64,000 nucleotides of DNA, from NCBI GenBank assembly GCA_038883795.1, contig JAVZLK010000001.1, positions 160,001-224,000 of the forward strand, written 5' to 3'. Made by a program: the position numbers and the translations under genes. Within the stretch, counting starts at the first letter, position 1; each line of letters opens with the position of its first letter. The stretch is from Candidatus Bathyarchaeia archaeon. GTDB lineage: Archaea; Thermoproteota; Bathyarchaeia; Bathyarchaeales; Bathycorpusculaceae. A model generated the notes under the pieces. The model had not been told where the DNA came from and searched no databases. It was given only the letters and a program-made list of their open reading frames with translations. Shown here piece after piece: positions 1-64,000 of the stretch.

Positions 1-704
1 GTGGCTACGCCCCTTTTTGTCTTTCTTCCTTTATGTTGGAGGATTGTTACGCCCCAACGTTTTACTGGTCCTTGAAAGCCCTTTCCAGTAGAGACGGCGA
101 TAACATCTACGTATTGTCCCTCTTTGAAAATTTCTGCTGGATTCACGGTTTTTCCAAGCAAGTTTTTTGCGTATTCAAATTGTTGTTGTATTGTTCCTCC
201 GCCTACCTCAATTTCTGTTATGTCTGGTTTTTTCTTTGGCACGCCAGTTTGTTTAGGCTGGGTTATGGCAATAACTCGGATTTTTGTTATTTTATCCAAG
301 TTTTCTTCAATTTTTTTGAGACTTTCTTCCGTGTTGAAGTTCTCCGGAAGGGTGAAAACCCTTTCAAGTTCTTCAGGAGGATCTTTCATCCACGCTTCCG
401 TGATAGTTTGCAAACCATAAGCGTTTTTTGTGTAAGCCCGAACAGCACACACAAGCATTGGCGGAGTTTCTATAATAGTTGCAGCACGCATGACTTCTTT
501 CCCATAATTTGGTGAACGCTTCCTATCCTCTATTGCAAATACGTAGGTCATGCCAGCCTTATAACCCATAAAACCCAAAAGCCTAGGCGTGTCAGCCACT
601 ATTTTTGGCCAAAAGCGGATTCTAGCCACTAATCTTTTAGCACGTTTCCTAGGCAAATAAGCAAGCGAACCATGTTTTGGTGCGTGAGTTTTTCGGTGAC
701 CCAT
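1..704 (-). CDS. rpl3: 50S ribosomal protein uL3 (3' end truncated by window edge)
   Basis: Not in ORF track; manual translation MGHRKTHAPKHGSLAYLPRKRA...LLGFMGYKAGMT matches the archaeal L3 N-terminus. Confidence 0.95.
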   Translation of the reverse strand, partial: MGHRKTHAPKHGSLAYLPRKRAKRLVARIRFWPKIVADTPRLLGFMGYKAGMTYVFAIEDRKRSPNYGKEVMRAATIIETPPMLVCAVRAYTKNAYGLQTITEAWMKDPPEELERVFTLPENFNTEESLKKIEENLDKITKIRVIAITQPKQTGVPKKKPDITEIEVGGGTIQQQFEYAKNLLGKTVNPAEIFKEGQYVDVIAVSTGKGFQGPVKRWGVTILQHKGRKTKRGVA

Positions 705-868
705 TGTTTCTCGCTTCGCGTCTTTTAGGAATAATAATAATGAGTTATAAACGTTACCGTTAAAGGCTAATTTTTGGAGCGAAAATTATCCAATACGGGT
801 AGGCCCCTCTAGGTTTTTGCTCTAGTAAATGTTATAAAGTGAGAGATAGAGTCTTTTAGGGGTTTAGC

Positions 869-1483
869 GTGTCGGATATTGCGTCTAAAGTGGTTTTTGC
901 CCTTTATAATTCTGGATGCTTAAAGTTTGGCACTTTCAAGATTAAATCTGGAGCCATAAGCCCCTACTACATCGACCTCGCCTCCCTACTTTCATCACCA
1001 AAAGACTTATCCACAATCACTGACTTGGCAGCAGAAAAAATTAAGGAGATTATGCAAACTGAAAAAATAGACAAGTTAGCCTCCATCGAATTGAAAGGTG
1101 CTCTAATACTGCCAAGCATAGCATGCAAAGCGAACTTGCCATGCACCATAGTAAGAAAAGAAGACAAGACTTATGGAGTTACTGGAAGGATTGCGGGAGC
1201 AGATGTTGTTGAAGGCGAAAACATACTATTCTTTGATGATGTTATCACTGAAGGATTATCCAAGCTTGAAGGAATAAAGGCATTAGAAATTCACGGAGCG
1301 CGTATTAAAAACGTGATGGTTGTAGTGGACAGAGAAGAAGGCGGCAAAGAAACCCTTGAAAAGTTAGGGTATAAAGTGCACGCTTTAACAAAAATTTCAG
1401 AACTTGTTAACTTTCTCTTTAGCTCAGAATACATTTCACAAGAACAAAGAGACGCTGTCTTAAACTATATTAAAAAGCCCTAA
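869..1483 (+). CDS. pyrE: orotate phosphoribosyltransferase
   Basis: FKIKSGAISPYYID, RKEDKTYG loop, PRPP motif FFDDVITEG. Confidence 0.93.
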   Translation: MSDIASKVVFALYNSGCLKFGTFKIKSGAISPYYIDLASLLSSPKDLSTITDLAAEKIKEIMQTEKIDKLASIELKGALILPSIACKANLPCTIVRKEDKTYGVTGRIAGADVVEGENILFFDDVITEGLSKLEGIKALEIHGARIKNVMVVVDREEGGKETLEKLGYKVHALTKISELVNFLFSSEYISQEQRDAVLNYIKKP

Positions 1484-1538
1484 AATTAGTTTACTAAGAG
1501 GCATTTTGGCAAATAAAGATATGTTAGGCGACGCTGTT

Positions 1539-2006
1539 CTATATCCTTTCATCTAAATAACAATAACCAGCAGCTACTTTCTGACGTATCTCCTCAATCC
1601 ATTTGTCAACGCCAAAAATCTTAATCTTCTTTATTCCTTCTAAGGCATGAGGCCCATATTTTTTAAGTTTTTCACACTCTTCAATTTCAGTGCATTCTGC
1701 ACAAGTGGTGTAGTTTTTTACCTTACAACAATTACGAACCGCACAATTAGGGTCTCCACCGCCAGCCACGCATCCTGGGCACTCACCAAATATTTTAACC
1801 CAGCCATCTAGAACTTTTTCGTATTCTGCGTAGTGTTGAAAGGCTGGTTCCCATTTTGCTAGTTCTGGGGCAATTTTGTCAAAGCCATATGCTTTTGTAA
1901 CTTTTCGAAGATTTTCAACAGCCTGTTTTATTTTTCCTTGATATATTCCACAAGCACCACAATATAAACCGCAATATCCTACCAAACTTTTGTTAGATTC
2001 TGCCAA
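1539..2006 (-). CDS. DUF3795-family Cys-rich (Zn/Fe-S) protein
   Basis: GYCGLYCGAC...CPGC...CAVRNCC...CAEC pattern; likely TTG start at 2006. Confidence 0.8.
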   Translation of the reverse strand: MAESNKSLVGYCGLYCGACGIYQGKIKQAVENLRKVTKAYGFDKIAPELAKWEPAFQHYAEYEKVLDGWVKIFGECPGCVAGGGDPNCAVRNCCKVKNYTTCAECTEIEECEKLKKYGPHALEGIKKIKIFGVDKWIEEIRQKVAAGYCYLDERI

Positions 2007-2163
2007 CAGAAGATGCCCCTTGCATACTAATCGTAAAGATGTAGTTAAGCTTTCCCAGAAAAAGAGCAATTTCGCAAGAACAAGCAGATACCGTGCTGAA
2101 TTATGCTTAAACGAAAAACTTTTGGCTGTATGAAACAATTAAGCTTCAACGGAGAAGTAAAAG

Positions 2164-2391
2164 ATGAAAACCTACTTAACAATAATATTTAGCAGTGAAG
2201 GGGCAAACCCAATAGAAGTTGTTGAACGATTGCGCTCTATTGGATTCAAGCCTTTAAAGGGAGTGCACGACCATGTTTACGACTGGGGCAAAAAGAAAGT
2301 TGAGCTTGAGGACATTCTACAAGTTGCATGCTCAGTCCATGAAACCCTAAAGGGCTGCAAAGTACTTTACAAATTACAGACAAAAGAATAA
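2164..2391 (+). CDS. small hypothetical protein (ferredoxin-like fold candidate)
   Basis: 75 aa, ATG start, FSSEGANP..V..RL..IGF pattern. Confidence 0.65.
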   Translation: MKTYLTIIFSSEGANPIEVVERLRSIGFKPLKGVHDHVYDWGKKKVELEDILQVACSVHETLKGCKVLYKLQTKE

Positions 2392-2399
2392 CATCATGC

Positions 2400-2951
2400 T
2401 CAATAGTAACGTTCAACAATAACCATCATTATTTTTTTGGCACACTCTTCGGGAGACAACCTTGCCGCGTCAACTTTCACTTCTGGGTTTAATGGTTCTT
2501 CGTAGGGTTGTCCAATTCCAGGCACCGTTGGCGCTTCGCCCTTCAAAGCTTTTTCATATATCTTCTTAGGAGCCAGATGTGTTTCTGTGCGTCTGGATTC
2601 TCGCTGCATGCAGATTTCTAAGGGACATTCAAGGTACGCCTCTATAAACTTTGGGATTTGCGCCCTTGCATTTTTGCGGTAACATCTTAGGTTCCCAGTT
2701 GCGTCTATAATCACGTTAACTCCATTATCTGTAAGCAGTTTGGCAATGTAAACAAGGGTTGCGTAAACAGCATTACGCTCCTCCACGGTGTATTTTGGTT
2801 TCGGCGTCATTACTTTTCGCAGAGAATCCGATGACAAAAGTTGTGCATGAATTCCCTTTTTTTCAAGAAGGTTGAGTAAAGCTTTTGCGACAACGGATTT
2901 TCCGCTGCCGGGCAAACCAGTAACCCAGACACACCAGCCTTCTTTAACCAT
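2400..2951 (-). CDS. cysC: adenylylsulfate kinase-like P-loop kinase
   Basis: WVTGLPGSGKS Walker A; PGIGQPYEEPLNPE C-terminal motif of APS kinases. Confidence 0.75.
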   Translation of the reverse strand: MVKEGWCVWVTGLPGSGKSVVAKALLNLLEKKGIHAQLLSSDSLRKVMTPKPKYTVEERNAVYATLVYIAKLLTDNGVNVIIDATGNLRCYRKNARAQIPKFIEAYLECPLEICMQRESRRTETHLAPKKIYEKALKGEAPTVPGIGQPYEEPLNPEVKVDAARLSPEECAKKIMMVIVERYY

Positions 2952-3372
2952 GAATCTCGCTTCCATAAAACAAATTTAATGGCAATTCACTCATAAATCC
3001 TCTCAAAAACTCGTAATCTCCTATCTTAAACAAGTGACTTATGCACTTGCAATCTGAAGAACCAAAACCTTGTACGGGAATGCTCTTTTTACTTATGACC
3101 CCTGCTACTTCACATTCACTAAAGGATCCCCGCACTGTAAAAACCCTCAAAACTTTTACATTATCGTCAATGAGCAGATGGTCTATGTGCCAAAATTTTG
3201 GTTTATCTTTCCTCAAGTGGCGTTTTACCCTTTTGTCTAAACCTTTTTTAGCTGAACCTACATAGGCGTAAATGCCCTTTTCAAAGTTTAAGTTTCCCAA
3301 GGCACCTACATTCACGCTAATATTTTTGTTAACCTTGATAATTAAAACATAAATACTGTTCACTGCGCTCAT
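2944..3372 (-). CDS. GIY-YIG (DUF123/Uri) nuclease family protein
   Basis: GIYAYVGSA, WHIDHLL, GFGSSDCKCISHL motifs. Confidence 0.88.
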   Translation of the reverse strand: MSAVNSIYVLIIKVNKNISVNVGALGNLNFEKGIYAYVGSAKKGLDKRVKRHLRKDKPKFWHIDHLLIDDNVKVLRVFTVRGSFSECEVAGVISKKSIPVQGFGSSDCKCISHLFKIGDYEFLRGFMSELPLNLFYGSEIHG

Positions 3373-3376
3373 CCGT

Positions 3377-3496
3377 TTAAGAATTATTTGGGTTATACCA
3401 TTTCAAAATTTCATTAATAGCCTCATCGGAATAGCCCATTTTTTTAAGTTGCCTTTTCAAATCCTCGATTAACTCATCATCCAAATCAGACGCCAC
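3377..3496 (-). CDS. 39-aa micro-protein with UBA-like MGY motif
   Basis: Manual translation MASDLDDELIEDLKRQLKKMGYSDEAINEILKWYNPNNS; stop lies 4 nt upstream of the next gene's ATG. Confidence 0.6.
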   Translation of the reverse strand: MASDLDDELIEDLKRQLKKMGYSDEAINEILKWYNPNNS

Positions 3497-3551
3497 AAAC
3501 AGCAAAGATTCAATCCAAAACTATTTATCCTTTATCCTCAACGGTTAAGCC

Positions 3552-3998
3552 ATGCCAAACCAAAAAATACTCCACCACGTAACCTATTGTAGCTTATACT
3601 GCAAACTCTGCGCACAACAAAGTCGCATACCAAAACAAGCCGCCCAGCTAAAACAAAGCCTCCATGAAGAAGGGTTTGACGACTTTTCCCAATATTCTGG
3701 CAGTTTCTGCAAAAACTCGCAACATTCAATTGCAACTGCAGAATAGGTAAAGGTGGACCTCCAGACTGCAAAATCCGTAACTGCGCCAAAGAAAAAGGCA
3801 TAGAAGTTTGCCCAAGTGCAAAGAGTATCATGCGCGCGTATCAAAGCACTAGCACTACATTATCCAACCTTAATTCAAGATGGAAAACGTTTGCAAAAGG
3901 TTGGCATAGAAAAATGGGTTAGGGAACAAGAGAAGAGAGCTAAGCGTGGAGTGGTTTACGCGGATATACGCTATAAAATGAGAACTAAATTTCACTAA
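3552..3998 (+). pseudogene. frameshifted DUF3795-family gene
   Basis: YCSLYCKLC in one frame, CNCRIGKGGPPDCKIRNCAKEKGIEVCP in another, then KCKEY and CARIKAL... in further frames; at least 3 shifts. Confidence 0.8.
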
Positions 3999-5109
3999 TG
4001 TAGGAGTTTACACGCTCTAAATCGAATTTTTCAAAATGCAAAACATTCCTTACGAAGTTTAGAAGTTTTATGCGAACATCCTTGCTGAGGTTGGGATACC
4101 AAATCGGTGAAGCAACAACCAGCCCACGCCAAGCATAGAAGGGCTGAACAACCTCAAGAATCTCCCAATCGTCTGTTTTCTCCAAATAGTTTTCCCAGAA
4201 CAAACGGAACAAACGTTCAAAAACTCCAGTTAACTCGCCATACTTTTGCAAAGAATAAAAGATGTAATTAATTGTCATAGCAGTAACATCATCTGCAGGT
4301 TCGCCCCACTCGCCTCGGCTGCGGTCTAAAACTGTAAAGTCCGTGCCTTCGCGAAACATAACATTCCATGGATGAAAATCGCCGTGCACTTGACTAAGCC
4401 TATGGGCTTTGCGCTTAAGCCTCCAACGCCAAACGGTGCAGTCTCTTTCGATATCAATAAGGCTTGACTCATTGACAAAATCAAGTTCAGGTGAATAACT
4501 ATCCAGCAAGCCCATGATACATTCTCCATGTCCAATAAGTTCACGGGCACGCCTAACATAAAGCCATGGAGCATCCCGCTTAACCTTATGAATTTCAACA
4601 AGATAATTCGACAAGGCTAAACAGCGTTGCTCATCCAACTCGCTTAACTGCCCAGTCTCTTTTAAACGGTCAAGGTCGAAATGGTAGAGTTTACCATCAA
4701 CAAGCTCGGTTAAAATGAAAAATTCGCCACAATCACCCAAAGATTTTAAGCCGTCGCCTTTTACTTTAAAAGCACCCACATCAATTGAACGCACATGACG
4801 CGGTAACCTATTAAATGCAGAATGCTGCCAAAGCAAAATCTGCGCCCTATCAGAGAAATAATCATGCCCAAAACCTTCAGAATGCATGGTCTCCAAAACA
4901 ACCCGCTTAGTCACCCCATCAACCGTAAACTCGATAACATAAGGAACGCCATAACCAAAACCCTTCAAATCCTTTGAGGTCTTAGACCTTTTAGAACCAA
5001 GTCTCCAAACTCCACAAATCTTGACGTCAGCGTTATATAAGGAAGATAGATATTCACGTAGAACATTTTCGGAAACTTTTAATTGATAATTATCTCTTTT
5101 TGTAGTCAT
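3985..5109 (-). CDS. APH/choline-kinase-like phosphotransferase
   Basis: Brenner motif HGDFHPWN followed by LDRS and WGEPADD. Confidence 0.82.
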   Translation of the reverse strand: MTTKRDNYQLKVSENVLREYLSSLYNADVKICGVWRLGSKRSKTSKDLKGFGYGVPYVIEFTVDGVTKRVVLETMHSEGFGHDYFSDRAQILLWQHSAFNRLPRHVRSIDVGAFKVKGDGLKSLGDCGEFFILTELVDGKLYHFDLDRLKETGQLSELDEQRCLALSNYLVEIHKVKRDAPWLYVRRARELIGHGECIMGLLDSYSPELDFVNESSLIDIERDCTVWRWRLKRKAHRLSQVHGDFHPWNVMFREGTDFTVLDRSRGEWGEPADDVTAMTINYIFYSLQKYGELTGVFERLFRLFWENYLEKTDDWEILEVVQPFYAWRGLVVASPIWYPNLSKDVRIKLLNFVRNVLHFEKFDLERVNSYISEI

Positions 5110-5572
5110 CTGACTTCACCCACACTAGAACATCTCGCCACAAATAAAGGCTTAAGGTGAAAGCTGTACTTAAGTATATAAGCAAGTTGATTGAAAACCA
5201 AGAAATTCTGCCGCTACTGCGGTACGGTAAAAGAAAGTTTCCGATAAATGCCACCGTGATTCTCATATAAACATAACAAGCGGTTCCTACTAAAAGGAGA
5301 AAGAGAATTTTATCAAAAGTTCGAGAGGGATCAAGTTTTCTGTTCTTGATACACCATAAAGCATAAGCAAAACCGCTTAGGGTTAACAAATAAACAGGAA
5401 TGTAAAGGTAGGTTAAACCAGCATTAACAAATATTTTGGCTAAGGGCCCAGCCTCATACTGCGAAAGCGAATACCCCAAACTTTCAACATACAATGTGGA
5501 GATTACATCCAACACCCCCAGAAAGGGAGAAACCCAAATAACTTTGTCAACGCTATCCAACTTTTCCATCAT
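5090..5572 (-). CDS. hypothetical membrane protein (~4 TM)
   Basis: Hydrophobic segments; overlaps start of downstream gene. Confidence 0.7.
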   Translation of the reverse strand: MMEKLDSVDKVIWVSPFLGVLDVISTLYVESLGYSLSQYEAGPLAKIFVNAGLTYLYIPVYLLTLSGFAYALWCIKNRKLDPSRTFDKILFLLLVGTACYVYMRITVAFIGNFLLPYRSSGRISWFSINLLIYLSTAFTLSLYLWRDVLVWVKSDDYKKR

Positions 5573-5645
5573 ACCCTACTATAACAACATAATGAAAGCT
5601 TAAAAATTATAATATTACACTTTAAGCATCCTTATAGCGATTAAA

Positions 5646-7001
5646 ATGAACATACTAATCCAAAATGGAACCATCTTGACAATGCATGATGGAGAAGTTA
5701 TACGGCAGGGTGCTGTCGCAATAGAAGAGGAAACAATAGTTGATGTTGGGAAAACAAACGAGCTAAAAGGAAAGTATGGAAGAGGCTACGAAAAAATAGA
5801 CGCAAAAGGCAAAATAATCATGCCAGGATTTGTTAACACGCATCAACATGCTGCCATGAGCTTATTACGAGGATACGCTGACGACTTACCACTACAAGAA
5901 TGGCTGGAAAAATGGATATGGCCCATAGAAAAACACATGACCGCCCATGAAATTTACGTTGGGGCCCTATTAACAGCGGTGGAATCCATAATGGGTGGAA
6001 CAACAACAGTCAACACCATGTACCATTACACACCAGAAGAAAACGAGGCAAAAGCCTTCGCCGACGCCGGATTAAGAGGGGTAATCGGCCATGTTTGCTT
6101 CTCATGGAGAAAAAAGGAGGATAGAAAAGCATTATGGGATTTGGCTAAAAACTGGCACAATAAAGGAAAAGGATTGATCCGCGTCAGCGTGGACCCCCAT
6201 GCGCCTTATACTGTTGACCCAGAATACATGAAAGAACTGAAAACGCTAAGAGAAGAGTTGACTGAAAAGTATGGTTCAGAAAATGCGCCAATAATTTGGC
6301 ATACACATATTGCTGAAACAAACGATGAACCAGAAAAAATCCGAAAGGCCTTCAACATCCAAATTAAAAATGGAATTATGAAATATTTAGATTCTTTAGG
6401 AGTTTTGAATGAGAGGGTGGTTGCAGCCCACTGTGTAGCCTTAACAGATGAAGACATTAAAATCATGGAAAAAAGAGATGTAAAAGTTTCACATAGTCCC
6501 ATTTCAAATCTTAAACTTGCCTCTGGAATAAGCCCCATTCCAAAAATGCTGGAAGAAGGCATAACAGTTTCCTTAGGCACAGATAGTCCATGCTCAAACA
6601 ATACTGCAGACATGTTTGAAACCATGAAAACCACTGCCATTTTACATAAAGGAATAAACAAAAATCCAACCCTTTTGCCAGCGGAAAAAATTTTGGAAAT
6701 GGCAACTATAAATGGTGCAAAAGCTTTGGCTTGGGATAAGGAAATAGGTTCAATAGCTGTGGGTAAAAAAGCAGATTTAATTATTATCAGCCTAAAAAAG
6801 CCCCATCTCACTCCCCTCCACAATGAAACAAGTCATATGGTTTACGCTGGAAAATCCTCCGATGTGGAAACCGTCATAATAAACGGCAAAATAATCATGG
6901 AAAATGGAACACTAAAAACTTTGAACGTTGAGAAAATTATGGTGCTTGCCGAAAAAGCCAAAAATAACCTTCTTAGACGGGCAAACGCCAACATTAAATA
7001 G
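5646..7001 (+). CDS. mtaD: 5'-deoxyadenosine/MTA/SAH deaminase (amidohydrolase)
   Basis: [32 protein letters not shown] motifs; adjacent to ahcY. Confidence 0.85.
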
Positions 7002-7036
7002 TTAGTTTTAATGAGGATAAAAGGAAGGAGTTTGAA

Positions 7037-8293
7037 ATGGAAAATTTCAAAGTAAAAGACGCAAGCCTTGCCTCTAAAGGACGTTTACAAATAGAGTGGG
7101 CATCAAAACACATGCCAGTTCTAAACCAAATAAAAGAAAGATTCCAAAAAGAAAAACCCCTCAGAAACCTAACCTTAGGCGCATGCTTACATGTAACAAA
7201 GGAGACAGCTGTCCTCATTGAAACTTTTCTTGCTGGCGGAGCAAAAGTTGCATTATGTGGTTCCAATCCGCTTTCTACACAAGATGATGTAGCAGCCGCC
7301 CTTACAGAAAAGGGCGTGAATGTTTTCGCTTGGAGAGGACAAACAACAAAGGAGTATTACTGGTGCATTGAGAAGGTGATAGACTACAAGCCAAAAATAA
7401 CGCTTGATGACGGCGCAGACCTTGTTGGAACAATTCATAACAAAAGAACAGAAGCAATACCAAACATTAAAGGAGGCACGGAAGAAACCACCACGGGTGT
7501 CTTACGATTAAGAGCTATGGAAAAAACTGGTGCACTAAAATATGCAATAATAGCCGTAAACGATGCTTATACCAAATACTTGTTTGACAACAGATACGGA
7601 ACAGGGCAAAGCACCATAGACGGAATCCTAAGAGCCACAAACATCCTTTTAGCAGGCAAAAACTTTGTCGTCTGCGGTTACGGATGGTGCGGAAGAGGAA
7701 TAGCCATGAGAGCGCAAGGAATGGGCGCCAATGTAATAATAACTGAAGTTAACCCTTTAAGGGCTTTGGAAGCAGCAATGAACGGTTTCCGCATAATGCC
7801 GATAGCCGAAGCAGCAGAAATAGGCGACATATTCGTAACAGCCACAGGCGACATAAGCGTCATAAGAAAAGAACACATGCAAAAAATGAAAGACGGTGCC
7901 ATACTAGCCAACAGCGGCCACTTCAATGTTGAAATAAACCTTAAGGAGCTCGAGGAATTAGCGGTTTCAAAGCGAACCATTAGACCAAACCTTGAAGAGT
8001 ACACGTTAAAAGATGGAAGAAAACTGTATCTTCTAGCTGAAGGAAGACTTGTGAATCTGGCATCAGCGGAAGGACATCCTTCAGAGGTTATGGACATGTC
8101 CTTTGCGAACCAAGCCCTCTGCGTTGAATACTTGGCCAAAAACGAAAAAATGCCACCAAAAGTTTACGAAGTCCCAAAAGAAGTGGACGAAACTGTTGCT
8201 AGGTTGAAGCTTAACGCGATGAAAATAAAGATAGACGAGTTGACGGATGAGCAGAAAAGGTATTTGGCAACATGGGAAATGGGAACTATATAG
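7037..8293 (+). CDS. ahcY: adenosylhomocysteinase
   Basis: [48 protein letters not shown]. Confidence 0.97.
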
Positions 8294-8369
8294 AATTGAA
8301 ACCGAAAGCTATGGTAAACTTTTTAAAGCTTAAACGAATAAACATGGCTTACATAGGGTGATGATATAA

Positions 8370-8714
8370 ATGGTTAGTAAAGACCAAACAATTGGCGGAA
8401 TAATATTTATAGTCTGCTTAATAGTAGGCATATTATACACTGTTGGATTGTTCTACTTCGGAGAACCCTTTAAACCTTGGCCAATAGAGTTTTGGCTTGT
8501 TGCAATTCCAGTGTTTCTCGCATTCATTGCCATAATGGGCATTGGAGCATGGATAGGTTGGACTATGGCTACAACGCCACCACCGAAACCAATAGAAGAG
8601 ATAACAAGCGAAGTGGAAGAGAAAAAGGAAGAAGAGAAGCCGGAAGAAAAACCAGTGGAAGAGGCAACAGAAACTGAAGAAGAGAAAAAGCCTGAAAAGA
8701 AAAAGAAAAGCTAA
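8370..8714 (+). CDS. archaeal 2-TM membrane protein with E/K-rich tail
   Basis: WIGWTMATTPPPKPIEEI motif; SD GGTGA upstream. Confidence 0.8.
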   Translation: MVSKDQTIGGIIFIVCLIVGILYTVGLFYFGEPFKPWPIEFWLVAIPVFLAFIAIMGIGAWIGWTMATTPPPKPIEEITSEVEEKKEEEKPEEKPVEEATETEEEKKPEKKKKS

Positions 8715-8793
8715 AAGCAACAACTTTCGCTAAAATCTCATCTTACAAAATTTTATCCATATTTTATGTAGCAAACTAATAGGAAAACAAAAA

Positions 8794-9165
8794 TTATAAT
8801 CCAAGAAACTTGAAGGCAAAATATAAAGCCAAATAAACCACAGCGGAAATCCCAAAAATCACGACAATGATTTTTGGAGAAATCGAAATAAAAGGAGTCT
8901 CTTCGCCTTTAGGCTGTATCTCATACTCTTTAATGATGTGTGTTTCAGCGTCAACCTTAACCAAAGCTAAAAACTTTTTCATCTCCACCTCCACTGTGTA
9001 AATTCCTTCTTCCAGTGAAACCCTTTTTGGTTTTAGGCTGCCCTTATTTCCAATTCTCTTAAGAAAACCAGTAGCAATAGCTGTCACAGTTTCAGCATTC
9101 AATTCTCTCGTCTGAGGCGTAGCAGATGTAAGAGCGCTAGGCGCTTTTCTCTGCAAGGTTGCCAA
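8794..9165 (-). CDS. hypothetical protein with C-terminal TM anchor (PepSY-like soluble part)
   Basis: SD GGAG, TTG start, C-terminal hydrophobic helix. Confidence 0.65.
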   Translation of the reverse strand: MATLQRKAPSALTSATPQTRELNAETVTAIATGFLKRIGNKGSLKPKRVSLEEGIYTVEVEMKKFLALVKVDAETHIIKEYEIQPKGEETPFISISPKIIVVIFGISAVVYLALYFAFKFLGL

Positions 9166-9243
9166 TTATGCTGTCTCCTATGTCGGTTTATACAAACTAT
9201 CTAGATGTTTAAAAGAGCATGTGCGTATCATTGTTAACCAACC

Positions 9244-9642
9244 TTAACCAGTTACGTTCTTGAGCATGCACTGCACTATGTTTCCGCACATCATACACTC
9301 TTCTGGGATTTTCTCTTTTGTTTTACGCTCGCTTAAATATCCAAAATGATGAGCACACCCTTGTATTTTAGGCGGTGCTTGCAAAGTTTCCTTTTCTTTT
9401 GGAGGCTTTACCTCTTGAGTCTTAACGCCCACTTCTACCTCTGGTTTTTGACCTGTTTCAATTATTGGAATGTTTTTTCCCACGGTGATTTCTGTTAAGC
9501 AGTATGGGCACGCATCATACTTTTTGGCATGTTTTAGGTTTAAATTTTCAGCTTTAATGGGCGCTGTAAACACTTTTCCGCAAGATGGGTTTGGGCAGAT
9601 GTAGGTTTGGTTATGGGGCGCGTTATCTTTCTTTTTTGTGAT
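9244..9642 (-). CDS. Zn-finger hypothetical protein (probable ATC start)
   Basis: CPNPSC...CPYC and CAHH...ECMMC...C; open frame extends upstream of the GTG at 9573. Confidence 0.65.
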   Translation of the reverse strand: MTKKKDNAPHNQTYICPNPSCGKVFTAPIKAENLNLKHAKKYDACPYCLTEITVGKNIPIIETGQKPEVEVGVKTQEVKPPKEKETLQAPPKIQGCAHHFGYLSERKTKEKIPEECMMCGNIVQCMLKNVTG

Positions 9643-9742
9643 TTTTGACCCTCCTTTAACATAGAATCGGATTCCGAGTTTATAGTGTTAATGAATCCAA
9701 AATTAATATCGTGAATATCCGCCCAAAATTACATTAAAAAAT

Positions 9743-10321
9743 TTATGGAGAAGCTAACTTTTTTAGGTCTTCCTCGCCCTCCGCATATCCAGAAGCTATC
9801 AAAATGTCGTCTACCAGAATTTTGGTTTCAGGCTTTGGTCTTATACATCTGCCTCCTCTTCTTATGGCGAGAACCCACATTCCAGTTTCTTCATGGACTT
9901 TAGCGTCTCGCAATGTTTTGTTTACAAGAGGAGAGTTTTCTGACACCTTTACATACGTAACGGTTTCTTTTGCTTCTTCTATCGTCAATTTCAGCACTGG
10001 GTGGGGCTCTATTTCTCTCAAAACAACCTCAGCTATTTCTGCTGCAGCATCGGCTATTTTTTCGGTTACAACGCCTAATCTTATCAGCCCCAAGAAACCT
10101 TTAGCTTCTTCCTTTTTAAAACCGCTTGACAGCACAAGTAATTCAAAATCCGTGTGCAATTTGTCCACATACTCTTCTAATTTCTGAACTTCTTCAGCCA
10201 ATTCCTTACTATTCATCAGCAATGACGAGTAAGCTAAATCCATCATAAGCTCTGAAGTGTCTTTAAGCTCGACAAACTTTTCCACTATTTCCTCAAATCT
10301 TCGGCTAGACTTTACTGACAT
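9743..10321 (-). CDS. PhoU-like + TrkA-C (RCK_C) domain protein
   Basis: ELKDTSELMMDLAYS; C-terminal VLAIRRG..I.P.PET.I...DILI. Confidence 0.85.
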   Translation of the reverse strand: MSVKSSRRFEEIVEKFVELKDTSELMMDLAYSSLLMNSKELAEEVQKLEEYVDKLHTDFELLVLSSGFKKEEAKGFLGLIRLGVVTEKIADAAAEIAEVVLREIEPHPVLKLTIEEAKETVTYVKVSENSPLVNKTLRDAKVHEETGMWVLAIRRGGRCIRPKPETKILVDDILIASGYAEGEEDLKKLASP

Positions 10322-10324
10322 AGG

Positions 10325-10933
10325 TTAAGCCCCCCATTTAAGCCGTTTCCCCTCACAAAATTCTCTAAACTCTTTTAAGCCCTCAGGAGCCCCACGGGCT
10401 ATGATAATGTCACCTACTTTAATTTTCTCTGTTTCCTTGGGGTCGATTACCCAGTCCTTGTCTCTGCGAATTGCAATTATGTCAACACCCATTTCTGCCG
10501 CCAATTTCAATTCGCCTATCGATTTTCCAACAAGTATGGAATTATTCATTATCTCAACTCTGATTAGGCGCTCTTCAACTTTTTCAAAAATTTCTCCAAT
10601 TATAGGGTGTATGCCAATCTTTTGGGTAACGATGGCTGCTATATCAGCAGCTGCATCGGATATCTTGTCAGCGGCGGAAGCAACTGTTGAAACACCTGTC
10701 AGGGCCTCAGCGTCTTCGGGATCTCTTGCGGCAAGCATTATTGTCATGTCCAATTGATAAGCTAGGGTGTCAACGCGCTTTTCAAGTTCCAAAACATCTT
10801 CAGCAAGATCTTTATCATTAAACAAAGCTGCCGAATATGCCAAATCGATCATCAATTCAGATAGGTTCTTCATTTCAAGGAAAAGTTCTCGGACGGGGAT
10901 TGGTTGATATTCAATCTTCTCGAAACGAGGCAT
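10325..10933 (-). CDS. PhoU-like + TrkA-C (RCK_C) domain protein (paralogue)
   Basis: EMKNLSELMIDLAYSA; IIAIRRD...DP...I..GDIIIARG. Confidence 0.85.
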   Translation of the reverse strand: MPRFEKIEYQPIPVRELFLEMKNLSELMIDLAYSAALFNDKDLAEDVLELEKRVDTLAYQLDMTIMLAARDPEDAEALTGVSTVASAADKISDAAADIAAIVTQKIGIHPIIGEIFEKVEERLIRVEIMNNSILVGKSIGELKLAAEMGVDIIAIRRDKDWVIDPKETEKIKVGDIIIARGAPEGLKEFREFCEGKRLKWGA

Positions 10934-10991
10934 ATTGTTAAAGTCGCTCCAACCATCACTATAATAAAAGTTTTTGATTATTATCCTTTTC

Positions 10992-12188
10992 TTAAAATTC
11001 GCCTACTAGAAACAGGGCTACAAGCAAAGCAATGGTTGTGATACTGTCTGCAAGGGAACTTTCAATGGGAATAACAAAGTTGTCTGGGTCTAACCCTTTT
11101 TGAAAGGTTAAGATTGCCACAGCAAATGATATTATGATAATTGCCGACACTGCAATTAAATTGGCTATAAGTAAGAGAGTTGTGAACCCAAGAAAGGCGG
11201 AAGGCGAGAGCATATTGTTTATGGAAAGCGATAAAGCCGAAAATAAAACAAAGTAAACAACAGCAGAAGCCCAAGCTGCAAAAATCTGTTGAGAATGGTT
11301 TCGCATAGCAGTAAAAGAAGGTTTAAGCAAACCTAAAGCGAGCTTTGTTGTGGCTGTAGAACCCACAACAGAACCCACATCTCCTACAGTATCAATTAGG
11401 GCGGGGTAGACGCTATAAATCTCTTTGCGTCCTTCTACAATAATGCTTATTCTATTAAGCACAGTTCCGGTGATGTTAACGATAAAAGCCACAATTAACA
11501 GTGTAGCTAAAGATTCTTTCAAAGTTTTAATAAACTCGTTTGTCTTAAAATCTCGCAAAACAAGATACAATGTCAAAAATATATGGAAAAACATGACGAA
11601 AACAACGGCATATTTAGAAAAACCGTATAAAACAAGCACAAAAATGTAGCACATCGTTATAAATATGTCAGCAACGGTCGACATTATTGGATATTCAATA
11701 ACATCCGGGTCTAAACCCTTCTTAAATGTTGTAAAACCAACACCCATCGTAATAAAAGAAAGAATAAGCCCAAAAGTCATGGTTGAAACCACAGCCGCAA
11801 AAATATCAAAGAAAACATCGGAAGATATTCCCCAAAAAACACTCCCAAAAAACATTGAAACACAACTCATAAAAATGCTGGTCTCCAAAGTTAGAACAAT
11901 AATCGCATCAAACAAAACATAAAAACTCTTTGTATTTCCAAAAAACTTTGGATAAATTGTACCAAGATGCAATGCGGTACCCAAGCGTCCACTAAACAAT
12001 CCGCTTATCATCCCCCGCGCACTTAAGATTGTTGGATAAACAGCTATAGCCCAAGGATAAGATTGGAAAACATTAAAGCAATAAGCCACAAGAAAACCAG
12101 CGATTACACCGCCAAAATCGAAAGCATACGCTATTAAAGTCTCTTTAAAAGCTTTAAAAAACGCTTTATGATCTTCATAACTTGTCAT
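10992..12188 (-). CDS. MgtE/SLC41-type divalent cation transporter (duplicated membrane domain)
   Basis: Two GLDPD...P...S.AD repeats (GLDPDVIEYPIMSTVAD, GLDPDNFVIPIESSLAD); ~10 TM. Confidence 0.88.
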   Translation of the reverse strand: MTSYEDHKAFFKAFKETLIAYAFDFGGVIAGFLVAYCFNVFQSYPWAIAVYPTILSARGMISGLFSGRLGTALHLGTIYPKFFGNTKSFYVLFDAIIVLTLETSIFMSCVSMFFGSVFWGISSDVFFDIFAAVVSTMTFGLILSFITMGVGFTTFKKGLDPDVIEYPIMSTVADIFITMCYIFVLVLYGFSKYAVVFVMFFHIFLTLYLVLRDFKTNEFIKTLKESLATLLIVAFIVNITGTVLNRISIIVEGRKEIYSVYPALIDTVGDVGSVVGSTATTKLALGLLKPSFTAMRNHSQQIFAAWASAVVYFVLFSALSLSINNMLSPSAFLGFTTLLLIANLIAVSAIIIISFAVAILTFQKGLDPDNFVIPIESSLADSITTIALLVALFLVGEF

Positions 12189-12455
12189 CGGCTAAAAGCC
12201 TCCTTCTCTAAAACTCCACCAGCAAAATTACTGAGAAGAGACTCTACGGATAGGATTGTTTGCCTACTAGCCACATGGAGGGTTACCTCTGTTATAGGCT
12301 GCTGTGTTAGAAAATGAAGAACGTCCATGAAGAGAATGATGGCTAGCCTCATCCTGCGCACCTTCTGAGTCTTTTCGTCCTCCGTCCACTTCAATGTCCA
12401 CTCTCATGTGTTCGCTCTTAAACCCTAAACAGTGGCACTATATTGCTTAAATAGA
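12189..12455 (-). promoter_or_regulatory. TATA promoter plus ~240-nt structured leader with uORFs upstream of MgtE-like operon
   Basis: GGAAATC-TATTTAAG at ~12460-12446; nested inverted repeats 12235-12376; anti-SD 12233-12242; uORF 12407-12267. Confidence 0.6.
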
Positions 12456-12540
12456 TTTCCAACAAGGCTTATGAAAAATTCGTATTTAAAATTCATAATG
12501 GTTTTAATTTTTCAAATCCTAACCCTTCGCCATATCAAAG

Positions 12541-12738
12541 GTGAAAAGCGTGTATATAATATGGGTAAAAATTGATGAAACCTTGCCAAAAATTGAACTG
12601 AAAGGTGAATACCAAACAAAACGGGAAGCAAAAATGGCAGCAAAACAAGCTATAAGCAACATAAAAGTCGAAATCGTAAATGCCTCGCAAAAACGAGATT
12701 ATATAAAACCATTAGCGACAGCAAAGGCTATACGCTGA
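12541..12738 (+). CDS. small hypothetical protein
   Basis: 65 aa ORF filling the intergenic gap. Confidence 0.5.
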   Translation: MKSVYIIWVKIDETLPKIELKGEYQTKREAKMAAKQAISNIKVEIVNASQKRDYIKPLATAKAIR

Positions 12739-12753
12739 AACCAATTTTCCATT

Positions 12754-13143
12754 TCAAACGGAACGTTCGCATATTGAACATTTGCATGTTTTCAAAGCTG
12801 GCAAGTCTTTTTGATGTAGTTCGCAGATAATCTCCTCAGACCTTATCTTGGCACATATATCACATAATTGTTCTACAACTCCCTCTATTGAGGCATCACC
12901 TTTAGCTAATGTGTTTGCAAGCTTTGAAACTCCCTTCATCACCTCTTCGGAATGCCCTATTTCCTCTAAAAGCACTGATCCTCTTTCTCCCTTTAAATAT
13001 TGGGTTATTGCCGCAGGCGTTAACTCCATTTTTGTGGATGCGTCAATTTTGCGCATGTTATACTTTTCCATTAGTTCTTTCATTACTAGCACTCTGATTG
13101 CTGGGAGGACATGCTTAACTATGATTACGCATGGTGGTTTCAT
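12754..13143 (-). CDS. HTH transcriptional regulator with Cys-rich C-terminus (COG2522-like)
   Basis: MKPPC...LPAIR...LTPAAITQYLKGERG; CDIC, CELH, CKCSIC. Confidence 0.85.
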   Translation of the reverse strand: MKPPCVIIVKHVLPAIRVLVMKELMEKYNMRKIDASTKMELTPAAITQYLKGERGSVLLEEIGHSEEVMKGVSKLANTLAKGDASIEGVVEQLCDICAKIRSEEIICELHQKDLPALKTCKCSICERSV

Positions 13144-13186
13144 TTTTGTTTCCCTATTTTTCTTTATGCAGTAAGCTTATATATTT

Positions 13187-13216
13187 TTAACGGCGTTAAT
13201 TATTTAACACTGTTAA
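13187..13216. promoter_or_regulatory. tandem palindromic operator TTAAC-N3-GTTAA x2
   Basis: TTAACggcGTTAA (13187-13199) and TTAACactGTTAA (13204-13216) just downstream of TATA TTATATA (~13178-13184). Confidence 0.65.
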
Positions 13217-13227
13217 AAGGGCCAACT

Positions 13228-13650
13228 ATGATACAAACCAAACTAAAAATAGTCAAACTAAACAAACTAAAACAGCACGAAGAAGTCGACCCTACACACC
13301 TAAAAGAGTTAAAAAAAGAAATAGCCTCAGATAAAATTTTAAAGTTCGCCATAGCCGCCGACAAAAACACAAACATCATCCTCGATGGACAACATAGGTT
13401 CAACGCCATCAAAGAATTAGGATGCAAACGCATCCCAGTAGTCTACGTTGACTACAACTCACCAGAAATAGAAGTTCAAAGCTGGAAGGGCAATCCGCAT
13501 TTGACTAAAAAAGACGTAGTCGAAGCTGGCTTAAGCGGAAGAAAATTCCCACCAAAAACCTCAAAGCATATGGTAAGAATTGGCAGCACCCTCCACCATA
13601 TATCAGTCATCGAGAAACGTGTCGACATTCCACTAGAAAAGTTAAGGTGA
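13228..13650 (+). CDS. ParB/Srx-fold protein, SerK/SbnI-like serine kinase candidate
   Basis: LKQHEE, ILDGQHR, QSW, FPPKTSKH motifs; 7 nt upstream of cysteine synthase. Confidence 0.75.
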   Translation: MIQTKLKIVKLNKLKQHEEVDPTHLKELKKEIASDKILKFAIAADKNTNIILDGQHRFNAIKELGCKRIPVVYVDYNSPEIEVQSWKGNPHLTKKDVVEAGLSGRKFPPKTSKHMVRIGSTLHHISVIEKRVDIPLEKLR

Positions 13651-13657
13651 TTTAAAA

Positions 13658-14575
13658 ATGATTGTGGCGGATGACATAACCCAACTTATCGGCAAAACCC
13701 CTATGGTAAAAATAAATAGGCTTACTGGACCAAACGATGCCACGGTTTATGCAAAATTAGAATGGTACAACATTGGCGGTTCAGTTAAAGATAGGATGGC
13801 TTTGTACTTAATAGAATATGCGGAAGCAGCCGGCAAAATCACTAAAGATAAGAAAATCTTGGAAGCAACGTCAGGAAACACTGGAATAGCGTTAGCTATG
13901 ATAGCAGCTGCAAAGGGCTACAAAATATGCATTGTAATGCCAGAATCCGTAAGCATCGAAAGAAGAAAAATCTTAGAAGCATACGGAGCCGAACTAATCC
14001 TATCGCCGGGCGAAAAGGGAACAGGTGGAGCCATAGAACTTAAACAAAAACTTCTCCAACAACATCCAAACGAATACATAAATCTAGACCAATTTAAAGA
14101 TCCAGCAAACATCCTCGCTCACTACCAAACAACGGGAAAAGAAATTCTCGAGCAAACCAAAGGCAAATTAGACATGATTGTTGTAGGGGTTGGAACAGCG
14201 GGCACAGGCGTAGGAGTTTCCCTACGAGTCAAAGGCTATAACCCAAACATAAAAATAGTTGGCGTAATGCCAAGCCTAGGCGTAAAAATCCAAGGATTAA
14301 GGAACCCAAAGGAACCCTATCCCACACAGCTTTTTAGACCAGAATGTTTTGACGAAATTGTCGAGATTTCGGAAAGTGAGGTGTCAAAAACTTTTGAAGT
14401 GGCACGAAGGACTGCGAAGGAAGAAGGATTACTTATTGGTATGAGTTCAGGAGCAATCCTATACATCGCATTGAAAAAAGCCAAAGAACTTGGTAAAGGG
14501 AAGACAATAGTGGCAGTTCTTCCAGATTCAGGAGAAAAATATCTAAGCACATCACTATTCAAAGGAATAACTTAA
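13658..14575 (+). CDS. cysK: cysteine synthase (O-acetyl/O-phosphoserine sulfhydrylase)
   Basis: GSVKDR PLP lysine, EATSGNTG, GVGTAGT, PDSGEKYLS. Confidence 0.92.
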   Translation: MIVADDITQLIGKTPMVKINRLTGPNDATVYAKLEWYNIGGSVKDRMALYLIEYAEAAGKITKDKKILEATSGNTGIALAMIAAAKGYKICIVMPESVSIERRKILEAYGAELILSPGEKGTGGAIELKQKLLQQHPNEYINLDQFKDPANILAHYQTTGKEILEQTKGKLDMIVVGVGTAGTGVGVSLRVKGYNPNIKIVGVMPSLGVKIQGLRNPKEPYPTQLFRPECFDEIVEISESEVSKTFEVARRTAKEEGLLIGMSSGAILYIALKKAKELGKGKTIVAVLPDSGEKYLSTSLFKGIT

Positions 14576-14708
14576 ACCAAAAGCGCCGGGAATGGTTTAC
14601 ATCTCGGTTTAAATTCTCGGTAAATCCTTCTTCTATAGAGCGCCGATGTAGGTTCTGAGGTTAAATTCCAACCCACCGAGAGCTTCATGTGTCTCCCGCG
14701 TAAAAGTT

Positions 14709-14789
14709 CTAGTGTCGTCTTTTCTTTCTTCTAAACTTCCTTTTTTGCTGCTTCGCAACCTTGGCCTCACGACGCCTCTTAGAACCCAC
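14709..14789 (-). CDS. 26-aa highly basic peptide
   Basis: Manual translation MGSKRRREAKVAKQQKRKFRRKKRRH. Confidence 0.5.
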   Translation of the reverse strand: MGSKRRREAKVAKQQKRKFRRKKRRH

Positions 14790-14813
14790 CAACCATCTTC
14801 ACTCTTCATATAT

Positions 14814-14951
14814 TTATTCGGCGACCCATGTTTTTACAGCTTCTTCGACAGCTCTGGATAGGTCGCCCTTTTTCCCGCCGAATCTCTCAATGGCCTTTAA
14901 TCTGAGCTTCTTTTCCAGCTCATCTGGAATATCCACGCATATCCGGCCCAT
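14814..14951 (-). CDS. ribbon-helix-helix (CopG-like) protein, 45 aa
   Basis: MGRICVDIPDELEKKLRLKAIERFGGKKGDLSRAVEEAVKTWVAE; SD GGTGA. Confidence 0.8.
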   Translation of the reverse strand: MGRICVDIPDELEKKLRLKAIERFGGKKGDLSRAVEEAVKTWVAE

Positions 14952-14952
14952 T

Positions 14953-15066
14953 TCAATCACCAAACTTAATTTTTCTGACACGATTCGCACGTGCTAGATG
15001 TTCTTCCAATAAGCAAATTGCCAGATACCAAGTATTCCCTTCATTTTTGTTATCATCTTTTTTCAC
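14953..15066 (-). CDS. 37-aa hypothetical micro-protein
   Basis: MKKDDNKNEGNTWYLAICLLEEHLARANRVRKIKFGD; stop 1 nt before RHH ATG; TATA-like TTATAA ~45 nt upstream. Confidence 0.45.
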   Translation of the reverse strand: MKKDDNKNEGNTWYLAICLLEEHLARANRVRKIKFGD

Positions 15067-15205
15067 CTTAATTTGCTTATCCGCATTATATATTATGTCA
15101 TTACTAACTTATAAGGATAGCTGTTTAAGCATTTACGCGCTAAATTACATGTGCGCTTGAAAATAAGTTTAAATGTGTTTGTGCTTTATTGAAATGCTAG
15201 GATTT

Positions 15206-15616
15206 ATGATGAGCAAATTGACCACGGCTGAGGTGAAAGTTAGTAAAGTTATGACTAAAAATCTGATTACTGTTTTCCTTGGCAGTATGGTAGAGGAAGC
15301 TGTGAGGAAGATGATTGACTTTGATGTTGAATGCCTTCCCGTCGTTGATTCAAAAGGAATATTACATGGCTTACTCACTTTTAGAGACATAGTGACGAAA
15401 GTTATTTACTCACAAGCTGATGTAAGAAGGCTTAAAGTTGAAGACATAATGGCTAAAGACTTAGTGACTTGTAATCTTAGCTGCACGGTTCTTGACGTTG
15501 TAAAAATAATGAAGAACAAACATCTTAGGCGGATTCCAGTAGTAAACGCCAAAAACAAACTTATGGGACTGGTTACAGATTTTGATTTAGCATTGTTTGG
15601 ATGGGACTTCAAATAA
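15206..15616 (+). CDS. CBS-pair domain protein
   Basis: V.KVMTK..ITV, LPVVD..G.L.GLLT.RDI, IPVVN...LMGLVTDFD. Confidence 0.9.
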   Translation: MMSKLTTAEVKVSKVMTKNLITVFLGSMVEEAVRKMIDFDVECLPVVDSKGILHGLLTFRDIVTKVIYSQADVRRLKVEDIMAKDLVTCNLSCTVLDVVKIMKNKHLRRIPVVNAKNKLMGLVTDFDLALFGWDFK

Positions 15617-15631
15617 GTTTTGCACAGAGGG

Positions 15632-16578
15632 CTAAAAAGCTTCAACTTTATTCTTAAAAGGTGCGACTCTTTTTGCAACTTTAAACATTCTAAGCCATTC
15701 CGTATCAGATAAAAACAATCCCACATATGCTCCAGCGTTGCAGGCTATTCCACATCTTTCGCATATGGGTTTCATTCCATTCTCGTCTGTGTTAGATATG
15801 ACACAAGATTGTTTTATTTTGCCGCTGCTATCCAAATTTACAAAAAACCAGTTTGGACAATTTGCAGTCCATTTTCCATCTCTGAATAGGTTTAATTGTT
15901 TCGATGTATTAGCAATAAAATCCGGATATCTTTCTTTTATTTTTAATAACTTACCTATGGTATTATTTCTTAGTTTTCCATAAGGCAACCATAATTTATC
16001 ATTATAAGAGAAAGGTGTATGAAATTGAAATGTGAAAGCTCTGGCGAAACTGTACCATTCATTGACAACATCTTCTATGCATTTATAGTTTAAACTGTTT
16101 ATCGTCATGTTAATGACCGCATCCACTTCTGGATGGTCAAGAACGTTTTGTTTCACCTTACTGTATATTTTCATACCTCTGATTGCATCGTGAATACTTT
16201 CTATTCCATCTATTGAAATGAAATATCCTGCACCAAAATCGACTAATGGCAACGTCCCATTTGTCACTATAGTGACATAGCGCCATTTCATCTCGCTTAG
16301 AATGGCCTTAATAACGTCTGGTCTAAGAAGTGGTTCGCCGCCGGTTAGACTAATGGACATTACATCGTTTTTTATGAATTTTTCCCTTACGACATTTCTC
16401 CATTCATCAGCACTTAATTCTTTGCGTGGCGTCCTGTTCAGCCACCAGTAACAATGTTTACATTTTAGATTGCAAAAATTTGTAATGTCAGCGGAACCAA
16501 ATATTGGTAATTTTTTCTTTAAATATTTTATTTGAATTATTTTATAAGCAACTTTTGTAACGCCAACTAGTTTTTCAA
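15632..16578 (-). CDS. radical SAM protein (start apparently frameshifted)
   Basis: CNLKCKHC lies in frame upstream of the listed ATG (16360); TGGEPLLR; C-terminal Cys cluster; TTG at 16578 is 1 nt out of frame. Confidence 0.8.
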
Positions 16579-16631
16579 ATTAGAAGACCCGCGCGCCATT
16601 AATTTCTGGTAAATGCTTTCAAGAAGTATAT

Positions 16632-16745
16632 TTACCTTCTCTTCTGTTTCTTTCCACCACGAGCCCTTCTAGTTTGATGCCCCCTCGCTTTCTTACGGCG
16701 AGCGCTCTCTTTGGCTTTTCTAAGGGAATCCTGTTCTCTACTCAT
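16632..16745 (-). CDS. 37-aa highly basic peptide
   Basis: MSREQDSLRKAKESARRKKARGHQTRRARGGKKQKRR; purine-rich GAAGTGAAGGAAC before ATG. Confidence 0.55.
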   Translation of the reverse strand: MSREQDSLRKAKESARRKKARGHQTRRARGGKKQKRR

Positions 16746-16864
16746 GTTCCTTCACTTCATCTCTCTCAAAATATCAACAGCATCCTTCTCAAAAACCTTC
16801 TGTTAAAAGTACAAGTCTGCTTTTTTCCTACTCGTATCAAGTTACATTAATGGTTCGGCATAAG

Positions 16865-16984
16865 CGCCGGGGAAGGGATTCGAACCCTTGCGAGCCCGAA
16901 GGCCCACTGGCTTACTTGCCCTATTCTAGCCCTTATTCTGTTTTGATCTCGAGGCCAGCGCGTTAACCACTCCGCCACCCCGGC
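16865..16984 (-). tRNA. tRNA-Ser(CGA) with 35-nt intron at 37/38 (16913-16947)
   Basis: Acceptor GCCGGGG/CCCCGGC, discriminator G, anticodon stem CTGGC/GCCAG, long variable arm, GGTTCGAATCC; CCA not encoded. Confidence 0.93.
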
Positions 16985-17019
16985 AAACGGATTTAGGTTG
17001 CTTGTATTCTAAAAGGGTT

Positions 17020-17844
17020 TTATTTAATTAATAGTGAAGGGAACATCCACTTTTTCTTCTTTTTGCGTTTCTTCTTGTCCCATTCGTAGAGTATTTTTGT
17101 GGCTTCGTTGGCTATTTTTATGGCGTTTTCTTCGCCTGCTCCGGGTTTAAATTCGTTTTTGCATCTATTAGCATAAACAGCGCATATGGATCCTGCCCTT
17201 AGCCCGTAAAGGTTTGCTAACGTGTAAAGTGTGGCTGCTTCCATTTCGAAGTTTAACACTTTTGCCTTTTGCAAAGTTAAAAACAAGTCTTCCATGTGCA
17301 GTGAATAGCCCTTAACTGTTGGGCGGTTTTGTCCAGCGTAAAAGTCTGCTGTCGTTGCAGTTACGCCAACATGATAATTGCTTATGCCAAGGCTTTCAGC
17401 CGCCTCAATTAAGGCCAACAGAACTTCATAGTTTGCGAAAGCTGGATACTCCGGTATAACGTAACAGTTGCTTGTATAATCCAAGCGGACAGCAGCAGAA
17501 GAAATAATCACGTCGCCACAGTTTATGTCTTCTTGTATGGCGCCGGTGCTGCCCACACGAATAAAGGTACGCACACCAACACGCGAAGCCTCGTTAACAA
17601 CAATTGCCATGCAAGCCGGGCCAATGCCACTTGAAAGGGCAGAAATTGGAACTCCTTTATATTTGCCTGTGAAACTTCGGAATTCGCGGTGGCAAGAAAC
17701 TTCTTTTGCGAATTCCCAAAAAGAGGCAATCTTTGAAACACGGTCCGGATCTCCGGGCACGAGTAAATACTCAGCTAAATCGCCTTTCTTAAATGCAATG
17801 TGGTATTGTTTTTCAGATGGTATTGAGTGCATTCTGTTCACCAT
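17020..17844 (-). CDS. udp: uridine phosphorylase family nucleoside phosphorylase
   Basis: QYHI, VPGDPDRV, IRVGSTGA, FYAGQNR, NFEMEAA. Confidence 0.9.
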   Translation of the reverse strand: MVNRMHSIPSEKQYHIAFKKGDLAEYLLVPGDPDRVSKIASFWEFAKEVSCHREFRSFTGKYKGVPISALSSGIGPACMAIVVNEASRVGVRTFIRVGSTGAIQEDINCGDVIISSAAVRLDYTSNCYVIPEYPAFANYEVLLALIEAAESLGISNYHVGVTATTADFYAGQNRPTVKGYSLHMEDLFLTLQKAKVLNFEMEAATLYTLANLYGLRAGSICAVYANRCKNEFKPGAGEENAIKIANEATKILYEWDKKKRKKKKKWMFPSLLIK

Positions 17845-17851
17845 AGGAGAA

Positions 17852-18835
17852 TTAACCCTTTCTGGGCATTACTAAATCTGCTATGTCAACACTGTGCTCA
17901 TAAATCTGCCTTAACATCGAGGCAGCAGCAAGAATGTTAGGCATAATTTCCAAAGGCTGCTCCTTAGCAACCTTTTCCACACTCGTAAATATTTTTTCAA
18001 CCTTTTCTCGCTCACCACGCACCTTCTCCGCTAAACCTACATCGCCCGCCAAAAAAGCCTTCAAAGCGTCTTCATGCGCTTGGAAACAAGCAAGGTGAAG
18101 GTCAACGAAGGTTTTCTTAAAGTTTTCAGCCAAAGTCTTGCCCTTCAACTCAATTGTTTTTAATGCCACCCTAACGCATTCATCGCCAATGGCTTCTACT
18201 AAACTTGCTACGAGGCGATAGTCTAAACATTCTATGGGGCGTACTCCTAGTTTTTCGCTTAAGCTTGGGTTTTGAATTATTGTTCGGAGAATGCGCACTA
18301 AAAGGAAATAAAGGCGATTCACTTCGTCGTCGCGGGCTATAACAGCCTTTGCTAAGTGCACGTCTCCATCCACCAAAGCATTAACAACATCGCGGTGCAT
18401 GCCTGCAGCAATCGTGTAGCCTCTTCGAAGAATTTTTTCAGGCGGAAAACCTGAGGGTTCCAACAAACATTGTAGGACTATGCGGGAATAATCTTCTTCC
18501 ACAATTTCTAAACCAATAAGTCGACTAACAGCATTTTTAACTATATCGCGAACCTCAAAGCTAATACGCTCTTTCGCCTCGATAGTAATAATGTCAAACC
18601 CTAAGAGATACTTCGCTATGATTTCCCGACTCAGATAAAGGCTAGGCCCCAAAGTAATAGCACGGGGAGAAAGCTCTGCGCCATATTCGGGATCTATAAG
18701 GAGCTTGCCCTCGCTGGTTTCACTGACTGCCACAACAGAGCCAGGTTTAAAGCCGTGGCGTTCAGCCCAGCGCTTAGGCAGACAAACGAAGAATGTGCCG
18801 CTTGGAGTACGTTGGACTTTACGTAATTCGCTCAT
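17852..18835 (-). CDS. AbrB-PhoU phosphate uptake regulator
   Basis: RKVQRT.SGTFFVCLPKRW AbrB domain; two PhoU repeats (RDDEVNRLYFL). Confidence 0.88.
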   Translation of the reverse strand: MSELRKVQRTPSGTFFVCLPKRWAERHGFKPGSVVAVSETSEGKLLIDPEYGAELSPRAITLGPSLYLSREIIAKYLLGFDIITIEAKERISFEVRDIVKNAVSRLIGLEIVEEDYSRIVLQCLLEPSGFPPEKILRRGYTIAAGMHRDVVNALVDGDVHLAKAVIARDDEVNRLYFLLVRILRTIIQNPSLSEKLGVRPIECLDYRLVASLVEAIGDECVRVALKTIELKGKTLAENFKKTFVDLHLACFQAHEDALKAFLAGDVGLAEKVRGEREKVEKIFTSVEKVAKEQPLEIMPNILAAASMLRQIYEHSVDIADLVMPRKG

Positions 18836-18918
18836 TTCAATCACTAATCGTAAATTTGCTGCATACCTATAATATAAACGCATCTAAATAAAAAATTAAA
18901 ATACAAACGTAAATGTGA

Positions 18919-19515
18919 GTGTTAGAATTGAAAAAATCAATTATAATAGGTATAGATTTAGCGGGAACCCCCAAAAATCCAACGGGATGGGCTTTGTGGA
19001 AGGATAAAATGGTGAAAACGGCTTTAGTTTATACAGACGAGGAAATTCTTGAGGGTGTTTTAAGCCATGCGCCATCCATTGTGGCGATAGACGCTCCGTT
19101 AAGGCTGCCGAAAGAGGGAATTTTAAGGAAGGCAGATAAAGAAATGATAAGGCTAGGATACAGGGTTTTTCCGCCAAGCCTCCCAGCAATGAAAAAGCTA
19201 ACATTACGGGCCATAAAAATAAACAAGTTAATACTGGAAAAAAGCTATAAAATAATAGAAGTACACCCAACGTCAACCAGAAAGGCTTTGAGCATGCCCT
19301 TAAAAGAGTGGGAAAGAATTCAAATAGCCTTGCAGACTTTAGGAGTAGAAGGAGACATAAAAACTCGCCCTTTGACGTCTCATGAAATCGATGCAGTAAC
19401 AGCAGCCTTAACGGCCTATCTCCACATGCAAAACCTAACCGAAGCGATAGGAGACGCAGAAGAAGGCTTCATAATCGTTCCTAAAAAAATGGATTGGAGA
19501 ACCCTAAAAATATGA
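18919..19515 (+). CDS. DUF429 RNase H-like nuclease
   Basis: GIDLAG, AIDAPL, IEVHP, EIDAVTAA. Confidence 0.85.
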   Translation: MLELKKSIIIGIDLAGTPKNPTGWALWKDKMVKTALVYTDEEILEGVLSHAPSIVAIDAPLRLPKEGILRKADKEMIRLGYRVFPPSLPAMKKLTLRAIKINKLILEKSYKIIEVHPTSTRKALSMPLKEWERIQIALQTLGVEGDIKTRPLTSHEIDAVTAALTAYLHMQNLTEAIGDAEEGFIIVPKKMDWRTLKI

Positions 19516-21065
19516 GCCAAAATGAAAAGTTGCATAAAGCTGTGGAATTAACTATTGAGGCAGGATACCAACTTGACAAAGACGCTTTCGAATTCCTAAG
19601 CAGTTTGGCGGCAAAAGAGGACCCTACAGAAATCATAAATAAAGCCCTACAAAAAATTGGAATGATGAAAGAAAAACCGCTTTTCATTGGTAGATCCTTT
19701 CTGGAAGAATTGGTAAAAGAACAAAAACCGAAAGAGGAGGTTCTTATTCAACAAATAGAACCATCCCCAACGATACAGGAAACTGTGCCACCTTTTGGGA
19801 AAGGAAAATTCCACCCATTTGCAAAAGACATTGAAGCACGCATTAAGGTAATTGATAACCCAGCGGAAAAGTTAAGCTCAAGCGGAACGATGGAGGATTA
19901 TCTGCAATATTTTCAAGATAGATTTAAGCGCATAGAAAAATTGCTAAGGCAACGAATAGATGTTAAAAGTGCAACTTCAATAATTGAAGCCCTAAAATCT
20001 CCTCCAAACACCCGTTTAAAAGTAATTGGCATGGTCACAGAAAAGAGAGAAGCAAAACAGAAAATCTTGTTAACAGTTGAGGATTTGAATGCAAGCGCTA
20101 CAATGTTAGTGCCTCAAACCGCACCAGAAGAAGTTTTGAAAAAGGCACGTTGCCTCCTCCTTGATCAAGTTGTCTGTTTTAGTGTTGTAAAAACAAGAGG
20201 CAACCTATTAATAGTTGAAGATATAATCTTGCCAGACATAGCACAGAAAACACCTCATACGGCGCCAATTCCAGTTTACGCTGTACTCACCTCGGATATG
20301 CATGTGGGCAGCACAAAATTTCAAAAAAAGGCTTTTAACCGCTTTCTTTTATGGCTTAATGGCGAATATGGAAACGAAAAAATGAGAGAGATAGCAAGCC
20401 ACGTCAAATATATTTTAGTGGCAGGCGATATTGTGGACGGTATAGGAGTTTATCCAAACCAAGTTAAAGAATTAGCAATAAAAAATATCGATGAGCAGTA
20501 TAGGCTTGCCCAAGAATATTTTGAAAACATTCCAGAATACATCGAAGTGACGGTCATACCAGGAAACCATGATGCCCCCAGAAAAGCGCTGCCACAACCA
20601 CCCATAAAGAACCCTTTCTTGGAAACACTACAAGAAAACCGAAAATTCTATTCCCTTGGAAACCCTTGCACCATAAGCCTTCACGACGTTGAAGTTCTGT
20701 TATACCACGGTCGCAGCTTAGACGACGTCATCCCCACAGTTCCCGAAATGGATCCCAACCAGCCTGAAAAAGCAATGAAGCTATTACTACAGAGTCGCCA
20801 TTTAGCGCCCACATATGGCGAAAAAACACCCATCTCCCCTGAAAACAGAGACTGCCTAGTTATTGAGCGCGTTCCCGACATTTTCCATGCCGGTCACATA
20901 CACGCATTAGGCTATACATCTTATCGTGGAGTCTTAATTGTAAATTCAGGAGGATGGCAAGAGCAAACAGATTATATGAGAAGAATGGGCTTTGTTCCAA
21001 CGCCCGGAAAAGTTCCCGTAGTTAATCTCCAAACACTGGAGGTCAATATCCTTTCATTCTCTTAA
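19512..21065 (+). CDS. polB: DNA polymerase D small (proofreading) subunit DP1
   Basis: OB fold; SDMHVGS, GDIVDG, PGNHD, YHGRS, RHLAP, GHIH. Confidence 0.96.
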   Translation: MSQNEKLHKAVELTIEAGYQLDKDAFEFLSSLAAKEDPTEIINKALQKIGMMKEKPLFIGRSFLEELVKEQKPKEEVLIQQIEPSPTIQETVPPFGKGKFHPFAKDIEARIKVIDNPAEKLSSSGTMEDYLQYFQDRFKRIEKLLRQRIDVKSATSIIEALKSPPNTRLKVIGMVTEKREAKQKILLTVEDLNASATMLVPQTAPEEVLKKARCLLLDQVVCFSVVKTRGNLLIVEDIILPDIAQKTPHTAPIPVYAVLTSDMHVGSTKFQKKAFNRFLLWLNGEYGNEKMREIASHVKYILVAGDIVDGIGVYPNQVKELAIKNIDEQYRLAQEYFENIPEYIEVTVIPGNHDAPRKALPQPPIKNPFLETLQENRKFYSLGNPCTISLHDVEVLLYHGRSLDDVIPTVPEMDPNQPEKAMKLLLQSRHLAPTYGEKTPISPENRDCLVIERVPDIFHAGHIHALGYTSYRGVLIVNSGGWQEQTDYMRRMGFVPTPGKVPVVNLQTLEVNILSFS

Positions 21066-21595
21066 GATAAACCACGTGCAATCAACCGTGCAACCCGAAG
21101 GGGTTCGGGAATTCTGCCAAAAAGGCGCAAAGAACGCACAAAGCTAGAAGCCCACCTAACATTTGTGCCCACCGTTTCCATATACAATGGAGCTTCGCCT
21201 TTCTTGATGTGGATTTTATAAACTGGGCCAAGCCTTTGAAACACTCCCCAGCGCGCCTCCCAATCTTTAAAATGTCTTTTGAGGGCACGTTTTACCGCTT
21301 TGTTATTTGGTTTTGTTTGCGCTATTATGAGAAGGGGCTTTCTGAATTTTTCGTGAATCAGCATTGGATCGATAAGGTTGAAACCAGCATAAGATACACC
21401 AGCTAACAGAATGGCATCGAATTCCCAATCCTCTAGGATTTCGGCAAGCTTTTCCGTCGCGTCTAATCCATCAACCGTTATTTTTGTGACTTTCACGTTT
21501 TCAATGGTAAATTGTCTTAGCAAAACTATGGCGAGAAGAGTTTCGCGGGTTACTCCTTTCTGGAAACTTCCGTCTTCAACCCCCACGGTTAGCAT
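21062..21595 (-). CDS. DUF99 family endonuclease (EndoV-like)
   Basis: GVEDGSF, ITVDGLDAT, GVSYAGFN, PEPLRVA; ATG overlaps cdc6 3' end. Confidence 0.85.
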   Translation of the reverse strand: MLTVGVEDGSFQKGVTRETLLAIVLLRQFTIENVKVTKITVDGLDATEKLAEILEDWEFDAILLAGVSYAGFNLIDPMLIHEKFRKPLLIIAQTKPNNKAVKRALKRHFKDWEARWGVFQRLGPVYKIHIKKGEAPLYMETVGTNVRWASSFVRSLRLFGRIPEPLRVARLIARGLS

Positions 21596-22820
21596 GTTTT
21601 GAAAGGCTTTTTGTTTCATATTCCACCAGACGCCCAAGTCTAGGGTCATTAGCGAAAACGTCTCTAATAAGAGTGCGCGCTATTTCTAGCCTAATTTTTT
21701 TCGTTCTTCCATACCGTCCCATGCTTATAACCTTAGCATTCACAAGCCCCATAGAATCTAGCTCATTCACCAAAGTGCTCAGCCGCCGTTGTGTTAAAGG
21801 GGTAACGCCCACTTCTCCACAAAGTTCCGCATACACATCATATATCTCGCCTGTAATGGCGCTATGAATGTTCGCCCTATTCAAATGATATACGCTCAAG
21901 ATCACAAGCTTTGAATGCAAAGTTAAATTCCGTAAGGCCTCGACAACTCGGTTGTGTTCAATGTGTTTTTCAGCTTCTCGAACATGCTCTTCAGCTACAA
22001 AACTTGCTCCCTTCCGTTCGGCAACCTCCCCAGCAACACGCAACAAATCTAAGGCTCGCCGCGCATCACCATGTTCTGCAGCTGCCAAAGCAGCGCAAAG
22101 GCTTATAGCTGCTTCAGATAAAGCGCCGTCGTGAAAGGCTAGTTTAGCCCGTTCCAACAAAATGTTTCCCAATTCACTAGCATCGTAGGGCCTAAAAACA
22201 ATTTCTTCCTCGCTTAAGGAACTAAAAACTCTTGGGTCCAGAAACTCTTTCAGGCGAAGATCATTTGATATACCCACAATGGACGCTTTACTATTACGCA
22301 AATTTTCATTTATTCTTGTCAACTCATAAAGGAGATTATCTCCGCGTACTTTTACTAGAGCGTCAATTTCATCTAAAGCGACAATAAAAACAATTTTTAA
22401 AACATCTAAACCAGCTTTAAATCTATCAAAGACTTCACCGACAGATAAACCAGTAAACGGAACATGCACACCTATACTTTGGCATAATCCAGAAAAAACG
22501 CGGTATTCAGAGCCAGCCATGCGACAGTTTACATAACAGAATTTGACAGGAGCGTTAAACTCCTTAGCTTTTTCCTCTAAATGACTTAAAACATATTTTG
22601 TTACCGCCGTCTTGCCTGTACCAGTTTTTCCATATATAAAAACGTTGGAGCATCTAGACCCTTTAAGAACTGGGGCAACTGTTTCCCCGAGTCGTGTAAT
22701 TTGTTCTTCTCTATGAGGAAGTTTATCAGGTAAGTAATCATGCCGCAAGACCTCTCTGTTTTTGAAGATTTTATTATTTGAAATAAATTTCTCGAACACG
22801 TCGTCAAGGATGTTGCTCAT
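21576..22820 (-). CDS. cdc6: Orc1/Cdc6 replication initiator
   Basis: LPHRE, GKTGTGKT, LDEID, GDARRALDLL, C-terminal wHTH with GRYGRT wing. Confidence 0.98.
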   Translation of the reverse strand: MSNILDDVFEKFISNNKIFKNREVLRHDYLPDKLPHREEQITRLGETVAPVLKGSRCSNVFIYGKTGTGKTAVTKYVLSHLEEKAKEFNAPVKFCYVNCRMAGSEYRVFSGLCQSIGVHVPFTGLSVGEVFDRFKAGLDVLKIVFIVALDEIDALVKVRGDNLLYELTRINENLRNSKASIVGISNDLRLKEFLDPRVFSSLSEEEIVFRPYDASELGNILLERAKLAFHDGALSEAAISLCAALAAAEHGDARRALDLLRVAGEVAERKGASFVAEEHVREAEKHIEHNRVVEALRNLTLHSKLVILSVYHLNRANIHSAITGEIYDVYAELCGEVGVTPLTQRRLSTLVNELDSMGLVNAKVISMGRYGRTKKIRLEIARTLIRDVFANDPRLGRLVEYETKSLSKHANRGG

Positions 22821-22847
22821 GCGAGCCCCTCGGTAACTTTAGTGGTA

Positions 22848-23382
22848 AAACCCCTATTTCCGGTAGAAAAATAAGCTCTACCATACAAAAAACTAAATGT
22901 TCAACACAAAAATCCTAAAACAAAACTTTGCACATTTACTTGCAGTTTTGGTTAATGAAACACACACCCCACAATTTCTTTTGGAACTCTGTAAGTTTCA
23001 GAATAACTTTTGAGATTCCTGTTAGCTAGGAATATACTCTGAAAGGTTAGAGGACATCATTTTACTATAATACTTATTGTAAAAGTTTTTTGACAAACAC
23101 TAAAAACATAATTTACAACAAAAATGTGTAAAAGGAAATTTTTCCACAAGAAATGAAGGGGTGCCGCTAAAACAAAAATGAACAACAGCTAATACTAAAT
23201 TTCATATTATATTACCTAATTTTCACTTTCGCACTTTAATGCGCCTCTCGCTAAGTTCACAATTTGTAAAGATCTTGTGAAATTAACTTAATAACGCCTC
23301 TTTTTCGACTCCACTTTTCTAAATATTTACTTTTTCTTGCTTCTTTTATGTGAACCGGCCACCCCTTCACTTCCGGTGGAAA
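22848..23382. other. replication origin oriC with 4 ORB elements and AT-rich DUE
   Basis: TTCTACCGGAAATAGGGG (-,22851-22868), TTCCAAAAGAAATTGTGGGG (-,22967-22986), TTCCACAAGAAATGAAGGGGT (+,23142-23162), TTCCACCGGAAGTGAAGGGGT (-,23361-23381); the last two face each other across an AT-rich ~200 bp; upstream of cdc6. Confidence 0.92.
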
Positions 23383-23555
23383 TAGACATTATTCCATGTT
23401 TTTATTTCTAATTCTCTTCTAGAGAATATGTGAAGTCAGTAAAGTCAAAAACGTTAAAATTTTTCCTTCTTTTTTCTTTTCCTCTATTTAATACACTTTT
23501 TCATTTTTTCTGATCTACCATAACAGCTATAACTTGTGAAGTGTAAATTGTGAAA
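23256..23555. repeat. TGTGAA/TGTAAA short repeat set
   Basis: TTCACA 23256; TGTGAA at 23276, 23349, 23429, 23535, 23549; tandem TGTGAAG-TGTAAAT-TGTGAAA 23535-23555. Confidence 0.6.
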
Positions 23556-23574
23556 CACCTATGGTGCTTCGCTG

Positions 23575-24006
23575 ATGCCAGCTAAAAAAATGCGTGTAGA
23601 GCTCTACGATGGCGAGGGCAATAAATATACGGTGTCCTTTGAAGGTCAAATAACTAGGGAAAAGGCTCTCCGCCTATTGGATATGGTAGAGCTTTTGGGT
23701 GGGGTATCAGCAAGTGAAGGAAACCCAGGGACACCTATCCCTGTGACGTCCGACCAGTTAAATAAGTATAGCAAAGTTCGTATGCTAATTCAGAAACATT
23801 TTCCGTTAGTTTGGTTTTCTTCTCGGGATGTTCAGTTAGTTTATGAGCAAGAATTAAAGGAGCCTATAAGTCTTAGCACTGTTGCAACATACCTTTATAG
23901 AATGGCAAGCAAAGGGATGCTTGCTAAAGCTGGGGCCTCTAATCGTTTGAAATACAAGTTGATGCCCACTTATCCGCAAATATTGCCTAAACAGCAGACA
24001 CCATGA
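23575..24006 (+). CDS. hypothetical protein, small N-terminal domain + winged-helix
   Basis: FSSRDVQLVYEQELKEPISLSTVATYLYRMASKGML wHTH. Confidence 0.85.
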   Translation: MPAKKMRVELYDGEGNKYTVSFEGQITREKALRLLDMVELLGGVSASEGNPGTPIPVTSDQLNKYSKVRMLIQKHFPLVWFSSRDVQLVYEQELKEPISLSTVATYLYRMASKGMLAKAGASNRLKYKLMPTYPQILPKQQTP

Positions 24007-24013
24007 TACCCCT

Positions 24014-24733
24014 TTATTTGGCTTCTGTTTCCTTCTTTTTTAGAATGTTTTCCATTTCCTTCTTCACGTTATATTTGAATGGAATTTTGCTTGTATCCCT
24101 CTCCAAGTACCCTCCTTCGTAAAGCTTCTTCATCAACCGCGCTGTATGTTCTCGGCTGAGCTTGATGCGCTCTTTTATTTCAGGCGCGGTTTTAGGGCCT
24201 TCAGAAGCCAACATTTCCAGAACAGCCAATTCTGTTTCTGTGAGAGGGGCTAAGGCCTTTTCTCTTTTTATGGGTATTACCGCCTCAATTTTTGCCTCGG
24301 GAACCATAGAAAACTGTCGAGTTTGCTCCTCAACTTCCGAGACCTTCGAATTTAACTTTTCAAATGCCGCAGAAAGAGCACTTACTCTTTCATCAACTTC
24401 ACCAAGTCTTTTTGAAATTTCCTCTTTATGTTCTAGAACTTTACTTACTTTTTCCTCTAAAGATTGAACCCTCTTAGAAGTTTCTTCCGTTTTGTTTAAT
24501 GCTCTTTCACTTTTTGAGGAAAGGGCTTCAACTTTATAAACCACCAACTCCATCCTTTCAGCTTCGCGCTTTAACTCTTTATTAAAGCTCACTACAATGT
24601 CGCCAATGATTTCCCTTGCCTTTTCATATTCTTTCCGCACCTTTTGCACCTGTCTATAGTACTCAACAGCAGCCCATACAGTTATGACAACCAAACTTCC
24701 AACAAGAATCAAAGGCGTATCCAAATGGAACAC
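24014..24733 (-). CDS. TM-anchored coiled-coil + C-terminal winged-helix protein
   Basis: TM ~res 7-24; heptad region ~25-140; LTETELAVLEML..EGPKTAPEI...LSREHTARLMKKLYEGGYLER. Confidence 0.87.
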   Translation of the reverse strand: MFHLDTPLILVGSLVVITVWAAVEYYRQVQKVRKEYEKAREIIGDIVVSFNKELKREAERMELVVYKVEALSSKSERALNKTEETSKRVQSLEEKVSKVLEHKEEISKRLGEVDERVSALSAAFEKLNSKVSEVEEQTRQFSMVPEAKIEAVIPIKREKALAPLTETELAVLEMLASEGPKTAPEIKERIKLSREHTARLMKKLYEGGYLERDTSKIPFKYNVKKEMENILKKKETEAK

Positions 24734-24739
24734 CTCACT

Positions 24740-25009
24740 TGTGATTTATATGTGATTACGCATAATCCAAGCATGTTACATCACACATCACAGTTTTTAA
24801 CATAAAAGATTTAAAGATTACGGTCAAATCGGAACTATAAGATTCGATGACATCACACATCACAATAATCGAGGCAAACACTTGATACTAAATGATACAT
24901 TAAAAGTCAGCTTTTTAGGAGTTCTTGATTTTTCCGCCCTAATTTGCGCCCCAATTAGCATAGTGAATTAAAGAGTACTTTTCCCTTGCATGTGACTTGT
25001 GATGTCACA
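24740..25009. repeat. TGTGAT/ATCACA heptamer array
   Basis: TGTGAT 24740, 24751, 24998; ACATCACACATCACA at 24778-24792 and 24850-24864; TGTGAC 24991, GTCACA 25004. Confidence 0.75.
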
Positions 25010-25484
25010 TAAAGCCCTCAGCGGGGTTTGAAAGCTTTTTTAAACTGTTTTCAAGCTCTTCCCTAACCATCTTAATGAGTTTTAAATGTTCATCAAGTTC
25101 GCTGCCCTTGTTTGGTATATCCTTGTATGCTTCCATAAACTCGTGTAATTTGTTTGCTATTTCGAGATATGGATCGAGCGTTGTGTCTTCAAACACTCCT
25201 AAGTATCCTAGGAGCAGTATGGTGTAGATTGATTTTATGACGTTTTCTTTTGCTTGTTTTAAGGTTCTGTTAAAGGCTCCGCGGCTTATTTTTGCCTTTG
25301 ATAGCCTTAATCTGGCTTTTTCGTCGTATTTTAGTTGTTTGCCTGAAATATTCTCGGCTAATATGTCAATAAGCAATGTTTCAAGCTGAGTTTTTGTTAA
25401 GTGACTGTTTTTGGCGAGCGTTCTCACAATAGGGTCGTTTAATGCGTTTGTTAACCAGGCTTGGACATTTTCTTTAAGCTTCAA
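25005..25484 (-). CDS. hypothetical HTH DNA-binding protein (HTH_10/sigma-r4-like)
   Basis: LTKTQLETL...EKARL...ISRGAFNRTLKQA pattern. Confidence 0.75.
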   Translation of the reverse strand: MKLKENVQAWLTNALNDPIVRTLAKNSHLTKTQLETLLIDILAENISGKQLKYDEKARLRLSKAKISRGAFNRTLKQAKENVIKSIYTILLLGYLGVFEDTTLDPYLEIANKLHEFMEAYKDIPNKGSELDEHLKLIKMVREELENSLKKLSNPAEGFM

Positions 25485-25627
25485 GCTTTTCTCTCCACAG
25501 ACTTGCTGGATGGATACACTTTTGTATACAATTATTATTTTAACTTATCGAGTGCTATGATGAAAAGTATGCTTTGCTAACACAAACATTTTATGTTAAA
25601 GGAAATAGTGTAGGATGAGGATGTCCT

Positions 25628-26800
25628 TTGAATTTAAACTTTAAGCCCGCAGATCGCCTAAAAGGCATAAAATATTCTGGAATACGCCGCTTTTTTGAAA
25701 TAGCCCAAAAAATGCCAAATGTTATCAATTTGAGCGTCGGTGAACCCGATTTTGCGCCGCCAAAGCACGCTTTAGATGCCGGTTGGCAAGCCATGAAAGA
25801 AGGTAAAACCCATTATACACCAACTAATGGGATTCCTGAGCTTAGAGAGGCTTTAGCGCGGAAAGCCTATCAAGACTATGGTCTCCAATACGATTCAAAC
25901 GCTGAAATACTTGTTACTGTAGGCGGGACTGAGGCTATTTCTTTGGCCGTTGCTGGGCTGGTGAATCCCGGTGATGAAGTGCTGATTCCAAACCCCGGAT
26001 TTGTTTGTTATGAACCAAGTGTTCTCTTGGCAGGCGGTGTTCCTGTTTATGTTCCTTTGCGGGAGGAAAATTCTTTCAAACCGTCTGTTGAGGATGTGAT
26101 ATCGCGTATCACGAAAAGGTCACGTGTGATGATACTAAACTATCCTAACAACCCTACGGGTGCTGTTCTTTCTCATGATGAAGCAGCCACTTTGGCGAAA
26201 ATTGCTGTAGAGCATGATCTGCTTGTGATTTCAGATGAGGTTTATGAGAAAATAGTTTATGATGACGCTAAACATAGTTGCTTTGCGGCTTTTCCTGGAA
26301 TGCGAGAACGCACTCTCGTCATTAACTCTTTCTCTAAAACTTATGCCATGACGGGTTTGCGTGTTGGGTACATTTATGGACCAAAAGAGCTTATTTTTTT
26401 TCTTTGGCTCGTTCATCAGTATACTGTTGCCTGTGTAGATAGTCTCGCACAACATATCGCCTTAGCAGCATTGAAAGGTTCACAAGACTTTGTTAAAAAT
26501 ATGGTGCAAGAGTTTGATAGGCGAAGACAATTAGTGCATAAAAGGCTTATGGAAATTGAGGGTTTTAATTGTAGTCTCCCCAAAGGCGCTTTTTATGTTT
26601 TCCCAAACATAAAAGCCTTTGGCATGAGTTCAGAGGAGTTTGCTGAGTTCCTTGTGAAAGAAGCGGGCGTTGTGACTGTTCCAGGGTCTGCATTCGGCGT
26701 TCATGGTGAAGGACATATAAGAATTTCCTATGCTGCGGCGTATGAAAAATTAGAAGAAGCATTAAACCGTATAGAAAGAGCTGTTAAAAAGATTAAGTAA
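25628..26800 (+). CDS. class I/II PLP aminotransferase (aspartate/aromatic)
   Basis: GEPDF, PNNPTG, DEVY, SFSKTYAMTGLRVG. Confidence 0.93.
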   Translation: MNLNFKPADRLKGIKYSGIRRFFEIAQKMPNVINLSVGEPDFAPPKHALDAGWQAMKEGKTHYTPTNGIPELREALARKAYQDYGLQYDSNAEILVTVGGTEAISLAVAGLVNPGDEVLIPNPGFVCYEPSVLLAGGVPVYVPLREENSFKPSVEDVISRITKRSRVMILNYPNNPTGAVLSHDEAATLAKIAVEHDLLVISDEVYEKIVYDDAKHSCFAAFPGMRERTLVINSFSKTYAMTGLRVGYIYGPKELIFFLWLVHQYTVACVDSLAQHIALAALKGSQDFVKNMVQEFDRRRQLVHKRLMEIEGFNCSLPKGAFYVFPNIKAFGMSSEEFAEFLVKEAGVVTVPGSAFGVHGEGHIRISYAAAYEKLEEALNRIERAVKKIK

Positions 26801-26806
26801 ACTCTT

Positions 26807-27640
26807 TTATAACTCCTCTGTATGCCTTTTTAATTCGTCGAAAAGTTCCGGACGTAAATCCCTTAATGTAGGAACAAAAGTTTCCACGGGCTTTATGTTT
26901 GCATAATCCACATCACACATCACAAGGTCCTCTTCATCATATTTTGCTTGGGCTAAAACTTTTCCATTAGGCCCCACAAGTCGGCTTCCTCCCCAAAACT
27001 GCAAGCCATCTTCTATTCCTACAAGATTAACATAAGCTAGAAAAGCCGTGTTCTCCATGGCTCTAGCTATGGTTAGCGCCTCAAAAAATGCTTTTCTGAT
27101 TGCTGGGGATGCAGAAATGCAGACTATTAATTGGGCCCCTTTTAGCCTTATTAAGCGGCTTACTTCTGGGAAAAATATGTCGTAACATATGATTAAGCCT
27201 ATTTTTCCAATTTTTGTTTCAAAGGCTGTTGCGTGATATCCATGGCGGAAATACCTTTTTTCTTCAAAGACGCTGTGAGTTGGAAGATACATTTTTCGGT
27301 ATTTTCCTATGAAGCCTTCCGGGCCTATGAGGACCGCCGCATTATAAAGGGTAGCTTTAGTTTTTTCGCTTAATTCCGGCATTCCAAAAACGATATAGGA
27401 GTTTGTTTTCTTGGCTATGTCTTCTAAGGCTTTAACCGAAGGCCCCGGTATTGTTTCTGCTAACTCATATAATTGGTCTCTAACAGTGTAGCCTGTTAAC
27501 GAAAGTTCTGGAAAAATTGTAAGGTTTGCACCCTGTTTTTTAGTTTTGTTTACAATAGCCTCCATTTTCTTTATGTTTGCTGCTTTGTCTCCGCGTTTGC
27601 AGCTGATTTGCGCTAAGGCCAATTTAATTTTATTTTCCAT
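26807..27640 (-). CDS. nitrilase-superfamily C-N hydrolase (putative glutaminase partner of NadE)
   Basis: FPEL, YRK, ICYD catalytic triad; 13 nt downstream of nadE. Confidence 0.88.
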   Translation of the reverse strand: MENKIKLALAQISCKRGDKAANIKKMEAIVNKTKKQGANLTIFPELSLTGYTVRDQLYELAETIPGPSVKALEDIAKKTNSYIVFGMPELSEKTKATLYNAAVLIGPEGFIGKYRKMYLPTHSVFEEKRYFRHGYHATAFETKIGKIGLIICYDIFFPEVSRLIRLKGAQLIVCISASPAIRKAFFEALTIARAMENTAFLAYVNLVGIEDGLQFWGGSRLVGPNGKVLAQAKYDEEDLVMCDVDYANIKPVETFVPTLRDLRPELFDELKRHTEEL

Positions 27641-27653
27641 TTATTATCCTCCA

Positions 27654-28496
27654 TTAATAGTAAGTGCGGGGGAGTCTGAAATCAGCTCCGACCGTGCGAT
27701 ACTCAAGCTTAGTTGTTAATAACATTCTTCTTTTATGTTCCATGGAAAGCCACCGATTTTTTATTCTCTCCACAAGTGCTTTTTCAACGCCTAATTGCTG
27801 GGCTATGTCTTTCGTTTCCATAAAATGTTCAAGTCCATAAAGAATAAGGTCTAGGGTGTCATATTTTATGCCAAGCTCTGTTTCTGCTAACTGCCCAGGC
27901 CATAGGGCTGGGGAGGGTGGTTTTGCCAAAATTTCTTCTGGAATTCCAATGTGTTTTGCGAGTTTTCGAACTTGCGTCTTGTATAAGTCCATTATTGGTG
28001 ATATGTCGGCGGCTACGTCGCCCCATTTTGTGAAGTAGCCCATCATAGTTTCTGATTTGTCTGAACTGCCGCACACAAGCATGTTATTCCTATTGGCGAA
28101 GTAATAAATGTAAATCATTCTGGTTCTGGCCTTTATGTTGCCCTTACACACTTTATCATTCGGGTCAAAATTTGGTATTGATCTATAGAACGCTTCTAAC
28201 GTTGTGGTGATATCTACAATTTTTGTTTTGAAACCAAATTTTTTAGCCACGAGTTTAGCGTGTTCAATGTCCTTTTCGTTGTATGTTTCCTTTTCTGGTA
28301 ACATGAGCCCTAACACTTTTTCGCCGCCGATGGCTAGAGCAGAAAGAGCAGCAACGGTGGAGCTGTCTATGCCTCCGGATAAGCCCAAAACTACGCCCTT
28401 CGCATTGGATTTTTCCACGTAATCTTTAATGAAACGCTTTATTTTCGTTTCTACCTCTTTAAAGTCCAATTCTAGAACTGAGGGCTTTAATTCCAA
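27654..28496 (-). CDS. nadE: NAD+ synthetase (single-domain)
   Basis: GLSGGIDS, GNIKARTRM, GYFTKWGD, LYKTQV, PSPALW. Confidence 0.96.
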   Translation of the reverse strand: MELKPSVLELDFKEVETKIKRFIKDYVEKSNAKGVVLGLSGGIDSSTVAALSALAIGGEKVLGLMLPEKETYNEKDIEHAKLVAKKFGFKTKIVDITTTLEAFYRSIPNFDPNDKVCKGNIKARTRMIYIYYFANRNNMLVCGSSDKSETMMGYFTKWGDVAADISPIMDLYKTQVRKLAKHIGIPEEILAKPPSPALWPGQLAETELGIKYDTLDLILYGLEHFMETKDIAQQLGVEKALVERIKNRWLSMEHKRRMLLTTKLEYRTVGADFRLPRTYY

Positions 28497-28594
28497 ATGG
28501 ATGCATCCTCATTATTTTGTGGTTATAAGCGTATTTAAGGACAAAAATAAAATACTGGGGTGATGTAAGCTTTACGGTATAGAAGGATTCGAAT

Positions 28595-28852
28595 ATGGGG
28601 CGAAGAAGGAGGAAAGTTGTTCGCATTCCCAAGAAACGGTTGCCTAAATTCTTCTCCTGTCCAAAGTGTGGAAAGGAAGCGGTTAGGGTTGAAATTCTTC
28701 GTGAGGAAGGGCGTGCAATTGTTGGTTGTGGAAGTTGCGGTTTAAAAGAAGAGTTTAATGTTAAACCAGCACAAAGCGAGGTTGATGTTTACTGTTTATT
28801 TACAGACAAACTTTATGGAGGTTCTAAGAAAAGCACACCCCCACAAGTTTAG
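28595..28852 (+). CDS. elf1: transcription elongation factor Elf1
   Basis: MGRRRRK...[10 protein letters not shown]...CGSC...VDVY..F.D. Confidence 0.9.
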
Positions 28853-28877
28853 GGAATTTGCGAATAGGCTGGTCTTT

Positions 28878-29636
28878 ATGGTAGGACGTGTTGAGAAATA
28901 TTTGCTTGAAAAAATCGAATCTGAAGGGGCAATTCACATAACCCTTATAGACCCTGAAAAGGTTACCCCACCTCAAGCGTCCAGAATTGTTGCTAAAGCA
29001 ACTTTAAGCGGGACAGCGGCAATAATGGTTGGAGGTTCCACATTCGTTTCCACAACGCATCTGGACAGCATTGTTAAGGCTGTTAAACGCACCGTAAAGG
29101 TTCCAGTAATCCTTTTCCCTAACAATATCACTGGCATAAGTCGTCACGCGGACGCTATATGGTTTATGTCGTTATTAAACTCTGTTGACCCCTATTTCTT
29201 GATAGGCGCCCAAGTTTTAGGTGCTCCTCTTGTTAAGAAATACCACTTAGAGCCTATTCCAATGGGGTATATCATCATCGGTGATGGCGGTACCGCTGGT
29301 ATTGTTGGAAAAGCGGTTCCTGTCCCATACAACAAGCCAGAACTTGCTGCTGCGCATGCCTTAGCAGGTCAATACTTGGGTATGCGGTTCATATATTTGG
29401 AAGCTGGTTCTGGCGCTAAGAAACCTGTTCCTCCAGAAATGATTCGGATTGTTAAAAGTTATGTTGATGTTCCCTTGGTTGTTGGAGGAGGCATAAAAAC
29501 GAGGGGGCAAGCGTTAGCGGCGGCGTCTGCAGGGGCAAACATTATAGTAACTGGTAATATTGTTGAGAACGCTGAGGTTAGAGAGAAGGTTTCTGAAATT
29601 ATTGAAGGTATAAGAGGTCATAGGTCGTATAAGTAA
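28878..29636 (+). CDS. geranylgeranylglyceryl phosphate synthase
   Basis: LIDPEK, MVGGST, ILFP, YLEAGSGA, VGGGI. Confidence 0.95.
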   Translation: MVGRVEKYLLEKIESEGAIHITLIDPEKVTPPQASRIVAKATLSGTAAIMVGGSTFVSTTHLDSIVKAVKRTVKVPVILFPNNITGISRHADAIWFMSLLNSVDPYFLIGAQVLGAPLVKKYHLEPIPMGYIIIGDGGTAGIVGKAVPVPYNKPELAAAHALAGQYLGMRFIYLEAGSGAKKPVPPEMIRIVKSYVDVPLVVGGGIKTRGQALAAASAGANIIVTGNIVENAEVREKVSEIIEGIRGHRSYK

Positions 29637-29948
29637 TTGACATCGTTTGAAAATTATTTTAACGCTTTAAAGAAAATTTTGGGAAATGAGAACGCCTATG
29701 AAATTTGGCCAAATTTCGACCCTCAATATGATGAGCATGAGTATGCTTGGGCTACGCTGAGAGGTTTAGGCGAAGTTTTACTGCTGAATTGTGGAGTTTG
29801 TGATGGGCCTTCTGATTTGCGGCACATAAACTGTAAGGAATGTGTTGAAAAGCGAAGTAAAATTGCAAGAGAGGCATATGAAAGGGCTACGGGGCGTTTT
29901 AAGGAAAAGTGGTCTACTATATTTTTGTGTAGAATTCACATGGAATAA
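29637..29948 (+). CDS. hypothetical Cys-containing (CxxC...CxxC) protein
   Basis: Abuts GGGPS stop; CGVC, CKEC. Confidence 0.7.
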   Translation: MTSFENYFNALKKILGNENAYEIWPNFDPQYDEHEYAWATLRGLGEVLLLNCGVCDGPSDLRHINCKECVEKRSKIAREAYERATGRFKEKWSTIFLCRIHME

Positions 29949-30034
29949 AACCATTTTACAGCCTTTATTTTTGATTTTTTTATGTCACAAAACAAAAATA
30001 AACAGTGATAACACAAGAACGTGCGTGTTGTAGC

Positions 30035-33000
30035 ATGAACGGTCCCATGAGCGAATCCTATAAGCAATATGTGGAAACTTTAGAAAACCAACTTCAGCAA
30101 TTATACACTTTAAGCCAGAAAGCAAGAGAAGAAGGCTTTGACCCCACACTAAACCCTGAATGTAAAATTGCAAAGGATTTAGCTGACTTGGTGGAGGGAC
30201 TCGTAGGACCAAAGGGTGTTGCTGAAAGCATTAGAGAATTGAGCAAGAAGCTTTCAAGGGAAGAATTAGCCTTTAAAATCGCCGAAGAAATTGTCTATGG
30301 CAAATTTGGGCACATGGAAGCTGAAGCAGCGGCTGAACAAGCAGTGCGCACTGCCCTAGCAATTTTGACGGAAGGGCTTACAGCAGCACCTTTACAGGGT
30401 GTGGCGAAGGTGAAAATTAAAACAAACTATGATAGAACACGTTATCTTGCCGTTTATTTTGCTGGTCCAATTCGCTCTGCTGGTGGGACAGATCAAGCCT
30501 TAACTTTGGTTGTTGCTGATTTTGTGCGCCGTTTGCTTGGGCTTGACCGTTATAAACCTACGGAAGATGAAATTTCACGGTTTGTTGAGGAGATGCGGCT
30601 TTATGAACGTTCTGTGAGTCGTTTTCAATATCATGTTTCAGATGATGAACTTAGGAAAGCGCTCCATTGGCTTCCAGTGGAGGTAACGGGTACCGAATCT
30701 AATCCTATTGAGGTTTCTTCTTTCCGAAATCTTCCTCGTATTGAAACTAATCGTGTGAGGGGTGGGGCGCTTAGGGTTGTGAACGATGGTGTTGTGGGGC
30801 GTTCTTCCAAGGTTTTGGCAATTGTTGAGAAGCTTGGTATTGTTGGGTGGGATTGGCTGAGGGATTTTCGGGAAAAGTCGGAGAAAAAGTCAGCAGGGTT
30901 TATGGACGAAGTAATTGCTGGGCGCCCAATTTTCTCATTTCCATCTACTCGTGGCGGCTTTCGCCTCAGATATGGAAGAGCACGGAATACTGGTTTGGCT
31001 GCCGTTGGTGTCCATCCAGCGACTATGTGGGTGCTTCAAGGTTTTTTGGCAGCTGGAACACAGCTTCGTTTAGAGCTTCCCGGAAAAGGAGGCGTTGTTG
31101 TTCCAGTTGACAGCATAGAACCGCCCATTGTTTTATTAAAAGATGGGTCTGTTATCCATGTGTCTATGGAGAATTTCAGCCATGTGAAAGACGACATTTC
31201 CAAAATTCTTTTTTTGGGCGACATTTTGATTAGCTTTGGGGATTTCCTATATAATAGTAAGTCTCTTGCGCCTTCTGGTTATGTAGAGGAATGGTGGGCT
31301 AAAGATTTACAAAAGGCTATCACAGAAAAGTTTAATGGAAACATTAAAGACTTAGCAGAAGTCACCAAAATTTCGTGTGAAAGGCTTAAGGCTTTTTTGG
31401 AAAATCCCTTCACCAATAAGCCCACAATTCAGGAGGCAATCCCTTTATCTTTAGCATTACATGTACCTCTTCATCCCTCCTTCACATTTTTCTGGTCGAA
31501 TCTCCGTTCAATTGAGGAGCTTGAACAGCTGCGAAGCTGGTTCCTTAACTCCAAAGTACAGAAAGAGGGTGGTTTAGTTTGTGAAATCGTTGGAGATATG
31601 CAAGCTAATGTTAAGCAAGCTTTAGAAACGCTATGTTTACCTCACAAAGTTTCGGGAGGCAAAATCGTTATTGAGGGAGATGATGCGCATGCCTTTGCCT
31701 TCTCCCTTGGTTATGAATCTGCAAATGCTGTTGACTTTTCTTCTGCCAAATCCATTGTAGAAGCAGTCAGTCAACTTGCTGGCGTAAAAATTCGAGAAAA
31801 GGCTGCGACGTTTGTTGGAGCTCGTATGGGAAGACCTGAAAAGGCAAAAAGGCGGGAGATGAAACCGCTTGTGCATATTCTTTTTCCAGTTGGTTTAGCT
31901 GGTGGGGCTCAGCGTGACATTATGGAAGCGGCTAAGAAAGAGCGGATTTTTGTGGATATTGTTAAGCGTAGGTGCCGAGTTTGTAATACTACTACTTTTA
32001 GAGTCAAATGCCCAGATTGTGGTTCTGAAACGGTTTATGAGAAAAGCTGCCCTCGATGTAATAGAGTTTTGAACGGGGATGAGTGCCCCGTCTGTAAGGT
32101 GCAAACTATCCCCTATCAAAAACAGAGGGTCGATTTTAGAGAGTTAGTTGAAAATGCATGCGAGCGTTTAGGGGTATTTATTCCAAAAATTTTGAAAGGT
32201 GTTAAAGGATTATCAAATGAGAGTAAAACTCCTGAAATTATTGAGAAGGGGATTTTGCGGGCTAAATATGATTTGTCAGTTTATAAGGATGGCACTGTGC
32301 GCTTTGACGCTACAAATGCTCCGTTAACTCATTTTAAACCGTCAGAAATCGGAGTTTCCGTGGAAAGGCTCAAGCAGCTCGGTTATAATCACGATGTTCA
32401 TGGGGTACCATTGACGGATGCTAACCAAATATGTGAACTAAAAATTCAAGATGTCATCATTCCCACAAAATGTGCAGAATACTTTATACGAGTTGCAAAC
32501 TTTTTAGATGAGCTTTTAACGAAAGTCTACAAACTTTCACCTTACTATAATGTTAAGCGAATAGAAGACTTGGTTGGGCATCTTATTGTTGGTTTGGCAC
32601 CCCACACTTCTGTGGGCATTCTTGGGCGTATAATTGGCTTTACAAACTTAAACGTCTGTTACGCTCATCCAATTTGGCATTCAGCCAAACGCAGGGACTG
32701 TGATGGCGACGAAGACGCCCTAATGCTTGCCTTGGATACTTTGCTTAACTTTTCTCGAGAGTATCTGCCTGCGCAAATTGGTGGAATAATGGATGCTCCA
32801 TTGCTTCTAATCCCAATTGTTAACACTCAGGAGGTGCAAAGGCAGGCATACGATTTCGATGTTGCCAGCGCATATCCTCTGGAATTTTATGAGAAAACGT
32901 TGGAAACTGTAGATGCTAGAAACGTCAGTCGTATCATAGATCTTATTGGACATCGGTTGGGTACAGAAGCACAGTTTGAGGGCTTTCGGTTCACAACCCC

Positions 33001-33451
33001 CGTTTCTAATATTAATATGGGAAATGTGGAAAGTGCGTATAAACGGTTTAAAACGATGATTGAAAAGTTGACGTGTCAACTTGATTTGGCTGAAAAAATA
33101 GAAGCTGTGAATGCAAGAAAAGTGGCTTTTAAAGTTTTGACAAAACATTTTATGCGCGACATTGCTGGGAATCTGCGAGCCTTTTCCATGCAAAGGTTTC
33201 GATGTAAGTCATGCAGTAAACGCTTCAGACGTTTACCCCTTCGCGGTAAATGTCCCCACTGTGGTGGAGAAATAACCCTAACTGTTTACCGTGGTGGCAT
33301 CGAGAAATACTTGGAGGCTGCGGAGCATTTGATTGAGAAGTATGGTTTGCCACGATATTATGCCCAACGAATTTTGCTTATGCGAGAGGAGATTAACTCT
33401 TTATTTGAGGGAAAAAAGCCAAAACAAATTAGCTTAACGGATTTTGCTTGA
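30035..33451 (+). CDS. polC: DNA polymerase D large subunit DP2
   Basis: AGPIRSAGGT, GGFRLRYGR, RMGRPEKAK, KRRDCDGDED, C-terminal PIP QISLTDF; start approximate. Confidence 0.98.
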   Translation: MNGPMSESYKQYVETLENQLQQLYTLSQKAREEGFDPTLNPECKIAKDLADLVEGLVGPKGVAESIRELSKKLSREELAFKIAEEIVYGKFGHMEAEAAAEQAVRTALAILTEGLTAAPLQGVAKVKIKTNYDRTRYLAVYFAGPIRSAGGTDQALTLVVADFVRRLLGLDRYKPTEDEISRFVEEMRLYERSVSRFQYHVSDDELRKALHWLPVEVTGTESNPIEVSSFRNLPRIETNRVRGGALRVVNDGVVGRSSKVLAIVEKLGIVGWDWLRDFREKSEKKSAGFMDEVIAGRPIFSFPSTRGGFRLRYGRARNTGLAAVGVHPATMWVLQGFLAAGTQLRLELPGKGGVVVPVDSIEPPIVLLKDGSVIHVSMENFSHVKDDISKILFLGDILISFGDFLYNSKSLAPSGYVEEWWAKDLQKAITEKFNGNIKDLAEVTKISCERLKAFLENPFTNKPTIQEAIPLSLALHVPLHPSFTFFWSNLRSIEELEQLRSWFLNSKVQKEGGLVCEIVGDMQANVKQALETLCLPHKVSGGKIVIEGDDAHAFAFSLGYESANAVDFSSAKSIVEAVSQLAGVKIREKAATFVGARMGRPEKAKRREMKPLVHILFPVGLAGGAQRDIMEAAKKERIFVDIVKRRCRVCNTTTFRVKCPDCGSETVYEKSCPRCNRVLNGDECPVCKVQTIPYQKQRVDFRELVENACERLGVFIPKILKGVKGLSNESKTPEIIEKGILRAKYDLSVYKDGTVRFDATNAPLTHFKPSEIGVSVERLKQLGYNHDVHGVPLTDANQICELKIQDVIIPTKCAEYFIRVANFLDELLTKVYKLSPYYNVKRIEDLVGHLIVGLAPHTSVGILGRIIGFTNLNVCYAHPIWHSAKRRDCDGDEDALMLALDTLLNFSREYLPAQIGGIMDAPLLLIPIVNTQEVQRQAYDFDVASAYPLEFYEKTLETVDARNVSRIIDLIGHRLGTEAQFEGFRFTTPVSNINMGNVESAYKRFKTMIEKLTCQLDLAEKIEAVNARKVAFKVLTKHFMRDIAGNLRAFSMQRFRCKSCSKRFRRLPLRGKCPHCGGEITLTVYRGGIEKYLEAAEHLIEKYGLPRYYAQRILLMREEINSLFEGKKPKQISLTDFA

Positions 33452-33486
33452 GAAAACTTTTCTAAACCAATACCCAATAATTATTT

Positions 33487-33768
33487 TTGGTGAGCATGTT
33501 AAAAGAAGCTTATCACCCCAACGCTTACTTGTCAAATATAAAAAACATTAAGCTTGGGCTTCTGGCGCGAACTAAAATATTGAGTGTTTTGGATAAGGGT
33601 TCAGCGGATGCAAAAGCAATCGTCAAAGAAACTGGAATGCGTTACAATGTTGTTATGCATCATCTAAGGCTTCTGGAAGCTGAGGGAATCGTAGAGCGGA
33701 AAGGGAGTAGGCCACATGTTTGGACTATTACTGGTTTTGGGCAGAAGCGGTTAGTGAACCTTGGTTAA
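33487..33768 (+). CDS. ArsR-like winged-helix protein
   Basis: RTKILSVL...YNVVMHHLRLLEAEGIVER. Confidence 0.82.
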   Translation: MVSMLKEAYHPNAYLSNIKNIKLGLLARTKILSVLDKGSADAKAIVKETGMRYNVVMHHLRLLEAEGIVERKGSRPHVWTITGFGQKRLVNLG

Positions 33769-34052
33769 AAGGGGCATCGGCATGGAGAGCTCTTACACTT
33801 TGGACATAGATTTTCATATTTGTTAAAGGCTGCCTTTTCAAGGTCCACATTTAAGACGTTTGCAAGCGAAGCCAACCATGCAATCACGTCTGCAAACTCG
33901 TCTTCCAAAGCCTTTTTGTCATTTGTTTTTAATGCTTCTCCTAACTCTTTTATTTCGTCTACAAGCCAATTGTAGGTTTGGATGGCGCCTCGTTTAGAAT
34001 CTTTGTGAAAATATAGGCGGTACATCATTCTCTGAAACTCACATATGTGCAA
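33765..34052 (-). CDS. MazG-like nucleotide pyrophosphohydrolase
   Basis: WLVDEIKEL...EFADVIAWLASLAN; C-terminal CPKC..PC.C. Confidence 0.88.
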   Translation of the reverse strand: MHICEFQRMMYRLYFHKDSKRGAIQTYNWLVDEIKELGEALKTNDKKALEDEFADVIAWLASLANVLNVDLEKAAFNKYENLCPKCKSSPCRCPF

Positions 34053-34135
34053 CTCATTTCCCCCTTCCTCTTTATGAACGAGCAATTTTTAAGATAAAAA
34101 GGCATCTAATCCTTCTGTTTGGATGTGAAAATGTT

Positions 34136-34633
34136 ATGCGTATTATCGTTAGAAATTATAGAGGAGAGGATAGGGAAAGTTGCCGTTCGCTGTGGCGGGA
34201 ACTAACAGAGTGGCATCGAGAAATTTACCAAGACCCAAGCATTGGCGGGGAACACCCGGAAAATTACTTTGACAAGCACTTGGCTAAAGTTGGACCAGAC
34301 AAACTGTGGGTTGCGGAATACAACTCTAAAGTTGTAGGGCTTGTGAGCTTAATTGTCGAAGGGAATGAGGCTGAAATAGAACCCCTCATCGTCAGCAAAA
34401 CTTATCGCGGTAAGGGAATAGGAAAGCAACTCTTAGAAACAGTTATTTCTGAAGCCAAGAAAATGGGGATAAGGCTTCTATGTATAAAGCCTGTAGCCCG
34501 AAACGTTAAAACAATAAAATTCTTATACCAACAAGGTTTCAAAACGTTGGGAGAAGTCGAACTTTTCATGGATTTTTCAGATTATAAATGGAAGTCTGGA
34601 CCTAAGCTTTTTGGATGCAAATTTAACTATTAG
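34136..34633 (+). CDS. GNAT acetyltransferase
   Basis: VSKTYRGKGIGKQLL; FLYQQGF. Confidence 0.88.
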   Translation: MRIIVRNYRGEDRESCRSLWRELTEWHREIYQDPSIGGEHPENYFDKHLAKVGPDKLWVAEYNSKVVGLVSLIVEGNEAEIEPLIVSKTYRGKGIGKQLLETVISEAKKMGIRLLCIKPVARNVKTIKFLYQQGFKTLGEVELFMDFSDYKWKSGPKLFGCKFNY

Positions 34634-35051
34634 ACAAAGCCCTTTGCCCCTTCTCAATTATATGTTGGACTTTAACACCTTTTCTTTCTAAATGTGCTGA
34701 GATAAATCGCCTATGACAATATTTTGGGTTAACTTCCATACACATAATGGATGCCCGCTTGTTTTGTGCAATTTCCAAAAGCCTTCTTATTCCTTCTCTG
34801 AAAGTTTTGGTTCGCATATGCTTTTTATATCCGCCTCGTCTATACCCTCCCAGTTCTTTTCCAAGCCAAAAATATTCTATGCCATTCTGAGGAAGCCACC
34901 TTTCCATTTGCTCTTTCTTGAAATGTTCAATTTTTGACGTTGGAAAACTTCGAACATCCACAACAACTTGAATTTTATGCTCATTCAACAACTCTAAAAA
35001 CTTCTCTATGGAACGATTACTGTGCCCAATAGTCCATAACGTGATTTGCAA
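34623..35051 (-). CDS. DUF488 family protein
   Basis: TIGHSNR, VDVRSFP, LGG.R, MCME...CHR. Confidence 0.88.
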   Translation of the reverse strand: MQITLWTIGHSNRSIEKFLELLNEHKIQVVVDVRSFPTSKIEHFKKEQMERWLPQNGIEYFWLGKELGGYRRGGYKKHMRTKTFREGIRRLLEIAQNKRASIMCMEVNPKYCHRRFISAHLERKGVKVQHIIEKGQRALSNS

Positions 35052-35053
35052 TT

Positions 35054-35656
35054 TTACCGCTTACTTTCCAAATCTCTAAAGATCAACTTCACCAAATTGT
35101 CCAATCTATCTCTAACCTTTCCATTTTCAAGAAGGTCTCCATAAATGGAGCCTCTGCCATACTCAGCTGATTGAAGCAGAAGTGATAGAGGCGGGTTTTT
35201 GCAATCGTAATGGTCGAGAATTATGCTATGATATGTGAGGTCACCTCCAGCAGGAACATTTCCAATAACTATTAGGGCTATAATCTTGTTTAGAATGGTG
35301 TTTTTGAATTCTTCATAGCCTTTAAAGATGCCTTGTGCTCTCTCTGCGAAAGCACTATAGAGTCCTGCTGGTTTGGCTCCGTATGTTGGAACTGCAAGTA
35401 TGATGACGTCTGCCTCTTTCATTTCATTGTAAATCTTTGGAACATCATCCTTTATTGGGCATTCTTCTTCTTTGCCTCTAAGCTTAAGACCAAAACACTC
35501 ATAATTGCAATGACTGCAAGGCGTTATATCATAATCGTAGATGTTGATTATTTCAGTTTCAAATTTTTGAGCTTTTAACTTCTCGAGGACATATTCCAGA
35601 GAGTTTAGGCAGTTGCCTCTTTTCCTTGCGCTGAATGCGATACCTAAGGCTTTCAT
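35054..35656 (-). CDS. flavodoxin-fold iron-sulfur flavoprotein
   Basis: SARKRGN, PCSHCNYEC...CPIKDD, ADVIILAVPTY. Confidence 0.85.
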   Translation of the reverse strand: MKALGIAFSARKRGNCLNSLEYVLEKLKAQKFETEIINIYDYDITPCSHCNYECFGLKLRGKEEECPIKDDVPKIYNEMKEADVIILAVPTYGAKPAGLYSAFAERAQGIFKGYEEFKNTILNKIIALIVIGNVPAGGDLTYHSIILDHYDCKNPPLSLLLQSAEYGRGSIYGDLLENGKVRDRLDNLVKLIFRDLESKR

Positions 35657-35664
35657 GGGTTGCT

Positions 35665-36981
35665 CTACCGAATTTTTACGTATTTGTAGGCTTCTGTGGA
35701 GTTTTCAAAGCAGTAATGCACTTTTTGATAGCTTTTTCGGAACTCTACCACATCAGTCTTAACCTTTTCTGGCGGTTCTTTATCTATTATTACTCGCTTG
35801 ATGAACTCTGCTATTTCAATCATTTCTGACTCTTTCATTCCAAGCCTTGTGACTTCCGAAACTCCAAGCCTTATTCCGCCCGGATGCTGGAAATGTCTTC
35901 CCTCTTTAATGTCCCATGGCAACAAATTCCTATTTATTATTATGTTTGCCTTCTCCAAAGTTTCCTCGATTGTTCCGCCGTCGCCATACTTTGTAATGTC
36001 TATTATCATCACATGGGATTCTGTGAACCCTTTATGCTCTGCTAAAACGTTAAATCCCCTTTCATAAAGGGCTTGGGCTAAAGCTTTAGCGTTTTTCACT
36101 ATTTGGCTTGCATATTCCTTTCCAAATTCAAGCATTTCTGCACATGCAATGGTCACGCCAGCAACAGCGTGCAAATGGTGATTGCTAACCATTCCAGGGA
36201 AGGTTGCCCTTTTTATTTTTTCAGCGTATTTCTCCCATGATAGGACTCCGCCATGTTGTGGTCCAAAGAAAGTTTTATGCGTGCTTAGGCTTACTACGTC
36301 TGCTCCTTCTCTAAGAGGGTCTTGGAATTTTCCTCCAGCAATTAAGCCAGCCACGTGGGCTGCATCGTATCCCACGGTTCCTCCCACTGAACGAATAGTG
36401 TCTGCAAGCTCCTTAACTGGATGAGGAAACGGGAAGACACTTGCGCCAAACATGACAAGTTTTGGCGGTCTTCCTTCAGATGCCAGCTTTTCAATTCTCT
36501 CTTTTGCTTTGTCAACATCTATGTTTAATTCTTTATAATCTAAGGGTAAGTATTCAACAATTAAACCGTGAACGGCACCTGCAGTGCCTCCCAACTCTTT
36601 TTTGCCCATGGTTATGTGTCCACCGCATGGAATGGATAATGCCATCATAATGTCGCCTGGCTCTGTGAAAGCTGTGTAAACAACTAGGTTTGCCACAACC
36701 CCCGAGATTGGCCTGACATCCACAAATTCCGCCTTAAAAAGTTTTTTCATAAGTTCTATGCATTTGTTTTCCACTTGGTCTATGAAGCGACAGCCCGCAT
36801 AGACACGTTCTCCTGGCCATCCTTCAGCATAGCGGTTTCCAAAATCTGTTGTGAGGGCTTCGCGAACTGCTGGGCTTGGGATGTTTTCGCTTGCTATGAG
36901 GGGAATATTTTCTTGGAACCACTTATGATGTTGTTCAAGGAGACTAAGCACGTAATTATATTCGTCTCGTGAACCTGACAT
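35665..36981 (-). CDS. glyA: serine hydroxymethyltransferase
   Basis: LIASEN, YAEG, DAAHVAGLI, STHKTFFGPQ. Confidence 0.97.
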   Translation of the reverse strand: MSGSRDEYNYVLSLLEQHHKWFQENIPLIASENIPSPAVREALTTDFGNRYAEGWPGERVYAGCRFIDQVENKCIELMKKLFKAEFVDVRPISGVVANLVVYTAFTEPGDIMMALSIPCGGHITMGKKELGGTAGAVHGLIVEYLPLDYKELNIDVDKAKERIEKLASEGRPPKLVMFGASVFPFPHPVKELADTIRSVGGTVGYDAAHVAGLIAGGKFQDPLREGADVVSLSTHKTFFGPQHGGVLSWEKYAEKIKRATFPGMVSNHHLHAVAGVTIACAEMLEFGKEYASQIVKNAKALAQALYERGFNVLAEHKGFTESHVMIIDITKYGDGGTIEETLEKANIIINRNLLPWDIKEGRHFQHPGGIRLGVSEVTRLGMKESEMIEIAEFIKRVIIDKEPPEKVKTDVVEFRKSYQKVHYCFENSTEAYKYVKIR

Positions 36982-37092
36982 GGTAAACACCTTTTGCATC
37001 AAACTATCATCCATCCACAAATAAAAAACTCTTTTGGAATTGCGCAACATTAATAATGGAGATAAACCACCATACTAAAAGGAGAATGCCGA

Positions 37093-37260
37093 ATGAGCAA
37101 GAAAAAGAAAGAGAAAGCAGCGCCTATGCCCGCTGCAAGTGCAGGGCTTCTAAGATTCTTTGAGGAAGAAACTGAAGGAGTAAAGGTTCGTCCAGAAATC
37201 CTTGTGGGTTTGGCGATAGCCCTAATAGTGGTAGTTGTTTTGGCTCGTATTTTCTTTTAA
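37093..37260 (+). CDS. secG: preprotein translocase Sec61beta subunit
   Basis: Not in ORF track; MSKKKKEKAAPMPAASAGLLRFFEEETEGVKVRPE plus one TM helix. Confidence 0.92.
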   Translation: MSKKKKEKAAPMPAASAGLLRFFEEETEGVKVRPEILVGLAIALIVVVVLARIFF

Positions 37261-37544
37261 CGGCGAGAAGGGGCATGCAAAACTTCTATTCGCTGCACCG
37301 AATTTAAGTGAATAAATATTTCGCTTCTTTCTTCCCTTCCAGCCACTTGTGGAATTGGTTGGGCTATTGTCGCTCGCAATATAATTGCCTCTGCCTCTGA
37401 AAGCCAAATTCCCGCTGGCTCTCGGGTTACAGCCGCCAAAGTCCCTTCAAAACCATAAGAAGGGTCTAAAATTACGCGTAGCTTTTTGCCTAAATTTTTT
37501 TCAAGCATGTGAAATATTGTTGGAGGGATGGGCTGATCTGGCAT
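37257..37544 (-). CDS. divergent Sm/Lsm-fold protein
   Basis: LEKNLGKKLRVIL...FEGTL...IWLSEA...EIFIHLNSVQRI pattern. Confidence 0.65.
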   Translation of the reverse strand: MPDQPIPPTIFHMLEKNLGKKLRVILDPSYGFEGTLAAVTREPAGIWLSEAEAIILRATIAQPIPQVAGREERSEIFIHLNSVQRIEVLHAPSRR

Positions 37545-37798
37545 TGGCTTCGCAAAGTGTATAATCAGCAGTTTACAAATAAAACAGTTATCCTTCTAAA
37601 ACATTGTATGCTTAATGTTGCCATTATTTTGGTCTTCCTTTCTTCGGCGTTTCTTTTTTCATGTTTCGTGTCAAAACTAATTTGGCATATTATGAAATGA
37701 TTATGCAAATAATGTCTTAAATCTCCATGAAAGATACGACGTTAACTCACGACACTTTAATATGCTTGTAAACTTTCATAGAAAATTCGCCGAGAAAG

Positions 37799-39625
37799 AT
37801 GGATATGCAAAAGGAAAATTCGCTAAGAATTTCTATGAATGAAGCAGTTAAGCATTATTCGTCCCTCTTTAAGCTTCCCACGTACAAGAAGGTGATTTTG
37901 TTTTTAGCAATTATTTGCTTAAGCCTTGGGCTTGTTTTTGCAAGTACATTCTTTTCAAATTTAGAAGGATTAGTTCTCGGCTTGCTTTTGGGGATTTCCC
38001 TATTTTCCATAAGTTTTGTGGTGGATCATTTTGCAACTACTAGACTTTTAAGGCGTGAGCCCATTTATGATGTGAGAAGAACGGCAGCGCTTTCTCTTTA
38101 CTGTTGGGTTTTATGGCTCCTTTTTATTGTTGGAGGCGCCTTTTTTGCTATATTTACGGTCGTATGGTTAGTTAGGCTTTTGTTTTTGGGTTTTTCTGCG
38201 GTGTTAATCTTACGTTTAATAGTGTTGAATTCGACGTCCTTCGCAAGTTATAAAAGGCTTTTCGCAGCTTCGGTTATTCATCCAGTTTCATGTATCATTC
38301 CATTTTTATTTATTTTGACAAAGGCTGCTTATTCCTTCGATTTTTATCACACGCTTCTTTTCTTCGTTTTCTCGATTATTGTGAGCATAGCCTCAAGTTT
38401 TCTTTTCATTTTTGCCTTAAATAACGTTGGTAAAAAGATGCTAGGGTTCCCTTCTGTGTCGCTTTTTAAGGCTTTCCTACTTAACTGGATAGCTGACTTA
38501 AATGCTCCCTTTGAGGAGTTTCTCGAAAAGTTAGGTGAAAAGCAGACCGTGGAAGTTTTCTTAATAAAATTTGGCTCCTCAAAACCTAAGGCGTTTATAG
38601 TTGCGCCTTCTATTCATCCAGGTCCTTTCAAAAATATTGGGAGCAGCCTTTTGCCTTCCGAACTTAAAACTGCGTTAGAGAAAAAATTGAATTGTGTTGT
38701 TTGTGTTCCTCATGGATTGTTTGGGCACGAGTTTGATTTAGCATCTCAAATTCAAAACCAAAAAGTAATTAATAAGGTTGTTAAGAATGCTGATTTTGAG
38801 GTTCAAGAAGAAAAGGCTACGCCCTTTGTTAAAGTTAGCAATGGTTTAGCCACTGTGGGCTGCCAAATTTTCGGCCATTGCGCCTTCTCCTTTTTTACCC
38901 TAGCCCCAAAAACAACAGAAGATTTTCCCCCTGAGTTAGGGATGTTTATTCGCCAAGAAGCCGAAAAGTATGGGCTTAATTGTTGCGTTATTGTTAACGC
39001 TCACAATAGCATTGACGGAACAGTGAACATGCAAGAGGCATTAGATGCGCTAAAAGAGGCTGCAGCATCATGCCTACAGAAAGCAGTTTCTCAAGAGAGA
39101 CTGCCCTTTGCTGTGGGCGCTGCAACAGTTATTCCTCAAGAATTTACTCTTAAAGATGGTATGGGACCGGGCGGTATTACAGTTGTCATTGTTAAAGTTG
39201 GCGCTGAAAAGACAGCTTATGTTGTGGTCGATGGGAATAATATGGTTGCTGGGTTGCGTGAAAAAATTCTTTTAGCTCTTCATTCCATGGGAATTCATGA
39301 TGGTGAAGTCTTCACAACTGACACTCATTCGGTAAATGCTGTGGTTTTGAATAGGCGTGGTTATCACCCAGTTGGTGAAGTTATTGATCATGAAACTCTC
39401 ATTAGCTATACTAAAGAAGCCGCAATTAAGGCTCTTTCTGCTATGGAACAAGTTAAGGTTGCATGCCAAAGAATAGCAGTTTCTGACGTGACCGTGATCG
39501 GAGAAAACTTGCTGGAAAAATTATGTATTCTCATAGACAAGGCAATTCAAAGGGCAAAGAAAATTATGGTTCCCCTATTTGCAACCAGCGGGCTTTTTTT
39601 AATGTTGCTTTTGATGTATGCGTAA
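37799..39625 (+). CDS. DUF2070 family membrane protein
   Basis: N-terminal TM bundle; IHPGPF..IGSS, NAHN, DGNNM, TTDTH. Confidence 0.88.
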   Translation: MDMQKENSLRISMNEAVKHYSSLFKLPTYKKVILFLAIICLSLGLVFASTFFSNLEGLVLGLLLGISLFSISFVVDHFATTRLLRREPIYDVRRTAALSLYCWVLWLLFIVGGAFFAIFTVVWLVRLLFLGFSAVLILRLIVLNSTSFASYKRLFAASVIHPVSCIIPFLFILTKAAYSFDFYHTLLFFVFSIIVSIASSFLFIFALNNVGKKMLGFPSVSLFKAFLLNWIADLNAPFEEFLEKLGEKQTVEVFLIKFGSSKPKAFIVAPSIHPGPFKNIGSSLLPSELKTALEKKLNCVVCVPHGLFGHEFDLASQIQNQKVINKVVKNADFEVQEEKATPFVKVSNGLATVGCQIFGHCAFSFFTLAPKTTEDFPPELGMFIRQEAEKYGLNCCVIVNAHNSIDGTVNMQEALDALKEAAASCLQKAVSQERLPFAVGAATVIPQEFTLKDGMGPGGITVVIVKVGAEKTAYVVVDGNNMVAGLREKILLALHSMGIHDGEVFTTDTHSVNAVVLNRRGYHPVGEVIDHETLISYTKEAAIKALSAMEQVKVACQRIAVSDVTVIGENLLEKLCILIDKAIQRAKKIMVPLFATSGLFLMLLLMYA

Positions 39626-39682
39626 GCTAACACTAATAAGGGCGAAGCGTTCACCTTTTCAATTCCAGTGGAAGGGGAAATA

Positions 39683-40240
39683 TTGTTAAAGGAAATTAGG
39701 ATTCATGGTCGTGGCGGACAAGGCAGCGTTACAGCCGCTGAACTTTTAGCTCATGCGGCTTTTCTTGAAGGCAAATGGGTTCAAGCTTTTCCATATTTTG
39801 GTGCTGAACGCCGAGGGGCTCCAGTCAAGGCCTTTGCGAGAATAAGCGATGAACCCATTCTTGCACATAGTCAAGTTTACAATCCTGATTATGTCATAGT
39901 GCTTGATCCAGTAATTTACAAGTTTGTGGATGTTACCGAAGGTTTAAAGAAAAATGGCATAATCATAATGAATACGACCAAGAAACCAGAAGAAACGGGC
40001 TTAGAGGGTTGGCGAATTGCTACTGTTGATGCAACTGGAATTGCCATTGAACTGAACCTTCTTGTGGCTGGTTTACCCGTTGTTAACACTGCTATCATAG
40101 GTGCTTTTGCGAAAGCCACGGGCGAAATTGAGTTAGAAAGTGTTTTGAAAGCTATAAAAGAAACATGGGTGGGCGCTGCTGGTGATAAGAATGCAAGGGC
40201 AGCGGAACTTGCCTATGAGCGTTTGATAAAGGGTTGGTGA
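39683..40240 (+). CDS. porC: 2-oxoacid (pyruvate):ferredoxin oxidoreductase gamma subunit
   Basis: [21 protein letters not shown]; likely TTG start 39683. Confidence 0.93.
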
Positions 40241-40247
40241 GAAAAAT

Positions 40248-40532
40248 ATGAAAAGTGTCCCAAAAACTCGTAAAGAAATGCCCCTAACACCGCTCTCTTA
40301 CCCAACCCTTGGCAGTATGGGAAAAACTGGTTCTTGGAGAACTTTTCGTCCAGAAATCGACTATTCAAAATGTACCCGATGCACTCTTTGCTGGATTTAT
40401 TGTCCAGACGCAGCTATAACACGGCAAGAAGATGACTCTCCGCAGATAGACTATGAATATTGTAAGGGATGTGGAATATGCGCCAACGAATGCCCAGTTA
40501 AAGCAATCACAATGCATAGGGAGGAAGAATAA
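40248..40532 (+). CDS. porD: 2-oxoacid:ferredoxin oxidoreductase delta subunit
   Basis: TGSWRTFRP; two CxxCxxCxxxCP. Confidence 0.93.
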   Translation: MKSVPKTRKEMPLTPLSYPTLGSMGKTGSWRTFRPEIDYSKCTRCTLCWIYCPDAAITRQEDDSPQIDYEYCKGCGICANECPVKAITMHREEE

Positions 40533-40533
40533 A

Positions 40534-41712
40534 ATGGCGCAAATGGTAATTGACACGGCAAACCACATTGCTGGTTACGCTGCAAAAGCAGCAAGAGTTA
40601 AAGTTGTCGCCGCTTATCCCATAACCCCCCAAACAACAATTGTCGAAAAAATAGCAGAGTTTGTTGAAAAGGGCGAAATGGAAAGCGAATACATTCGTGT
40701 AGAGTCCGAACACAGCGCCATGGTGGCATGCATCGCCGCAGCCGCAACAGGCGTCAGAACCTTTACGGCAACATCAGCGCATGGTTTAGCCCTTATGCAC
40801 GAAGCCCTACACTGGGCTTCTGGTTCACGTTTACCCATTGTAATGGCGGTTGTCAACCGTGCCATGGGCGCGCCTTGGAGCATATGGCCTGACTTTAGCG
40901 ATTCCCTTTCTCAGAGGGATACTGGCTGGATTCAGTTTTACTGTGCTGACAACCAAGAGGTTTTTGACACAATAATCCAAGCTTACAAGCTCTGTGAGGA
41001 TGAACGGGTCTTTTTGCCGGCCATGATTTGTCTTGAAGGCTTCATCTTGTCCCACACATACATGCCCGTAAAAATTCCAAGCCAAGAAGAAATTGATGAC
41101 TTTCTGCCACCTTACAAGTCTAGCTGGGTCTTGGATGTTAATAATCCCTTTTCTCATTCCAATCTTGTCTCGCCCGAGTGGTATATGGAATTCCGTTACA
41201 TGATTCAAGAAGCCATGGAAAACGCCAAACAATTAATCCCGCAAATTGATAAGGAATATGGAAAGCGTTTCGGCTTTGAATATGGTGGGCTTATTGAGAA
41301 GTACAAATGTGAAGATGCAGAGTTGGTATTGTTGACTATGGGAACAATGGGCAGTGAAGCTAAGATAGCCGTAAACAATCTGCGCAAAGAAGGAATAAAA
41401 GTGGGTTCAGCGCGAATCAAAGTTTATCGTCCATTCCCAGTAGAAGAAATAAGAAAACTTGCAACGCAAACAAAAATGTTTGCAACAATAGATCGGCACA
41501 TATCCTTTGGAATGGAAGGTTTTCTAGCCACAGAGGTTAAGGCTTCTCTTGTAGGCGAAGAGGAACCACCTTTGGTTGCTGGCTTCATTGCTGGTTTAGG
41601 AGGTAGGGATGTAACGTCTGAAACTATTGAGAAAATTGCTAAAAAATCGCTTAGGTGGATGCGCATGGGAAAGGTTGAGAAAGAAACCGAATGGGTTGAT
41701 TTGAGGGAGTGA
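40534..41712 (+). CDS. porA: 2-oxoacid:ferredoxin oxidoreductase alpha subunit
   Basis: YPITPQT, ESEHSA, NRA, GLGGRD. Confidence 0.94.
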   Translation: MAQMVIDTANHIAGYAAKAARVKVVAAYPITPQTTIVEKIAEFVEKGEMESEYIRVESEHSAMVACIAAAATGVRTFTATSAHGLALMHEALHWASGSRLPIVMAVVNRAMGAPWSIWPDFSDSLSQRDTGWIQFYCADNQEVFDTIIQAYKLCEDERVFLPAMICLEGFILSHTYMPVKIPSQEEIDDFLPPYKSSWVLDVNNPFSHSNLVSPEWYMEFRYMIQEAMENAKQLIPQIDKEYGKRFGFEYGGLIEKYKCEDAELVLLTMGTMGSEAKIAVNNLRKEGIKVGSARIKVYRPFPVEEIRKLATQTKMFATIDRHISFGMEGFLATEVKASLVGEEEPPLVAGFIAGLGGRDVTSETIEKIAKKSLRWMRMGKVEKETEWVDLRE

Positions 41713-41718
41713 AAAAGA

Positions 41719-42609
41719 ATGGTGACAATAAAAGAGCTTCCAAAAGAAGAATATCTGCTTAAAGGTCATGCAGCTTGTGCTGGTTGCGGTCCCTCTATTT
41801 CGTTGCGGTTGCTTTTTAAAGCCTTAGGAAATAAGATAATTTTAGTTGTTCCAGCGTGCTGCACCACAGTTATTCAAGGACCTTATCCTTACACTTCTTC
41901 TGCTGTTCCGCTTATGAACATACTTTTTGAATCCACAGCTGCAGCAGCCTCCGGGATAGTTGCTGCTTTACGCCAAAGAAAAATTGAAGATATAACAGTT
42001 GTTGGTTGGGCGGGCGATGGTGGAACCGTCGACATAGGCATCCAAGCCCTATCTGGAGCAGCTGAAAGAGAAACCAACTTCATCTACATTTGCTACGACA
42101 ATGAAGCCTATGGCAATACAGGAATGCAGAGAAGCGGAGCAACCCCCTACGGTGCATGGACAACCACAACGCCCTCTGGAAAACGAGAGCGCAAAAAGGA
42201 TATGCCCCTTATCATGGCGGCTCATCGAATACCTTATGTTGCTACAGCATGTCCATCTTATCCAATAGATTTAGTGAACAAGCTTAGAAAGGCTAAGGAA
42301 ATTAAAGGCACAAAATACATCCACATTTTGGCACCATGCCCAACCGGATGGCGTTATGATAGCAGCAAAACAGTTGAGTTAGGACGGCTTGCTGTGCAAA
42401 CTGGTTTGTGGGCGCTCTATGAAATTGAGTATGGAAAGTTTAAGCTTAACCCCCCAAGCGACCGATTAATAGAGAAGGCTAAACGCAAACCCGTCAAGGA
42501 ATATTTTGCTTTGCAAGGTAGATTCCGTGGTTTAACCACTGAAGACCTAGAAAAAATCCAGAGATGGGTTGATGAAGACTGGGAGCAATACCGTAAACTA
42601 GCTTCATAA
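41719..42609 (+). CDS. porB: 2-oxoacid:ferredoxin oxidoreductase beta subunit
   Basis: CAGCG, GDGG...DNEAYGNTG TPP motif, PCPTGW. Confidence 0.94.
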   Translation: MVTIKELPKEEYLLKGHAACAGCGPSISLRLLFKALGNKIILVVPACCTTVIQGPYPYTSSAVPLMNILFESTAAAASGIVAALRQRKIEDITVVGWAGDGGTVDIGIQALSGAAERETNFIYICYDNEAYGNTGMQRSGATPYGAWTTTTPSGKRERKKDMPLIMAAHRIPYVATACPSYPIDLVNKLRKAKEIKGTKYIHILAPCPTGWRYDSSKTVELGRLAVQTGLWALYEIEYGKFKLNPPSDRLIEKAKRKPVKEYFALQGRFRGLTTEDLEKIQRWVDEDWEQYRKLAS

Positions 42610-42715
42610 TTGTATGTCTGACGCTTTAATGCACGGAAAAATATAAGAAGCTCAAAATCAATGATATAGACTGCTTGCTATCGTTCCACGATATCGGTGA
42701 AAAAGGAGGCAATAT

Positions 42716-43072
42716 ATGACAGAAGAAAAACAGAAAAAAGAAAGCGCAGAAAAACCAGCAAAACCTACACGACCTCCAAGAACTTCACAGACCACCCAAA
42801 GCAACGAAAACGTTGTTTTAATAGGGAAAAAACCAGTGATGAATTACGTAGTTGCCTGCCTAACATTCTTTAACTCCGGTTCAAAGAAAGTTGTTGTTAA
42901 AGCCAGAGGGCGGGCAATCAGCAGAGCTGTTGACACCGTCGAATTGTTAAGGCGTGCGTTCATGAAAGACGTGCAACTTGAAGGCATCAACATTAGCACC
43001 GAAGAAGTTGTCAGAGGCGAGGGTCAAAAGGCGAACGTTTCGGCCGTTGAAATTACATTAACCAGGCCCTAG
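42716..43072 (+). CDS. albA: DNA/RNA-binding protein Alba with N-terminal tail
   Basis: IGKKPVMNYV, KARGRAISRAVD, VSAVEI. Confidence 0.95.
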   Translation: MTEEKQKKESAEKPAKPTRPPRTSQTTQSNENVVLIGKKPVMNYVVACLTFFNSGSKKVVVKARGRAISRAVDTVELLRRAFMKDVQLEGINISTEEVVRGEGQKANVSAVEITLTRP

Positions 43073-43218
43073 TGCGCTTTTAAAGCCCCTTTACAGTTAA
43101 GTTGCAGCAATACGTTACTGTAGATTATTAACTATTTTTCCATAAAATATTGCAAAGAAGCATCGCTAATTATATAAAACTCTAATTCCAGAATCCTAAT
43201 CCTCAATGGTGATACGAT

Positions 43219-44553
43219 ATGAGTGCTTATCCAAAAATAGTTGTAACTCCACCAGGACCAAAAGCAAGAGAACTAGTTAAAAAAGATGAAAGCTTCATTT
43301 CCCCATCTTATGTGCGGTTTTACCCCCTTGTGGTTGAGTCTGCAAGAGGTTGTATAATAAAGGATGTGGATGGAAATGAGTACATAGATTTTAATTCTGG
43401 TTTGGCCTGCTTAAACGTTGGGCATCATCCTAAGGTTATTGCAGCCATAAAAAATCAGTGCGACCGATTCTTACATTACTCTAACACAGATTTTTACTAT
43501 CGTGAAGTTGTTGAGCTTGCTGAAAAGCTTTCAGGGATTGCGCCGGGAAATTTTGAGAAGAAAGTATACTTTGGTAATAGTGGAACAGAAGCTATAGAGG
43601 CAGCGATTAAGCTTGCAAAGTGGCATACTCGTAAGCAATTGTTTATCGGTTTCATTGGCGCTTTTCATGGGCGTACAATAGGCGCTTTGTCTTTTACGGC
43701 TAGTAAGCCCACGCAGAGGCGTTATTTCTCTCCTTTGATGTCAGGCGTTACCCATGTTCCATATCCATACTGTTATAGGTGTCCTTTCAAGCTAACTTAT
43801 CCAGAATGCCATTATTGGTGTGTGGATTTCATTGATGAGTTAGTCTTGCAGAAATATGTGCCTCCGGAGGATGTTGCTGCCATACTCTTTGAACCAATTC
43901 AAGGAGAGGGCGGGTATATTGTTGCTCCCCCCGAATATTTCCAGCGTTTGAAAAAGCTTGCTGACAAGTATGGTATATTACTTATAGATGACGAAGTTCA
44001 GTCTGGTATTGGCAGAACTGGAAAGTGGTTCGCTATTGAGCATTGGAATGTTGAACCTGATATTATATGTAGCGCAAAAGCGTTGGCTTCTGGGCTGCCA
44101 TTAGGCGCAACTATTGCTAAAGCAAAAGTCATGGATTGGGTTGGGGGTTCCCATGCAAGCACTTTTGGCGGCAATCCTCTTGCATGTGTTGCTGCAAACG
44201 CTGTAATTGACATTATTAAGGAAGAGAGGCTTTTGGAAAACGCCAACAAGCAAGGCGCTTACATATTGAAACGGGTTGAGGAGTTGAAAGAGCAAAGTAG
44301 AATAGTTGGCGACGTAAGAGGCAAGGGCTTGATGATAGGGATGGAAATTGTGGAGGATAAGGAAAGCAAAAAACCAGCTTCTGCAAAGGCTACTGAGATT
44401 ATGATGCGTTCTTGGAAGCGTGGGGTTGCCGTTATAACGTGTGGAGTTTCAACTGTTAGAATTGCTCCGCCCCTCAACATTACAAGAGACCTTATAGATG
44501 CTGCGATGGAAATAATTGAAGATGTTGTAAAAGAAGTTGAAAAAGAAGCCTAA
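43219..44553 (+). CDS. class III PLP aminotransferase (ornithine/GABA family)
   Basis: SGTEA, FHGRT, EPIQGEGG, DEVQSGIGRTG, STFGGNP. Confidence 0.93.
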   Translation: MSAYPKIVVTPPGPKARELVKKDESFISPSYVRFYPLVVESARGCIIKDVDGNEYIDFNSGLACLNVGHHPKVIAAIKNQCDRFLHYSNTDFYYREVVELAEKLSGIAPGNFEKKVYFGNSGTEAIEAAIKLAKWHTRKQLFIGFIGAFHGRTIGALSFTASKPTQRRYFSPLMSGVTHVPYPYCYRCPFKLTYPECHYWCVDFIDELVLQKYVPPEDVAAILFEPIQGEGGYIVAPPEYFQRLKKLADKYGILLIDDEVQSGIGRTGKWFAIEHWNVEPDIICSAKALASGLPLGATIAKAKVMDWVGGSHASTFGGNPLACVAANAVIDIIKEERLLENANKQGAYILKRVEELKEQSRIVGDVRGKGLMIGMEIVEDKESKKPASAKATEIMMRSWKRGVAVITCGVSTVRIAPPLNITRDLIDAAMEIIEDVVKEVEKEA

Positions 44554-45000
44554 ATGCTAGCGCGTGTTCGTATGGAAATCCGCAACTTAACAATAGATGA
44601 CTATGAAACCATGATTAAACTGTGGTCTAAGGCGAAATTGCCCTTCAAACCAAAGGGGAGAGACAGCAAAGAAGCTATTGCAGCGCAAATGAAGGCGAAT
44701 CCAGATTTTTTCCTCGGAGCTTTTGATGGTAATCGCCTTATCGGTACCGTTGTTGTGAGCTGTGATATGCGGAAGGGGTGGATAAACCGTTTAGCTGTCG
44801 ACCCGGAATATAGGCTCCATGGTGTTGCTAAAGCTTTGATTGCTGAATCTGAGAAAATACTTAGAAAGCATGGAATCCGAATTGTCTGTGCTTTAATTGA
44901 AGATGATAATGTGGCATCGAAAAGGCTTTTCAAAAAACTTGGTTATGTGGAGCATCGTGACATAATATATTTTAGTAAAAGAGAGAGCGAAGAAGTTTAA
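44554..45000 (+). CDS. GNAT acetyltransferase
   Basis: RLAVDPEYRLHGVAKAL; N..S..LFKKLGY. Confidence 0.88.
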   Translation: MLARVRMEIRNLTIDDYETMIKLWSKAKLPFKPKGRDSKEAIAAQMKANPDFFLGAFDGNRLIGTVVVSCDMRKGWINRLAVDPEYRLHGVAKALIAESEKILRKHGIRIVCALIEDDNVASKRLFKKLGYVEHRDIIYFSKRESEEV

Positions 45001-45017
45001 AGTCGTCCTCTACAACG

Positions 45018-46316
45018 CTAAGCTTCTCTTTCTTCTGGTTTAGGTTCACGCACACCGAATATGATTAAAGCTGCTGATGGAATGGCAAGAACCACCATGA
45101 GAATAAAAGGAAGCATTGGAGACACTGAATCATACAATAATCCACCCACCGCTCCGCCAACTGCCATGAATATGTAAGCAAAAAAGTTCATTGAACCAGT
45201 AACTTTCCCACGTTGGGCTTGTGGTACAAGGTCGGCGAACATTGCTTGGTAGGATGAAAAGCCGAGAAGCATTGAGAATCCAGTAATGGGCATTGCTATG
45301 AAGAGGGTTGAGTAGTTTCCGAAGATGAAGAGCAAAATTGCTGGAATCGTTAAGAGGCTTGATATAATTAACGGAATTTTTCTGCCAACTTTATCGATAA
45401 GTCTCCCAACAGGAAAGGATAGAATAATGTTGCATATGAATAATGCGATCATTACGTATCCCCACATGATGCGGGCTTGTTGAAGGGCTGGATCTTCTTC
45501 TGGACGATAGAGGGTTGGGTTTGGTTTTCCTCCTATTTGGAGTACGTAAAATGCGTAGACTAGGAAAAGAACTTGGGTCATGGAAAATGAAAATCGCATA
45601 GTAAGTTCTGAAAGAAACAAAAAGAACATTGAGCGTGGCACATTTTTCCACACAATTATTCCTTCTTTCAAAGCCTTAGGATAGGAGCGAATGGCTTCTT
45701 TGAAGTTTATCTTTTCAGGGTTTGCCATACTCTCTTTAAGTTTTAATCGAACCATTGCCGCTGCAAAATAAAATGTTACAACGATGGCGTATGCTATTCT
45801 CATGCCCATCATAGAACCGTATGTGGCTACAAGAAAGAGAGCTATAGCTGGGCCTGGAGTTGTGGATACACTCATTATTAGATTGAGTATGGAAAATCCC
45901 ATTCCTCGTTTTTCTGGTGGCACAGAATCAGCCATCATCGCATTTAACGCTGGTTGGTAAAGCAAGCAAAGGTTTTGTATTGCTGCTCCGATCAAAATAA
46001 ACTCCCAGCTTGGGGCTACAGCGTAGAAGATGAAGGAAAGTGCTACTCCGAAGGTTAAACTTGAAATAAGCCATCGTCTTCCATACTTATCCGCTAAGTA
46101 ACCCCCCAAAAATTGAACAGAAGCTAAAGCAAGAAGCGAAACCAACATAATAATGCCTAGAATTGTTGCGTTTCCGCCCAGTTGGATGACATAGTCTGAA
46201 TAGTATGTTCCTGGGATTTCATTAACCAAGTCCATAAGAATCCAGCTTATGATTAAAATAAGGTAGTTTCCACTAAAGAAAGAGAACTCTTTCTTCAGCT
46301 TTTCCACAAATTTCAA
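45018..46316 (-). CDS. MFS transporter
   Basis: GYLADKYGRR and GRLIDKVGRK motif A; ~12 TM. Confidence 0.92.
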   Translation of the reverse strand: MKFVEKLKKEFSFFSGNYLILIISWILMDLVNEIPGTYYSDYVIQLGGNATILGIIMLVSLLALASVQFLGGYLADKYGRRWLISSLTFGVALSFIFYAVAPSWEFILIGAAIQNLCLLYQPALNAMMADSVPPEKRGMGFSILNLIMSVSTTPGPAIALFLVATYGSMMGMRIAYAIVVTFYFAAAMVRLKLKESMANPEKINFKEAIRSYPKALKEGIIVWKNVPRSMFFLFLSELTMRFSFSMTQVLFLVYAFYVLQIGGKPNPTLYRPEEDPALQQARIMWGYVMIALFICNIILSFPVGRLIDKVGRKIPLIISSLLTIPAILLFIFGNYSTLFIAMPITGFSMLLGFSSYQAMFADLVPQAQRGKVTGSMNFFAYIFMAVGGAVGGLLYDSVSPMLPFILMVVLAIPSAALIIFGVREPKPEEREA

Positions 46317-46404
46317 GTTTTAACTCATCCTTAGAAGGATTCTTCTCTTAAACCAGCCTTTATAATAAACATTATTTAAAGAAATTTTCTTTTTGTAAAC
46401 TCTA

Positions 46405-46980
46405 TTAGAAACCATGAGGCTTCGCTATAACCTCTTTTATCTTTAAATCAAAGAATCTTGCAGCATTTGCTGGTTGTATTCTAAGAGCAGTGTCTGCCCC
46501 GCTTTCTGTTCCAGCAATGGCAACAATATCCTTATCCACTGGAATTAAGCCAGCGTCGGCAGCCATCAATGTTATTTCTACGCATACTTTAGTTCCTTCA
46601 CCCATGAGCCTAAGCACATTGGCTATAAGCTCTAAAGGTTGAATTGTTCCAAAATCTTTGCGGATTGCCCGTTCAACACTGCTTAAGGCATGAATTCCGG
46701 TGAAGATTTTTGCTCCATTCCTCAAAATTTCTTTTCTATACTCTTCTTGTAATTCTATTTTTCCCGGTTCTTTGAAGCCAAAACAGTGTGTAACTACTAT
46801 TAGGTTATAGCCTTTGAAGATTTTGGAGGCTTTTGCTCCAGTTTTTCCTGTTGTTGAAGCAACAACTATGTCTCTTATCCCTTCTTTTTCTGCATAATCT
46901 TTAACAAATTCTAACAGTTTGTCTGTGTTCTGTGCGCCCGGTTTGCCGAAGTAAAGTGTTTTCTTTTCTGTTGAATCCAT
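46405..46980 (-). CDS. pyruvate-kinase C-terminal-like domain protein (COG1751-like)
   Basis: YF.KPG..NT, IVVASTTG.T, G.KVCVEI..MAADAG, GADTA. Confidence 0.85.
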   Translation of the reverse strand: MDSTEKKTLYFGKPGAQNTDKLLEFVKDYAEKEGIRDIVVASTTGKTGAKASKIFKGYNLIVVTHCFGFKEPGKIELQEEYRKEILRNGAKIFTGIHALSSVERAIRKDFGTIQPLELIANVLRLMGEGTKVCVEITLMAADAGLIPVDKDIVAIAGTESGADTALRIQPANAARFFDLKIKEVIAKPHGF

Positions 46981-47082
46981 GGATTATACCTCGCACTACA
47001 TACGTTGTAATCAATTAACTTTTATTAAATTCTTACCAGCAAAGTAAAATCACATGGCATTTCCAAAAGGGGGATTCTGTTT

Positions 47083-47640
47083 ATGAATGAAACCATAAAG
47101 GTCATAAAAAATAGAAGAAGCATAAGGAAATTCAAAACAGAACAAATACCTGACTCAGAACTTCACGAAATGTTGGAGTGTGCTTTGCTAGCGCCTAACG
47201 CTCGAAACCAACAGAAATGGCATTTCACAGTAATCCAAAACAAAGACATGCTCAACAAAATGGTTAACATTTTGAAGGAGAACATGATAAATTCTGGAAT
47301 AGAATTTTTAGCCGAAAGGGCAAAAGACCCAGCCTTTAATCCCTTTGGAAACGCTCCAACTCTCATTTTAATTACGGCAGACAAAACAGCCCGTTTCGTT
47401 GAAATAGACTGCGCAGCAGCCGCCGAAAACATCTTAATAGCAGCCGAATCTCTGGGCTTAGGTTCGCATATAATGACCTCCACCGAACTGCTTTTCACGT
47501 CAGAAAAGGGCAAGAAACTAAAACAGGAGTTAGGGGTTCCAGAAGGATATGAACATGTTTGCACGATAGCGTTAGGATATAAAGATGAAAGCCCACCAGC
47601 AAAGCCTAGAAGAAAAGACGTGATAAATTACATAACATAA
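47083..47640 (+). CDS. nitroreductase family protein
   Basis: NRRSIRKF, APNARNQQKWHF, AESLGLGS. Confidence 0.92.
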   Translation: MNETIKVIKNRRSIRKFKTEQIPDSELHEMLECALLAPNARNQQKWHFTVIQNKDMLNKMVNILKENMINSGIEFLAERAKDPAFNPFGNAPTLILITADKTARFVEIDCAAAAENILIAAESLGLGSHIMTSTELLFTSEKGKKLKQELGVPEGYEHVCTIALGYKDESPPAKPRRKDVINYIT

Positions 47641-47650
47641 AATAGGTTTA

Positions 47651-48394
47651 TTAAAATAATATTTCATGTGGAACCTTTTCTTTCTTAAGAAGTTCAGAAA
47701 TTTCTAGCGCCTTTTGTTTGAAGAATTCGAGGCTTAGGGCGTATTCTAAGCCAAACTTCTTGTATACCCAATCTGCGTAATGATAATTCATTTTGTCGAT
47801 TAGCACAAAATCCGCGTTCCCAGCAACCTCTTCAACCAAGCTTTCAGCTTTTGGCAACAAAGGTGCAATCATTACATTGGTTTTTATGTTGGCGGAATGC
47901 AGTTTTTCTAAGGTTTCTAGGCGTTCTTTAATGGATGGTGCTTTTGGTTCGAAAATTTGCTTAATCTCTTCATCTGCGGTGGTGATCGTAAGCGTTACTT
48001 CAACGTTTTTGTGCTTCTGTAGTAGTTCTATATCTCGCAATATTAGAGTAGATTTTGTTTGTATGGTGATAGGCCAGTTCTTTTTTAGCAAAATTTCAAG
48101 GCAGCTTCTAGTTATTTCGTATCGTCTTTCTAATGGCTGATAAGGGTCACATAATCCGCTAATCCAAACTCTTCCAACTTTTTTCTTGTTTACTTCGCGC
48201 TGGAGGAGGGTTGGGGCATTAAGCTTTACGTCAACGAATTCTCCCCACTTTTCCTTGTGGCTAGTAAATCTTTTAATGAAACGTGCGTAGCAGTAAGTAC
48301 ATCCGTGCTCGCAGCCGACATATGGATTAACGGTGTAATCGAGAACTTTTGATTCTGATAGGATGCTTTTTGCGTAAATTTCTTTAATAATCAT
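47651..48394 (-). CDS. radical SAM protein (spore photoproduct lyase-like)
   Basis: NPYVGCEHGCTYCYA, DPYQP.E, TKS.LILRD. Confidence 0.88.
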   Translation of the reverse strand: MIIKEIYAKSILSESKVLDYTVNPYVGCEHGCTYCYARFIKRFTSHKEKWGEFVDVKLNAPTLLQREVNKKKVGRVWISGLCDPYQPLERRYEITRSCLEILLKKNWPITIQTKSTLILRDIELLQKHKNVEVTLTITTADEEIKQIFEPKAPSIKERLETLEKLHSANIKTNVMIAPLLPKAESLVEEVAGNADFVLIDKMNYHYADWVYKKFGLEYALSLEFFKQKALEISELLKKEKVPHEILF

Positions 48395-48420
48395 AAATTC
48401 CCTTTTACATATAATTTGTC

Positions 48421-48957
48421 TTAATTTATGTGACTTTTGTTCAGAGGCTTCCTTTTCAGTTCTGTGCCGCATACTTTGCATTTTTTTGATTTGTAGTCTG
48501 CCGGGTATTTTTTGTGACATGCTGGACAATATCTTATCCACCTTAATTGGAAGCGGATGCCAAAAGTGGCCAGGGATGCGAATTCTATACCCAGTAAGTT
48601 TGCAACATTTTGTATTGAATAGTCATCTGTGGCAATTACTGGCGAATAACCGTTCGTTTTGAGTTGTAGGGCTAAGGCCAAAACTTGCTGGTCTGTTTCA
48701 GACAGGTAAAAAGTTTCTCCAGCGGTTGCTGCTGTTGTCTTAACTTTTTCAAGAAATGCCTTGTATGGTTTTCTGACTTTTAGCTTTCCGCTTCCTATGG
48801 CTGTTTTAAATCTTACCCAAGGCATGGTTCCTTCTATTATTTCCTCTCTAACCATTGGAACCGTATATTGGTCTTCGCTTATGGAAGATGGGTCTAAGCC
48901 AACAACGAAGGCTGAAGTGTCTAATACTATAACTCTTCTGTTTGTTTGCCTCGTTAA
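48421..48957 (-). CDS. nob1: Nob1 PIN-domain rRNA maturation endonuclease (non-canonical start)
   Basis: In-frame VIVLDTSAF upstream of first ATG; LSETD, TDDYSIQNVA, CPAC...CKVCG. Confidence 0.9.
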   Translation of the reverse strand, partial: LTRQTNRRVIVLDTSAFVVGLDPSSISEDQYTVPMVREEIIEGTMPWVRFKTAIGSGKLKVRKPYKAFLEKVKTTAATAGETFYLSETDQQVLALALQLKTNGYSPVIATDDYSIQNVANLLGIEFASLATFGIRFQLRWIRYCPACHKKYPADYKSKKCKVCGTELKRKPLNKSHIN

Positions 48958-49802
48958 AGTTTGCCTCCAAGTCCTTTGAAAATAAGCCTATTTCTTAGGC
49001 GACTGTAGAAGTTTTCCTTAAACCGTATAAAAGAGGTTTCATATTTTGAGCGTGTTATGGTTAGGATTGGAAGTTTAGACCTCAAAAGTTGGTGATATTG
49101 CCCGTCAATTAAAACAAGAACTTTTCGCGGTCTTAAAACTTCAACTGTTAAATTTGAATCTGCTGGAAAAACAATTGAACGGAAAACGCTTAAAGAACAT
49201 ATGGGCGTCAAAACAAAAGCCTCCACGCTTGGATCTAAAACTGGTCCTCCGGCGGAAAGTGAATATCCTGTGGACCCTGTTTGTGTAGACACCATTAGGC
49301 CGTCTGATTGAGCGTTTAAAATGGGCTCTTTGTCCTTGAATATTCGGGTGTAGATTATTTTTGCTGGTTCATCAGCCAATATTAACACTTCATTTAGGGC
49401 GTCTGGAAACTTTGTGCCGTCCGCTTCTGTTGATAGTTTCATGCATTTTTCAATGGTGAATTCTCCCTTCAAGCATTTGTCCACCGCCGTAAAGGCTTGT
49501 TTTGGCTCAACCTCTGTTAAGAATCCTCTGACGCCCATATTTATTGCGAGGATTGGTGGTTCCGGTTTTGGGATGGAAACGCATGTTCTTAGGAGGGTTC
49601 CATCTCCGCCGATGGTTATTATAAAGTCTGTTTTCATTTTCTCTAATGGAATGCCCTTTTCTTTTGTTTTCATTTTCTCTATTAACGTGTCTTCTATGTA
49701 AACTTCTAACCCCCTCCCTCGTAGGTATTTTGCCAAATCTTCCGCAAGTTTTATGGCTTTCCTTTTATCAAAGCGTGCGACGAGACCGACGCTTTTAAAC
49801 AA
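48954..49802 (-). CDS. nadK: NAD(+) kinase
   Basis: GGDGT, GFL, ALNE, DG...ST.TGSTGYSLSAGGP. Confidence 0.95.
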   Translation of the reverse strand: MFKSVGLVARFDKRKAIKLAEDLAKYLRGRGLEVYIEDTLIEKMKTKEKGIPLEKMKTDFIITIGGDGTLLRTCVSIPKPEPPILAINMGVRGFLTEVEPKQAFTAVDKCLKGEFTIEKCMKLSTEADGTKFPDALNEVLILADEPAKIIYTRIFKDKEPILNAQSDGLMVSTQTGSTGYSLSAGGPVLDPSVEAFVLTPICSLSVFRSIVFPADSNLTVEVLRPRKVLVLIDGQYHQLLRSKLPILTITRSKYETSFIRFKENFYSRLRNRLIFKGLGGKL

Positions 49803-49898
49803 TTATTTTCACCCTTCAGTATTAGCGACACCTTAATCTATATATGAGTGTTGTTTAAAATTGCTGTGGATAAAAGAATGTAAAAAGTTGGTGGGTGA

Positions 49899-50291
49899 AT
49901 GAGCAAACCCGTAGATGTTGGAAGTCTCCGCGTGGGCGGTTACATCATTGTTGACGGCGAACCCTGCCGCATAGTGGATATAACAAAATCAAAACCTGGA
50001 AAACATGGTTCAGCCAAAGCAAGAATTGTGGCGGTGGGCATTTTTGACGGCGCAAAAAGAAGCCTTGTTAAACCAGTGGATGCCACGGCAGACGTGCCCA
50101 TAATCGAGAAGAGAAGCGGTCAAGTATTTGCCGTAACGCCTTCAAGTCTCCAAATAATGGATTTGGAAACTTATGAGTATTTGGATGCTCCATACCCAGA
50201 AGAAGAGGATTTGAAAGCAAAACTTGCTCCGGGCGTTGAAGTTGAGTATTGGAAGATTCTGGGCAAAGTAAAGATTGTTAGGACAAAATAA
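49899..50291 (+). CDS. eif5a: translation factor aIF5A
   Basis: SKPGKHGSAK hypusine motif. Confidence 0.97.
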   Translation: MSKPVDVGSLRVGGYIIVDGEPCRIVDITKSKPGKHGSAKARIVAVGIFDGAKRSLVKPVDATADVPIIEKRSGQVFAVTPSSLQIMDLETYEYLDAPYPEEEDLKAKLAPGVEVEYWKILGKVKIVRTK

Positions 50292-50358
50292 GCTAAGGGT
50301 TTAAGTTAGAAATTGTCACAAAAATAGTCCATAAATAAGTTTTCCGGGGCTTTACGTT

Positions 50359-50901
50359 TTGGACGCTGTGAAAACCAAGTTGAAGGATGGTAGAATTGTT
50401 CAGATTAGAAAATTTCAGATAGAGGATAAAGAGAAACTTATTGAGATGTATGAGTCTCTTTCAGATGAAGCTGTGCGTTGGGGCTTGCCTCCTTATAATA
50501 GAGAAAGGCTTGAGAGAGGCTGGCTAAGCAATTTACAAAATCTAATAGCTATTGTGGCTTTTTATAAAAATAAGATAGTGGGGCATGCTCAAATTTTTAA
50601 ATTCCCTCATCCCCGAAGGAAAGGCACAGGCGACCTTGTCATCTATCTTCACCAAGATTTCCATAACGTGGGATTAGGAACAGCAATGCTTACTAAACTG
50701 ATAGAACTTGCGAAAAAGGAAGGAATGCATAGAATAGGCTTGGATGTTATAGCAGACAACAAACTAGCTATTCGTCTCTACCAAAAATTTGGTTTCAAAA
50801 TTGAAGGGATGAAAAAAGAGGCGTATTTTGGGGAAGATGGGAAATATCATGACGAGCTTGTTATGGGTTTAATCCTTTCTAACTCCACCAATCCCAATTA
50901 A
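50359..50901 (+). CDS. GNAT acetyltransferase (RimJ/L-like)
   Basis: FHNVGLGTAML, N..AIRLYQKFGF..EG. Confidence 0.88.
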   Translation: MDAVKTKLKDGRIVQIRKFQIEDKEKLIEMYESLSDEAVRWGLPPYNRERLERGWLSNLQNLIAIVAFYKNKIVGHAQIFKFPHPRRKGTGDLVIYLHQDFHNVGLGTAMLTKLIELAKKEGMHRIGLDVIADNKLAIRLYQKFGFKIEGMKKEAYFGEDGKYHDELVMGLILSNSTNPN

Positions 50902-51079
50902 GTCTTTTAAAGCCTACATAAAGGATTAGAAGGATTACTCCCCAGCTTAATGCGATGCCAGCAACCTCCAATATTAACTCTTGGCGGAGATAGGTGTAAC
51001 TTGACCAAGCGCTTATTCCACATAAACCAACTAAGAGCAGAAGAAACATTGCAAAGTGAATCGCCTTTTCCGTCGCCAT
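50879..51079 (-). CDS. small 2-TM membrane protein
   Basis: 66 aa, two hydrophobic helices. Confidence 0.55.
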   Translation of the reverse strand: MATEKAIHFAMFLLLLVGLCGISAWSSYTYLRQELILEVAGIALSWGVILLILYVGFKRLNWDWWS

Positions 51080-51180
51080 TCTAATCCGCTCTTCAGACTA
51101 TTTTACGAGTTTAACGTGGTTTATGGTTAAAATAATTTTCCATCAAAGTTTTTATTTTCGGTTTTCTGTAATAAATAATT

Positions 51181-51249
51181 TGGAGCCGATGATGCAAGAA
51201 GAGCCGTCGGATTTATGACGACGCTTGTAAACCCAGCGCTGAGGCTTCA
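51181..51249 (+). ncRNA. C/D-box sRNA (2'-O-methylation guide)
   Basis: Terminal stem TGGAGCC/GGCTTCA; C ATGATGC 51189, D' CGGA 51208, C' ATGACGA 51215, D CTGA 51239; both guides complementary to conserved 23S domain V sequences. Confidence 0.85.
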
Positions 51250-51253
51250 GCTT

Positions 51254-51697
51254 CTATTCTACTGGAATAAGGTATCCATGTTTTCTTGGTAAACGAACTT
51301 CCAAGATTCCTTTTTTGAAGCGAACTTCCATTTTATCCATATCCACTGACACTGGGATGCGAGTGCTGCAGTGGAATGTTTGGAATTCGCCTTTGTAGTG
51401 GGTTATGCCGAAATCGTCAAAACGTATTTTCCTTTTCAGTTTTGCCGTTATTTCTATAGTATTTTTGTCTAAAGGTTTAACTTGTATCGTGTTTTCTTCT
51501 GTGTAGGGCAAATCCACGGTTACGATTACTTCTGTCGGCGTTACCATTATGTCTCTGAGCGGTTCCATAGTGCAAGTTTTTTGGTTCCAACTTGGTCTCT
51601 CGAATAATCTTTCGCTTAACTCTTCAGCCCATTCTTCCAAATTTTCAAAGTATTCGTCAATAATGTCAAAGAATGAACGTCTCTTTTTGGTTGCCAT
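51254..51697 (-). CDS. small heat shock protein Hsp20
   Basis: VDLP, F...RIP..VD, FKKGILEVRLPR. Confidence 0.88.
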   Translation of the reverse strand: MATKKRRSFFDIIDEYFENLEEWAEELSERLFERPSWNQKTCTMEPLRDIMVTPTEVIVTVDLPYTEENTIQVKPLDKNTIEITAKLKRKIRFDDFGITHYKGEFQTFHCSTRIPVSVDMDKMEVRFKKGILEVRLPRKHGYLIPVE

Positions 51698-51712
51698 TGC
51701 GATGTTTCCTCC

Positions 51713-52462
51713 TTAAGATATGTATAATGGAATGTCATACTCTTGCGTTTTCTTCATTTTTGACATCTCCTGTTGGGTTCGCCTCATAACATCCCTAGCC
51801 CTTAAACGAATCTCCTCACCTTTTTCTAATAGTTTTGAAACATCAACTTTTATTCCCGTTATATTTGCTAATCCCTTTAGAACTTCCGCTGCAGCTTCGG
51901 GATCTGGATAATTTAGGAAGCATTGGGCGAGCAATGTTATGGCTGGCAAACCCATGGTGGCGCAGCGTTGAAGCATAATTGCTTGTGGACCAACCATGTA
52001 TCCTTCCTGCAATATTTCTATTTCTTTTTCCTTAAGCATTTTCAGCATTTCTGGGCTTGAAGCGGCAGCAAAAACTTTCAATTCTTTTAGGTCTTGTCTG
52101 TCTTGTACGGGAATTCCGCTAAGCGAAATCATCATTTTAACATTTTTGCTCTTTCCCCAATCGATTAATGTATCCATTATTGGATAGATTACGTCGGCTG
52201 GTATGGCGGTTTCTGAAACAGCTAAAAGGATGTTGCTGTTTCCAAAAATTCTTATGGGCGAATGAGGCAGTCCTTCATGTAAAACAATTAGGGGCGGTAG
52301 AAGTTTTGAATCCATGTAGGCTAGTTCCTCCATACCCTCTAGTTCTGATATCAAATGTGAGGCAGCTATAACACCAACCAACCCCACGTCTGGAAAACCA
52401 AAAAGCATAACAGCGCCCGATGGAATCTCTTTCTTTTCTATAATCTTAACTTCTCCACTCAC
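51713..52462 (-). CDS. proteasome assembly chaperone (PAC2/PbaA-B family)
   Basis: GFPDVGLVGVIAA, PDPEAA, C-terminal LYIS. Confidence 0.88.
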   Translation of the reverse strand: MSGEVKIIEKKEIPSGAVMLFGFPDVGLVGVIAASHLISELEGMEELAYMDSKLLPPLIVLHEGLPHSPIRIFGNSNILLAVSETAIPADVIYPIMDTLIDWGKSKNVKMMISLSGIPVQDRQDLKELKVFAAASSPEMLKMLKEKEIEILQEGYMVGPQAIMLQRCATMGLPAITLLAQCFLNYPDPEAAAEVLKGLANITGIKVDVSKLLEKGEEIRLRARDVMRRTQQEMSKMKKTQEYDIPLYIS

Positions 52463-52577
52463 ACCAATTACCTCACAACATTTCATTAAGGGGGCAATGT
52501 AAAAAGTTTATGGAATCCAGCCGTGAAGAACGGAATACCTATTTAAGGATGTAGTTTGTTCTTAAATCTGGAGAAAA

Positions 52578-53912
52578 ATGGCTTTAGAACGTTTAGGCTC
52601 CACGCTTTACGAAGCCCTAAGAAAGATTTTCAGGGCATCCGTTGTAGATGAGGCTGCTGTCAAAGAGCTGGTCCGCGATGTGCAACGGGCTTTGCTCCAA
52701 GCAGACGTTAACGTTCAGCTTGTCCTTGACATTTCTAAGCGCATAGAAGAGAGGGCGTTAAAAGAGCAGCTTCCGCCGGGCATCTCAAGACGGGAGCATG
52801 TGATAAAGGTTGTTTATGAAGAGTTAACCCGTTTCTTAGGTGAAAAACCAGTTCCATTAAAAGTGGAGCCTGGGAAAAAGTTTACCATAATGCTTGTCGG
52901 CATCCAAGGCTCTGGAAAAACAACAGCCGCAGCAAAACTTGCCAGATACTTCCAAAAGAAAGGTCTTAAACCAGCCCTAATATGTGCAGACACTTATCGC
53001 CCCGGAGCCTACGCACAACTTCAACAGTTAGCAAATAGGATAAACGTGCCGTTATATGGGGACTTAAAAGCTAAAGACCCGGTTAAAATAGCGCTTGAAG
53101 GAATAAGGCAATTCAATGATAAGGAAGTGATAATTATTGACACTGCTGGGCGTCACAAAGAAGAACAAGAACTTATTAAAGAGATGAAAATGCTTGAAAG
53201 AAACATACAGCCAGACGAGGTTATGTTGGTTATTGATGGAACCATAGGTCAACAAGCCATGGTTCAAGCTAAAGCCTTCAACGAAGCCACACCAATAGGC
53301 TCGATAATCGTAACAAAACTTGACGGTTCAGCCAGAGGAGGCGGAGCCCTCTCAGCTGTTGCAGCCACAGGCGCACCAATAAAATTCATCAGTACAGGCG
53401 AAAAAGTGGAAGACATAGAACCTTTTGTTCCGTCCCGCTTTGTTGGAAGACTATTGGGCATGGGTGATTTGGAAACACTTCTTGAAAAGGTGCGTGAAGC
53501 GGAAATAAAGGTTCCAGAAAAGAAGGCCAAGGCAATTCTAAGCGGCAAATTCACCCTAACAGACATGTACGAACAGTTTGAAGCCATGAAAGGCATGGGA
53601 CCTTTCAGAAAACTTTTGAAGATGCTTCCAGGCATGTCTTATGATATTCCAGAAGACGCTTTAAACATGGCTGAAGACCGCTTAGAAAAGTGGCGGGTGA
53701 TGATTCAATCAATGACGCCTGAAGAAAGGGATGACCCGAAGAAATTCAATGCTTCAAGAATAAGGCGAGTAGCAAGGGGTTCTGGAACAAGCGAAAAAGA
53801 AGTGAAAGAACTCATAAAGCAATATTTTCTGATGCGTCGCATGCTGAAGAGTTTGCGAAGAAAAAAGAAGTTGCCATTCTTTGGGAAAAAGTTGCCCCTT
53901 GACATAAGTTAA
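52578..53912 (+). CDS. srp54: signal recognition particle protein SRP54
   Basis: GIQGSGKTT, DTAGRH, TKLDG, M domain SRIRRVARGSG. Confidence 0.97.
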   Translation: MALERLGSTLYEALRKIFRASVVDEAAVKELVRDVQRALLQADVNVQLVLDISKRIEERALKEQLPPGISRREHVIKVVYEELTRFLGEKPVPLKVEPGKKFTIMLVGIQGSGKTTAAAKLARYFQKKGLKPALICADTYRPGAYAQLQQLANRINVPLYGDLKAKDPVKIALEGIRQFNDKEVIIIDTAGRHKEEQELIKEMKMLERNIQPDEVMLVIDGTIGQQAMVQAKAFNEATPIGSIIVTKLDGSARGGGALSAVAATGAPIKFISTGEKVEDIEPFVPSRFVGRLLGMGDLETLLEKVREAEIKVPEKKAKAILSGKFTLTDMYEQFEAMKGMGPFRKLLKMLPGMSYDIPEDALNMAEDRLEKWRVMIQSMTPEERDDPKKFNASRIRRVARGSGTSEKEVKELIKQYFLMRRMLKSLRRKKKLPFFGKKLPLDIS

Positions 53913-53940
53913 ACTGGACGAGAATTCGAAGGATTGCTTT

Positions 53941-55275
53941 ATGGAAATTTTGAACAAAGCCTTAGAAATGCTTGAAAAACATCCCTTATGCGACCACTGC
54001 TTGGGAAGACAGTTTGCCCTCCTTGGGCATAACGTTGAAAATGATGAACGTGGGAGAGCGCTAAAACTAAGCTTAACTCTCCAAGCGCATATGTTGGCTC
54101 TCTCAAAGAAAAAGGAAGGCGTGAAAATTCTGAAAATTCTAGCAACCAACGGTTTCTTTGAAACAGCAGCGGAATTACTGCAAAAAATGAAGAAACATGT
54201 TATGGCAAAAGGTGTTCCGAAAGTGTGCTTTTTATGCGAAGGCAAATTCAAAGCTCTGGACGAAATAGCGAAAAAGGCTCTCAAAGAAATTGATGGTTAT
54301 GAATATGGTAGTTTCTTGGTTGGAATAGAATTGCCTGTGACTGTGGAGGAGCGGGAAGACGAATTTAGGGCTGAGTTTGATGTTTTTTATAGCGAAAACC
54401 TGCGGAACGAATTTGGCAGAGCTTTGGGAAAGAAGATTGCTGAGCAGAGTGGAAAAACTGTTGATTATAGAAAACCAGACATAGTTTTGCTCATAAACCC
54501 CTTCACTGAAAAAGTAAAGCTTCAACCAAACCCACTCTACATTGCCGGGCGCTACAAAAAACTTGTGAGGGGAATACCCCAATCAAAATGGTTCTGCTCC
54601 AACTGTCATGGAAAAGGATGTGAAAAGTGCAATTGGACTGGAAAAATGTATCCCGAATCAGTGGAAGAAATAATTGCAAAACCCTTTCTAGAAGCAACTG
54701 GAGGCACTAAAGCATCCTTTCACGCTGGCGGAAGAGAAGACATTGACGCCCGCATGCTTGGCAAAGGCAGACCCTTCATAATCCAAATCACAAAACCCAA
54801 AAAACGCTTCATAGATCTCGAAAAAATGGAAGAAATCGTCAATTCTTATGCCAAAGGTAAAGTTGCAATTTCCCATCTGCATTTTGCAGATAAAGCCGCT
54901 GTCCGCCGGCTGAAAAAGGCGGAATCTTCGCAAAAAGAATACCGCGTAATTGTAGAGTTTGAAAACAAAGTTTCAACCGAAGACCTGCGTCTTCTTGAAG
55001 GAAAGTTAACGGGTGCTGTAGTTAAGCAAAGAACGCCTTTGCGTGTTTTGCATAGACGGGCGGATTTGACACGGGAAAAGTACATATACGAGGTTAAAGT
55101 AAAGAAGTTGTCGCCTAAAAAGGTTGAAATGAAAATACGTTGTCAAGGAGGGCTGTATGTTAAAGAATTGGTGACTGGAGATGAGGGAAGAACCACGCCA
55201 AACGTTTCAGAAATTCTCAAAAACAAAGCAAAGCCCATAAAGCTTGATGTTTTAGACGTTATTATGGAAGATTAA
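53941..55275 (+). CDS. pus10: tRNA pseudouridine(54/55) synthase Pus10
   Basis: LCDHCLGR, GREDIDARMLG.GRPF, QRTP.RV.HRR, GLYVKEL. Confidence 0.96.
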   Translation: MEILNKALEMLEKHPLCDHCLGRQFALLGHNVENDERGRALKLSLTLQAHMLALSKKKEGVKILKILATNGFFETAAELLQKMKKHVMAKGVPKVCFLCEGKFKALDEIAKKALKEIDGYEYGSFLVGIELPVTVEEREDEFRAEFDVFYSENLRNEFGRALGKKIAEQSGKTVDYRKPDIVLLINPFTEKVKLQPNPLYIAGRYKKLVRGIPQSKWFCSNCHGKGCEKCNWTGKMYPESVEEIIAKPFLEATGGTKASFHAGGREDIDARMLGKGRPFIIQITKPKKRFIDLEKMEEIVNSYAKGKVAISHLHFADKAAVRRLKKAESSQKEYRVIVEFENKVSTEDLRLLEGKLTGAVVKQRTPLRVLHRRADLTREKYIYEVKVKKLSPKKVEMKIRCQGGLYVKELVTGDEGRTTPNVSEILKNKAKPIKLDVLDVIMED

Positions 55276-55286
55276 ATGGTGAGAAA

Positions 55287-55583
55287 ATGAAGAAATCAAA
55301 AGGATACCGCACGAGAACACGGCGCCTTTTAAAAAAGGAGCCCAGAGAGCGGGGCAAAATAAGAATAAGCAAGCTTCTACACGAGTATGCGCCTGGAAGC
55401 CCGGTGGTCATCAAAATTGACCCCAGCGTACACAAGGGTATGCCCCACAAACGTTATCATGGTAAAATCGGCAAAGTAATCGAAAAAAGAGGCAGAAGCT
55501 ATATCGTAAGTGTCACCCAAGGAGACGCCATTAAGGAAATTATTGTTAGACCCGAACATTTAGAACCATATAAAAGTGATTGA
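55287..55583 (+). CDS. rpl21e: 50S ribosomal protein eL21
   Basis: SKGYRTRTR, GMPHKRYHG, RPEHL. Confidence 0.96.
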   Translation: MKKSKGYRTRTRRLLKKEPRERGKIRISKLLHEYAPGSPVVIKIDPSVHKGMPHKRYHGKIGKVIEKRGRSYIVSVTQGDAIKEIIVRPEHLEPYKSD

Positions 55584-55584
55584 A

Positions 55585-55923
55585 ATGTCAAAGAGCAGTA
55601 TGCCGGAAAAGAAACTCACCCTTCCAGAAGTCAAAAAAATATTGGAGTCTATAGGCGAAGAAAAATTAGACCAGTTCCAACGCCGCACTCTTGATTACGT
55701 ATCCAAATTCTCTAAGGTGGATGCTGAAGCAGCTGAACAACTTGTAGAAAAGCTTGTGAAAGAATTTGGTTTAGATGAGGAAGAAGCTGTTTCAGTGGTA
55801 AATTGTATGCCAAAAAGTGTTGACGAATTGAGGGTTTTTCTTGCTGGTGGCCGCAAAATTATTGAAGTCTCAAAGTTAGAAGCCATAGTTAACCTTTTGA
55901 ATGAACATCGGAAATTAAAATAG
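55585..55923 (+). CDS. rpo4: RNA polymerase subunit Rpo4 (F)
   Basis: LTLPEVKKIL, Q.RTLDY..KF, VNCMP...ELR; rpl21e-rpo4-DUF655-ksgA order. Confidence 0.9.
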   Translation: MSKSSMPEKKLTLPEVKKILESIGEEKLDQFQRRTLDYVSKFSKVDAEAAEQLVEKLVKEFGLDEEEAVSVVNCMPKSVDELRVFLAGGRKIIEVSKLEAIVNLLNEHRKLK

Positions 55924-55969
55924 CTTTTTACCACAATTTTTAAGCAGCTAAAAGAAGATAAAGGCGGAT

Positions 55970-56539
55970 ATGATGGAGAAGCGCTACGAAGAGTACGCCT
56001 ACGTTCTAGATTTTCTTCCCCATGGCAGACCAGGGGTAAGGGTTTCTGGTAGGGCTGGTTATCGAGCTGGAGCCTTGGTTCAGTTGGTTGGTGAGGAGTT
56101 TTTCACTCTTCTTGAGGCGCTTGTGAAGGAGGGTGTGACGCTTAAGCCTTATGACCGCGTTTATGTTGGTAAGGATGCCCGCGAGGAAATAACGTATATT
56201 ATTGGGCGGGTAAGTTATGAGGAGTTAACTGCGGCGGCAAAAATGGAGCTTCCTTCTGTGATTAGTCGAATAGTTTTAAATCGTGAACAATGGTTCATAA
56301 ACTTCTTTAACACTGCGCAGGCTGTAACGCCGCGGATGCATGCGTTGGAGTTGATTCCTGGGATTGGTAAAAAGTATATGTGGCAAGTTATAAATGAACG
56401 GGAGAAAAAGCCTTTCGAAAGCTTTGATGATTTGCAAAAGCGAACGGAGCTGCCTAATCCTGTTAAGTTGATTACTAAGAGGATTTTGGAAGAGTTGGCT
56501 GGTGAGAGCAAGTATCGCCTTTTTACGAGGGCACAATAA
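55970..56539 (+). CDS. DUF655 putative RNA-binding protein
   Basis: YVLDFL, F.LLE, RMHALELIPGIGKK. Confidence 0.92.
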   Translation: MMEKRYEEYAYVLDFLPHGRPGVRVSGRAGYRAGALVQLVGEEFFTLLEALVKEGVTLKPYDRVYVGKDAREEITYIIGRVSYEELTAAAKMELPSVISRIVLNREQWFINFFNTAQAVTPRMHALELIPGIGKKYMWQVINEREKKPFESFDDLQKRTELPNPVKLITKRILEELAGESKYRLFTRAQ

Positions 56540-56567
56540 CATAAAGTGAGTGTGTTAACGAGATAAA

Positions 56568-57386
56568 ATGAGTCTTTTAGAAAGAACGAAGTTTCTGCTT
56601 CGAAAGCATCGAATATATCCGAAGAAAAGTTTGGGGCAAAACTTTCTAATAGACTCTTCAATTTTTCAGCTTTTAGCCGATTATTGTTCGTTAAATTCTA
56701 AGGATGTGGTGTTAGATATTGGCGCGGGACTTGGTTTTCTGACTCGCTTTTTGGCTGGCTTAAGCGGCGAAGTTTTGGCTGTGGAATCTGACAAGAGGCT
56801 TGTGAAGGCTCTGAAGGAGCAACTCAAGGATTTGTCTAATGTGAAAATATTTTGGGGTGATGTATTAAAAGTGAAGCTCCCATACTTCAATAAAATTGTT
56901 TCAATTCCTCCTTACCATATCTCTTCGCCCTTAATTTTGTGGCTTTTTAGCAAGGATTTCGATTGTGCAGTTTTCATTTTTCAAAAGGAGTTTGCACATC
57001 GCCTTTCCGCGTTTGTTGGAAGCGAAAATTATGGGTGGTTGGCGGTTGTTGCTTATTACTATGTTGATGTTGAAGTTTTTGATGATGTGCCCAAATGGAT
57101 GTTTTATCCACAGCCAGAAGTTGACTCTGTTATTGTGCGTTTAAAACCGAAAAAGCCAAAACCTTTCAATTTGAAAAGCGAAGACTTTATTCGTTTGGCG
57201 CAATCGCTTTTTACGCATCGCAATAGAAAGGTTAGAAATGCAATTTTGCCGTTCCTAAAAGGTTTGTGTGGCATAAAAGCTGATGAGGCGGTTAAGAAAA
57301 TTGAGAATCTCCCTTTTTACAACAAACGAGTGAGGGAGTTGGCGCCTGAGGATTTTGGAGTGTTGGCGAATGCTCTTGTCAGATAG
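56568..57386 (+). CDS. ksgA: 16S rRNA dimethyladenosine transferase
   Basis: LGQNFLID, DIGAGLG, PPYHIS, FYPQPEVDS. Confidence 0.94.
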   Translation: MSLLERTKFLLRKHRIYPKKSLGQNFLIDSSIFQLLADYCSLNSKDVVLDIGAGLGFLTRFLAGLSGEVLAVESDKRLVKALKEQLKDLSNVKIFWGDVLKVKLPYFNKIVSIPPYHISSPLILWLFSKDFDCAVFIFQKEFAHRLSAFVGSENYGWLAVVAYYYVDVEVFDDVPKWMFYPQPEVDSVIVRLKPKKPKPFNLKSEDFIRLAQSLFTHRNRKVRNAILPFLKGLCGIKADEAVKKIENLPFYNKRVRELAPEDFGVLANALVR

Positions 57387-57984
57387 GAAGGTGTTTTTTG
57401 AAGGTTACGTTTTCTATGTGTCGGAAAATGTTTACGAGCCGGCTGAAGATTCGTTCCTTTTTGCTGAGAATTTAAAGGTTAGGGAAGACGCTTTGGTTCT
57501 TGACATGGGTACTGGATGCGGCATATTGGGCATAATTGCTGCAGCGAAAGCATCTCATGTGCTTGCCATTGACATAAACCCTTACGCTGTTCGATGCGCA
57601 AAGGAAAATGCAAAACTGAACCATGTTTTGAATAAAATGTCCTTTATACAAGGCGATTTGTTCTCGCCACTACGGAAGGAGGAAATGTTTGATTTAATCC
57701 TTTTTAATGCGCCTTACTTGCCTACAAAAGGTAGAAAAACCGATTTTTGGCTTGAGCGAGCTTGGGCTGGTGGAAAAAAGGGTAGGGAAGTTATTGACCT
57801 TTTCATAAATGAAGCGCCGAAGTATCTGAGACCTGAAGGGGTTATTCTTTTGATGCAGTCATCGCTTTCTAATGTTAACGAAACATTGCAAAAGTTTGGA
57901 AGGAATGGTTTAAAGGCGAATGTGATCGCTAAGAAGGCTTTGCCCTTTTTTGAAACATTGTTTCTTATGCGGGCGGAGCGGTAG
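57370..57984 (+). CDS. HemK2/PrmC-like methyltransferase
   Basis: VYEPAEDSFL, DMGTGCG, FNAPY, GG..GR. Confidence 0.9.
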   Translation: MLLSDRKVFFEGYVFYVSENVYEPAEDSFLFAENLKVREDALVLDMGTGCGILGIIAAAKASHVLAIDINPYAVRCAKENAKLNHVLNKMSFIQGDLFSPLRKEEMFDLILFNAPYLPTKGRKTDFWLERAWAGGKKGREVIDLFINEAPKYLRPEGVILLMQSSLSNVNETLQKFGRNGLKANVIAKKALPFFETLFLMRAER

Positions 57985-58009
57985 ATTAATCTGCTTATGT
58001 TGCTAATAT

Positions 58010-58381
58010 TTGTTTGAGGAGAATTTGTTGGGTAGGATTGTTGGTTATTGTGGAATAGTTTGTTCTGATTGTCCCGTTTTCATTGCCACGGTGAGGAATG
58101 ATAGTGTTGAAAGAAGGCGGGTGGCTGAGCTTTTTACTAGGCAGTATGGTAGGGAATACAAGCCCGGGGATATTAACTGTGATGGTTGTTTAAGCGATAG
58201 TCCACGCATTTTCCACCACTGTAATGTTTGTGAAATAAGAAAATGTGGAATGGAGAAGATGGTTGAGAACTGTGGTTTCTGTAAAGAGTATCCATGTGAG
58301 AAGCTTTCTAAATTGTTTGCTGAATATTCTAAAGCAAAGGAAACTTTAGATGCGATAAGACGTGAACGTGGCATTGTTTAA
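58010..58381 (+). CDS. DUF3795-family Cys-rich protein
   Basis: YCGIVCSDC, CDGC, C..C.IRKC, CGFCKEYPC. Confidence 0.85.
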   Translation: MFEENLLGRIVGYCGIVCSDCPVFIATVRNDSVERRRVAELFTRQYGREYKPGDINCDGCLSDSPRIFHHCNVCEIRKCGMEKMVENCGFCKEYPCEKLSKLFAEYSKAKETLDAIRRERGIV

Positions 58382-58423
58382 AAGCGAGTGATTGCAGTCA
58401 TGAGTTAGTTTAGGTGCGCTTTT

Positions 58424-58720
58424 TTATAAGATGTGTTTTTGTAACCTTAACTCGTCTCTGATTGGTAGTCCGCCTATCCCTTTTAAGATCATGCCATGTT
58501 TCTCCGCTATAACGTTTTGTTTTATTTCGTAAATCTGAAAGCCTATGCTTTGGTAAAATGCTAAGGCTGGCAAATCATCATTTGATGTTGAAACAAGCAA
58601 TTTTTTCTTGCATAATCGTTTAGCTTCCTCTTCAACTTTTTCTACCAGGCTTTTGCCTATGTTTAAATTTTGGTATTGGGGAAGCACCCCCAGAGCCACG
58701 ATTATGATGCTTTGCTCCAA
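58424..58720 (-). pseudogene. 5'-truncated GNAT acetyltransferase
   Basis: Begins at strand beta4 (IVALGVLPQYQNLNIG); N-terminal half missing; TSNDDLPALAFYQ. Confidence 0.65.
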
Positions 58721-58946
58721 TGTAAGTTTTAGACTGTTATATGGTTGTTAACATAATTTTATGTTTGCTGTTTTGCTAAATTGGATAGTCTTTTTCATGT
58801 TGGTTTGGAAGGTTTTCTTTTGTAATAGGGACCTACCCTCTCTAGTTTTAAGGCGGTGTTAGAATTGATTGCCTTCTGCAACAAACAAAATTGTGTTAAA
58901 AAGCTATATAACGAGAAAGTTTCAGTATTGCTAGAAAGTTTGAGGT

Positions 58947-59477
58947 GTGGTGGCGATGTGCGTTTTGGGTAAGGATAAGCTTAAGGAGCTTATTGAGAAG
59001 TATAAGTGCATATATCCATACGATTATAATTTGCTTGATGGAGACAGCTACGTTTTAACAGTGAAGGAGGAGACTACGCTTAACTATTTGGAGCATAAAA
59101 ACCTAATAACCTATGAAATTGTTTTTGTTCCACCAGATTTTGTGGCGCATTTGACGGCTAAAAGCAAATACGGCAGAATGGGCTTGTCCTTTTTGAATGC
59201 TGCAAAGGTTCACAGCGGTTTTGTAGGAAGACTTGCTTTGGAACTTGTGAACTTGAGCAATGACCGTTGTCCCATCACAATTAAGCGTGGAGATCCCTTT
59301 ATGCACATAGAATTTGTAACACGTGAGGGTGCACCTTCTCCGTATACTGGGGAGTATCAATTTCAGTATTTGACGGATGAGGAAATGCAAATGTATATTC
59401 CAATTTTGAAGAAGGTTTTTCCAAACTATGATGAACTCGCAAAGGCATGGTTCAAAAACAAGCGGCTACCGCCCTAA
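58947..59477 (+). CDS. dcd: dCTP deaminase / trimeric dUTPase-fold protein (divergent)
   Basis: AKSKYGRMG, VHSGFVGRLALELVN, PYTGEYQ.Q. Confidence 0.8.
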   Translation: MVAMCVLGKDKLKELIEKYKCIYPYDYNLLDGDSYVLTVKEETTLNYLEHKNLITYEIVFVPPDFVAHLTAKSKYGRMGLSFLNAAKVHSGFVGRLALELVNLSNDRCPITIKRGDPFMHIEFVTREGAPSPYTGEYQFQYLTDEEMQMYIPILKKVFPNYDELAKAWFKNKRLPP

Positions 59478-59602
59478 AATGAAGTTTTAGAGTCTAACTT
59501 TGATTTTTAAAATTGATTTTGAATTCATAACTTTAATCAAAAAGGGTGCTCAACAAATTGTTTAAATACCACGGTTATGGTATGCAAAAGAGAGGATTTA
59601 AA

Positions 59603-60121
59603 ATGCGTGCGCGCAATTACAGAGCCGCCAAAGGGCAACCCTACACTAGAAAAGAGTTTGTGAAGGGGTTTCCTCCGCCTAAAATAACCAAGTTCACTAT
59701 GGGAGATACTAAAGCAAAGTTCGAGTATGAAGCCAAACTTATAGCCTTGGAAAGGGCTCAAATTCGCCACAACGCCTTGGAAGCGGCTCGGGTGGCAATA
59801 AACCGTGTTTTAATGGACAAGCTTGCAAACAATTATCGTTTGCATATTCATCCTTACCCCCATGTTATTCTTAGAGAGAATAAAATGATTTTTGGCGCCC
59901 ACGCAGACCGTCTTCAAGATGGTATGAGGAGGGCTTTTGGAAAACCCATTGGAACGGCGGCACGAATAGAACCTAACCAAACAATTGCTACAGTAAATGT
60001 GAATGCAGATGGCATTGACGCTGCCAAAGAAGCCTTGAGGCGTGGGAGCGCCAAACTTCCGATTCCATGTAGAATAATAATTGAAAAATCACCAGTGGAA
60101 GAGGTGAAAACAGTTGGGTGA
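59603..60121 (+). CDS. rpl10e: 50S ribosomal protein uL16 (L10e)
   Basis: QIRHNALEAAR, ADRLQDGMRRAFGKP, KLP. Confidence 0.96.
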   Translation: MRARNYRAAKGQPYTRKEFVKGFPPPKITKFTMGDTKAKFEYEAKLIALERAQIRHNALEAARVAINRVLMDKLANNYRLHIHPYPHVILRENKMIFGAHADRLQDGMRRAFGKPIGTAARIEPNQTIATVNVNADGIDAAKEALRRGSAKLPIPCRIIIEKSPVEEVKTVG

Positions 60122-62585
60122 AATGCGAAAAGATTTAGTCATATGGTTTGAAAACCTAAGAAGAACAGACATTCCACTAGTCGGCGGCAAAAATGCAAAC
60201 CTTGGCGAAATGACAAGTGCTGGTATACCCGTCCCACCAGGTTTTGCCATAACAGCTTATTCCTACAAAAAATTCATAGAAGAAACTGGGATAGCCTCGA
60301 AAATTTATGAGATTATAGGAAAAACCGTTACAAATCCAAGCGACCCTGCGCAGTACGAGATAGCTTCTAAGAAGATTCGTGAACTTATAGAGTCAACGCC
60401 TATGCCGAAAGAAATTGAGAATGCCATTAAATCCGCTTATGAAGAGTTATGCAAAAAACTTGGAGTGAAAGAGGTTTTTGTGGCTGTGCGTTCAAGCGCC
60501 ACCGCCGAAGACCTTCCAGACGCTTCCTTTGCTGGGCAGCAAGAGACATACTTGAATGTTAAAGGCGTTGGCGAGGTTCTTGAGAAGACTGTTAAGTGTT
60601 GGTCAAGTCTTTTCACACCGAGGGCGATTTTCTATAGAACTGAAAAAGGCTTTGCTCATGAAAGAGTTCTAATAAGTGTTGGAGTTCAAAAAATGGTTAA
60701 TTCTAAGGCTGCAGGCGTAATTTTCACAATAAACCCCGTTACGGGAGACCCCAACCAAATAGTTATCGAGGGCAATTATGGTTTGGGAGAGGCTGTTGTT
60801 TCTGGAGCTGTAACACCTGACGATTTTATCGTTGATAAGAATACTATGAAGATAATTGAGAAGCGTATATCAAAGAAGAAAGTGCAATATCTTCGCGACC
60901 CAACCACTGGTAAAACGGTTCATGTAGAAGTGCCTTTGGAAAAGCAAGAGCAGCCGTGCTTAACGGATGAAGAAGTTCTTAAGCTTGCTGAATTGGCAAA
61001 ACGCATTGAAAGGCATTATGGGAAACCTCAAGACATTGAATGGGCAATTGACAGCGATTTACCCTTCCCAAACAACGTTTTCATAGTCCAATCCAGACCT
61101 GAAACTGTTTGGAGCCTAAAAATGGCGGAAATACCGAAAGTGGAAGCTGCGGCAATTAAGCCAACTGAAGAGTTAAAAGTTGTCGTTAAAGGAATTGCGG
61201 CTGGCAAAAGAGGCTTCGGATTAGGCAAGGCAAAAGTTGTTTTAAACCCCCAAGAGGCTGCAAAGGTTATGCAGAAAGGTGACATCCTCGTCACCGACAT
61301 GACTAACCCCGATTATGTGCCTTTCATGAAGCTTGCAAGCGCCATAGTCACAGACAAAGGCGGAGTAACATGCCACGCAGCCATTGTAAGCCGAGAGCTT
61401 GGCATACCATGTGTTGTGGGAACGGAAAATGCTACAAAGCTAATGGTGAGTGGCAAAGAATACACGGTAGATTCGCGAAGCGGTGTCGTTTATGAAGGGA
61501 TAATTCCAACCCTAACAGAGCAGCTTTCATCAGCCTCCGGAGTTTCTTCTCCATCACAAACCGTTGTGGCTGGAAGTTTCCAGTCCGTGCCAGTAACGGC
61601 GACGAAGATTTACATGAATTTAGGTGTGCCGGAAAAAATTGAGGAATACAAAGACTTGCCTTTTGAAGGAATAGGGCTTATGCGCATCGAATTCATTCTA
61701 GCCAGCTACATAGGCGAACACCCACTATATCTCATTGAAACTGGACAATCCCAGAAATTCGTGGACAAACTTGCGGAGGGAATAGCAACTGTCGCAAGGG
61801 CTATCCAACCACGCCCCGTTGTTGTGCGTTTCAGCGACTTTAAAACAAATGAGTATAGAGAGTTGAAAGGCGGCGAAAAATACGAAATTGTGGAAGCAAA
61901 CCCCATGCTTGGCTGGAGAGGATGCAGCCGTTACATAAGCCCATGGTATGAAAAAGCGTTTAGGCTTGAGTGCCAAGCAATAGTGAAATGCCGCAAAGAA
62001 TGGGGGCTCAAAAACGTCTGGGTTATGCTTCCTGTTGTGCGCACTGTTTGGGAAGCCAAAAAAGTCTTGGAAATCATGCGTGAAGAAGGATTAGAAAGGT
62101 CAAAAGACTTTAAAGTTTGGTTTATGGCTGAAACTCCCTCAATCGCCATACTCGCCGATGAATTTTCAAAGCTCTGCGATGGCTTCTCCATAGGCTCGAA
62201 CGACATGACCCAAGGCATATTAATGATTGACAGAGACTCCGAACGCCTCGGGCAAATGGGATACTTTGACGAAAGAGACCCTGCCGTAAAAAGAATAATT
62301 GCCCACCTAATCAAAGTGGCTCATGAAAACGGTGCCACGGTTTCCATATGCGGCGAAGGGCCATCAAATCTGCCCGACTTTGCAGAGTTTCTTGTTAGAG
62401 CGGGAATTGATAGCATATCCGTAAATAATGATGCTGTGGTTGCAACGAAAAAACTTGTGGCAAGTATAGAGCAGAAGATAATCTTGGAGCAGCTTGCGGA
62501 ACAGAAGGAAAGAGCTTTTGGGCGTGCGGTTCGAAAACCGAAAGAAGATTGGGAATGGTCGCCGCAGTGGGGCGAAACAGAATAG
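60114..62585 (+). CDS. ppsA: phosphoenolpyruvate synthase
   Basis: GGKNANLGE, RSSATAED, TCHAAIVSRE phospho-His, NPMLGWRG, SIGSND. Confidence 0.97.
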   Translation: MGEMRKDLVIWFENLRRTDIPLVGGKNANLGEMTSAGIPVPPGFAITAYSYKKFIEETGIASKIYEIIGKTVTNPSDPAQYEIASKKIRELIESTPMPKEIENAIKSAYEELCKKLGVKEVFVAVRSSATAEDLPDASFAGQQETYLNVKGVGEVLEKTVKCWSSLFTPRAIFYRTEKGFAHERVLISVGVQKMVNSKAAGVIFTINPVTGDPNQIVIEGNYGLGEAVVSGAVTPDDFIVDKNTMKIIEKRISKKKVQYLRDPTTGKTVHVEVPLEKQEQPCLTDEEVLKLAELAKRIERHYGKPQDIEWAIDSDLPFPNNVFIVQSRPETVWSLKMAEIPKVEAAAIKPTEELKVVVKGIAAGKRGFGLGKAKVVLNPQEAAKVMQKGDILVTDMTNPDYVPFMKLASAIVTDKGGVTCHAAIVSRELGIPCVVGTENATKLMVSGKEYTVDSRSGVVYEGIIPTLTEQLSSASGVSSPSQTVVAGSFQSVPVTATKIYMNLGVPEKIEEYKDLPFEGIGLMRIEFILASYIGEHPLYLIETGQSQKFVDKLAEGIATVARAIQPRPVVVRFSDFKTNEYRELKGGEKYEIVEANPMLGWRGCSRYISPWYEKAFRLECQAIVKCRKEWGLKNVWVMLPVVRTVWEAKKVLEIMREEGLERSKDFKVWFMAETPSIAILADEFSKLCDGFSIGSNDMTQGILMIDRDSERLGQMGYFDERDPAVKRIIAHLIKVAHENGATVSICGEGPSNLPDFAEFLVRAGIDSISVNNDAVVATKKLVASIEQKIILEQLAEQKERAFGRAVRKPKEDWEWSPQWGETE

Positions 62586-62653
62586 ACAACTCTTTATTTC
62601 CTTGTTTTATTTAGTGCGTTTTAAATTTTAGTGGGCTTTTGGGTGTGGTGTAA

Positions 62654-63655
62654 ATGAAGCATTTTGATTTAGAAGAAGAAAGAGTTAAACAGGAAATCCT
62701 CAAACTTGGCGCAAAACGAGTACTAATTCAACTACCCGAAGGCTTGAAACCGGAAGCACCATACCTATCCAAAATTGTCGAAAAGGCTGGCGCATTACCA
62801 ATCGTTTCTGCAGACCCATGTTATGGTGCCTGTGATCTTGCATCAGCAGATGCTGAAGCCTTGGGCGTTGACTTAATCATTCATTACGGGCATTCGAAAA
62901 TGTTGCGGTATGAAAGGGTTCCAACAGTTTACATTGAAGCGAGGGCTACGCTAAATGTGGAAGACGTTGTTGAAAAAGCATTGCCCATGTTGGAAAAATG
63001 GCGTAAAATAGGTTTAACAACCACAGTTCAGCACGTGCAAACCCTTGATGTCGCTAGGGAAATGTTGCTGCGGGCTGGAAAAGTTGTGGCAATTGGCGAT
63101 GCTGGACGCCTAAACTATGCTGGGCAAGTTATTGGATGCAATTATAGCAACGCTAAGTCCATAGCGGATGGTGTTGAAGCCTTCCTTTTCATTGGTGGAG
63201 GGCGGTTCCATGCTTTAGGAGTTGCGCTTTCCACCTCAAAACCAACAATTATCGCTGACCCCTATGAGAAAAGAGTTTTTTCCGTGAATGAGGAAGCAGA
63301 GAAAATCGTTAAACAGCGTTGGGCAAGCATTCAAGAGGCAGAAAAAGCCAAAACTTTCGCAGTTTTGGTTGGATTAAAACCTGGACAAAGAAAACTTGAA
63401 GAAGCCTTAATGATTAAGGAGAAGCTTGAAGAAAAGGGAAAATTAGCCTACCTTTTAGCAGCTAAAGAAATTTCTCCAGAAATGCTCATGGAATTTCCTT
63501 CAGTCGACGCTTTTGTAAATACAGCGTGTCCAAGAGTTTCCATGGATGACTCTACGAGATTTAAGAAACCCTTATTGACGGTTAATGAGGCTTTGGTTGT
63601 TGTTGGAGAATTGTCATGGGAAGAATTATGCAGAAAAGGTTGGTTCGAAAACTAG
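62654..63655 (+). CDS. dph2: diphthamide biosynthesis enzyme Dph2
   Basis: QLPEGL, CYGACD, GQVIGC, ACPR. Confidence 0.95.
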   Translation: MKHFDLEEERVKQEILKLGAKRVLIQLPEGLKPEAPYLSKIVEKAGALPIVSADPCYGACDLASADAEALGVDLIIHYGHSKMLRYERVPTVYIEARATLNVEDVVEKALPMLEKWRKIGLTTTVQHVQTLDVAREMLLRAGKVVAIGDAGRLNYAGQVIGCNYSNAKSIADGVEAFLFIGGGRFHALGVALSTSKPTIIADPYEKRVFSVNEEAEKIVKQRWASIQEAEKAKTFAVLVGLKPGQRKLEEALMIKEKLEEKGKLAYLLAAKEISPEMLMEFPSVDAFVNTACPRVSMDDSTRFKKPLLTVNEALVVVGELSWEELCRKGWFEN

Positions 63656-64000
63656 ACCTAGAGCTTTTCCTTTCCCAAATTGAACCGCATCCAACCCCAA
63701 CACCGAGCCTGGAGCAATACACGGTTCCCGTGGATGTTGCGGCTACAATGCTTTACATGGCAGCCTACACATACAACGACATTATTGATAAAACAGTTTT
63801 GGATTTGGGATGCGGCACTGGAAGGCTTGCTCTCGGCGCCGCTTTCTTGGGTGCAAAACATGTTGTAGGCGTAGACATCGACAAAAATGCGGTTAAAATG
63901 GCTTTTGAAAATTCTTTGAAAGCGAATTTGAAGGAAAGAGTGTGTTGGATTAGTGGAGACATAGACACCATTCACGGAAACTTTGACACGGTATTACAGA
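63628..64000 (+). CDS. METTL5-like SAM methyltransferase (truncated by window edge)
   Basis: Manual translation ...PSLEQYTVP...VLDLGCGTGRLALGAAFLGA..VVGVDID. Confidence 0.9.
   Translation, partial: MQKRLVRKLDLELFLSQIEPHPTPTPSLEQYTVPVDVAATMLYMAAYTYNDIIDKTVLDLGCGTGRLALGAAFLGAKHVVGVDIDKNAVKMAFENSLKANLKERVCWISGDIDTIHGNFDTVLQ

Follow-up and report, generated by a model that had tools for sequence, protein, structure and literature searches.

A probable translated leader of two overlapping small reading frames precedes an mgtE-like operon in Bathyarchaeia

The 64,000-nucleotide stretch of Candidatus Bathyarchaeia archaeon DNA analyzed here (the window) carries an operon that opens with a gene for an MgtE-like transporter and is preceded by a long leader, raising the question of whether this leader works as a folded RNA switch or as a template for ribosomes. 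The initial annotation described it as a putative riboswitch or attenuator responding to Mg2+, and named leader peptides as the other means by which bacterial Mg2+ transporter genes are controlled; it is toward the second of these that the evidence points. In our main reading, to which we assign a probability of about 0.62, the stretch is a translated leader of the mgtE-like operon that combines an upstream open reading frame (uORF) for a conserved peptide, ORF1, with a coupling frame, ORF2, and does so without a ligand-binding RNA. The two overlapping small frames probably hand ribosomes to the transporter gene and may regulate it. The features concerned are collected in Table 1.

Table 1. 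Features of the mgtE-like operon and its leader, in window coordinates
Feature	Position	Strand	Basis
Promoter of the mgtE-like operon: BRE-like GGAAA followed by CTATTTAAG	12446..12460	-	predicted from the archaeal TATA consensus
Short 5' UTR	12408..12426	-	predicted; transcription start expected at ~12423-12426
ORF1, 46 codons + stop, shortened member of the conserved-peptide uORF family	12267..12407	-	ORF list, locus comparison
SD-like GAAGGTG, 6 nt upstream of the ORF2 ATG, inside ORF1	12359..12365	-	sequence and alignment
ORF2, 55 codons + stop, +1 relative to ORF1, ATG at 12352-12350	12185..12352	-	locus comparison
mgtE translation initiation region, SD GGAGG (12199-12203) and small hairpin	12190..12203	-	17-locus alignment
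MgtE-like transporter gene, 398 aa, two MgtE membrane repeats	10992..12188	-	PF01769
Two downstream operon genes, 202 aa and 192 aa, each PhoU + TrkA_C	9743..10933	-	PF01895, PF02080

The transporter matches PF01769 in two stretches with 74.3 bits (cut-off 27.6), and thus contains the MgtE membrane domain. The MgtE_N and CBS sensor domains of canonical bacterial MgtE were not found by Pfam in the 398-aa protein, and the search returned no family for its N-terminal part; judged by its sequence, the window transporter is a two-repeat, membrane-only MgtE-like form with Mg2+ as its putative substrate. Both downstream products match PF01895 as well as PF02080, and are probably cytoplasmic regulatory partners of the transporter. 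The link between the leader and Mg2+ is likewise putative, as it is drawn only from the Pfam name of the transporter and from analogy.

A TATA-like element, CTATTTAAG, lies at 12446-12454 on the minus strand with GGAAA in front of it, and the transporter ATG (12188-12186) follows approximately 260 nt downstream, as initially annotated. Archaeal TATA consensus sequences are the basis for calling this a promoter, and comparison supports the call: the promoter is nearly invariant in three same-genus sequences, and TTGGAAA..TATTTAAG is nearly invariant across genera. Transcription is expected to start about 25 nt after the TATA box, near 12423-12426, so that the long leader originally proposed is borne out at ~240 nt from the predicted start. 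The predicted 5' UTR (12408..12426) holds an SD-like AAGAGCG, which reads AGGAGCG in other genera and of which the GAG is invariant in 24 aligned leaders. The conserved archaeal promoter and the evolutionarily maintained leader make a cis-acting role plausible.

The comparison set comprised 24 + 9 genome loci and 52 metagenome loci from one Bathyarchaeia family, and as these loci are mutually related, the counts given below overstate their independence. Among 30 loci taken from 301 genomes of the family, mgtE adjoins a divergent small gene in 24. The uORF was found in 32 of 103 sampled family genomes, but not in any of the 297 genomes that represented 36 further families of the class. Sequencing runs were also sampled: a raw RNA run gave no leader reads in the ~12% of its reads that were sampled, and of three other runs, two (flagged as probably DNA) gave contigs of related strains and the third gave none.

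The case for a riboswitch or attenuator responsive to Mg2+ or another ligand was built on a nested hairpin that alternates with an anti-SD pairing. The pairs named for the hairpin do exist in the window, with 9/10 in the outer helix (12367-12376/12235-12244) and 5/5, 7/7 and 6/6 in the inner helices, but the fold is not predicted to form: none of its 28 pairs is present in the minimum free energy (MFE) structure, their pair probabilities are ~0, and the fold itself scores −23.1 kcal/mol. For the anti-SD pairing, the mean probability is 0.015. The MFE of the 271-nt stretch (−74.6 kcal/mol) is unexceptional against 200 dinucleotide shuffles (−71.2 ± 4.9 kcal/mol, z = −0.71), 49 of which fold at least as well. 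A 7-pair run (12233-12239/12202-12208) does cover part of the SD, but it is broken in both same-genus relatives, in which the outer helix also retains only 6/10 and 5/10 pairs. Helices 2-4 are 86-100% paired in these relatives, largely because their bases do not vary (12 of 18 pairs never do), and in the three-sequence alignment no measure of the fold exceeded shuffles: 119/500 reached the same percentage paired, and there was one double change.

Wider comparison gave the same outcome. When 24 leaders were aligned, RNAalifold returned no consensus structure (−1.88 kcal/mol; 3 pairs, none of them compensatory), and leader stability does not exceed that of shuffles (mean z of +0.46 across 15 loci, −0.06 for the window). 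Nor is the mgtE SD sequestered to a greater degree by its real upstream region than by a shuffled one (mean z of 0.07 across 15 loci, 0.10 for the window); its accessibility is no lower. Two hairpins picked by hand in the ORF1 head, GGCAC/GTGCC and GGAGCTT/AAGCTCT, showed no covariation and were discarded. Bacterial mgtE genes are typical targets of the M-box (ykoK) Mg2+ riboswitch (RF00380), which occupies the same place before Mg2+ transporter genes; here there is neither conserved structure nor an Rfam match. With 4227 Rfam models, window positions 11500-13300 gave at E ≤ 10 only a 16.3-bit chance match to a fly lncRNA model, and 20 homologous loci searched at the gathering score gave only a tRNA, in L024; no riboswitch family, M-box included, was matched in either.

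The one element that covaries in the homologous leaders is a 3-bp hairpin at the mgtE SD, of which it includes a part: GGC (12198-12200) pairs with GCC (12190-12192), closing a 5-nt loop and lying 1 nt before the AUG. In the 17-locus alignment 88% of cells are paired, two of the three pairs show changes on both sides, and the covariation score was reached by 1/500 shuffles; the stability of the hairpin is doubtful because it has only 3 bp. Moreover, the region of the proposed nested hairpin, which corresponds to the ORF2 body, cannot be aligned between genera, whereas its reading frame is conserved. What the leader conserves is thus start signals, reading frames and a peptide, not a structure, and the riboswitch reading, although its named pairs exist and its inner helices are mostly kept in the two relatives, is largely refuted and now very improbable.

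ORF1 is open and bears its peptide motif in all 24 mgtE loci of the family, is present in every mgtE locus examined (further genome and metagenome loci included), and its motif is absent from the six loci without mgtE. In L096-L098, near-identical contigs from which mgtE has gone, neither the ORF1 start nor the ORF2 ATG survives. Across relatives, therefore, the uORF occupies the 5' leader of a single downstream gene, to which it is linked in cis. The consensus peptide is MKVELEGSL.KALLKGCLWMG..EG.QDEASQQ, in which W19, M20 and E33 are invariant across 29 aligned peptides, and the invariant Trp lies ~13 residues before a conserved acidic pair at the downstream start. The length of ORF1 varies from 44 to 74 codons across the family, and its conservation is confined to the first ~37 residues; the tail varies in sequence and length, with a pN/pS of 0.77. 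In the window's genus, 13 codons (39 nt) have been deleted in frame, such that GSL..CLWMGE is gone and ..SEGAQDEAS.. is kept. The window ORF1 lacks CLWMG, the most conserved part, and the function of that segment may be lost or altered here.

Two signatures indicate selection on the ORF1 amino acid sequence. The first is an excess of synonymous change specific to its frame: in a set of 26 unique, gapless ORF1 heads, the ORF1 frame has a pN/pS of 0.45 versus 0.84 and 0.99 for the others, and pairwise differences average 0.16/0.161/0.253 at the three codon positions. Where ORF1 overlaps the downstream start (codons 32-37), the corresponding values are 0/0.013/0.237, and the variable third positions there are second codon positions of ORF2. 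The signal was weaker on the earlier, more divergent set, in which pN/pS was 0.56 versus 0.63 and 0.88 with frames 0 and 1 unseparated, and a second estimate gave 0.54 (frame 0) versus 0.52 (frame 1). The other signature lies in the indels: between the ORF1 and ORF2 starts, 7 of 8 events counted by eye are multiples of 3, the 39-nt deletion of the window's genus among them (the exception being a −1 nt change in L023), in contrast to the UTR upstream of ORF1, where indels are of 1-4 nt. Synonymous sites of ORF1 are also constrained (pS = 0.34-0.44), and part of the conservation must therefore act at the nucleotide level, through start signals or otherwise. Searches for relatives matched 36 metagenome protein clusters, all of them unnamed and none with a Pfam family, and the ESM Atlas gave best scores of 0.88, again to unnamed clusters only. 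AlphaFold2 gave no confident fold (pLDDT 60, pTM 0.19), a result that is compatible with a leader peptide and is no proof of one.

The best-conserved stretch of the leader, GAAGG(T/C)G...(A/G)TGA(A/G)GC.AGCCAAC, contains a second SD and ATG that lie inside ORF1 in the +1 frame. This conserved inner ATG is the MgtE start codon itself in some genera; in the window and elsewhere it opens ORF2, the TGA of which (12187-12185) overlaps the mgtE ATG as ATGA (12188-12185). The ORF2 peptide is not conserved between genera, yet its frame stays open: from the conserved ATG or GTG to the mgtE start there is no stop in 24/24 family loci (4 fused to MgtE, 20 separate), in 9/9 further genome loci (5 fused) and in 48/48 mgtE-containing metagenome loci (27 fused, 21 separate). 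All 45 separate ORF2 bodies (20 + 4 + 21) are stop-free, across many genera and divergence beyond alignment. For the 15 of the 20 separate family loci with a pattern-defined ORF2 start, the ORF2 frame has 0 stops against 1-7 in each other frame, and the chance of an open ORF2 frame in dinucleotide shuffles is 0.03-0.25 per locus.

The ATGA stop/start overlap is present in the window and, by manual tally, in 14 of 24 genome loci with a separate ORF2; in the remainder ORF2 ends ≤8 nt before the mgtE start or overlaps it by ≤13 nt; the window and other loci thus have the upstream stop overlapping or abutting the downstream start, as in termination-reinitiation. Since mgtE has a strong SD of its own, its translation might also be independent of ORF2. 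Other contents considered for this region were set aside. A 69-aa frame (12185-12394) regarded as a possible winged-helix protein had no Pfam match even at E ≤ 10 and only same-genus matches (56-59%), and with its end frame-shifted in G001 it was re-read as ORF2 from the ATG at 12352. Oligo-T terminators in ORF2 bodies were likewise dismissed, with T5+ runs not enriched (8 against an expected 9.9); T4+ runs show a mild excess (41 against an expected 25.5).

Taken as a translated leader, the region would work as follows. Transcription would begin ~25 nt past the conserved TATA box, and ribosomes would meet ORF1 first, reading its N-terminal MKVELEGSL.KALLKGCLWMG and then its acidic ..E.EG.QDEASQQ, in the course of which they would cross the second conserved SD and ATG in the +1 frame. 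That inner ATG would be the true entry point for MgtE synthesis, and many relatives use it directly as the start codon of MgtE. In the window it would open ORF2, a 55-codon spacer frame without conserved sequence, which is stop-free and ends as ATGA on the mgtE start, so that terminating ribosomes could reinitiate on mgtE. Translation of ORF1 may set the usage of the downstream start by occlusion, or by stalling or abortion on the acidic stretch, and this usage may in turn tune transporter synthesis, possibly in response to Mg2+. A more specific proposal, which we offer tentatively as possible rather than likely, is that ORF1 is an archaeal regulatory nascent peptide whose Trp-containing head and acidic end stall or drop the ribosome at the start codon of a Mg2+ channel, depending on free Mg2+, with a stop-free relay ORF inserted in some genera, including that of the window.

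The spacing between the Trp and the acidic pair of ORF1 recalls TnaC and SecM. Eukaryotic conserved-peptide uORFs (CPuORFs) and the bacterial arrest peptides SecM, MifM, TnaC and ErmCL are likewise uORF peptides under purifying selection and linked in cis to one downstream gene, but here the Trp-containing segment is deleted in the window, and stalling is a proposal. Small ORFs also occur in the leaders of enterobacterial Mg2+ transporter genes, namely mgtL before mgtA, and mgtM/mgtP and mgtQ in mgtCBRU; translating them sets transporter expression, and by analogy translating ORF1 may do the same. Acidic-residue uORFs are described as controlling the translation of Salmonella Mg2+ transporters, and mgtQ, in which the acidic residues matter, as acting by opening an RBS-sequestering hairpin (PMC8092293). 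The conserved part of ORF1 similarly ends in acidic residues, placed on the downstream start. The archaeal leader differs in that its peptide is unrelated and longer (44-74 codons versus 8-17), in the out-of-frame overlap between the uORF and the downstream start, and in the second, relay ORF that comes next; moreover, the alternative stem-loops that link uORF to terminator or RBS in attenuation of the mgtA/mgtCBR type were not found here by RNAalifold, SD accessibility or shuffles. As for ORF2, ATGA overlaps are reported to couple termination to reinitiation in archaea (Huber et al. 2019, PMC6728339), and the leader has the same ATGA, although its upstream partner is a frame that is not a protein gene and conserves only its start and openness.

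The features that single out ORF1 could also belong to a small protein acting in trans, perhaps an acidic subunit with an accessory or regulatory role in the MgtE-like channel or its PhoU/TrkA_C partners, in which case ORF2 would be no more than a relic or a means of coupling. Bacterial Mg2+ transporters have known small-protein modulators (MgtS, MgtR and MgtU), and a protein of this kind would account for conservation at the amino acid level and for a frame that always accompanies mgtE and decays where mgtE is lost. It would not be expected to conserve only its first ~37 residues ahead of a loosely constrained tail, to lack a confident predicted fold, or to lose its best-conserved segment in the window's genus while the operon is kept. 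The conserved peptide ends exactly where the downstream start signals lie, an arrangement that points to a role in cis, and we regard a trans-acting product as unlikely. The leader might, on the other hand, have no regulatory meaning at all: ORF2 would be the frameshift-split remnant of an N-terminal extension of MgtE, a split tolerated because reinitiation works, and the ORF1 head would be conserved for DNA or RNA signals close to the promoter, not for a translated peptide. Fused forms are indeed common (4/24, 5/9 and 27/48), ORF1 is constrained at its synonymous sites, the first data set gave a weak frame-specific signal, and by a rough estimate the ORF1 tail is as long as a random run-on would give. 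A neutral relic would gather stops, however, and none is present in the 45 separate ORF2 bodies; with the in-frame ORF1 indels and the third-position variation of codons 32-37, which fits the ORF1 frame, this makes the remnant explanation improbable.

Programmed +1 frameshifting, by which some MgtE or ORF2 product would carry the ORF1 peptide at its N terminus, draws on the same overlap: the frames are offset by +1 at the most conserved stretch of the leader, and the 1-nt deletion in L023 fuses the ORF1 head to the ORF2 frame. Against this, the conserved and correctly spaced SD and the ATG/GTG start are consistent with independent initiation, inspection by eye recognized no slippery or shifty motif of a known type, and, as weak evidence, none of nine candidate longer proteins carried the ORF1 peptide at E ≤ 0.01. 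We consider frameshifting highly improbable and retain the translated leader as the reading that we favor.

Control by translated uORFs and nascent peptides is well documented in bacteria and eukaryotes, and at the level of abstracts, our literature search found no archaeal case. The leader described here is a defined and phylogenetically supported candidate: a peptide family of ~37 conserved residues, in cis to one transporter gene, which adds a conserved out-of-frame overlap with the start of that gene. Its natural variants, in which the downstream frame is fused or relayed by ORF2, the peptide is shortened or the operon is lost, resemble a mutational series. Annotation is likely to miss or mis-call ORF1 and ORF2, or the true MgtE start where the forms are fused, and a long archaeal leader with plausible hairpins can be wholly coding, which matters for riboswitch hunting in uncultured archaea. 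If ORF1 is indeed a regulatory nascent peptide, it would provide the first description from Archaea of control by a leader peptide or arrest peptide, and synthesis of the transporter would be set by translation itself.

The transporter gene and the divergent small gene are separated by 352 nt; the DUF5633 match of the latter (E 4.8e-4) scores 20.3 bits against a cut-off of 23.6. A blastn comparison of this intergenic region with 301 genomes of the family gave matches in 69 and placed the conserved part in the promoter-proximal third, the part proximal to the Shine-Dalgarno motif (SD) not being conserved. Thirty homologous loci were fetched, 24 with mgtE adjoining the divergent small gene and 6 with the small gene but without mgtE; further genome contigs provided 20 loci (11 of them duplicates of earlier ones), and 52 were taken from metagenomes. 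Many loci are close relatives, and the counts do not represent independent events.

Features of the mgtE locus and its leader
Feature	Position	Strand	Remarks
Second PhoU + TrkA_C protein	9743-10321	-	downstream of mgtE
First PhoU + TrkA_C protein	10325-10933	-	downstream of mgtE
MgtE-like transporter, 398 aa	10992-12188	-	two MgtE membrane repeats; PF01769, 74.3 bits
SD-proximal hairpin, 3 bp	12198-12200/12190-12192	-	covariation in 17 loci
ORF2, window copy	12352-12185	-	ATGA at 12188-12185
ORF1, window copy, 46 codons	12267-12407	-	
Small gene, 65 aa	12541-12738	+	upstream of mgtE, divergent; DUF5633 match below Pfam cut-off

The initial annotation had proposed a Mg2+-responsive riboswitch, in which a nested hairpin alternates with an anti-SD pairing. 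Its elements are present as bases: the TATA-like CTATTTAAG lies at 12446-12454 (minus strand), where a TATA box had been placed, all of the listed helices can be formed (9/10, 5/5, 7/7 and 6/6 pairs), and a 7-pair run connects 12233-12239 with 12202-12208. None of the 28 hairpin pairs occurs in the minimum free energy (MFE) structure, all having pair probabilities close to 0, and the proposed fold itself has an energy of −23.1 kcal/mol; the stability of the 271-nt stretch is ordinary (MFE −74.6 kcal/mol versus −71.2 ± 4.9 for shuffles, z −0.71). In two genomes of the same genus (G004 and G001), which share the gene order of the window and have an alignable leader, only 6/10 and 5/10 pairs of the outer helix remain and neither has an intact anti-SD run. 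Pairing and covariation measures for three same-genus sequences, a comparison of little power, all fell within those of shuffles; despite this low power, it is plain that the helix defining the proposed switch is not kept. With no predicted fold, no Rfam model matching the window leader and the outer helix not kept, the riboswitch reading is not supported.

The wider sample gives no sign of another leader-wide structure. RNAalifold placed 3 pairs, none with a compensatory change, in 24 leaders (TATA box to ORF2 start) at −1.88 kcal/mol, two hairpins picked by eye showed no covariation, and whole leaders from 15 loci had a mean MFE z of +0.46 (window, −0.06). The only Rfam match among 20 homologous loci was a distant tRNA. 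No upstream sequence sequesters the mgtE SD-to-AUG segment: approximately one-third of it is unpaired, and this remains so when the sequence upstream is shuffled (mean z 0.07; window, 0.10). Within ORF2 bodies, runs of T5+ are not enriched (8 observed versus 9.9 expected) and runs of T4+ mildly so (41 versus 25.5). One local element, which accounts for such pairing as this segment has, did covary: a 3-bp hairpin, in which GGC of GGAGGC, at the 3′ end of the SD, pairs with GCC and which ends 1 nt before the AUG, is paired in 88% of cells across 17 loci chosen by transporter subtype, independently of the hairpin, with a score reached by 1/500 shuffles and compensatory forms GGC/GCC, GGU/AUC and GAU/AUC (AU and UA replacements). 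Its stability is marginal, above all for hot-spring organisms (the habitat label of the sequencing runs).

The order of elements after the small-gene start is identical in all 24 mgtE loci: a strongly conserved block (window 12467-12510), present also in the 6 loci without mgtE, then TTGGAAA..TATTTAAG, a spacer of ~25 nt, and an AGGAGCG motif with a start codon. The block sits between two divergent promoters, reads AAATTAAAACCATTATGAATTTTAAATACGAATTTTTCATAAGC on the minus strand and in other genera contains ATGAATTTT twice; its identity is 72-96% over many genera, compared with ~50% for the flanking proteins, and it is the probable site of an operator and of the TATA box that serves the plus-strand small gene. 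A 47-codon frame over the promoter block (12432-12575, plus strand) is open in several genera, with 49-74% identity over 22-47 residues by tblastn, probably just because the nucleotide sequence is conserved; a 1-nt deletion fuses this frame to the small gene in G001. The small gene itself occurs at 30/30 family loci (44-85% identity), with the leader divergent from it every time. Its companions in several genera, a protein of 129 aa that matches HTH_3 weakly and has a Cys-rich C-terminus (12754-13143, minus strand) and a ParB_N-like 179-aa protein (13111-13650, plus strand), are candidate binders of the block.

The leader carries a conserved-peptide ORF (ORF1) whose frame runs through a conserved start signal. 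ORF1, which starts at the codon behind the AGGAGCG motif, is open over 44-74 codons in 24/24 mgtE loci, begins M(K/R)VELEGSL.KALLKGCLWMG, and its conserved part closes with EG.QDEASQ(Q/H). By our own count in an alignment of 24 sequences, 7 of 8 indel events in the interval from the ORF1 start to the conserved start that follows it are multiples of three, whereas the untranslated stretch 5′ of ORF1 has indels of 1-4 nt. The frame-breaking exception is locus L023 (genome G072), whose ORF1 head has lost 1 nt; this sets IELEGSLRTAMLKG in the ORF2 frame, and the single 80-codon frame that results ends in ATGA at the mgtE start. It is either a natural fusion or an error of the assembly. A first, divergent set (excluding L011-13, L023 and L027) gave an ambiguous pN/pS of 0.56 in frame versus 0.63 and 0.88; the result was clear (0.45 versus 0.84 and 0.99) for 26 unique gapless heads, the modal 111-nt class of 50 loci with a recognisable head. 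Diversity by codon position in these 26 sequences is 0.16/0.161/0.253 overall and 0/0.013/0.237 in codons 32-37; there is still a fair degree of constraint on synonymous sites, and signals at the nucleotide level (start sites) therefore contribute.

The ORF1 profile hit 32/103 sampled genomes of the family and 0/297 genomes from 36 other families of the class. Thirty-six metagenome protein clusters match the peptide, all unnamed or "hypothetical"; Pfam finds no domain in the peptide or these clusters, and no longer, fused protein containing it was found, which is weak evidence. An invariant Trp lies ~13 residues N-terminal to an invariant Glu, a spacing that would, we presume, suit interaction with the exit tunnel. 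A 13-codon in-frame deletion in the window's genus takes out GSL..CLWMGE, leaving the window's own genome below the profile threshold; because the Trp segment is deleted, the window's leader is derived and possibly weakened.

Conservation of the leader is highest within the QDEAS codons, where GAAGG(T/C)G, 6-7 nt, ATG/GTG, A(A/G)GC.AGCCAAC is found in the +1 frame. From this conserved start MgtE is reached either directly, in frame (fused; 4/24 loci, proteins of 406-433 codons), or via a relay ORF (ORF2) of 48-67 codons that is stop-free to the mgtE start (separate; 20/24). The new genome contigs added 5 fused and 4 separate loci, and the metagenomes 27 fused and 21 separate (19 by script, 2 by eye), the other 4 being one contig too short for mgtE and three near-identical contigs without it. 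In our tally of the 20 separate loci, ORF2 ends in ATGA in 12, overlaps the mgtE start by 10-13 nt in 3 and stops 2-7 nt before it in 5. The other two frames have 1-7 stops each (15/20 loci scored), and dinucleotide shuffling leaves an open frame with a probability of 0.03-0.25 per locus (15 loci). Early closure of the conserved-start frame was found in no mgtE-bearing locus examined. ORF2 peptides align between genera only over the first ~8 residues, the bodies having no alignable sequence in common though the loci are related.

Close relatives differ in whether they have the mgtE-phoU-phoU cassette, which is missing from L015, L017 (window's genus), L030, L032, L036 and L037, and also from L096-L098. 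In L015, L017, L030, L037 and L096-L098 the gene that follows the promoter block is homologous to the zinc-ribbon gene of the window (9244-9573); L096-L098 have lost both the start of ORF1 and the ATG of ORF2 but retain a decaying ORF1. Two genomes of one genus (L034 and L035) carry different MgtE subtypes at the same locus, 48% and 76% identical to that of the window, and their ORF2 bodies and initiation regions also differ, which suggests cassette replacement. A contig of 2.2 kb assigned to a Desulfonauticus sp. bin (L052) has a leader of the Bathyarchaeia type, and its MgtE shares 73% identity with that of the window; its assignment is probably a binning error.

In the mechanism that we propose, the conserved start would be the main entry point for MgtE synthesis, its use would be set by whether ribosomes translating ORF1 pass over it, pause or drop off there, and ORF2 would hand over to mgtE by termination-reinitiation, as an excerpt of PMC6728339 describes for Haloferax and E. 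coli gene pairs with an ATGA overlap. ORF1 has its acidic end at the downstream start. Asp and Glu codons of Salmonella mgtQ destabilise the ribosome and are needed for mgtQ to promote mgtB translation (excerpt of PMC8092293); by analogy, the position of the acidic end suggests a step that may be Mg2+-sensitive. The leader belongs to none of the Rfam riboswitch families, and no archaeal counterpart was found in literature titles and abstracts. In its proposed mode of action it resembles bacterial leader-peptide/uORF control and eukaryotic conserved-peptide uORFs, here combined with prokaryotic stop-start coupling. As anatomy, the translated two-ORF leader is well supported; a regulatory role for it is plausible.

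Follow-up and report, generated by a model that had tools for sequence, protein, structure and literature searches.

Introduction

In the replicon model of 1963, origins were pictured as fixed to the cell envelope, and RacA/ram of Bacillus subtilis and RocS of Streptococcus pneumoniae are bacterial origin-to-envelope anchors. ParR/parC, ParB/parS and the archaeal SegB of SegAB are centromere-binding proteins with adjacent repeat arrays. To our knowledge, the positioning and segregation of archaeal chromosomes are largely unexplained beyond the SegAB work, and we know of no description of a link between origin and membrane in archaea. Two further kinds of DNA-binding protein are relevant here: the WhiP/Cdt1 initiators, with tandem winged-helix domains homologous to Cdt1, and the autoregulated archaeal winged-helix regulators Lrs14, Ss-LrpB and the TrmB family, which have phased operators.

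RicO/ricS of Staphylococcus aureus is also presented as an origin-to-envelope anchor in a preprint (bioRxiv 10.64898/2026.03.06.710092). In haloarchaea, a three-gene cluster, oapABC, lies divergent from the origin-associated orc gene across oriC, and a role in replication was anticipated for it (PMC7002104); the same cluster, as ArvABC, was found to drive extracellular vesicle formation (PMC10927574). At Sulfolobus origins, the protein UBP binds ucm, a conserved non-ORB motif between the ORBs; it is a 111-aa beta-rich saddle that binds at hundreds of places across the genome, and its gene lies away from the origin (PMC12141716).

Here we analyse a locus in a 64-kb window (the whole stretch of DNA examined) from an uncultured archaeon, in which three genes, here called A, B and C, adjoin an Orc1/Cdc6 gene and a predicted ORB-bearing chromosome origin. 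An initial annotation of this DNA had proposed that the trio and its surrounding repeats anchor the origin to the membrane or act as an auxiliary initiator system. Literature searches returned no description of the trio; supplements and the 2013 Nitrosopumilus origin paper lay outside their scope, and a mention there is possible.

Results

The gene of orc1/cdc6 paralogue 1 (cdc6-1; 21576..22820, minus strand; 414 aa), which codes for the initiator and lies beside the predicted origin, has matches to Cdc6_C (3e-27), Cdc6_lid (2.6e-25) and AAA domains, and orthologues were found in 40 of 41 relatives. The intergenic region between cdc6-1 and A (22821..23574), which is 680-821 bp long across 31 order-level loci, would hold both the origin and the promoter of A. 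It carries ORB-like inverted repeats at 22965-22986/23142-23163, TTCCGGTAGAAA at 22858 and TTCCGGTGGAAA at 23371, and the cumulative GC-skew minimum of the window falls at 24-25 kb. Archaeal ORB/Orc1 origins are recognised by inverted ORB/mini-ORB repeats beside an orc1/cdc6 gene together with a switch in strand skew; both are found here, and the region upstream of A is predicted to be an ORB-type replication origin.

The open reading frames of A (23575-24006, plus strand; 143 aa), B (24014-24733, minus strand; 239 aa) and C (25005-25484, minus strand; 159 aa) stand where they were initially annotated, with a gap of 271 bp between B and C (24734-25004). An Rfam scan of 22500-25900 gave zero matches at E<=1, hence no sign of a known RNA in this gap. 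The single RNA run with raw reads placed 0 reads on the stretch. Two runs labelled 'metatranscriptomic' are probably DNA, and yielded only fragmentary contigs of related strains.

The AlphaFold model of A (pLDDT 74) has a beta-beta-alpha N-domain (1-41, its two strands and one helix spanning residues 3-41), then a disordered linker and one winged helix (64-129), in agreement with the small domain plus winged helix first described. The latter is a three-helix bundle with a beta wing like solved winged helices (Fur/BlaI/MecI-like), and is matched by the DNA-binding domain of Fur in VIA (Z 11.1, rmsd 2.6, 74 aligned) and by Fur, RosR and BlaI in Foldseek (prob 1.0). At the profile level, the Penicillinase_R match of A is sub-threshold (16.6 bits against a cut-off of 22.6), a match of this type being present in 30 of 32 A orthologues (best 4.2e-5); weak matches among these orthologues to the winged helices of Cdc6_C (8 of 32), MCM_C (3) and RP-C (3) are generic and below cut-offs. 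A is single-copy in 167 of the 251 genomes sampled from the phylum. An hhalign comparison of A with B aligned only the recognition helix and wing (prob 2.8%, not significant), which lends no support to the idea that the two are paralogues.

B begins with a predicted N-terminal anchor (~5-27) that includes a hydrophobic 19-mer at residues 5-23 (Kyte-Doolittle 1.92), continues with a coiled coil (~28-145; generic profile matches over residues 27-145) and ends in a MarR/TrmB-type winged helix at residues 164-223 (MarR 2.6e-7, 30.9 bits, Pfam cut-off 24.6; TrmB 2.5e-6, 27.7 bits, Pfam cut-off 25.6), while a match to Lrs14 (3.3e-6, 27 bits) is below its cut-off of 90. The initial reading of B as a transmembrane segment, a coiled coil of ~115 aa and a winged helix is thereby upheld at the sequence level. 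MarR-family proteins are soluble homodimers whose dimerisation helices flank the winged helix; B has the anchor and the ~115-aa coiled coil in place of these helices and, judged by its sequence, belongs to the MarR domain type but not to the MarR family architecture. The anchor is kept in 30 of 31 order-level orthologues and is also found in families f37, f44, f48, f49 and f54, with a spacer that ranges from 143 to 261 aa; the B-like proteins of f41 and f47 lack it. B occurs in 117 of 151 sampled class genomes.

C is an all-helical protein, modelled by AlphaFold as seven helices (pLDDT 74), with an N-half that may be a sigma-r4/LuxR-like HTH and a helical hairpin as C-half. It had no Pfam, NCBIfam or PDB sequence match (PDB searched to E<=5), none of 31 orthologues had a Pfam match at a meaningful E-value, Foldseek gave nothing at E<=0.001 and hhalign of C against B gave nothing. 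Among fold matches, the LuxR-type EsrB DNA-binding domain reaches VIA Z 5.8, which is within noise for helical models (most VIA rows are generic helical hairpins), and sigma region 4 reaches a Foldseek TM of 0.62-0.63 at E>1; in a neighbouring Atlas cluster, Sigma70_r4 is found on 14% of members (score 0.79). Of the HTH protein that was initially annotated, the reading frame stands, and a DNA-binding HTH in C is weakly supported by these models. Mean column identity of C within the order is 70%, and relatives are present in 504 species genomes; a search for related proteins found 3548, and among the 120 of these that were listed, each named one is 'hypothetical'. A complex prediction of B (28-239) with C, both entered as alignments, had a score of 0.00 and a mark of 0.32 ('no answer'), which speaks neither for nor against binding.

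On the origin side of A, an array at 23256..23555 (plus strand) comprises TTCACA at 23256 and same-strand TGTGAA at 23276, 23349, 23429, 23535 and 23549, that is, at offsets of 456, 529, 609, 715 and 729 from cdc6. Of the 50 copies of TGTGAA/TTCACA in the 64-kb window, 6 fall within 23256-23554. An ORB core lies between the second and third TGTGAA sites in the window, such that the five same-strand sites are interleaved with ORB. The last two, with TGTAAA between them, make three tandem heptamers just 3' of a block, ACCATAACAGCTATAAC (23517-23533), that we read as TATA-like. Spacings of ~73/80/106/14-15 recur in most of the 31 order-level loci, and the proximal block before A is conserved in relatives. 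The degenerate pattern TGTGAA..GTAAA is not private, with 15 matches in the genome of which 2 are at the locus, so the case for this array rests on its conserved positions and not on uniqueness. Neither motif type is present in the cdc6-proximal half of the intergenic region.

A second set of motifs fills the gap between B and C, where TGTGAT/ATCACA occurs 7 times (24740-25003) against 32 in the 64-kb window. ACATCACACATCACA is found exactly at 24778 and 24850, with an inverted two-mismatch copy at 24991; at <=3 mismatches there are 6 matches against 1.09 expected, a number that 0 of 100 shuffles reached. TRF detects period 7 at both motif sites, and the non-ORB motifs of 7-bp period that the initial annotation had placed around the trio are in this way borne out. 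Next to B lies a promoter-proximal operator-like element (24740..24757, minus strand; AATCAC-N5-AAATCACAA read toward B), formed by two ATCAC half-sites 11 bp apart, with 5 bp between its end and the B start codon; it is conserved in the order, and most of 19 Nitrosopumilaceae-type loci have the same element, as ATCACgataaATCACaa, ahead of the B start. Heptamer site 1 (24778..24792, plus strand; ACATCACACATCACA) is 3' of a TATA-like block toward B, probably near the transcription start. The block itself, BRE/TATA-like GATTTAAAGATTACGGT (24808..24824, minus strand; ACCGTAATCTTTAAATC on the B strand), is nearly invariant in order-level loci and resembles the ACCATAAC..CTATAA block before A, with a putative promoter function. 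Site 2 (24850..24864, plus strand), an exact copy of site 1 at a distance of 72 bp, is upstream of the TATA-like block, and site 3 (24991..25010; TGTGACTTGTGATGTCACAT), which has the opposite orientation to sites 1 and 2, abuts and overlaps the C stop codon.

Site 3 is the most widely kept: a tandem RTCAC pair stands at the C stop in more distant Bathyarchaeia families (loci L128, L129, L135, L141, L144, L152 and L153), and GTGAT occupies this position in 19 of 19 Nitrosopumilaceae-type loci. Two features are thus common to Bathyarchaeia and Nitrosopumilaceae-type loci: the direct repeat of ATCAC at 11 bp ahead of the B start, and the GTGAT found at the C stop. In 35 of 41 related genomes, matches to RTCACANRTCACA fall almost exclusively in the B-C gap (the reversed pattern, used as control, gave 0-1 matches per strand per genome), and RTCACNNRTCAC has 297 matches in 80 loci of ~16 kb, with 240 within 300 bp after the C stop and 3 outside the locus region. 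The motifs are kept site for site and are enriched at the locus, to which the tandem heptamer is nearly private. Matches to RTCACNNRTCAC at -630 from C were rejected as sites, being driven by the coding of a V-M-S-D-type aminotransferase motif, with T at position 6. A fourth exact 15-mer copy (26910..26924, plus strand) in the 3' end of a nitrilase-like gene is a doubtful member of the set; it encodes V-M-C-D-V, may reflect coding and is kept only in close relatives.

The order cdc6-ori-A-(insert)-B-C was seen in every one of the 31 order-level loci long enough to cover the block, and in 71 of 80 close loci, with the block linked to cdc6. Outside the order, B is within 4 kb of cdc6-1 in 31 of the 40 class-level genomes that have both (row reading) and the block is visible in 15 of 20 opened class-level loci; in Nitrosopumilaceae-type loci, marine ammonia oxidisers included, the order cdc6-ori-A-B-C is found in 19 of 20. 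Loss of linkage, of motif conservation or of enrichment had been set beforehand as computationally checkable grounds for giving up the proposal, and none of the three was observed.

Beyond the class, 27 of 58 opened loci had no cdc6 in the stretch fetched, and other Thermoproteota have, without cdc6, convergent A-B pairs (f42, f55, f63 and f64), overlapping C-B pairs or A-C pairs; the C-B genes abut or overlap in families f44, f49 and f61. Such pairs in rearranged forms are the pattern of a functional neighbourhood, not of frozen synteny. In a row tally of 151 class genomes, 89 have A and cdc6-1, 10 have cdc6-1 alone, 2 have A alone and 50 have neither: phyletically, A depends on cdc6-1, and B and C are also kept in its absence. 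In family f24, five genomes (91-95% complete) lack A, and their only cdc6 paralogue, 30-33% identical, is located elsewhere; B and C remain there beside polD-small, without cdc6-1 and A. An ORB-core scan near B-C in the f24 loci found none, where about one chance match per locus is expected, and with the same expectation ORB-like cores were seen near A in L199 and L206, of lineages without nearby cdc6. In families f20, f23, f26 and f28, A and cdc6-1 are present and B is absent. Some relatives, but not all, carry a gene for a HerA-like ATPase between A and B; its 351-aa partner had no Pfam match, and a search of the present genome (87% complete) did not find the ATPase. The aminotransferase gene adjoining C is also syntenic in many loci, and the relatives' loci share no conserved gene for a protease, kinase or sensor within the block.

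Compared with RacA, RocS and RicO, the candidate B would likewise unite in one polypeptide a domain for sequence-specific DNA binding and an element that targets the membrane or pole, with few, origin-proximal candidate sites and without the need of a ParA-type motor. This resemblance is one of architecture (anchor plus DNA-binding domain) and of private origin-proximal candidate sites; kinship in sequence or fold goes no further than a generic HTH, the organisms belong to different domains of life, B has a predicted N-terminal transmembrane anchor in place of an amphipathic helix or DivIVA contact, and its candidate sites, unlike those of the bacterial anchors, double as its own promoter. With ParR, ParB and SegB, the locus shares repeat arrays that lie beside the gene of the putative binder, would double as operator and are private to the locus. 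The folds differ, however, and the trio block has no conserved NTPase partner: the adjacent Walker-type ATPase gene that defines ParABS and SegAB is found neither between polD-small and the aminotransferase in the window nor in the relatives' conserved block.

Like Lrs14, Ss-LrpB and the TrmB family, B combines a winged helix with several regularly spaced boxes around its own putative TATA and start; those proteins are soluble and have regulons, whereas B is predicted to be membrane-anchored and its tandem sites were not found elsewhere in the genome. UBP resembles A, as proposed here, in being a non-initiator protein on a conserved non-ORB motif between ORBs, but A is a winged-helix protein, is encoded at the origin and has its candidate sites clustered there. 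The oapABC cluster similarly places three conserved genes across oriC from an orc gene, but consists of a small GTPase, a DUF2073 protein and a zinc-ribbon protein, with no DNA-binding trio or motif arrays. Small GTPase, DUF2073 and DUF2072 families were not among the Pfam matches of A, B and C, so the trio is not oapABC/ArvABC, which serves as a caution for origin-adjacent clusters and not as a homologue.

Discussion

The reading we tentatively prefer is that A, B and C form an ancient self-regulating DNA-binding module tied to the Orc1/Cdc6-1 origin. The winged helix of A would bind the phased TGTGAA sites and, since these overlap the promoter of A and are interleaved with ORBs, A would repress itself and occupy the A-proximal half of the origin, where it may modulate initiator binding or origin firing. 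The C-terminal winged helix of B, alone or with its operon partner C, would bind the RTCAC/GTGAY arrays, which occur almost only at the C-B locus, and from the same sites would repress the B promoter. Because B has an N-terminal anchor and a coiled-coil spacer, occupied sites, if B binds them, would keep this locus at the cytoplasmic membrane together with the origin, which is 1.2-2 kb distant, and the trio is in this sense a candidate link between origin and cell membrane. Since the arrays fall on promoter elements, the least that can be read from them is autoregulation; the pairing of motifs with proteins, the insertion of B in the membrane and an effect on replication or segregation are all what we infer from the sequence. 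Both this reading and that of the initial annotation are weakened by the TATA- and TSS-like positions of the arrays, as in autoregulatory operators, which ordinary autoregulation would account for with no role at the chromosome, by the persistence of B and C without cdc6-1 and A in f24, and by the 27 of 58 loci without cdc6 in the stretch fetched. Our reading is further weakened by the four families that have A and cdc6-1 but lack B, the anchorless B-like proteins of f41 and f47, the weakly supported fold of C and the precedent of oapABC.

It is also possible, if somewhat doubtful, that the three are ordinary autoregulated transcription factors with no chromosome role, each repressing its own promoter through private operators and perhaps controlling a few genes through degenerate single sites, and that their position at the origin reflects inherited synteny or gene dosage. 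The arrays are at TATA- or TSS-like positions of the A and B promoters, the best families of B (MarR/TrmB, with Lrs14 below cut-off) are all transcription regulators, B-C exist without cdc6-1 and A without B, the aminotransferase beside C is equally syntenic in many loci though no functional link is expected of it, and oapABC (PMC7002104, PMC10927574) is a fitting precedent. A self-only regulon, however, would make a regulator without purpose, the tandem heptamer being essentially absent elsewhere in each genome, and three to five sites per locus, one of them at the stop codon of the upstream gene, exceed the needs of simple autoregulation. The persistence of the gene pairings, rearranged, across classes and the dependence of A on cdc6-1 also argue against ordinary regulators, which leave the permanent membrane anchor of B unexplained.

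We consider it unlikely that many Thermoproteota (Bathyarchaeia, ammonia-oxidising Nitrososphaeria and others) have a dedicated origin-membrane attachment, in which membrane-anchored B and its partner C would clamp a private, centromere-like array next to oriC and A would tune Orc1-1 loading between the ORBs.

Less credible still is a signalling relay from membrane to origin, in which tethered B would be inactive or proteolytically released, C would be its partner or antagonist, and envelope or growth state would be coupled to initiation through regulation of A/cdc6-region transcription and not through mechanical tethering. With only about four residues outside the membrane, B lacks a sensor domain and would have to rely on a partner, and the abutting or overlapping C-B genes, the constant anchor with its variable spacer and the closeness to cdc6 suit such a relay. 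Against it, the block has no conserved protease, kinase or sensor gene, the RTCAC sites are at the B promoter and the C stop and not at cdc6, and neither motif type occurs in the half of the intergenic region nearer to cdc6.

The auxiliary-initiator idea of the initial annotation gained some support for A, limited to that gene among the three, through its dependence on cdc6-1, TGTGAA interleaved with ORB, the weak matches of A orthologues to Cdc6_C, MCM_C and RP-C winged helices and the ORB-like cores beside A in L199 and L206, which may be chance, but that A alone serves the Orc1-1 origin as a WhiP- or UBP-like auxiliary initiator or licensing factor, with B and C as unrelated neighbours, is very improbable, given that 10 class genomes keep cdc6-1 without A, which is thus dispensable there, that convergent A-B pairs without cdc6 tie A to B, and that the matches to initiator domains are generic and sub-threshold.

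Returning to the self-regulating module, it is conserved, single-copy and origin-adjacent, with an obvious cis element and a predicted membrane-anchored DNA binder. Were attachment true, it would be a motor-free archaeal version of the replicon-model idea and would couple initiation to segregation in lineages dividing by Cdv/ESCRT. Nitrosopumilaceae, in which the module occurs, have cultured members, so the question of an origin-membrane link is directly testable. In one of them, Nitrosopumilus maritimus, mapping has placed a single origin on the chromosome (Pelve et al. 2013, cited in PMC4010727). Even if the locus were a regulatory circuit only, its ORB-interleaved TGTGAA sites would add an accessory element to those known from archaeal origins, and A, in depending on one Orc1 paralogue, would represent a new initiator-specific partner. 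In loci L170 and L171 only, a repeated TGTTAAC-type motif stands on the origin side where Bathyarchaeia have TGTGAA.

The predicted origin and the three adjacent proteins

By open reading frame (ORF) and domain listing, the genes for the PolD small subunit (polD-small; 19494-21065, + strand), an Endo_dU protein (21062-21649, -) and orc1/cdc6 (21576-22820, -) are followed, after an intergenic region of 754 bp, by the ORFs A (23575-24006, +), B (24014-24733, -) and C (25005-25484, -), the last two separated by a 271-bp gap, and by an aminotransferase gene (25628-26800, +). The cdc6-A intergenic region holds an inverted pair of repeats resembling origin recognition boxes (ORBs; 22965-22986/23142-23163) and further ORB-like repeats, TTCCGGTAGAAA at 22858 and TTCCGGTGGAAA at 23371, and the cumulative GC skew has its minimum at 24-25 kb of the window; with these two features, the ORB origin proposed in the initial annotation is sound as a prediction. 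Counted from the first start codon, the cdc6 and Endo_dU ORFs, both on the minus strand, share 74 bp (21576-21649), and the true Endo_dU start may lie further inside its ORF.

The proteins had been described from sequence as a small domain with a winged helix-turn-helix (A), a transmembrane segment with coiled coil and winged helix (B) and an HTH protein (C). The model of A (pLDDT 74) agrees, with a predicted beta-beta-alpha unit (residues 3-41) joined by a disordered linker to a winged helix that resembles the DNA-binding domains of Fur, RosR and BlaI (Foldseek probability 1.0; VIA Z 11.1); the small N-domain is highly conserved and no match was found for it. The predicted architecture of B was likewise supported: a hydrophobic N-terminal segment, the putative membrane anchor (residues 5-23, Kyte-Doolittle 1.92), is present in 30 of 31 orthologues from the order-level set of related genomes, the single exception probably having a mis-chosen start; generic matches across residues 27-145 support a long coiled coil, and a MarR/TrmB-type winged helix scoring above the Pfam cut-offs follows. 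Since only about 4 residues precede the anchor, B has no external domain. The model of C consists of helices only. Searches of Pfam, NCBIfam and PDB sequences matched C to no described family, and all named relatives among the 120 listed of 3548 are "hypothetical"; weak fold matches to the HTH domains of LuxR and sigma-r4 come from its N-half, for which the HTH assignment is plausible.

Motif arrays on the origin side and between B and C

On the origin side, a single TTCACA (23256) and five same-strand TGTGAA sites (23276, 23349, 23429, 23535 and 23549) make six in 300 bp, versus 50 across the 64-kb window, with an ORB core between the second and third TGTGAA sites. The last two, with an intervening TGTAAA, form three tandem heptamers that adjoin, on its downstream side, a conserved ACCATAACAGCTATAAC block ahead of A, which we read as a candidate BRE/TATA. 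Most of 31 order-level loci have these sites at equal offsets from cdc6, the successive intervals being about 73, 80, 106 and 14-15 bp.

In the reading direction of B, the B-C gap comprises an inverted tandem site (24991-25010) that abuts the stop codon of C, a first copy of an exact 15-mer (24850-24864) followed by an almost invariant TATA-like block (24808-24824), a second copy 72 bp from the first and near the expected transcription start (24778-24792), and two ATCAC half-sites 11 bp apart (24740-24757) that end 5 bp from the B start codon. Between the inverted tandem site and the first 15-mer copy there is also a 12-bp tandem repeat, TTTCCGCCCCAA (24931-24956; 2.2 copies, TRF score 38), of which close relatives partly retain a CGCCTTAATTTGC-like version. 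On the coding strands, the promoters of A and B carry similar conserved blocks, ACCATAACAGCTATAAC (23517-23533) and ACCGTAATCTTTAAATC (24808-24824); both may belong to one BRE/TATA type or be sites for the same factor.

The tandem heptamer is largely private to the locus. The sequence TCACANATCACA occurs three times in the 2.18-Mb genome, all inside 2.2 kb, and matches to RTCACANRTCACA lie nearly all in the B-C gap in 35 of 41 related genomes, where the reversed-pattern control gave 0-1 matches per strand per genome. Across 80 close loci, each about 16 kb long, RTCACNNRTCAC had 297 matches, 240 of them at most 300 bp past the C stop and 3 outside the locus region; the remaining 54 are coding-driven where the locus has the aminotransferase; where it does not, they form a real second array on the upstream side of C, which thus lies between two arrays. 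Both motif classes of the initial annotation, TGTGAA-type and TGTGAT/ATCACA-type, are real, enriched and conserved. In one locus without the aminotransferase (L062:7480-7590), the second array is a dense RTCAC/GTGAY stretch within the 556 bp that precede C and includes AATCACGCGTGATT and TGTGATAAGTGACGTCACA. A fourth exact copy of ACATCACACATCACA (26910-26924) lies within the 3' end of a nitrilase-like gene (26807-27640, -), where it encodes V-M-C-D-V. Close relatives, among them G001 and G002, share this copy, which may be either a genuine outlying site or a coincidence of the coding sequence.

Conservation within the order and class

Each of A, B and C was found in 35-37 of the 41 order-level genomes, and a gene-neighbourhood survey of cdc6, the check proposed with the initial annotation, found the order cdc6-ori-A-B-C in every locus spanning the region. 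A and B stand about 2.6 kb apart in 12 of 32 order-level loci; the two inserts opened (L023:3054-5637 and L041:3118-5695) encode a 341-351-aa protein with no Pfam match and a HerA-like ATPase (519-527 aa; DUF87, 3.4e-11), and no insert homologue was detected in the window's own genome (87% complete).

Among 151 Bathyarchaeia genomes, each at least 85% complete, B was present in 117, the cdc6 paralogue flanking the origin (cdc6-1; threshold E<=1e-70) in 99 and A in 91. By row tally, 89 had both A and cdc6-1, 10 cdc6-1 only, 2 A only (both fragmented assemblies) and 50 neither, counts that are non-independent events in genomes sharing kinship. B is present and cdc6-1 missing in 37 genomes; most belong to family f24, in which cdc6-1 and A are each found in 1 of 35. 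Direct search found A in 0 of 5 f24 genomes, and the sole cdc6 found in these five is a 30-33% identical paralogue located elsewhere, which suggests loss or replacement of the primary origin; B and C are retained next to polD-small in this family (L136-L139, L145). In families f20, f23, f26 and f28, A and cdc6-1 are present and B is not.

Relatives beyond the class

In the sample of 251 Thermoproteota genomes, relatives of A occur in 167, in single copy, and those of C in 114; A is present in 37/37 genomes of the Nitrosopumilaceae-type family f37 and absent from f38, f45, f46, f51 and f53. The order polD-small, cdc6, A, B, C is found in 19 of 20 f37 loci, the twentieth being cut by a contig end, and B orthologues retrieved from an f37 query are named Nitrosopumilus, Nitrosarchaeum and N. 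maritimus and annotated "winged helix" or "MarR". The f37 C-B gap has the Bathyarchaeial layout, with GTGAT at the C stop, more GTGAT sites, a conserved block and then ATCACgataaATCACaa before the B start; the origin-side repeat in the two f37 loci inspected is TGTTAAC-like, not TGTGAA. In f41 and f47, B lacks the anchor.

Outside the class, cdc6 lies beside A in 31 of 58 loci opened; the other 27 show convergent A-B, abutting or overlapping C-B, or A-C pairs, with no cdc6 within the fetched stretch. In some of these lineages B is 143-163 aa long, with anchor and winged helix only. ORB-like cores, TTCCATTGGAA, TTCCATATGGAA and TTCCAGTGGAA, were seen just upstream of A without nearby cdc6 (L199:6669-8444, L206:6612), about one chance match per locus being expected; A may stay origin-adjacent even there.

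Probable autoregulation and possible membrane tethering

Synteny alone proves little, because the aminotransferase gene is equally syntenic. A, B and C are mutually linked in several arrangements and, in many lineages, also tied to cdc6 and polD-small, and this linkage exceeds frozen synteny. Across the class, A follows the Orc1-1 origin like a satellite. C and B travel as a pair.

Since the arrays occupy the usual positions of archaeal repressor operators, we consider autoregulation very probably their minimal function, and we lean towards B itself as the protein that binds the RTCAC arrays. The tandem sites being essentially confined to the locus, their reader would have no visible regulon. 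If that reader were B, or C bound to B, the anchor would place the locus at the membrane, and with it the origin 1.2-2 kb away, an arrangement that cells might use to position the origin, to segregate chromosomes or to control initiation. The features first described at the locus hold up, and the origin-tethering or segregation reading first proposed for them is partly supported; the trio would be autoregulated DNA-binding proteins with private arrays and, possibly, an origin-membrane tether.

In function, the nearest known systems are the bacterial anchors RacA, RocS and RicO, and repeat-array centromeres doubling as operators come near as well; none is homologous to the trio. The literature searched contained no description of A-B-C. 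The closest positional analogue is haloarchaeal oapABC, for which a replication role was expected but involvement in vesicle formation was demonstrated (PMC7002104, PMC10927574), a precedent that serves as a warning. UBP/ucm of Sulfolobus differs from the trio in fold and has hundreds of sites.
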